The translations under genes and the position numbers were made by a program. 64,000 bases of DNA from Octopus vulgaris (Eukaryota), in assembly GCA_951406725.2 (NCBI GenBank), contig OX597820.1, positions 95,728,001-95,792,000 of the forward strand. The letters run 5' to 3'. Below the pieces are notes generated by a model. It ran no database searches, was not told the origin of the DNA, and was given only the letters and a program-made list of their open reading frames with translations. Of this stretch, positions 1-64,000 are shown piece by piece (within the stretch, counting starts at the first letter, position 1; each line of letters begins with the position of its first letter).

Positions 1-255
1 GTTTTATATTGAGAATGTTTTTGCTGTAATTTAACTCAACGTCAGCTTCGATTATGATTATCTGTAATTAAAGGCTGTCCAGTCATTCCATCTCATCATT
101 TGAAGCATAATGTATTCAGTACTACTCTACCCAAGTTCTTTAGTTGTTTTAATTATTTAGTTTGTTTTAGCTGCCATGGCTATAGTCGTGCCGGAACACC
201 ACCTTTCATATATAAACTTTTTTTTAAGAAAATTTAGTGTGAAATACGGCTGCTA

Positions 256-639
256 TGGAAGCACTCAGTCGGTTACGACGACGAGGGTTCCGGTTGATCC
301 GAATCAACGGAACAGCCTGCTCGTAAAATTAACGTGTAAGTGGCTGAGCACTCCACAGACACGTGCACCCTTAACGTAGTTCTCGGGGATATTCAGCGTG
401 ACACAGAGAGTGACAAGGCCGGCCCCTTGAAATACAGGTACAACAGAAACAGGAAGTAAGAGTGAGAGAAAGTTGTGGTGAAAGAGTACAGCAGGGATCA
501 CCACCATCCCCTGCCGGAGCGTCGTGGAGCTTTTAGGTGTTTTCGCTCAATAAACACTCACAACGCCCGGTCTGGGAATCGAAACCGCGATCCTATGACC
601 GCGAGTCCGCTGCCCTAACCACTGGGCCATTGCGCCTCC
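256..639 (-). mobile_element. tRNA(Arg)-derived SINE, OR-like (tail type A)
   Basis: Minus strand begins GGAGGCGCAATGGCCCAGTGGTTAGGGCAGCGGACTCGCGG...GGTTTCGATTCC, giving A box, TCG anticodon-like loop and B box. Near-identical copy at 61230-61607. Probable TSD tacggctgcta (245-255) / tatggctgcta (640-650). Confidence 0.85.
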
Positions 640-741
640 TATGGCTGCTATATATAGTGTGGATCTCTATTGATCACCTGGTCATGGTGAACAACATCTT
701 GATCAACGCCCTACCAAGCTTTAAAAAATATATATATATAT

Positions 742-1150
742 AGGCGCAGGAGTGGCTGTGTGGTAAGTAGCTTGCTTACAAACCGCATGGTTCCGGGTTC
801 AGTCCCACTGCGTGGCACCTTGGGCAAGTGTCTTCTACTATAGCCTCGGGCCGACCAAAGCCTTGTGAGTGGATTTGGTAGACGGAAACTGAAAGAAGCC
901 CGTCGTATATATGTATATATATATATATGCGTGTGTGTGTTTGTGAGTCTGTGTTTGTCCCCTAGCATTGCTTGACAACCGATGCTGGTGTGTTTACGTC
1001 CTCGTTACTTAGCGGTTCGGCAAAAGAGACCGATAGAATAAGTACTGGGCTTACAAAAGAATAAGTCCCGGGGTCGAGTTGCTCGATTAAAGGTGGTGCT
1101 CCAGCATGGCCGCAGTCAAATGACTGAAACAAGTAAAAGAGTAAAAGAGT
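742..1150 (+). mobile_element. tRNA-derived CORE-like SINE with internal (TA/TG)n microsatellite
   Basis: A box TGGCTGTGTGG, B box GGTTCAGTCCC, CORE-like CCTTGGGCAAGTGTCTT, internal microsatellite at ~906-945 and (GTAAAAGA)n tail. Related copies at 26450-26580, 28290-28720, 30205-30420, 38035-38135 and 63570-63670. Confidence 0.8.
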
Positions 1151-1369
1151 ATATTAACGTTTCTTTGACATTTAAACGACTCTAGTGTGCTGTTATCGTC
1201 TTCGCGACGATGATGAGACCCACCAACTTACCTCGACTGCTTTACTATTTCTACTTTGCAGCTATACACGCTTATCGGAAAATTAAATGTATATCATGAA
1301 CATCAGCATCAATACTTCACTCTGGTCAAACACATTATGTGCTACTAAATACTAAATATATCTTAACTC

Positions 1370-1426
<57 letters not shown>

Positions 1427-2329
1427 ACGATCGGCAAATGTCACACGTCTGCAGTAAGATATTTAGAATATCACTCGAGACTTACAATCTGAAATAGTTT
1501 GAAGTGAATGACAGTTTACCAACACGAACATATTTTACACGCAGTTGATGTTGTGTTCTGTACAGAAACAACGTCTTCATAAATGTTTCCCTAAAACTAT
1601 AAGAGCCAAACGTAAAGTATACTAGCCATCTCAATATGGCTAACCACTAAGGGTGGGTGTTACTGTAGCTTTTTAGCTCCAGGAGATCATCGTCTCCAGC
1701 TGGCTTTAGGCACACTTTCTGTGCTCTTATGATAAGGTTACTGTTTACATCTCGTTCAGAGATTTATTATTGATATAAGAGTCTAAATTTGTCAAGTAAA
1801 ACGGGAGAATGCGAACCGCTGTGTGATATCACATCTTTATTTGAAGTCTGCTGTAATTCAAGCAAAAGATTTTGCTACGAGAAAAATTAAAACGGTTTAA
1901 TAGGTTTTGAGAATTTCAACTTCGATGTTGTCTTCTTGTTGGTGTTAGGGTTTCTTACTATTTTTTCTGGGTCTAATTCAGCTCGGTTCGAGTAGGTGTG
2001 AATAGAACTCTGAATAAGGATATTTCAAGGCCCACCATAATACCATTGTTTTTGTATTTTCAATTACAGTGTCTCTATGTTTATATTATTAACTGTGTTT
2101 ATTTTTAGGAAAGGCATTTAACGGTGATTTGGCTGGTAATTCTTGTTGCTTGAGTGGTGTCATAGAAGCTCTCTCATTCGTTAGTTTGTCCAATATGAAA
2201 TCAAACTTTTAGAATAGTACGTCTGTCAACTGGCGTAGCGTACTCAGGAATGCAGTTCTATGAATAGGTGAAATTGAACTTCAATATAATAGTAACCACA
2301 TTGCACTGCTACACGTTAGTCATTGACTT

Positions 2330-3420
2330 ACACGCGCTAGAGTAAGCGTACGTTTAGTGATTTCTGCTGTTTGTTGCAATTAAATGTTTGGAAGAGCAGT
2401 GTGTTTGTGTGATTATTCTGTTTCAAACTGGAGACAACATTTACAGAAACTGTTCTAATGGCGCATCAAGCTTATGGAAAGGATTATTTAAGTAGAATAT
2501 AAAAGCATCAGCTGTACACAACAGCGTCAGTAGTACACAATGTCAGCATTTCAATTCCAGAGGAGCATCCATCGAAGGCATTTCTGATACTAGATGCCTT
2601 TCAACAGCAAAACTGCGAAAGTGCGGAATGTGATCTGTAAAATCATCCATGAAATATCCGAGGGCTATAAAAGATTGCACCACATAATTTGGAAAGGAAA
2701 ATATCAAAAAACATTGTGTTGTTATAAGTTCTGTGTATATTTACGTACTAGCAGAAAAGTGAGTCACAATTAATAAGAACGTGTTCGATTATCGTTGAAA
2801 TGTTGATGAAAACTTTCTGAAAGGAAAAATAAAAAAGAACATGCAAAACGTGGGTGATGGCTGCAATATAGAAATAGTTAGGCAGTGATGGGGAGTTGTT
2901 GAGTTTCATTTTCCTCGTCGCCGTGGAGATAAAAAGGACATCAGAATCTCTCAAATGTCAAAGACATGGTATTATTTTTAACCTTGATAGAGCGTTGTTC
3001 ATCAGTTTATTCCACATGAGATGACTAATAAAGAGTTTTACTTTAATGTCTTGAGGGGTTTGAGAGAGGCAGTGTGAATGACGAGGCCTGATGTTTAGAC
3101 AAACAAAACCCTGATGCTACAACATGACATCACATCTGCTCACGCATCATCTCATCCGTGACGTTTTCGCAAACTAAAAGTAGAATCTTATCCACAGCTG
3201 GTCTAATCATCCGGATTAGGCGCATGCTGACTTGTTTTGTTCCCAATGTAAAAACCCACACTGAAAAGTAGCCGATCCCGGTCGAGAATGAAGGAAATTC
3301 ACTCCAAAAACTGCGCAATATCTTTGAAAACGTATTACAGGAAGCGTTCTACAACTGGGAGCGGTATATTAACAGCGAAAAAACAAGGCTGATTGAATGG
3401 TAACTAAAGTAATACATTTT
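2330..3420 (+). mobile_element. Highly degenerate mariner transposon
   Basis: Broken frames resemble the mariner N-terminal HTH (EQ..C..FCFKLG.TFTET, QAYG) and the C-terminal region (QHD..SAH, PD.A.ADLF.P). Many stops and indels. Confidence 0.6.
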
Positions 3421-4008
3421 AATTTCCTCTCCAATTTGTTTTTTGCTTCAGCCTTGCTAAACGAACTTCGATGATCTATTCACTGTTCAGGACATTGATT
3501 GTGACAGGAAGTTAACATTTCAGTAAAGTGAGACATACTCAACTATGCAGAAGAATTGGCTACAGTTACTATAATCAGTTTCGGGAATTTAATCCCGGAA
3601 AAATGGGAAAATCTATAAATACTATATATAAAATTGATATAACGTAAAGCAAAAGAGAAAAAAAGACAAACAATCCCACAAAAATAACCCAAGCAAAATT
3701 CATACATTTATCAATACTCCATCGTCGCAGAAGATAAATTTATTAAATAACTGTATATATTGAATTGTAATCCCAGTACGACGAGGAAAGATGCTTAGTT
3801 TGTTGCAAAACATTTCATTCGTGCATTTGTGATTTGCAACTTCGGAAATTATACGGAATACATACTCGACTGTCTAAACTGATAAATATAACAATTTGTG
3901 AAATTAATGGGCAATCCGTACCCACATTAGCGAAAGACAGATTCAATATGTATATATTTATGTATATGTATATGTGAATGTATTTATATATGTATATGTA
4001 AATGTGTT

Positions 4009-4081
<73 letters not shown>

Positions 4082-5199
4082 ATGTGTGTGTGTGTGTGTA
4101 TGCATACGTATGTATGTGTGTGTGAATGTGCAATTTCAAGAAGATTCAATAGACTATATCTCTGCAATTTGTAACTAAAAAATAATTGAGAAGATGCAAC
4201 TCTGAATATAGACTCACATTTACCTTCAGATAACTATTAACTATGATTTCAATATTCAGTCCTCTTTTATATTACAATCCAACGAAGCAGTATTGAATTT
4301 TCTATCGAACTGTGTTTCTCAATGCAGTATCATAATATGTTGAAGACTAACTTTATGTTAGTTATAAAAATAAATGTTAAAGACAAGAAAAAATTGATTT
4401 CGGGAAGTATACAAATTAGAACAAGTATACAATTGTGCATGAGTCAGTGTCACTTTAAGGATCGTTTTATAGTATTGTTTATATAAATAAAAGTTCTTTA
4501 GAATTTAGAAAACTAATAATTGGCCAATCTTTAGATCTAATAGTGTTACTTATTCAAAGTATTGATGTTATTGAGCTTAGTTAACATGATGTGAAAATCG
4601 ACAGGGATGTGTGCATATTGTGTATTTAGTAGAATATATTCAATGCCAACGATAACAAGAAGAGGAAATTAGTTCAGTGGAGTAGTAAATTTTGTAGTTG
4701 TTGTACAAGGAGCAGATAAGAGAACATTGGTTTCTGTGTGGTTGAAGTGTATAGATGAGTTTTGATTTGCTTATCTGTTCGGTTCCAGCATTTTAATTTT
4801 TGTATATGGTGCGTTAGAAGTTTGTGTTTAACAACTACATCATACAGTTATCTCTGTTGTTTCTGGATCTGACACGAAACTTTTATCTTTCGGACGCAGT
4901 TTCACATATACTCCATATATAGTTCATCTAAAGAGGTTATGGTGGAGTGAAAGGTAGAATTTTATCAGTATTAGAGTGTGCCTGTCGAGATAAAAGAGAT
5001 GTTTACAAATTCTCGACAATGTGTAATGAGCAGTCATCCATCCATCCATCCATCCATCCCACCATCCGTCCGTCCGTCCGTTCATCCGTTTATTTGTCTG
5101 TCTGTCTGTCGGTCTCTCCGTCTGTCTGCCTGCAAGTCTGTCTACCAGCCGTTTTGCCTGTCAGTGCATCTCTTTGTTCCTAACTAAAATGCATTTAAC

Positions 5200-6230
5200 T
5201 TTCATTCGGGTTACCATTAATTAACATTTGAAATGGATAGTCAATAGGTTCGTATTCGCGTTATAATGCTTTTTTCTTTTTAAAAAATGAGAAAATACTG
5301 CAAAAACTTGCAAAAGCATTTGTGAAGTTTATGGTGATAATACTCTAGGTGAATGTTCGAAGGTTGTTTGCAAAACTTAAAGCTGGAGAGTTTAGCTTGG
5401 AAAATGACAGTCTTCAAAATTGGATTACGATATTTTTAAGGCAAAAGTCGAAGAAAACTCAAATATCATGACTAGAGAACTTGCAGAGGAGTTTCGAAAA
5501 ATACGATTCATGAACACCTAGTGAAGCTAGGATACATTTCTCGCTATAATGTATGGATCCCTCACAAACTCTCAGAAAAGATTTGCTTGGACCGGTATTC
5601 TGTTTGTGATATGTTTTTGAAACGGAATGAAAGCAGGCCTTGTTTGAAAGAAACAACTTGTGGAGATGAAAAATGGATTGTGTGCGAAAAAAATCCTGGA
5701 GATTGCGTAAGGATTTCCCAAAACAGCAACCAAAGACGAATATCCCTGCCAGAAAAGCTATGCTTCGTGTTTGGTAGGATCATGAAGGCATTATTTATTA
5801 TGAGCTTCATCCACAGAACCAGACCATTAGTTCTGATGTGTACTGTCGTCAGCTGACGAATTTGAACTTTAAAAATCCAGAGAATTGAGACCGGGGATTG
5901 TTAACAGGAAAGGGGTAGCTTTCCAACAAGATAAAGCCTATCCAAACAAAGTTACATGAAATTGGCTGGGATCTCTTGCCCCATCCGCCATACTCTCCTG
6001 ATATTGCGCCATCCGACTACCACTTGATTTTGACTACAGAACTTATTGCAAGGAAATAACATTTGACGATTTAGATAGAGTCGAAATGTATTTTATTCTT
6101 CAAAACCACTCAAATTTTATTCTGATGGAATGTTTAAATTTCCTGATAGATGGGCAACGATCATTAATAATAATAGAAATTATTTCATTGAATCAAATTT
6201 ATCGAAAGGTCAATTATTTATATCCCTTAT
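5200..6230 (+). mobile_element. Degenerate mariner transposon (DD34D)
   Basis: Motifs WIPHKL, TCGDEKWI and [17 protein letters not shown] are visible across frames (ORF 5521-5856 and downstream). Frameshifted. Confidence 0.85.
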
Positions 6231-6252
6231 TGCACATTAAGATACATTCAGA

Positions 6253-6256
<4 letters not shown>

Positions 6257-6320
<64 letters not shown>

Positions 6321-6329
6321 TACATATAT

Positions 6330-6374
<45 letters not shown>

Positions 6375-6477
6375 CATATATACATATATATATACATACA
6401 TATATGCATATATATATATACATATATACATATATATATATATACATACATACATATATACATATATATATATAAAC

Positions 6478-6526
<49 letters not shown>

Positions 6527-6547
6527 CATATATAATACATATATATA
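6257..6547. repeat. (TA)n/(TACA)n microsatellite
   Basis: Read directly. Flanks LINE copy 1. Confidence 0.95.
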
Positions 6548-6579
6548 CTGGTCCAGTCTTTTCAGGAAGACACAAAAAC

Positions 6580-9500
6580 AGGCCATGTCTAACTTAATAG
6601 CACCACCTGGTGAAGTCTTTCAAGTCACAATTTGGGCACTATGGCCCACTCAAGTAGAGAGTTATTGTTTACAGAGACCATATCCGGGTGTAGGGGGTTT
6701 ATCCGGGATTTCTTGAAGGAATCTGTCCAAAGACTTCTTGAACCCTATAGGGTCAGTTTCTGTTTTAATGTGTTTTGGTGTAATGTTAAAGAGAGCGGGG
6801 CCAATTGAGGTGAAATAATTGTGCCGTATTGTTGTTATGAGATGAGAGTGCGATTTTTGTTTTGGGCGGATGGCACGGGGCCCAAGCCTTGGATGTACCT
6901 TAAAGGTGATGCCAACATCATTTGGGCAATGCTGATGGAATATTTTCCACATCATGCACATGATGTAGCGCTCACGACGACGTTGGAGAGAATAGAGTTT
7001 TAGCTTTTCTAGTCGCCCCCAATAGTCGAGGCCTGTCATGCCATCTATCTTTTTTGTGATTGCCCTTTGAGGTGCTTCAACTTTTATGATACCTTGTATT
7101 GTGTGGGGAGACCACAGTGGACAACAGTATTCAAGGTGGAGTCGGGCAAAAGTGGAGAAGAGAATGATAATGGTGTGTATATCTCTCGACTGGAAAGTTC
7201 TGAGAATCCAGGAACACATTCTGCGGGCCATGTCAACTTTGGTGTTTATATGAGTGGCCCAGCTTATGTTGTTGTCCACAATTACTCCCAAGTCTCTGAT
7301 GTTGTTGGACGCCGCGAGAGTTTCACCTGAAGGAAGGGAATATGGGAGTTTCAGGGCATCCTCTTTTCCAAAGTGGATTAGCTCAAATTTATCCTCGTTC
7401 AGCAGCATATTGTTTTTTTCTGCCCATTGGATAACAGCCAGTAGATATGACTGAAGGCATGTCCGGTCACTCGCCTCATTTATGACCTTCTGTAGCTTGG
7501 AGTCATCTGCAAAGATTTTTATGTTGCTGTGCTTGATGATGTCATTAATGTCATTAATGTAAATGATGAAAAGAAGTGGGCCCAGCACAGTGCCTTGCGG
7601 AACGCCACTACTGACTTTGGCTGGGCTTGATTTTACCCCTTCAACTACAACATGTTGAGATCTGTCTGTCAGGAAACACTTGATCCATTTCAGTAACTTT
7701 CCAGAGACACCAATGTTGGATAGTTTTTTCAATAGGATCTTGTGATCGACCCTGTCGAAGGCCTTACTGAAATCAAGGTAGATGACATCGGTGTTGGAGC
7801 CCTCTCCCAAAGCTCTCAAAATGTCCTCAAAGTGATGCAGGAGCTGCGTTAGGCAGTCCCTTCCATTACGGAACCCATGTTGGTTGGAGATCAGCCGTCT
7901 GTTGCTTTCCAGAAATTGGGTTATTCGAGATCTCACCACCCTCTCAAATACCTTGATGATATGAGAGGTGAGTGAGATCGGACGGTAATTCACTGCAAGG
8001 GACTTGTTTCCCTTTTTGAAAACTGGGACAACAGACTGGGACAGAAGGTTTTTTGGAATATAGCCAGCATCCAGTGAGTTTCTCCACAGATTAGCAAGGG
8101 GAGATGCAAGTTGGTGTCGACACACCTTCAGGACACAAGCAGGGAACCTATCGGGGCCTACTGCTGAATTGTGTTTTATTTCGTTTATCGCCGCTAAGAC
8201 ATCAGGGGCACTAAACGTTATGTCCGATATATTGTGTTGGGGGTTGACATCACTGATACAGCCCAGATCGGCCATATCAGGATTGCTGAAAACAGAGCAG
8301 TATTGTTTCTGCAGTATCTCGACCATGGATTTGGCATTATCTTGGAGAGTGCCAGTTTCGTCAATTAGAGGGCCTACAGTGGAGACAGTGACCCTGCGTT
8401 TCCTCGCAAATGAAAAGAACACTTTGGGGTTGAGTTTGATTTTTTCAATGGCCCACTTCTCCTCAGCTGATCTTTGGTTATTGATGAGGGTCTTCATGCA
8501 TTGTTGGAGGTTATATTTTTTGGATTCAAGCAGTGCGATAGCCGTCGAATGTATGTGTTGCTGTTGGCAGTACTTTAGTTTGTTAATTTTTTTGTTTGTT
8601 CTTTTTATTTTTCTGATAATGGTTTTTCTGTTTTGGGGGATTCTGCACTTTTTGTTCACAGGTCTTGGTGGGGAGTGTTTTGCACATATGTCTGTGACGG
8701 TGTCTACAAAGATCTGCCAAGATGTTTTATGGTTGGTGGAGATGTGTGTATGTGTAAAGGACCAGTCAACATGTGATAGCTCGTTCCTGATTGCATCCCA
8801 GTTGGCATTATGGAGATCCATGTTGTCAAATGTGTGGGCTGGAGGAAGGTCACTAGGATCAGCTTTCGGCTGGTGGAATTTCATGTTACAGAGAACCATG
8901 TCATGGTTTGAAAGAAGGGTTTTTTCCACTGTAACGTTATGTATAGTGTTAGTGTGGTTACTAAACACTAGGTCCAAAATGTTCTGATGTCTTGTTGGTG
9001 CAAGGACAAGTTGGGACAAGAAAAACTCATTCGTAAAGTCGAAAAGTGACTCTGCTGCTTCTTTGTCAGCGGTTGAGGCGGGAGTGCTTGGTTTCAAACA
9101 GTTTGTAGTCCAGTCAACACAGGGTAGATTGAAGTCTCCCATCATGAGTATGTTGCTAGAATGGCACTGTTGAATAAAGCACTTAATGCTGTTGAGGCAT
9201 TCTTTAAAGCACAGTATGGGTGTTTGGGGCGGCCAATAGAGCCCAATTACTGTCAGGTCATTGGCTTTGTTGTGCACGGTGACTGATTCACAGTAGCCGT
9301 TGGAGAATATACTATTTCTATCTGCCGTAAATGAATCATGCAGGAAAATGGCAGTTCCACCCTTCCTCCTGCCGATACGATCCGCGCGGATGGTTGTGAA
9401 ATTCTTCACTCTCACTTCGGCTTCCAAGTGGGAGTTGTCAAGGTGGGTCTCAGTGAGAATGAAGAAAGGGATGTGGTGTGAATGGTTACCAACCCAGTCT

Positions 9501-9875
9501 TCAATGAATTGAACCTTCCATTTTTGTGCATTGATGGAAGGGCTGACACCTTGTGCATTGAGTAGGAATGTGGAGGTTAGTGTAGTGGCTGGTTTTGACT
9601 GTTGCAGGGGGCTTGGATTTTTTGTGTGTGTTAGTGGCAGCAATGAGGGGAATTGGTGCACTGGGGTAATAGCATAGGATGGTGTTGAGTGATGGCTAGA
9701 ATGTTTTTGTGTATCTCTTTTGCCATGTTCAACATGGCTAAAAAAGAATTTTCCTGCTTAGGGAGCAGTTTTTGGCTGGAGGTGTGGTTGAACTGTTGGA
9801 TAGGGTTGTAGTTTCCACTTTTGTTGTTGTTGTTTTTGTGTCTTCCTGAAAAGACTGGACCAGCATTACTGCAGC
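6580..9875 (-). mobile_element. CR1-clade LINE copy 1 (5'-truncated, 3' tail missing)
   Basis: Near-identical to the copies at 39990-43925 and 46950-50505. Embedded in (TA)n on both sides. Confidence 0.95.
6662..9661 (-). CDS. LINE ORF2: APE endonuclease + reverse transcriptase (1-nt insertion alters the last residues)
   Basis: Motifs LTETHL, GDFN, LDLVF, NHD; [45 protein letters not shown]-terminus is GYGLCKQ versus GYVSVNN... in copy 3. No AUG before the APE domain. Confidence 0.9.
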
Positions 9876-10343
9876 ATACATATATATATATATATATACA
9901 TATATATATACATACATATATATATACATATATATATTCATACATATATATATACATATATATATATACATATATATATACAAATATATATATACATATA
10001 TATACATACATATATATATACATACATATATATATATACATACATATATATATATACATACCTATATATATATGCATATATATATATATACATACATACA
10101 TATATATATACATATATATATACATACACACACACACATATATATATATATACATGCATATATACATATATACATACATATATACACACATATATACATA
10201 TATATATATATATATATACATACATATATACATACATATATACATATATATATACATACATATATACATATATATATACATATATATATACATACATATA
10301 TAAATATATATATACATACATACATATATACACACACATATAT

Positions 10344-10406
<63 letters not shown>
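9876..10406. repeat. (TA)n/(TACA)n microsatellite
   Basis: Read directly. Confidence 0.95.
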
Positions 10407-10409
<3 letters not shown>

Positions 10410-10539
10410 GGCTGCGTAAGACATTTGAGGACAGATTTATATTTATAGAAAAACGTATATAATAACAGATTAGAACTTTATCAAAAAATGCTATGATGAT
10501 AAAAATAAACCTCATAATGTTATGCAATGAAGCCACCTT

Positions 10540-11647
10540 CAGTTTCATTAACTGCTTCTATATGAGATCTGAATCACCTATATGCTCGAATCAAGTGGTC
10601 CTGGTTCATTTTGGATATTAGTCTGCCTATGGTTGCTTTCAAAGAATTTTTGGTGTTATGGGCGTGTTCATGGGCTTCTCTCTCAACAACGCTTCATGTG
10701 TAATAGTCCAATGGATTGAGATCTGGGGAAGAAGGAGGCCAAATGTTATGGGTTATGTGATCATAAAAATTTTCAGCCATCCATTCTTGTGCTACTAGAG
10801 CCATGTTTGATAGTACAGAGTCTTACTGAAACACACATGGCCTTTCAATGCATACACTGTCTATCCATGACAGCAATTATTTCCAGGACCTCAATGTAGG
10901 CAGCAGAGTTAACTTTAAGGCCCTGTGGAAAGAAGTAAGGTGGTATAGCATGTCCTTCATTCCTGACATCCCCTAAAATTTTGACAATTGCAGGAAATTT
11001 TGTATGCATAACACTTGGAACTTCAGAAGGGTTTGCACATAACCATCCGTAATTTCTTCTGTAAACTTTTTGATCTTGATCAAAATTTTTCTCATTTGAG
11101 AAAAACCAAATCAAATCTTCTGCTGGGTTTTTCAGTTTGTTTAAGAGCCTTTTAGACCTGCTGTAGTGATTTTCGTTTGGCTTTTCTAACAAACTGACCT
11201 TTCCTCATCATATAAGACATATCTGATGTCTTCGTGGACAACACTTCTGACTATCCATTCTGATACATGGAGATCTTTTGCAAGTGACCTCATGGACTTT
11301 CTGGGATTGTAATCAATGGCCTGTTGAACTTGCTGGATAAATGGAGATGCTCCGATGATTTCAGTGTGTTTAGAATGCTTTGTATGCTTGTGATACTGGT
11401 GATACGCTTCCATTATAAGTCTCTAACTCCTTAAAAACTTTGTATATGAAAGATCTGGCAACTTTTAAAAATCGAGATATTTCTAAACCGCTATAGTCAG
11501 CCTTTATAAACCACAATAACAGCATGCCTCTTCATTTCTTGAGTAAGGTGCTATTATTATTTTCTGAAACAAAGATTATACAGATACAGCAAAAAATGTA
11601 GGAATGACCCCAAAAAGGTATGCCTCAAATACCTTACGCACTCTGTA

Positions 11648-11650
<3 letters not shown>
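10540..11650 (-). mobile_element. Degenerate Tc1/mariner-superfamily transposon, maT/DD37D-like
   Basis: FFSNEKNFDQ, MHTKFPA, PPYFFPQGLKVNS and IWPPSSPDLNPLDYY on the minus strand. Terminus TACAGAGTGCG next to (TA)n. Confidence 0.8.
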
Positions 11651-11714
<64 letters not shown>

Positions 11715-11765
11715 ATGTATGTATGTATGTATGTATGTATGTATGTATGCATGTATGTATGTATG

Positions 11766-11812
<47 letters not shown>

Positions 11813-12671
11813 GAGCAAAACACACCAGCCGTCCAATGTACGGTGCTGAGTTGTCAATAATTTAACTCAAATTTTCTCAAAACAATTTGTCCGACCGTCC
11901 CATAGGCCTCCCCTTTGAGAAACACTTATTTAACCTAAATTTGAGACACCAGCAAAAGAAGATATAAAGATAGACCTTTTCTATTCCAAAGAAAAACGAT
12001 TTTATTCATACAAATATGCAACCGAAGAGTTTTAAGTACCAGTAATGATAAGGCTGTTGACTGGGAGAACACAAACATGGTTTAAACAGTAAGCTTGGCA
12101 GGAAAGAAACGTGCCTTTAAGCAGTAAAAAAGCAACAAAAAATGGAAGGTGCAGTTATGTACAGGTTGACAGAAGAAGAGCAGGACAAAAACGGCTTTAT
12201 TGATCGCATTCTCACCTGGAATCAATTTTTGTAATTTTTTCAAGACTTATACACGCCCTGATACCATCGGTATCTACGTATTTGAGCGCAATCGGATGGA
12301 AGATGCCCGAGATGCTAGAAGACACTCACACAGACAGAGAGAACGGATTTTATATAACAGATATACATATTTACGTATATATATATATATCTATATATAT
12401 ATATACACATTTATATAATAAATACACACATATGTAAACATTTATATGTGCACACACACACACAAACACACACAAACACACAAACACATAAAGTTTCGTT
12501 GATGTAAACAGGAAAAATAGACCTAACAACATGAGTATATATATATGCATATGATGTACACATATACGCAGATATATATATATATATATATATGTACATA
12601 AGTGTGTGTGTGTGTTTCTATATGTATGTATATATTTACAAACATATAATCATCTACAGCCATTTTACGTT

Positions 12672-12779
<108 letters not shown>

Positions 12780-13258
12780 TATATAAGTGTTAGGTGTGGT
12801 GTACAGAAATTGAATAATGAGAAAAAAGGTCGCCAGGATTTTGTAATAAATATTTATTTCTCCATTATTATTACCACTTTCGTTCGTTTTTAGAACTTGT
12901 CAAATAGAATTTTGCGAATTTACAAACAGCTTGTTCATTTATATAAAACATTGGCGGAGGCGGATGTGTTTAGAAGAAGAGAACATTGTTTTTGTCTTTT
13001 TTGGGTGAGATTCCATGACAATAGAGATAGATAGAAATATAGGTAGATAGATAAATAGATCGATAGATAGATATAGATAGACAGATAGATAGGTAGAGAG
13101 AGAGAAAGGGGATCCCCCTTCCTTTTCACCATTCATTTATTTCTTTAACCTTTTACCATATTATATATATATATATATATAGAACAAGTAGAAAGATAAA
13201 TGTTTAATCAACGCGTAGATTCTGAACAGTACATATATAAGGATAAAATCCTTTATAT

Positions 13259-13341
<83 letters not shown>

Positions 13342-13444
13342 GTATCTACGCGTTGATTAAAAATTTATCATTCTACTTGTTCTGCAATACATTTCAACCC
13401 TTGGAAAACAAACTTGTTTGTTTAAATCGGACGTTTTATATATA

Positions 13445-14068
13445 TATACCAAATACCAACAGAACGGAACAACCACCAAGAAATCCTACCACACTCTACA
13501 CCAGAAAAGTACACCTAAAACACACCCCACACTACCTACACCAACCCCAAAACACCTACAGAGGCCCACCACACCAGTTCGAAAATAGACATACCAACAG
13601 AGCAGAACAACCACCAAGAAATCCAAACACACTCTACACCAGAAAAATGCATTTAAAACGCACCCCACACTACCTACACCAACCCCAAACACTTATAGGG
13701 TCCCACCACACCATTCCACGAACCTAAGAGCCACAACATACAATACTATAAAATACAACCCACATAACCAAACCAAAACGCTACTACCAAACATCCACCC
13801 CAGGAACCAACCATACAACCATAACAAACAACAAATGCACTACGGAGGAAACAACTACCAACACAATATACCTGATGAACTAAGACGGAACACTAGGTTC
13901 AACAACAGACTCCAGAACAGAGCACCACAAACTCACTCTGACAATTATAACAACATGAGACAGATAAATAATAGCTTTGAACATAACTACACCAACCATT
14001 TTTTAGACCTTACACACAGGAACACGGACACACGATGGCAAAGGACAAACAAAAGAAACCTCAGGTAA
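13445..14068 (+). CDS. PLE upstream ORF remnant (Pro/His/Asn/Tyr-rich, ~138-bp internal tandem duplication, one 1-nt frameshift near 13688)
   Basis: ORFs 13200-13727 and 13835-14068 join into one frame if one A is restored in the second repeat unit. It overlaps the RT ORF, which lies in the -1 frame. Confidence 0.5.
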
Positions 14069-16332
14069 TTAAGATAATCAATCTCTCAAACAAAGAACTT
14101 ACACCTAACGAAATAAGCATACTCTCCAAAGGACTTAAATTTACACCCACCCCACAACGTTCTAATTACTATGAAATGAAAGATGATATTTCGGAATTTT
14201 GCAGAAAACTAAGACTCACCGAGGCATTTCAAGACAAACAAATAGAGGAGGACTCAATAGCTAGAAACAAGAGCAATTACACCCCCACCAAGGGAAAGAA
14301 TAAAGCCCTAGACCGCTATTGTGACTACATAACTAATTTCCCGTTTCAATTCATCAAGAAACAAAAACACAGCCCTAACTTCAACAAAAGAGAATGGAAC
14401 GACCTCATCAAACTAAGAGAAGACAAAACAATAACAATTAAGGAGGCAGATAAGGGCAACGCGATAGTAATAATGAATACAAACGATTATAAAAATTTAG
14501 TGCTATCCCTATTAAGAGATGAAACGTATTATGAAAGGGCCCAACAGTATAACCAGCAAAAAATAATGCATAACCTTAGGACATTAATCAACACATACCA
14601 AGAAGGACTCACGAACAAGGAGTATGAATACATCACTAACTTCAAATGCAAATCGAGTTTGTTCTATGGTATCCCTAAGGTACACAAAAGCCAAACCATC
14701 GGAGAAACGTGCAAAACATCCACCGACACACTCATCAAAATCCCTTCACCAAATGATCTTAAACTAAGACCGATAATAGCAGGGCCAGCATGTGAAACTC
14801 ACCGCCTCAGCAATTTCTTAGACACACTTCTTAAACCTTTCCTAAAACACATCAAAAGCTACGTAAGAGACGATATAGATATGCTCAACCACCTCCCTAA
14901 AACAGTCAATGAGAAAACCCTTCTAGTATCATTCGACGTAGTTAATCTTTATTCTAACATCCCTCACAACCTGGGAATAGAAGCGATCACCTTCTGGCTG
15001 AATAACTACCCCTTTGAACTCCCAACTCGCATAAACAAAGACCTTATAATAGAAGGACTTAGATTCATTTTAGAGAACAATTATTTTATTTTTGACAATG
15101 ATTTCTACAGGCAAAGATCGGGAACAGCGATGGGCACGCGTACTGCACCATCTTTTGCCAACCTAGTGATGGGATACCTCGAGAAAATACTATACCGGAT
15201 AACACTCGAGAAATATGGAAACACCTTCGCCACCTATATCCATAACAACTGGAAAAGATACCTCGATGACTGTTTCATCATCTGGGACAAAGGTATAGAG
15301 AAACTTGAGGAATTTAAAATACTATTAAATGGAATAAATGACAATATACAATTCACGATGGACCACAACGAAAAAGAATTACAATTTTTAGACATCCTCA
15401 TTAAGAAAACCGGCAACAAAATAGAGACAGATATCTACTATAAACCGACAGACTCTAAACAGTACCTACCCTTTGATTCATGCCACCCACGACACACTAG
15501 AATGAATGTCCCTTTTTGTTTAGCTAGAAGGATTTGCACCATAATATCAGACACAAACACCCGACACACACGTCTCCAGGAACTTAGAACCACACTCACA
15601 AATAGAAACTATCCACAGCCCCTAATAGACAGTGCAATCCAACGGGTACTTAAATTAAGTATAGAAGACCTGAGACAAACAAAACCAAAAAAGAAAGAAC
15701 AATTAAAAACCCTTCCCTACATCTCTACACACAACCCACTCAACAATGAGGCCTTCAACACCATACTACAAAGCACAGCCCTACTAAAGGGAGACCCAAA
15801 GATGAACCGGATCCTCGAAACACACACCATCATTAAAAGTAAACGGCAACCAAAATCCTTGAAAAGGATTTTAACCCAAGCTACACTGCACTCAACATCA
15901 ACCACAAAACCAGCAGTTAGAAAATGTGGAAGGCCCAACTGCGGAATCTGTGTCATCTTGAAAGAAGGATCAGAATTTATACTGGAACAAGGCCAGCAGT
16001 TCACCATTAGAACAAACTTCACCTGCGCATCAGAAAACTTAATTTACGTCATAACATGCGCAGGCTGCAATAGGCAGTATATAGGCCATACAAAAAATAG
16101 CTTACGTAACAGGATGGCGGTGCATAAATCACAAATTAGAAACCCTGATTACCGCAAAATACCGGTCAGCGGACACATAGATAGATGTGCTGGAAATGTA
16201 AATCCGAAATTTACAACTAACCCGCTCTATAAATTCAGTGACAACGCAACCTTCACACAACGCCAAAATAAAGAACTATATTTCATAAAAAAATTTAGAC
16301 CAAGTTTAAACACCCTGGGCCAGGAATACTAA
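14035..16332 (+). CDS. PLE reverse transcriptase + GIY-YIG endonuclease (765 aa)
   Basis: Motifs LSKGLKF.P, ADKG, FYGIPKVHK, RPII, FDVVNLYSNI, GTAMG, RYLDD, FLD, CGRPNCGIC and NLIYVITC..C..QYIG.T...R..H. The C-x4-C-x2-C knuckle before GIY-YIG is typical of the Neptune clade. Confidence 0.95.
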   Translation: MAKDKQKKPQVIKIINLSNKELTPNEISILSKGLKFTPTPQRSNYYEMKDDISEFCRKLRLTEAFQDKQIEEDSIARNKSNYTPTKGKNKALDRYCDYITNFPFQFIKKQKHSPNFNKREWNDLIKLREDKTITIKEADKGNAIVIMNTNDYKNLVLSLLRDETYYERAQQYNQQKIMHNLRTLINTYQEGLTNKEYEYITNFKCKSSLFYGIPKVHKSQTIGETCKTSTDTLIKIPSPNDLKLRPIIAGPACETHRLSNFLDTLLKPFLKHIKSYVRDDIDMLNHLPKTVNEKTLLVSFDVVNLYSNIPHNLGIEAITFWLNNYPFELPTRINKDLIIEGLRFILENNYFIFDNDFYRQRSGTAMGTRTAPSFANLVMGYLEKILYRITLEKYGNTFATYIHNNWKRYLDDCFIIWDKGIEKLEEFKILLNGINDNIQFTMDHNEKELQFLDILIKKTGNKIETDIYYKPTDSKQYLPFDSCHPRHTRMNVPFCLARRICTIISDTNTRHTRLQELRTTLTNRNYPQPLIDSAIQRVLKLSIEDLRQTKPKKKEQLKTLPYISTHNPLNNEAFNTILQSTALLKGDPKMNRILETHTIIKSKRQPKSLKRILTQATLHSTSTTKPAVRKCGRPNCGICVILKEGSEFILEQGQQFTIRTNFTCASENLIYVITCAGCNRQYIGHTKNSLRNRMAVHKSQIRNPDYRKIPVSGHIDRCAGNVNPKFTTNPLYKFSDNATFTQRQNKELYFIKKFRPSLNTLGQEY

Positions 16333-16500
16333 AACAAAAGATAAGTCCTCCGAAAAGGAGAAGCAAAATTCCACCACGGCCGCTACCTTAAACAGACACT
16401 CGCTCTGACGGAAATATGCCTTAGTAAAAAAGGAAAAAAATTCTTTCGTGCAAATCTGACCCTGATACATACGATACAGCTAAGGGTCAGACCCGATTCT

Positions 16501-16944
16501 GATTGGTCAACAAGTTGATGACGTCTAGTTCTGCTAGAATGGACAGAATACAAACAGGGGACAGTCATTAGTCAGAATATTGATGACGTCCTTTTCTGCT
16601 TGACTAGTCACCTAACAAGTACAGACAGGGGGCAGATCTAATGTAGCTATAAGTCGTGATTGGGCAGAATCTGGATGACGTCCCGTTCTGCTTGACTAAC
16701 GAAGCGGCTGGTCAAAACAGGAAACAGACAAGAGGCAGTTATAATGCAGCGATTGGTCAAAATGATGATGACGTCCCGTTCTGCTTGACTAAAGCCACCT
16801 AACGAAACGATTGGTCAAAACATTGATGACGTCACGCTACGCTGGACTGACCACCTAACAGGCATTATAAAACCGAGCACTTCACAAGACTCACTAGAAC
16901 CACCCAGCGAACACCCACCATGGGTCATCACAATTGCTTAAGGT
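16501..16944 (+). promoter_or_regulatory. PLE pseudo-LTR promoter: 5x (CCAAT-box + CRE) modules, TATA, Inr, Kozak ATG, 5' splice site
   Basis: GATTGG (once CATTAG) at 16501/16566/16658/16751/16809, each followed 15 nt later by (T/G)GATGACGTC. TATAAAA 16866-72, TCACT 16891-95, CCACCATGG 16915-23, AG|GTAAAA 16941-48. Confidence 0.7.
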
Positions 16945-17193
16945 AAAAATGAATTCCTCGCTCTTTCGGAAACATCAATCTTCTGTATTGACTGCTTTCC
17001 ACCACTTTGATCTGTTTTTTGTATTGAATACGTATCGCCACCGTGGGCCACTGCATCGAACACTTTGAACATATAGCATGAATGAACTTACTTCAAACTA
17101 TATATCAACTATACATGAACTCTAAGATGTCTGACTCCGTTGTGTATTATAAATGAATTTCTTGTGTTTGACGGCATGAGCTGTCTTTTTTTA

Positions 17194-17252
17194 TATATAA
17201 CTTTTTTTGATAAGGTTCATTTCAGGAACTGAAACATGTTATAATGTATATA
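17194..17252 (+). ncRNA. Minimal type-I hammerhead ribozyme candidate (U3:A8 variant)
   Basis: TTGATAA 17207-13, stem II GGTTC/GAACT, GAAA 17231-34, palindromic stem III AACATGTT, GUU triplet. Stem I is imperfect. Confidence 0.55.
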
Positions 17253-17302
17253 TAAAAATTAAAAATTGTATAATATAGCAGCATTTTCGAACTTCATTTT
17301 TT

Positions 17303-17372
<70 letters not shown>

Positions 17373-18684
17373 CTAGCAGCATAGCCCAGCGTTGCCCGGT
17401 TATGTAAGAAACTTTGTCGATAAGCAATGCCCTTTACCTTTTTACCCTTTTTTGTACTCATTGAACTGTTATTTTGTAAAATGAAGCCTAAAAGGCATTA
17501 AAGCATTCAAGGCACCGTTCCCTTGCACGCATGAGGAAAATCTATGACAGTCAAACTGCATTTTCTGGTTTTGTTTAGCACATCCAACCCAGTTCTGCGG
17601 GATCAGTGTCACGACGGGAACGCATGGGTTGGGAGTTTGACAGGCAGAGGTGATGAGGTTGCACATGCCGGTCCTTTTGACACCGCCCCCCGAACCCAAG
17701 TTGGGTTCGGACCACAGCTAAGCCCTACCTAATCCTAACTTAAGTCTAGCGAAAGGGGGCTCGGAGCCTCTAGTAGGCAACGACTAATCCCGATCTAGTT
17801 CTTTCCCTCTAGGGAACGAAGGCGCATGTGTAGGTTGCAACGTCTTCTCTTCACTCCAATACTTCTGTGTATACGACGTTCCTACCTGAAGCGGCAAAAA
17901 TCGACTAAATCGCCTGAAATCCGCGAACTAATTAACAAAAGTCAGTTTTGTAGGGTTCGCATGGTCGGTCTCAATGTGATATGGTTTTGTCGATTTCTCC
18001 CAAAACTTGCTAACTGCATTGACAAAAGGTCGTTAGTTTGACATTTAATGCAAACTTGATGTCCAGCATCGGTGTAGGGAAAATCTATGTGAACTTTCAA
18101 AAATTATCGCAGAAAAATCGGTTTGCTATGTGTGCCACATATGATGTAATTAACCGATGTTTTCCAGTAATAACGTATCCTATTGGAATCAAAAGGGCCA
18201 TATAGCTCCTTGGAGCAGACATGATGCTCGCTGTGAATTTCAAAAAAAATTCCTGCCAATTTGTTAAAGATATTGTCGAAAATATGTCATCTTGAATTTG
18301 CATGCGATTTCCCAAAATGGCATGATTTTATCGATTTTTTCTGATGGTAAGGTATTGCATGGAAAATTAACGTCAGAATTAAGTTCCTTAGGGTAACAGT
18401 GAGCTTCACCATGAGTTTGGTGAAAATCAATTGCAAGTTGCTAAAACTACAACGGAAAATGTGTTGCATATGATAAGCTTAGATTATGGAACCCATGTCG
18501 AATTTATCGATTTTTTTCAGAACTGGGAGAACTTTTCAGAATTTTCGCTTCGTTAGTTTTGAATTATGACATTGGGCTATGTGTGTGTCAAGTGTCATCA
18601 GAATCGGTTGAAAGCCGTGGTCAGGGTGAGGGTACAACCTGACAAACACACAGACATATAAACTGCCTTTTATGTATATAGAGA
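17373..18684 (-). mobile_element. Non-autonomous Helitron
   Basis: Minus strand has 5'-TC...CTAG-3' termini inserted between A and T, a GC hairpin (CCGGGCAACGCTGGG) just before the CTAG, and a (GACA)-like microsatellite near the 5' end. Confidence 0.75.
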
Positions 18685-19430
18685 TGAAAGTGGAAGCACT
18701 TCAGAGGTCAATAACAAGGAAGTTAGACGGCATGAGAGGCATTGACTATCGAGGTCGACTAAAAGAACTCAGTCTCTACTCACTCCAACACCACCGGATA
18801 TTATATATATATATAATAACTTTGATAACTTTGATAGGTTTCGGTCAGTATAGGCCAGTCCATGTCTAACTTAATAGCACCACCTGGTGTAGTTTTTTAG
18901 TCATATATGGGGCACCATGGCCCACTATAGCAAAGAGTTACTATTGTTGGTGACATATCTGGGTGTAGGAGGTTGTTCAGGTATTACTGAAGAAATTTGT
19001 GCGATGAACTCTTGAATTTTATGGGATCCGTTTCTGTTTTGAAGTATTTTCGTATGGATTTAAAGACAGCTGGACCGGTTGAAGTAATGTAATTGTGACG
19101 AAATGTTGCTATGTGTCTTGAGTTCGATTTTTGTAATGGGCGGATAGCACGCGGCCAAGTCTTGGATGGATTTTAAAATTAATGTCAACATAATTTGTGC
19201 AATATTGATGGAATATTTTCCACACCATACAAATGATATAGCGCTCCCGGCAGTGTTGGAGAGAGTAGTAATTGAGTGTTTTTCGTTGATGCCCAATAGT
19301 CAATGCCTCTCATTCCGTATGTCTTTCTTGTTATTAACCTCTGAAGTGCTTCTACTTTCATAATGAGTTACTTCGTATGGGGAGACCACAGTAGGCAACA
19401 GTATTCGAGGTGGGGCGGGCAAAAGTATGT
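18685..19430. mobile_element. Older CR1-clade LINE 3' fragments (+ strand 18685-18800; - strand 18815-19430)
   Basis: KVEALQRSITRKLDGM..DY.GRLKEL.LYSLQ on the + strand. On the - strand YSLQHCRERYIICMVWKIFHQYC, plus a 3' UTR and (TATCAAAGT)n tail related to the young LINE. Confidence 0.8.
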
Positions 19431-20949
19431 TTGACATGTATACATACATATTGAAACACAACTAAAATATGTCTGAAATCTAATTCAGTGATAAAGAGAG
19501 AAAAACGAGTCAAGAATATATTTGAATCCCGCGGCTAAAATAGAATTATTATAACATTGTGTATTGTTCTATTATAACAATAGCATATGTAAAGTAAAAA
19601 TAATTAAAAAAAACAAAAACTAAAACTTTCTGCGGGAACATCTCTAAAGACAATAGAGTGGAAGAAGTTTCATTAACAATAGAAATCAATCATCTAGATA
19701 AAGCATATGAAACAAAAGTATACAATACGATAAAAGGAAGGTACGAATAGAGAGAATGAAAAGAAACATACATCAGTATGAGGATTTCAGCCTAGCTGCT
19801 GAATAATTTATTCAGACAATCAACAAGACAGCTTACATCTGAAATTTTCTCGGCATTGGTCGGCTTTCTGATTTATGATTAAAGTACTTAACCTGTATGT
19901 ATGAAGAGACATTCTTGAGACATTCAATGAATGTCTCAGGTACTTAACCTCTATCTATAAAGAGATTTTCGTGAGACATTCAATGAATGTCTCACCACCA
20001 ACATCGGAATTGTAATGATGTTGATATAAATATATGGGAACAATGTACTGGCATCTACTCTGATAGAATAGAAAGTAAATTAATTAAACCTAAAATTAAG
20101 TTAGATTTATAGAAAGAAGGAAGAAATGAGAAAGAAACCATTCATAAAAGCACTATGGATTTGGTTAAAGTGAGGCGGTATAACATGGCTGCGCAAAAAT
20201 AAACGATTAAAACAAGTCTTATGAAAGATACAAATAAACCGAAGAACCATACTATTAAACGTTGGGTGTGTGGGTCAATGATATCGAGTCTAAGAGTTCT
20301 GAGAGATGAGACATAAAAGCATAAAATAAAATAACATTATAAAGGGAAAAGATAACCAGCAAGGTTATGTCGTTTGAAACTATTATTGTAAATGGAAGTT
20401 GTAAGGTTTTGTGAACTTTTTTAACACGTTGATCATACTAGAGGAAAAAGTAAATAAACGACTTTAGTCACTGGCATAATTAAAAGAAATAATAGATTTT
20501 AATAAACCCTGTCCAAACAAGGTTGACGCCAAATAAATAGAAATTATTAACAACTATATAAACGTGAGCAGAATATTGAGAAAAACACCAGGAAAAGTGA
20601 GTAAAAGAGTAGGCGTTTCTTGCTGTTCTTGACGTTGTTATTGCTGTTGGTATTGTGTTATTATTGCAAATTTGCGACAAAACATCAGAAAAAGAAAGAT
20701 AACACTAGTCAGCAAAATTAAATGTATTATATGCATTATGAATGCAAACCAACTTTTTTAGACTAATTTTTCATGCTGTTTATAAAATGTCACTCCATTT
20801 GATTGCAACACGTATCAGTTTTTTAGTAGATACATGCAAATATTTACATATTTGTATATATGAAATCATTAACGTAATAAATAAGAACATATTATTTTTT
20901 TGAAAGTAAATGAGTTTATTGAGTTAAAAATCATCACTAACATTCTACA

Positions 20950-22385
20950 CAGAGTGAATATACAAAACAAAATGGGTCAAACAAAATAGACAAAGTTAGA
21001 AACTTGGATTTCCTGTGGAGTTCCTAATCTGGTTGATCACTGTAAAGTGTCCAGCAGTATTCAGCCAGCATACTGTCATTCCAGAAGCCTTGGTACCGTT
21101 TCTCCATAGCACTAATGTCCTGGTGAAATCTTTCACCATGTTCATCAAAAACTGATCCAAGGTTATCTGCGACGAAATCCAGATGGGAGTCCAAGTGAAC
21201 TTTCGGTGACATGCAACAACACATTGCTGAGTAACATTTCAGAGCGTTCTTGCTGCCATCCTTGTAGTCCATTCTAACAGATCTAATTGAAATCATTCCA
21301 AGCAAGCAGTTCCAGTTCATCCAGTGTTATCTTGAAATTGACATCTTTGAGTATTTCTCTAATTTGGGGTCCAACAAAGATACCGTCTTTCAACGTCGCC
21401 TGTGATTTTGGGAAACTTTTCTACAATACACGCAACCCTCTGGCATTTCTCTTCCCTAGCGTCTTTACAAGCTGTTTCATCAGTCTAAACTTTATGTGCA
21501 AAAGATGCAATAGGACATTATATGGATGTACAAGAGGTGTATTCTTAACAGTAGACAGTCCTTGCAGGTATAACTTTCTTGTCTGCCAGTTTGATTCCGA
21601 ATAATGTCTGTCAGTTGCCCGACTATCCTAAAGACACAAGCAATAACACTATTTTGTGAAACCTGACTGCATTTCCATTAACATTCCAATGACTGTTATA
21701 TCACCACATATTTTCCTTGTGTATCTTTTATAGACAACGGCATGAAGTAAAAGTTCCATATTCTCATATAATTCATGAAGATGAACGGAGTATGCTATGG
21801 GAATGGAGGACTTCAAATTACCATTATGGAGAAGTAAAGGTTTTAAACTTCATTTTGAAGAATCAATAAACAAACGCCACTCTGCAGGATCATCATTTTG
21901 TGATAAACATTCGAAAGGTCTATAGAAATTACTGCAAAAGCAAAGCGGGCCTTCAACAGAAAAACACGTTTGTAGAACCACATTTCTATGCCGAAAATAA
22001 GTTATACGAACATCGTGCTCTAGCAGATATTTCTCCTTCGGTCTTGATGCCAACAGTTCTGCTTTATCGTTTGAGAAGGGTAGTTCTCTGACAAAGTCAT
22101 TCAGTTGGGGAAATTTCTGAGGTTCAAAGTTATCATCATCATCAGCCCATCTAATGTTTCAATACCATCATCTGGTGGAACTGGAATTGGCAGTTTGTGA
22201 AGCAAAGGTCTCATTGCGGACTCCAAATTGGGATACACAATTTTGCGTTTATTCTTCAAAGAAAATCCTGTGTCATTTACTTTGCAAAAATAACAGTCAT
22301 TAAAATGGTCTTTCGGCTCCCTCCATATCACTGGAATGGCAAAAGGCATGGAATTCTTATTGAAGCAGCCACGTAAGCCATTTCA
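20950..22385 (-). mobile_element. Degenerate DNA transposon, Chapaev3-like transposase
   Basis: MPFAIP.IWREPKDH..DCYFC, WRLFIDSSK, GIFVGPQIR and HLDF..DNLG.V.DEHGERFHQDI..ME.RYQG.W...MLA.YCW in broken frames. The superfamily assignment is from motif recall. Confidence 0.7.
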
Positions 22386-22404
22386 GCAAGCTGAGCAGAT
22401 AAAA

Positions 22405-22560
22405 TGTGATACCCAATAAGGGCGGAACACTTGCAGAAAACAGCACTACTAGGAACAGCTCGAATACTCCGGAAGGTGCTCGAAAAATAATGACTTAGTT
22501 CACTGGTAGTGAACAGCTTACAGCGTAGTATATCTCCAGCGTTAGAAGCTGTGGAAAGGC
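22405..22560 (+). mobile_element. 3' end of a Dong/R4-clade RLE LINE
   Basis: EHLQKTALLGTARILRKVLEK* followed by a short UTR and (TAA)n. Confidence 0.65.
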
Positions 22561-22595
22561 AATAATAAAAATAATAATAATAATAATAACTAATG

Positions 22596-22626
<31 letters not shown>

Positions 22627-22643
22627 CAACAACAACAATAATA

Positions 22644-23098
22644 ACAGCAAATATTCTGCTCAATATCCACAGATTTTCTTTTCAGTTGTCTGACCTTAAC
22701 CAGTTGACCATGTCCCTTAGTGGCTGACGATATGTGCATCTCTGATCACGAGCAGAAGTAGTGGGGGAACAGCATAGCCGTGTGTTGCAAGGGATTCTTG
22801 GAGGTTTGCATAATTCACCTTTGGAAACATTGGTGGTTCGCTCAACATCCTTAAACAATCTTTATTCAGGGACCTTTTGAGCTGGATGGGTTACTTGACC
22901 AGAAGAAAATTCTAACTGGATCCCACCTGCAAGGTCATGTGCTGTTTATCTTGATATGAGATCACCATGTCGCGCACATATGGCTGTAATGCATGTGCCT
23001 GGTGTACCCTTATCAGACAGGTAGTCATGATGGGTATACTAGGCTTCGTATAGATTACCCCAGTGTCACTTTGATGGTATGCACTACTCTGTCACTCA
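22644..23098. mobile_element. Non-coding (TAA)n-associated interspersed repeat (truncated copy)
   Basis: Colinear with 25500-25951 and flanked by (TAA)n. Confidence 0.75.
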
Positions 23099-23112
23099 AT
23101 AATAATAATAAT

Positions 23113-23701
23113 CCTTCTAGTATAGGCACAAGGCTTGAAATTTTGGGGAGGGGATAGTGAATTACATTGACGGCAGTACTCAACTAGTACTTGATTTATC
23201 GACCCTGACAGGATGAAAGGCAAAGTCGACCTCGGCAAAATCTGAACTCAGAACGTAGCGATAGGCGAAATACCGCTAAGTATTTTGCCCGGCAAGCTAA
23301 CAGTTCTACCGGCTTGATGCCATAATAATTATAATAATAACGGTTTAAAATTTTTCTAAAAGGGCAGCCATTTTGAGGGAGAGGTTTAGTTGATTACATA
23401 GACCTCCAGTGATCAACTGGTACTTATTTTATCGACCCGAAAGGATGAAAGGCAAAGTTGACCTCGGCGGAATATGAAGTTAGAATGTATTGACGGTGAA
23501 ATACCATTAAGCATTTTATACGGCGTGCTAACGATTCTGCCAGCATGCCGCCTAAATAATAATAATAATGGTTTTAAAAGCTGACACAAGAGCGGCTACT
23601 TTGAGGGGGGGATTAAGTCGATTACATTGACCCCAGTGTTTCACCGGTACTTAATTTATCAACTTAGAAAGGGGTGCTAACGGTTCTGCCAGCTCGCCGC
23701 C

Positions 23702-23703
<2 letters not shown>
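23113..23703 (-). mobile_element. Three stacked tRNA-like SINEs with a conserved central domain, separated by short (TAA)n
   Basis: Units at ~23113-23322, 23340-23553 and 23568-23703. Minus strand reads GGCGGCGAGCTGGCAGAA.. head, GAGTTCA(A/G)ATT B box and CTTTGCCTTTCATCCTTTCGGGGTCGATAAA central block (resembles the Meta/Nin-type domain). Degenerate copies near 27290 and 35300. Confidence 0.75.
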
Positions 23704-23761
<58 letters not shown>

Positions 23762-23814
23762 GTAATAATAATAATAATGTGGTAAATGTGACCCACTTTG
23801 TAAGTGATAATAAT

Positions 23815-25318
23815 AATAATAAAATGTGCCAAAGCAACCATGAAAAGAGGAAAACTAGTTAAGATTAGCAACATCATACTAGATAAAGCCAATGAAATAA
23901 TAGAATTAGACGAAAGCCAGACATACAAATATTTAGGAATTAATAAACTAGATACGATACAACACACACAATGAAAGACAAAATAAAGAAAGAATACTAT
24001 AGACGAGTTAGATCAATACTGAAAACAGAACTCAATGCTAAAAACAATATAATAGGTATTAACACTTTAGCCGTCCCAGTTATAAGTTACTGCTAAAATA
24101 TCCTTAACTGGACACTAAATGAACTAACCAAAATAGACAGGAAAACAAGAAAAATAATGACAGGATCTAGGATGCACCACCCAAAATCTGACATAAAAAG
24201 GCTATATATACAACGTATAGAAGGTAGTCGAGGCCTTATACAGCTGGAAAACTATTATAAAATAACCACCATAGGACTGCAAAAGTACCTACTTCAGAAG
24301 CAAGGAGAACTAATACAAATAGCCACAAAACATGAGCAAAACACAAAAAGAAACTGTTTTCAGTATTTAAGGAAACTGTCAAATACAACAAACAAGAAGT
24401 CATACTACCTAACAAATATGAAGAAGAAGAAGAAACAACAAAAGCTATATAACAAATGAAATCCAAACTAAAACTAAGACAACAACGAACCATGATAAAA
24501 CGATGGCAAGAAAAGCCCCTTCATGGCAAATACTGGGCTAAACTAAATCCAAAAGAAATAGACAGAGAAAAAGGCCAGCAATGATTGAGAAGCTCAGGAC
24601 TCAAAGCAGAGACTGAAGGATTTTTAATTGCAATACAAGACCAAAGCCTCCCCACCAGGAATTACCAAAAACATATAATGAAAAAGAAACATATCAAGTA
24701 ACTGCAGAATATGTGGAGATGGACAAGAAACAATAAATCATATTGTCTCTGGCTGCCCAGTCCTGGCTAACAAGGAATATATTCACAGATACGACAGAGT
24801 TGGGACCTACATACACCGGAAGCTATGCCAACACTATGGAATAACAACAGAAAAAAGATGGTATAGGCACACGCCAGAAAAGGTCACAGAAAACGAGAAA
24901 GCAACCATACTCTGATAGAGAAATTAAGGCCAATAGGCCAGATATAGTTGTCAGAGATCAAGAAGAAAAAAATGCTTTCTAATTGATGTATCAATACCAG
25001 CAGATGACAAAGTTTCTCTAAAAGCTTTCAAAATACAAAGACCTGGAAAAAGAGGTAACTCGAATGTGGAATCTAAAAACAGAAACAATTCCTATCATAG
25101 TGGACGCATTAGGTATGATAAAAAAAATATTCAGACAAATACATAACAAAAACACCAGGACTTACAAATATATATATAACATACAGAAAATTGCACTACT
25201 GGGCACTGCACACATCCTACGCAATCATAAGAGCATCACAGCAAACTACGGCACATACCCAAGGCGCACAGAGCTGCGCTCGGTAGTGAAGTGAAATCAC
25301 GTTATAAAAATAAGACTA

Positions 25319-25321
<3 letters not shown>
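23815..25321 (+). mobile_element. Dong/R4-clade RLE LINE 3' portion (pseudogenised) inserted in (TAA)n
   Basis: YKYLGI, INTLAVPV, RLYI.R.EG.RGL, PLHG, AIQDQ, CRICG..ETINHIVSGC (CCHC), RPDIVV..IDVSIP..K..KY (RLE) and QKIALLGTAHILR. Long (TAA)n on both sides. Confidence 0.9.
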
Positions 25322-25393
<72 letters not shown>

Positions 25394-25397
<4 letters not shown>

Positions 25398-25951
25398 GCC
25401 CTGATGCGGTACCAGGCAGTGGCTCTCATGGCTTCTGATCTTAACTGATTGGAAGTGTTATCATGTACATTGTTTTGTCTTGGTATAAAAGATGGGCTAC
25501 AGCAAATATTCTGCTCAATACCACAGATTTGCTTGTCAGTTGTTTGACCTGAACCAGTTGAGCATGTCCCTTAGTGGCTGACGATATGTGCATCTCTGAT
25601 CACGAGCAGAAGTAGTGGGGGAGCATCATAGCCATGTGTTGAGAAGGATTCTTTGGGGTTTGAATAATTCACCTCTGGAAACATGGGTGTTTCGTTCAAC
25701 GTCCTTAAACAACTCTTATTCAGCGACCTTTTGAGCGGGATGGGCTACTCGATCTGAAGAAAATTCTAAATGGGCTCCACCTGCAAGGTCATGTGCTGTT
25801 TATCTTGATATGAGATCACCATGTCGCGCACATATGGTTGTGATGCATGTGCCTGGTGTACCCCTATCAGACGGGTAGTCATGATGGGTATACTGAGCTT
25901 CGTATATTTTACCCCAGTGTCACTTTGATGGCATGCTCTGCTCGCTCACTC
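25394..25951. mobile_element. Non-coding (TAA)n-associated interspersed repeat (~560 bp, longer copy)
   Basis: Matches 22644-23098 and lies between (TAA)n tracts. Confidence 0.75.
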
Positions 25952-27458
25952 AATAATAATAATAATAATAATAATAATCATGGTTTCAAATTTTGCAGCC
26001 AGTTGCCGATTACAGTAAGAAGTTAGTAAACGGAAATTAACAGATGGGCTACGTAATATGCAGAAAAGGTGAGATGTTCAGTATGAACGTTTATACTCCC
26101 ATATTTATTAACGGTTATTTTTAATACTTTTCTCGCTGGATTCCGTGTTCCTTTCTCTTTTTGCATATGTGATTTTAATTTTGATCTACATAAACGAAGA
26201 TATTTCCTCCGTCTGTCTGCCTTTCTTTCTTCAAAACGAGAAGTTACAGCGAAGAACTATTATTTTAACGAGTTGTATTTATTTATCACCCGACGAGATA
26301 CATCTGTACCGCCGGGTGCTCCTGAAACAGGTGTTGAGTGTCCCACCCATGAGGAATCGATGCTAGATGTGTTGAAACAATTGATTAATAATACATTCTC
26401 GTATATTCCTTCTTCCGTCTTTCATTTGCCACATATATTCAATTTTCACCGACCAAATCCACTCACAGCTTTGATCGCTCCAAAGCGAGAGTAGAAAACA
26501 CTTGTCCACGGTACTACGCAGTGTGACTGAATCAGAACTATGTGGTCGGGAACGAAATTTCTTACAAGACAGCCATACGCTGTGTATTTGTTATGTAAAG
26601 GAAGATATAACTCTATCGTAACTATTTAAGTTGCTTTATATCTTTCTCTCCCACCGTCTCTATGTTTGTATATTTGCTTGCATTTTTCCATATGCGAATG
26701 TGGAAAAATACGTCTTTGTGTCGTTCATGCTCATTTAACACATTTTAATCTCTCCCTCTCTCGCCCTATCTCTTACCTACCTCTCTCTCTCTGTATGTGA
26801 ATAGGGGACGGGTTTATGTGAGTTGAATCTACTTAATATATGTAATATTTCTCTCTCCCCCTCTCTCTCTCTCTCTCTACATTTTTATGCTTCTGCGAGC
26901 GCACATGGATGTGCATGTAGTGTACATGTGCATGTAGTGTACATGTGCATGTACGTGCGTATTTGCCAAAAGTGCCAAAAAAATGTCACCAAAGAAAATC
27001 CTCATCAAAAGTAGTTTAGTAGTACCTAGACATCTATGCTGACTGACACCCTAACAGCTGCGCCCGGGCCGCCAACCTCATTTTTATGCAAACCCTAAAG
27101 AACGAAACGAAAGGTCGATTTTTGAGCAGGATTTGAACCCAGAGTACCTAGGTAAATAATCGAATATGTTTTTCCTACAGCTCTATTGCTTCTACTATCT
27201 AATAATTATTTCTAACAATCATTTATGGCCATAAATTTGTGGGCTTTTATCTTTTTATTTTCTTTTTATTTGGACAACAGCCATATAGAGAATCGATTAC
27301 ATCATATCCATCGACGCTGGAGAGATGAAAGTAAAGGTTAATCCCGGTGAGATTTGGACCCTGAACGAAGCGGGACGGAATTGGATACTTCGCATTTAGT
27401 TCGAAACTGGACTATTTAGGCTATTCATTTCTCCCATAAGCATAATCCGTTGTTGTTG

Positions 27459-27508
<50 letters not shown>

Positions 27509-27989
27509 ATTTTATTGCTGTTGTTAACAACAACAACAACATAAAAGATCTATAGCGTTGTACCAGTAATGGAAAGTACTTGAAAATATTTCCTCCCAAC
27601 TGGATATTGAAAACAAGCAATAGAAGAATGCTTCCAATTATGGGCAAACGTGGTTCTCAAACATACTATGACAAAATAGGAAGAAGAAAAACATGTATAA
27701 AATCATATGGAAAAAGAAAAACGAATGAAGGCTTCAAAGAAAAGTGAGTTAATGAGGCTATTTTTAAATATTACTAACTTGCTTGCTCGCATAACACTTG
27801 CATGTGTGATGCATTACATTCCGATTTTTTTCGCGTTTGGATTTTGGTTTGAAGTTTCAAATTGATAAAATGAATGAAAACAAATAAACATTGATTGGAA
27901 ATACTTAACGTCTGAGATTTAAATATACACTTCATAAAGAAGAAAAAATATTTTACGAAACATATTACGCACAAAGAAATACATCATTA

Positions 27990-28437
27990 TCATAATTATG
28001 TGTCTTCTACTCAGCATATTGTGTATCAAGTATCTCCATTCGGAATTTTTTCCCGCCATTCTTATACTTTTAGCATATCATAGTGTAGTACAGACCTTAA
28101 TGTTATCAAACCCGTGTGTTCTAGGACTTCCTTTAGAGCGTTTACCGTTTATATTTTGTTTTAGTATTACTTTTAAAATACCCTGTGTTCTTAATGTCTA
28201 ACCAAAATATTGTGGCTTCCTTTTTTTATAGCTGAGAGTACTGATTTTTTTGCATATGCTGGTAGCAGTTCACTAGTTTTGAAGTTCTTGTAACTGTGTG
28301 GTGAGAAGCTCACCACATGGCTCCGAGTTCAGTCCCACTGCGTGGCACCTTGGGTAGGCGTCTTCTACTATAGAGCCTCGGGCCGACCAAAGCCTTGTGA
28401 ATTGATTTGGTAAAAAGAAACGAAAAGAACCCAGTCG

Positions 28438-28504
<67 letters not shown>

Positions 28505-29510
28505 ATGACTTTATATCTATGTTTGTCCCCTCACCATTGCTTGACAACCGATGTTGGTATATTTACATCTCCGTAACGTAACGCATCGGCATAAGAGGCT
28601 GGTAAAATAAGTACTAGACTTACAAAGAATAAGTCTTGGGGTCGATTTTTTTCGACTAAACCCTTTAAGGTGGTGCTCCAGGATGACTGCAGTAAAAATG
28701 ATTGAAACAAGTAAAAGAATGTCCATATTGCAAAAGCTCTTATTTTGTAAGATAATGTTTTCATGAATGTCCATATCTCAGTGATAAATTATAGTATGGA
28801 CTATATATAACATTCACACAGCCATTTTCGTTTTTATATGTTTATATGTGGTGTCAAAGCTTGCGACGTTTTTTCAAATGTTTTCCTTGTAATTGCTATT
28901 GTTCGTCTAATATCAGTTTCACATTTATTATTTTCAGACTGCATAAAACCAATCCATACCATGATCGAAATTTGTTCTTTTGGTGTTATATTTACGGTTA
29001 TATTGGCATCAGGAGGTTTTACTATAATTTTCGTCGTTTTAGCATATACTTACATTCGATTTGGTTCTCTCTTTTCATTGACTACGTTGGCCAATTGCTG
29101 CAATTCGTTTGTGCTCAGTGTTAATAATGCGGTATCATTTATAAACTAGTTCTTGTTAAGACTGACTCGCCCAATTATAATTCCAGACATCTCTTCAACA
29201 TCTCAGAATATTTAGGCGTATAATTTAAAGAGACACGAAGATAACACGCATACTTGTCTCTTTTCTTTATTTTAAACTCTGATGTTCTGTTCTTAAATGA
29301 AAATGTACAGACGCCACCAAATCTAGACATAAAAAGTATATTTAACACGCATATCCTAATCAGTCTGGAAATTGAATGTAATGAGGCTGGTAATAACCCT
29401 ATAAACGGTGCAGTACTAATGCCACAAAGTCTTATCCTAATGCATGAAAATGAACTTGGAAGAAAAAGAACATAAACATAAAAACTCCAGATACGCTCCA
29501 TGAGCAGGCA
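27990..29510 (-). mobile_element. Degenerate RTE-like LINE RT fragment interrupted by a SINE (28290-28720)
   Basis: Minus frames give DTALL...ELQQL..V...KTKI, CETDIRRTIAI.RKTF and the C-terminal NGKRSKGSPR typical of the RTE clade. Confidence 0.55.
28440..29334 (+). repeat. Direct duplication, unit 1 (microsatellite + SINE 3' half + RTE fragment)
   Basis: Near-identical to 30140-31035 (offset ~1701). Confidence 0.95.
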
Positions 29511-30135
29511 GAAGTATAAGCACCTATTTAAGAAGCCTTTCTAATTATAAGCAAAGTAAGCACAATTTATTAAACAAGGTATTCATAACAGTAAATCTAT
29601 AAAAAAAGAAACAGAACAGCAACAATTTTCTTTCAAACACCGCAGATTTAAACATCAACATATAACTACTGCATAAATTTAATTCATATTACCTAATTTG
29701 TAGAAGCGAGACACCATCTCTGAAATAGGGAGCTTTCAGATCAAAGTCGTTAACTGTTCTAACCTAGATAGGCACAAAAGTGACCTAAAGTTTTCAGGTT
29801 CAAACTCATGGTCTCGTGACATTAACATATACTACTGTTATACACTCAAACACACACGCACACAGACTCACACACACACGAATGCACACATATACGTGTC
29901 TATGTTTATGTTGCGAATGCACATATATGCGTGGTGCACACGCGCAAGTACGTTTAATCACGGGGTTGTATTGGCAAAAATCTTTTATTGAAAATACTTT
30001 TACAGAGAAGACGACACGCACTTAAGAGAAAATGTATTGTTTATTGAGGCCAGGTCATTACATTCAGTTTCATTATTTTAATTACTGATAGAAATCATCA
30101 GAAGGTGATTAGTGATAAAAGCTATGACGTGGCAA

Positions 30136-30139
<4 letters not shown>

Positions 30140-30211
<72 letters not shown>

Positions 30212-31035
30212 ACTTTATATCTATGTTTGTCCCCTCACCATTGCTTGACAACCGATGTTGGTATATTTACATCTCCGTAACGTAACGCATCGGCATAAGA
30301 GGCTGGTAAAATAAGTACTAGACTTACAAAGAATAAGTCTTGTCGATTTTTTTCGACTAAACCCTTTAAGGTGGTGCTCCAGGATGACTGCAGTAAAAAT
30401 GATTGAAACAAGTAAAAGAATGTCCATATTGCAAAAGCTCTTATTTTGTAAGATAATGTTTTCATGAATGTCCATATCTCAGTGATAAATTATAGTATGG
30501 ACTATATATAACATTCACACAGCCATTTTCGTTTTTATATGTTTATATGTGGTGTCAACGCTTGCGACGTTTTTTCAAATGTTTTCCTTGTAATTGCTAT
30601 TGTTCGTCTAATATCAGTTTCACATTTATTATTTTCAGACTGCATAAAACCAATCCATACCATGATCGAAATTTGTTCTTTTGGTGTTATATTTACGGTT
30701 ATATTGGCATCAGGAGGTTTTACTATAATTTTCGTCGTTTTAGCATATACTTACATTCGATTTGGTTCTCTCTTTTCATTGACTACGTTGGCCAATTGCT
30801 GCAATTCGTTTGTGCTCAGTGTTAATAATGCGGTATCATTTATAAACTAGTTCTTGTTAAGACTGACTCGCCCAATTATAATTCCAGACATCTCTTCAAC
30901 ATCTCAGAATATTTAGGCGTATAATTTAAAGAGACACGAAGATAACACGCATACTTGTCTCTTTTCTTTATTTTAAACTCTGATGTTCTGTTCTTAAATG
31001 AAAATGTACAGACGCCACCAAATCTAGACATAAAA
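30140..31035 (+). repeat. Direct duplication, unit 2
   Basis: Differs from unit 1 by a 3-bp deletion, one substitution seen (AAG/ACG) and microsatellite length. Confidence 0.95.
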
Positions 31036-32040
31036 CTGAACAGGCAAGAATATATTGCGCCTATTTCATTAAAACTTCAAAATATGAGTTTGTACCAAGT
31101 GAGACCTACTTTCTATTGAGAAATGTAAAGTGGTGCATATCATACAAAGTTGTGCTTAAGAGTGGCCACTCAACAATGATTTGGAAGTGTCAAATGTATT
31201 CTAATTGATGCTGTGGAGGCGAAGGTCTGGACGAAAGAGATGACTTCTTGTTTTTTACGGAGAGTAGAGTTTGGTGATTCGGCATGCACGGTAGGATCGA
31301 GTAATGTGTGATGGAAAATATCACAAGACGAAGGAATCATTCTTGAACCTGATTCTCCTAGGTGTTCCGTAAATCAACCCACGAAACATTGGTCAGTACG
31401 TTCGATATATAGAGTTTTACAGAGGAAGTAAACAAAAAAACAAACACACAAACAAAAAACGCACTAATGAATACATATATGCACATACTAAAATAACTAC
31501 AATTACAAACACAGCGCAACAGAAACACGAAACATACATTCAAAACATTTCCAAATATACACCTAATCTCATTCTAAATCATCCAATACATATGTCATAT
31601 GCACTTATACAATCACTTAACACTACTTTCACAACATACGCATGCAACATAAATAGTCTAACTAGAATCTCAATACAAATTTACACACGTTGACTGTAAA
31701 ATATGCATTTTGTTCATGACACTAAAATCAACGCACAGATAGCACATGTAACTCTCTAAAGATTCTGCCAGCTCACAGCCAAATACATTATTCCAAAATA
31801 TTGACGGTTACAGAAACAAATGAAATACGTGGCAGTCATAAAACATGAAAGATATAGAAGCAGAAAACATGAAGAAGGAAAAGAACTATAGTAAAAAAAA
31901 CACCCCTACAAAATCAGAATCAGTAATATTATGAACTAAACATAGCATGGTAAGCCGGTCCCATGTTACTTGCATGAAAACCAGCCTCGGGATCAACAAC
32001 ACGTCAGTTAAATGAATAGAGATGACCACGTTTGAGACAA

Positions 32041-32077
<37 letters not shown>

Positions 32078-32111
32078 AAAGGTTTGAAAATGCAATTTAA
32101 ACGATGTTTAT

Positions 32112-32158
32112 TTACTTAACCGGTTTCACTCTTTGTTAAAAAGATTGTCAAAAGTAAC
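32112..32158 (-). ncRNA. Minimal type-I hammerhead ribozyme candidate (U3:A8 variant)
   Basis: Minus strand: TTACTT-TTGACAA-TCTTTttaacAAAGAgt-GAAA-CCGGTT-AAGTAA. Perfect 6-bp stem I, palindromic stem III AACCGGTT, imperfect base of stem II. Confidence 0.65.
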
Positions 32159-32719
32159 ATTGAATATTATGGGTTCAAAAAAGTTTTTTACATAATTGTC
32201 ACATTGAATATTATGAATTCAAAAATGTTTTTTTATACATAATTGTCACATTACATGTATAAATATAGTATAAAAAAGTTCAATAGTGTGATGAGAATAT
32301 TTGGAAAAATTGGCAGAAAAGAATAAAACAAATATATTATTGGAAATTTGGTTGCGTTAATTATTGGTTGTCGCAAATTGTCACATTACATGTATATATA
32401 TACAGTCTTTGGTAGAAATGACATGTTAAAGACATAAGGAAGTGTAATAGTTTGGTGAGAAAGCTTGTAATATTGACAGAGAAAATTAAAATGGATATTT
32501 TAGACATCTCAGAATATTTTGAATCGAAGGCGAGAATTTGTTTTTACTGACCTGTTTGTTTTAGCAGAAAAGTTGAATTGAGAGAAAAAAAAGATATGTA
32601 CCCAATTTGGTTTATACTTCCCCTTCAAGCATCAGTGACTTTGGGGTTATTGGGAGGTGAGTATGCGGGTGTGAATAGATGTGTCCGTGTGCCTGCTGGT
32701 CAGACAGCGTCTGTTTGTC

Positions 32720-32920
32720 ACACACATATATACACACACACACACAACAACAATACACACACACACATAGTATACACACACACACCACATACACACAACA
32801 CACACACACACAGAATACACACACACACAACGCACCCACATATATAATATATACACACAGCACACAAATATAACATGTATTTATATATAATATACACACA
32901 TATATAAAACATACACACAC

Positions 32921-32957
<37 letters not shown>

Positions 32958-33754
32958 CACACGCACACATATATACATAATATAAATATCACACAAATAC
33001 ACCTAGCATATATATACACATACAATACACATACACAGCATGTATATAATACACATACACAATATATGCATGCAATATACATACGCAATACATACATATA
33101 ATATATATATATATAGACAATGCATATACATATATACATATATACATATAAATAGTGTTTACATACACATACATAGATATACCACATATACACACAATAT
33201 ACATACATACAATGCATACACATACACGTACGCATACATATAAAATATATAGACACACACACACATAACATACATACACAATGCATACATATATATACAC
33301 GCAACGTATATACATGTATTCATGTATATATAGCACACACTTACAATATACATATATACAATGCACACATACACACATATATACACTTAATTGTACACAT
33401 ACATATACAATACACATACATACAATATACATATACACAATGCGCATGCAAATAATGCACATGTTTATACACCCATATACATGAAAATATATATACACAC
33501 ACACACATACACACACACATATACATATATACACATATATATATATATATACACATATACATACATACATACATGCACATACATATATTTTTTCACACAC
33601 ATACACACACATATATATATAAAATTCACACACACACCCACACACACAAAATACAAACCTATAGTGTACACACTCAAATATATCTCTACATACCGCACAC
33701 ACACACAAACAATGTACTCACATATACACACATACCATGCATATACACACACAG

Positions 33755-33786
<32 letters not shown>

Positions 33787-34060
33787 AACAAATACACATG
33801 TAAATACATACACTCGTACACAATGCTCACACACACACACACATACACACACACACGCACACAGTGCACACACACACACATATATACACACGTGCACACA
33901 CACACACAACGCGCGCACACACACACACATACACACACGCACACAGTGCACACACACACACACACATAAACACACGCGCACACACACACACACACACAAC
34001 GTGCACACTCACACACACACACACAACACTCACACACATACATAACCTACATATATATAA
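32720..34060. repeat. Complex (CA)/(TA) low-complexity tract
   Basis: Read directly. Confidence 0.95.
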
Positions 34061-34643
34061 TGCATGCGTGTGCGTGCCACGTATGTGTGCGGTCAATGCC
34101 CGCTAGTGTGTCCTATGCGTGCCGATGCGCGCATGTGCCCACCCGCACGATATGCTGTGAGTGTGCGCGTGCCCCTGTGTGCCTGCTCTGGATGTGTGCC
34201 CAGGGGGTATGTTAGAGTATGTTTAGTTGTGGTCTGTATTTTTGAATAAGATTACTTTCCTTATTTATTCGTGTTTGGTCTGTGGTGTTGTCCGAGCATT
34301 GGTATAGTGGGAAGACTAAGAATTTGGGGGACTTATTGTGTGCACAAAGGTCTAAGTGTCCACTTAGTGGTATCTGTCTTGTGGAGGGGTCCCTCAGTTG
34401 TTGTCGGTGAACTGTCATTCTTTCTCTGAGGGTAAGGCTCGTTTGCCCTATGTAGTCTTCGTGGCATCCTTCACACCTTATGACGTAGAGTAAATTTTTT
34501 GATGCGCACGTGAAATTATTTTTTATGATGAATGTGTGTCCCGAGTGGAACTTGTACGACGATCCCTCAATGAGGTGGATGCAGGTCTTGCAATTGGGGC
34601 GACCACATTTTTTGATGGGCGACCACATTTTTTGATATATATT

Positions 34644-34675
<32 letters not shown>

Positions 34676-35780
34676 TGTATTATGTAAGTATGTATGTCCA
34701 AATAGTTGAAGCTCCGATACATAGTAAAAAATTGAAAATTCCCATTCGTGCAAGGAATCAGCGTGTATTCGATAAAAGAATGAATGACAGCCTTTTACAA
34801 ATCAATAAACGCATTCACAGTAGGCACTAAGCATCAGATGCGCCGGTGTCATTTCCATAACATTTATGCTTCTTATGAGGTCGGCAGCTATGCAAAACAG
34901 ATGAACATATTCTGGAAAAAAAAAGACTAAGCATTCGGAGAACATGAATACAGAGAAAACATACCCTCTATATATTTTCATTACACCTGACTGTTATTCC
35001 TGGCATGTTGTCATTGATCCCCAGTAAAAGAGAATTATTGATAGAAACTATACAGTATCGATCAAATTGTAAACCCAAAAGCTTTCACAAAAAGATCATC
35101 TATTTTATTGTGTGCAATTATAACTGGATGCCATTTTTTTCCATCTCAGTACCATTGATGTAGATGACAAGAAATAAAAACAAATAGCTTTCCATTGTGT
35201 TACCAGAAAGGAAACAGCATCATAAAAGGATATTTGTAGAGTGATAGAAAATATTGATTTTTTTAATAGGCACAAAGCCTGTTGTCGTGAGAAAGTAATC
35301 ACTGGCGGCTGGATTACTCCAGGATACTAATAGGACTTATTTTATTGACCCGGGATAAATGAGTGAGTAATTGGAACTCAGATATGGAGAGCCTACAACA
35401 AAATGTTGAAACAAATATAGCTCAGTGCTCTTTTGTTAATAAAATGCATTGTTCTTGAACATATGCTTTCGACAAAATAGGTTGCTAGCATTTGAAGTTC
35501 TGTCTTCTTAGATGTATTCATCACTGTGCAACAATTACAAAGCTTTCAGTTAAGTGCTCATGTGTCACTAAAATAAGAACAAATGATAAACACATGTAGT
35601 TCATGCTTAATTCTTGGAATTGTGAAATACTAAAAAGCTGAATGGAATTCAAAAGACAAGACATAATATCTCTATCAATATGGTGACATTTGTGAAAATA
35701 CGTTTCGGGGAACAGTAAAAGAAGAATAGTTTCTGTGATTTGTTTCGTTCCAAAGGATTTTTCTGAACTCAAGAAGGAAG

Positions 35781-35847
<67 letters not shown>

Positions 35848-36079
35848 CACATGCATTACATTTGTACTTCATCTATAACTTTAATAAATTCTGTTCCAAA
35901 TATCAAGCTATCTTTTTAAAGAAATAGATGTTAGTTGTTATCGAATTCACGGGGGGGGGGGAGTGTGAACTAGTAATACTAGAAGTTTGAATTAATGTAT
36001 ATACACACAAACATATGTAATATACATACACACATACGTACATACATACATACATACTTATACACACACACATACATAT

Positions 36080-36860
36080 AAGCAAAATATTTGTAAAATC
36101 TCAAGAGATAAAGTAGTTACTATACTAAACAGTAAAGTCAGTTGCCACATCAAATTGGCTGTTGAACGTTACTACTAGTTTAACCCCAGGCAGATTCTCC
36201 ACCAGCTGGTTATCGGCGTGATACTCTGCACACTTTATATCAAATAGATTGTCAGCAGGGGGGACGTACCCCTAGCATCCTCTAACAGCTAACTGGATAG
36301 CGAGACTAACAATATATCGTAAACACAGTGATCATCATTCACCGACCCGTAACAAGCAAAATAGCTAGTTGTAAAATCTCAGGAAGAGATAAAGTAGTAA
36401 CTATACTAAATAGTAGAATGTCGCACCGATAATCAGCTAGCGGAGAAGCTGGTTGGGATTAAACTAGTAGTAACTTTCAACAGCCACTTTGATGTAGCGA
36501 CTGACTTTAGTGTATAGTATAGTTATCATTCTATGTCTTCGTGAGATTTTACGTTGAAAATCAGTGATTGATGGACACTTTGTTTACAATATGTTGTTAG
36601 CAGTAGCGGACTCTTACTATCGCTCTGGTATGTAGGTACTCGCGGCTGAGGATGAGCCAAACAGCACGAAACTGAGTCAGTCTCGCAGTCTTGTTAGCTG
36701 CTCGAGGATGATAGATGTCCGCTCTCCCTGCTGGCAATGTATTGTATATAAAGGGTGCAGAGAGTCACTCTGATAACCAGGTGGCGGAGAATCTGCCTGG
36801 GGTTAAACTAGTACTAACATTCATCAGCCAATTTGATGTAGTGAATGACTTTAATGTATG
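36080..36860. mobile_element. Retrozyme-like / PLE-pLTR-like non-coding element: two slightly-longer-than-unit arrays in inverted orientation
   Basis: The + array 36420-36860 has period 344 (GATAA.CAG...GCGGAGAA at 36428 and 36772). The - array 36080-36415 has period ~278 and lacks the 80-nt hammerhead segment. Confidence 0.7.
36639..36688 (+). ncRNA. Type-I hammerhead ribozyme candidate
   Basis: Stem I CT(C)GCGG/TCGCAG, CTGAGGA 36646-52, degenerate stem II, GAAA 36668-71, palindromic stem III ACTGA-G-TCAGT, GUC at 36680-82. Confidence 0.65.
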
Positions 36861-36879
36861 TGTATATATATATATACTG

Positions 36880-36935
<56 letters not shown>

Positions 36936-37379
36936 TATATTAGCAGAAAGACCTTTTTCTGCTTCTTTAACTTGGTGTCTGCGTGTTTATATTACAGAGA
37001 CAGTGTGTGAAAGAGAAACAGAGAGAGAGAAAGAGAGAGAGAGGGAGAGAGAAGGAGGGGGGCAGATAACATTACAAACAATGAATGAAATAAAAATGAT
37101 ATGTAAAAATCGCATAAATAAAAGCTCGTTAAAACTGTCTTGTAACGAATATTTAAATTTGTGAACTTGAAATAATAAATAATATTAAAAGGTCGTTCAA
37201 AAAGGGAATTTTCATGAAAACTCCAATTTACAGAAAATCTCGCTTGCTTAGGAAATATTTCTTTCAGTAATTTATCGTAGTTGCGATATATCTGTAATTT
37301 AAGCAAACTTTAGGGTATAGCAGCAGTCGCATAGTTATTATTGTAAAGTTTATAGCGTTCCAAACAGTTATACTAAGAA

Positions 37380-62035: not shown

Positions 62036-62357
62036 TCCATGAGAGTTTATTGGTCAGCCTATGGACTTATACCTATAACGACCAATATAGTACTTAGTCT
62101 AAAGGTGCGGTAGACATGATGGGACATTGAAATAAATGTCAGACAATATTTGTAATCTCAGTATTATAGAGTTTACCTTTTCCTTTTCGGAATCGATAAA
62201 AGAATTAACAGTCATAACTTCAACAAAAGTAACCAACCCAACAGGGAGCTTCCAGGTGATCTCTTGACCTATTAGATGTTACAGTAATATATTCTCTAAT
62301 TCCATTGTACCGTCTTCTAAAGGGAAGGGCTCATTGAATACACAATTAAAAAAAAAT

Positions 62358-62653
62358 TATTCCTTCTCGAGCCATGCGTGGCTCATAAGGGCCGGTTTCC
62401 CGGTTTCTTGGCATATAGGTTCCTCACCTGGACAGGACGCCGGTCCGTCGCAGGTGAGCTGCAAATTGCAGGAGGAAATAGTGAGAGAAAGTTGTGGCGA
62501 AAGAGTCAGCAGAAGTTCGGCATTACCTTCTGCCGGAGCCGCGTGGAGCTTAGGTGTTTCACTCATAAACACACACATCGCCCGGTCTGAGATTCAAACC
62601 CGCAATCCCTCGACCGCGTGTCCGCTGCTCTAACCACTAGGCCATGTGCCTCC
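62358..62653 (-). mobile_element. tRNA-derived OR-related SINE (tail type C)
   Basis: Diverged head and body homologous to the OR-like copies, with a different tail. Probable TSD cattgaata on both sides. Confidence 0.8.
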
Positions 62654-64000
62654 ACATTGAATAAACATTCATTTCAATCAGTTCATATAAGTTAGGGACA
62701 TATTGATTGACATGTGGAAAACCATTTTCACCAAAGTTTGGCATGGAAAAAATTGTCGCTTGAGGCAAAAAGTATAACACGCCCAATTCATTTTGGAGCG
62801 CTCCTTATCTATTAATATTTCGAGCTTTTACAGTATTAGATACAAAGCGTGAATAACTCCGAAATAATAATTTATACAGTACTAGTCGTTTTGTGTTTTG
62901 TTAGACTTGCGATGGAAATTGCTGACTCATATTAAATCCTTGGAAGGAATAGTAACACAGCTCTTTATAATATATTTCAATGTCCACAAAATGGTATGTT
63001 CATCATCGGAACGTCCTTGATTATAAGCTTGCTAAATCATGTTTGTACAGTAATGGTGGAAGTTAAACAAAATCGATAACAGTGTAAATAACGAAGCAAC
63101 ACATAATTGATTTCAGACATCCTCTATAAGTGTGCGGCTTTTTTGCTGGTGTTTACATTTCGTAGTGTTAGTAAATTCAGTGTTTCTTAAAACCCGCTAT
63201 AATAAGATTTACCTTACGTTTGAAACTGTCTTCAGATACGCACTGTAATGTGTTTATATTATTAATTAACATTTCCCGAAATTTACACAAATCAGACTGA
63301 CTAATTTCTTTCTGTTTGAATTTGTGCATACTATCAAGAGCTGTATGTTACTATCCCTTCCGATGACAGAATATGAGTCAGCGATCTCCCAATGAGAGTT
63401 TTACAAATTCCCAAACTAACGGATCGATTTATTGTTCTGCAAAAATTAACATGCAAGATATAATGTAGTGAAATATATATTATAACGGATTGATTTCTCA
63501 TCCAACTTAACGTGTCTTATTTTCTAAGGCAGCCGAAAGTGTAAATGCACAAACAATTATGTCCCCATATCATAGTAGTTCGGAAAACGAGACTGATAGA
63601 ATAAGTACTAGGCTTTAAAAAGAAATAAATCCCAGGCCGCAGTCATATGATTGAAACAGGTAAAATAAGAAAAAAAAGAACACACACACACACACACATA
63701 CATAGATACAATTTGGATTCAGACCTTGTAGTTTTCTTTATTGGTTACCAGGTGTAGTTTTACAACAAAAACCGATAGTATTACTGAAGATACATAGGAT
63801 AAGACCATGAATATCCGAAGCGTATATATATATATATTAAGTGTAAACAAGAGAGATTGGATTGAGCAAATACGCTTTTTTGCTTATACAAATTTTCTTC
63901 ACTCCCAGCAGACAGTTGACGAAATATTACAAAATATATTAAAAACATTAAACATTGTATTGATATTATTTCAGCAACACTGAGAAGCGAAGTCCACTTA

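What the first reader, a model, noticed from the sequence alone, without database searches (positions are those of the whole stretch)
17194..17252. Two different Neptune PLE families both end in a hammerhead with the compensatory U3:A8 core
Seen: TTGATAA...GAAACATGTT at 17207-17240 (+) and TTGACAA...GAAACCGGTT at 32118-32151 (-). Each lies ~50 nt from the element's 3' end, with an 8-nt palindromic stem III and a GUU triplet, but unrelated stem sequences. Known: C3 and G8 form a Watson-Crick pair in the active hammerhead, and minimal PLE hammerheads with palindromic stem III act as dimers. Inference: the same double change (C3U+G8A) in two diverged families is covariation rather than decay. CUGANGA-based searches would miss these ribozymes.
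Basis: partly seen in the sequence, partly recalled or inferred. Interest (0 to 1): 0.72.

Follow-up and report, generated by a model that had tools for sequence, protein, structure and literature searches.

The report
Known U3:A8 hammerheads in Penelope retrotransposons
Two related jumping-gene families each end in a small hammerhead-shaped RNA, predicted but not shown to cut itself, whose U-A core pair is already published for such elements and was likely inherited once from a shared ancestor, so the finding is real but largely ordinary.

Summary
Both motifs are real. They are minimal type I hammerhead folds with U3:A8 at 17207-17240 (+) and 32151-32118 (-), near the 3' ends of two Penelope-like elements (PLEs) with Neptune-type linkers. 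U3:A8 is the family state, not decay: 72 of 73 family A copies found by their downstream tail carry it. Genome-wide, paired cores exceed controls far more than mismatched ones.

The proteins are 56% identical and sit in one supported clade whose 10 scored rows are all U3:A8, so the two sites are likely one inherited change.

U3-A8 is published for Schistosoma PLEs (PMC4209133) and other natural hammerheads (PMC3088659). This scan also noted it before on other DNA, including this genome.

What this genome adds: U3:A8 matches outnumber C3:G8 about 3.6-fold; one repeat family mixes U3·G8 and U3:A8; and a G3:C8 family, also seen earlier by the scan, has a copy at 60434. Cleavage is untested, and the stems are weak.

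The parts
17194..17254 (+). Family A minimal type I hammerhead motif with flanking stem I; core 17207-17240, U3:A8; predicted cut between 17240 and 17241
   Evidence: Sequence; scans; 72 of 73 tail-selected copies that cover the core are U3:A8
13987..16332 (+). Family A PLE ORF, 781 aa stop to stop: RT (YLDD), CX4CxxC linker, C-terminal GIY-YIG
   Evidence: Pfam RVT_1 and GIY-YIG; linker spacing
13339..17305 (+). Family A element copy; likely 5'-truncated, with a short inverted piece at about 13181-13227 and (TA)n at both ends; one hammerhead only
   Evidence: Sequence; 3' ends of other copies
16500..16910 (+). Promoter-like stretch in the 3' repeat: 4 ATTGG, 5 TGACGTC, TATAAA at 16866; 9 of 90 copies start at 16896-16908 (likely transcription start)
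   Evidence: promoter role inferred
32112..32157 (-). Family B minimal type I hammerhead motif; core 32151-32118, U3:A8, U.U at the base of stem II; predicted cut between 32118 and 32117
   Evidence: Sequence; 32 of 32 copies in 30 best-matching loci are U3:A8 (similarity-selected)
32067..34618 (-). Family B element copy, 5'-truncated: GIY-YIG end plus long 3' untranslated region
   Evidence: Pfam GIY-YIG in frame 34212-34679; 99% match to longer copies L061-L066, long ORFs in L064 and L066
60428..60475 (+). Third hammerhead motif, outside the finding: G3:C8 core at 60434-60469, extra G after A9, 5-pair stem II, 6-pair stem I; in the 3' end (about 59895-60617) of a PLE with a short Nematis-type linker
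   Evidence: 4,922 near-exact genomic matches; GIY-YIG frame in L209

Best explanation
The two sites are the hammerhead motifs in the 3' repeats of two related Penelope-like retrotransposon families, and their U3:A8 core pair is the family state, likely fixed once in a common ancestor and likely kept because the RNA must still fold, and probably cut slowly, after U17. Shown: motif anatomy, position behind RT plus GIY-YIG frames, family-wide U3:A8, one RT clade, scarcity of mismatched cores. From the literature: the 3:8 contact is a Watson-Crick pair that tolerates U-A; minimal PLE hammerheads cut weakly, as dimers or with the element's protein. Inferred: a transcript from the promoter-like stretch runs through the motif; the 6-pair palindromic helix III is completed by a second copy (tandem or trans) or the fold is stabilised by the RT protein; cutting would trim tandem transcripts. 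The C:G to U:A change likely passed through a U.G wobble, possibly favoured by A+T-rich sequence.
For:: 72 of 73 copies U3:A8, 1 G3.A8, 0 C3:G8, selected on a tail outside the core. (matches vs reversed control): C:G 5,646 vs 1,051; U:A 18,595 vs 2,146; U.G 2,164 vs 1,330; C.A 2,076 vs 1,020; odds ratio of the excess counts about 86 (copies, not events). Sister families keep the core while stems differ. RT trees. In a related group of short repeats U3:A8 needs at least 2 changes, and one family has 80 U3.G8 and 20 U3:A8 among 100 listed of 286. Literature: PMC4209133 (U3-A8 in Cercyon PLEs; low dimer activity), PMC3088659 (natural U3-A8; U10.1-U11.1 tolerated), PMC11167929 (a PLE hammerhead cuts only with the element's protein).
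Against: No cleavage data. Monomer folds are no better than shuffles, and the predicted homodimer folds of A and B were not the active hammerhead dimer. Stem I of A has a U.U mismatch next to the core. Other multi-copy PLE families here carry U4C (L139-L141, L143) or A6U (L162, L165, L175, L180) cores, so core constraint is loose in this genome. 5' ends of copies show no clean peak at the predicted cut: 4 of 90 at 17239-17244, all blurred by flanking TA repeats. In PMC11167929 hammerhead mutants did not impair insertion in vitro.
Confidence: 0.75

Rival explanations
1. A and B each changed C3:G8 to U3:A8 independently.
For: The stems of the two motifs share no sequence. The best trees need 2 changes for the U3:A8 label because of L133 and L140. 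Independent origins are seen in the short-repeat group.
Against: A and B lie in one starred clade with 10 of 10 scored rows U3:A8; the second change concerns L133 and L140, outside that clade; one origin is not rejected, p-AU 0.45.
Confidence: 0.1
2. The motif is kept as a folded RNA signal (protein binding, reverse-transcription landmark) and cuts little or not at all; the 3:8 pair is kept for structure.
For: U4C, A6U, U3.G8 and A-insertion cores occur in multi-copy families. 17 of 90 family A copies begin inside the 41-nt motif against about 2 expected from the 204 nt upstream, spread out and not at the cut. Cleavage was dispensable for insertion in vitro and no reads ended at the cut site in PMC11167929.
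Against: The 3:8 pair forms in the active conformation (PMC3884650 passages), so keeping it points to catalysis. GAAA and NUH are kept across the families seen. The breakpoint excess may be an alignment effect of TA-rich flanks.
Confidence: 0.25
3. The motifs are decayed remnants, and U3 and A8 are two unrelated A+T-biased substitutions carried along by element amplification.
For: Both changes are G+C to A+T transitions in regions of 24-30% G+C. Copy counts are not independent events.
Against: Several families with different stems keep the same core. Mismatched cores show little excess. A G3:C8 family keeps the pair by two transversions.
Confidence: 0.05

Closest known systems
U3-A8 minimal hammerheads of Cercyon PLEs, Schistosoma mansoni (Cervera and De la Pena 2014, PMC4209133; parts 1-2 of 4 of the main text and passages of one supplement read)
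   Same: Type I topology, position in the PLE terminal repeat, U3-A8 core covariation, short or palindromic helix III, many solo copies.
   Different: Host and PLE lineage. Helix III here has a 4-nt palindromic insert, as in their Drosophila, rotifer and shrimp variants. Here U3:A8 matches outnumber C3:G8 about 3.6-fold; there it was about 1,300 against about 2,000.
Natural hammerhead core variants (Perreault et al. 2011, PMC3088659; section 8 and passages read)
   Same: C3-G8 to U3-A8 covariation in nature; U10.1-U11.1 at the base of stem II (as in B); insertions in GAAA; weak palindromic stem III.
   Different: Described there as rare examples; here the state of a whole retroelement lineage.
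Neptune-type C-terminal-endonuclease PLEs (Craig et al. 2021, PMC8557442; introduction, passages and supplement part 54 of 59 read)
   Same: RT then GIY-YIG, CX2-5CxxC linker with long spacing, (TA)n targets, inverted 5'-truncated copies, hammerhead near the 3' end.
   Different: Neptune is paraphyletic in that paper; no named reference sequences were placed in my trees.
Poseidon PLE hammerhead of Anolis (Frangieh et al. 2024, PMC11167929; parts 1-2 of 4 read)
   Same: PLE hammerhead whose 3:8 pair can be swapped with partial rescue (C3G/G8C).
   Different: Canonical C3:G8; shown to cut, only with the element's protein; different PLE clade.
Metazoan non-LTR retrozymes (Cervera and De la Pena 2020, PMC7229834; passages read)
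   Same: Type I hammerheads; axolotl HHR_Amex2 has a U.U mismatch at the base of helix II like B; 357-362-nt tandem hammerhead repeats also occur in this genome.
   Different: Those are non-coding tandem repeats; A and B are protein-coding PLE families.

Membership tests
Type I hammerhead ribozyme | Core N3-UGA-N-N8-A, GAAA and NUH in type I order | tested here: met
Type I hammerhead ribozyme | Watson-Crick pair between positions 3 and 8 | tested here: met
   U3:A8 in 72 of 73 family A copies; paired classes enriched genome-wide
Type I hammerhead ribozyme | Helices I and II close the junction | tested here: inconclusive
   B: stem I 6 of 6 pairs, stem II starts with U.U. A: stem II 5 pairs, stem I interrupted. 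Monomer folds are not better than shuffles
Type I hammerhead ribozyme | Match to an Rfam hammerhead model | tested here: not met
   No hammerhead hit for L016 (A) or L035 (B) among 140 matches at E up to 10; the canonical-core repeat L187 was missed too, so the miss is not specific to U3:A8 and Rfam is a weak test for these minimal motifs
Type I hammerhead ribozyme | Site-specific self-cleavage after H17 | not testable with these tools
   Needs a bench assay; the copy-start proxy was inconclusive
Minimal PLE hammerheads acting as dimers | Short palindromic helix III | tested here: met
   6-nt palindromes; self-duplex energy -4.6 (A) and -8.3 (B) kcal/mol
Penelope-like elements with C-terminal endonuclease | RT followed by GIY-YIG with the two cysteines between GIY and YIG; GxKF and DKG motifs | tested here: met
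Penelope-like elements with C-terminal endonuclease | Tandem or inverted terminal repeats, 30-40-nt tail, (TA)n targets | tested here: met
   Hammerheads on both strands in 7 of 8 family B loci and two on one strand in L066; tails and TA flanks
Neptune clade | CX2-5CxxC linker with long spacing before GIY (short in Nematis) | tested here: met
   24 residues in A and B, compared by eye with Fig. S2 of PMC8557442
Neptune clade | Placement with named Neptune elements in an RT tree | not tested
   No named reference proteins were available from the tools; the trees used this genome's elements and unnamed homologs

The most novel reading that the evidence does not exclude
In this genome the hammerhead 3:8 pair is a freely exchanged position. 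U3:A8 is fixed in a whole Neptune-type lineage, G3:C8 in a Nematis-type family of thousands of copies, U3.G8 in a spreading short-repeat family, and A3:U8 perhaps in two old families. Non-canonical cores would then be the majority, hammerhead counts built on CUGANGA would miss most motifs here, and the natural series would test directly whether Penelope-like elements need to cut their own RNA.
Probability: 0.4. Interest if true: 0.55.

Novelty: new member of a known kind. Interest (0 to 1): 0.25.

Why it matters
The U3:A8 variant itself adds a host and a lineage to a published observation. The scale is more useful: U3:A8 matches exceed C3:G8 about 3.6-fold after control subtraction, so canonical descriptors would badly undercount hammerheads in this genome. 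Young families with U:A, C:G, G:C and U.G at the same position are a ready natural series for asking how much catalysis these elements need, which is an open question (PMC8557442, PMC11167929).

Tried and rejected
Rfam scan of the window: no hammerhead among the 150 listed of 278 matches, which were microsatellite noise. Repeat finder: swamped by microsatellites.

Sequencing runs: no RNA holder listed. Contigs laid from 7 different runs cover the motif, but contigs cannot show RNA ends, so they say nothing on cleavage or expression.

Monomer and homodimer folding did not recover the active fold. A MAFFT alignment of seven family motifs was poorly registered and was not used.

A peak of copy starts at the predicted cut: not found.

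Idea that G8 copies of the G3:C8 family carry a compensating C3: rejected, 0 of 4 did.

A3:U8 candidates: 8 of 20 fetched lack stem I and look like the end of another repeat, so they were rejected; the other 12 are diverged with partial stems and are only a lead.

Rows left out of trees: the window's 57 kb element and L146 (too short a match); also L134, L145 and all outside homologs. Core labels of L142 and L164 were taken from near-identical family members, not read directly.

Papers not held: Lunse 2017, Przybilski and Hammann 2007, Hammann 2012, Martick and Scott 2006, Nelson and Uhlenbeck 2008. Measured rates for U3:A8 and any earlier report of natural G3:C8 in them were not seen. Searches listed no cephalopod U3:A8 or natural G3:C8 report. 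Supplement file 1 of PMC4209133 could not be searched and bioRxiv supplements are closed; both may bear on novelty.

Full report
Observation. Both motifs are at the stated places. A window scan with free bases at positions 3 and 8 returned only these two. A looser scan that allows an extra base after A9 returned three, against a shuffle mean of 0.24 (1 of 100 shuffles reached three); the third is a G3:C8 motif at 60434. The 8-nt palindromes include A14 and U17, so the helix III that a dimer could use is 6 pairs. B has a perfect 6-pair stem I and a U.U at the base of stem II. A has a 5-pair stem II and an interrupted stem I. Neither folds better than shuffles as a monomer.

The elements. Site A lies about 65 nt before the end of a PLE copy whose frame 13987-16332 encodes RT and GIY-YIG. 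Site B lies about 45 nt before the end of a 5'-truncated copy (34618-32067) that matches longer copies at 99%, with long frames in L064 and L066. Both proteins have GxKF, DKG, YLDD and a CX4CxxC linker 24 residues before the cysteine ahead of GIY. That is the long Neptune spacing, not the short Nematis one, in Fig. S2 of PMC8557442 (compared by eye). Both families are young and multi-copy: at least 40 near-identical matches each, and 240 exact matches to a 31-nt family A tail.

Is U3:A8 the family state? Yes. In similarity-selected loci, 34 of 34 A motifs and 32 of 32 B motifs had it. To remove that bias I took 90 of the 240 copies found by the downstream tail: 73 cover the core, 72 are U3:A8, one is G3.A8 and none is C3:G8. 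Genome-wide, with one pattern and a reversed control: C:G 5,646 vs 1,051, U:A 18,595 vs 2,146, U.G 2,164 vs 1,330, C.A 2,076 vs 1,020, A:U 2,300 vs 1,485. The odds ratio of the excess counts is about 86. These are copies, not independent events. In 52 loci chosen by an RT motif, 11 of 12 hammerhead-like hits had a Watson-Crick 3:8 pair (8 U:A, 2 G:C, 1 C:G), against 0.15 hits per shuffled set.

One event or two? Likely one. A and B are 56% identical in protein. RT trees place A, B and four further families in one clade (100/98 with 30 outside homologs; 100/99 with this genome's rows only). Ten of its rows have a scored motif, and all ten are U3:A8. More distant families are C3:G8. One family outside the clade (L131-L133) also reads U3:A8 and is unresolved against a C3:G8 family (L140); holding all 11 U3:A8 rows together is not rejected (p-AU 0.45). 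Independent support comes from elsewhere. A group of homologous short repeats, some in 357-362-nt tandems, has C3:G8, U3:A8 and U3.G8 members, and U3:A8 needs at least two changes on its tree (short alignment, long branches). One such family shows 80 U3.G8 and 20 U3:A8 among 100 listed of 286, with no C3. The direction of that change is not known.

Mechanism. By established hammerhead chemistry the RNA would be cut after U17, and position 8 is held by pairing with position 3 (PMC8495972 and PMC3884650 passages). U-A keeps that pair. Minimal PLE hammerheads cut weakly, as dimers (PMC4209133), and one cut only with the element's protein (PMC11167929). I infer the same here. A promoter-like stretch precedes site A (repeated ATTGG and TGACGTC, TATAAA at 16866), and 9 of 90 copies start at 16896-16908, which likely marks the RNA start. 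Evidence against a strict catalytic need: other multi-copy families carry U4C or A6U cores; copy starts are enriched inside the motif (17 of 90 in 41 nt) but do not peak at the cut; and cleavage was dispensable for insertion in vitro in PMC11167929. The window's A copy has one motif only, so any dimer would need another transcript.

What is known. PMC4209133 reports U3-A8 instead of C3-G8 in S. mansoni Cercyon PLEs and about 1,300 hits from a descriptor with that core; its supplement lists such motifs. PMC3088659 reports natural U3-A8 and a tolerated U10.1-U11.1 start of stem II. Rfam missed both sites, but it also missed a canonical-core repeat. Earlier notes of this scan describe U3:A8 in this and other genomes and the G3:C8 family in this genome. 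I reached both before reading those notes and do not count them as support.

Verdict. The feature is real, it belongs to a known kind, and the variant is published. The residual value is the dominance of non-canonical cores in this genome and the natural series at position 3:8. Interest 0.25.

Noticed in passing
window 60434-60469 (+); L209: Hammerhead motif with a G3:C8 core. 4,922 near-exact matches, 95 of 100 listed with C8; looser pattern 17,230 vs 7,214 control. It belongs to a PLE with a short Nematis-type linker. No natural G3:C8 report was listed; the scan had noted this family before.
   Followed up: partly
L181-L185, L188, L206, L207: Short hammerhead repeat family with U3.G8 in 80 and U3:A8 in 20 of 100 listed copies; U3.G8 occurs in a 357-nt tandem, and the U3:A8 pair in L206 is also 357 nt apart. 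L182 gives a weak Rfam HH9 match, 31.2 bits.
   Followed up: partly
L186, L187: Retrozyme-like tandem arrays: 362 nt x 5.5 with U3:A8 and 359 nt x 5.6 with C3:G8.
   Followed up: partly
L139-L141, L143; L162, L165, L175, L180; L152-L154, L176: Multi-copy PLE families with other core variants: U4C, A6U, and an extra A in GAAA.
   Followed up: no
L219-L223 and L224-L230: Two old, diverged repeat families (about 70% identity) with an A3:U8 core and partial stems; possible fourth Watson-Crick state.
   Followed up: partly
window 57139-59184 (-): 681-aa PLE frame with CxCX5C linker and an RT4 like Hydra-clade elements in Fig. S1 of PMC8557442; no Pfam hit; no hammerhead found by my scans.
   Followed up: partly
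window 37264-38073 (-): Degenerate GIY-YIG fragment of a third Neptune-type family, 54% identical to L164.
   Followed up: no
window about 36645-36680 (+): Degenerate C3:G8 hammerhead-like motif with poor stems.
   Followed up: no
L066 4740-6146 (-); window 13589-14068 (+): Families A and B have an upstream frame that overlaps the start of the RT frame (469 aa in L066, no clear Pfam match); a frameshift or second ORF is possible.
   Followed up: no
window 16896-16908: 9 of 90 family A copies begin here, about 30 nt after TATAAA and a run of CCAAT-like and CRE-like boxes; likely the internal promoter and RNA start.
   Followed up: partly
window 6662-9757 (-), 47283-50414 (+), 40048-43137 (-): Three near-identical (99%) copies of a young non-LTR element with AP endonuclease and RT.
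   Followed up: no
window 51036-51551 (-): Partial DDE transposase (Pfam Transposase_1).
   Followed up: no
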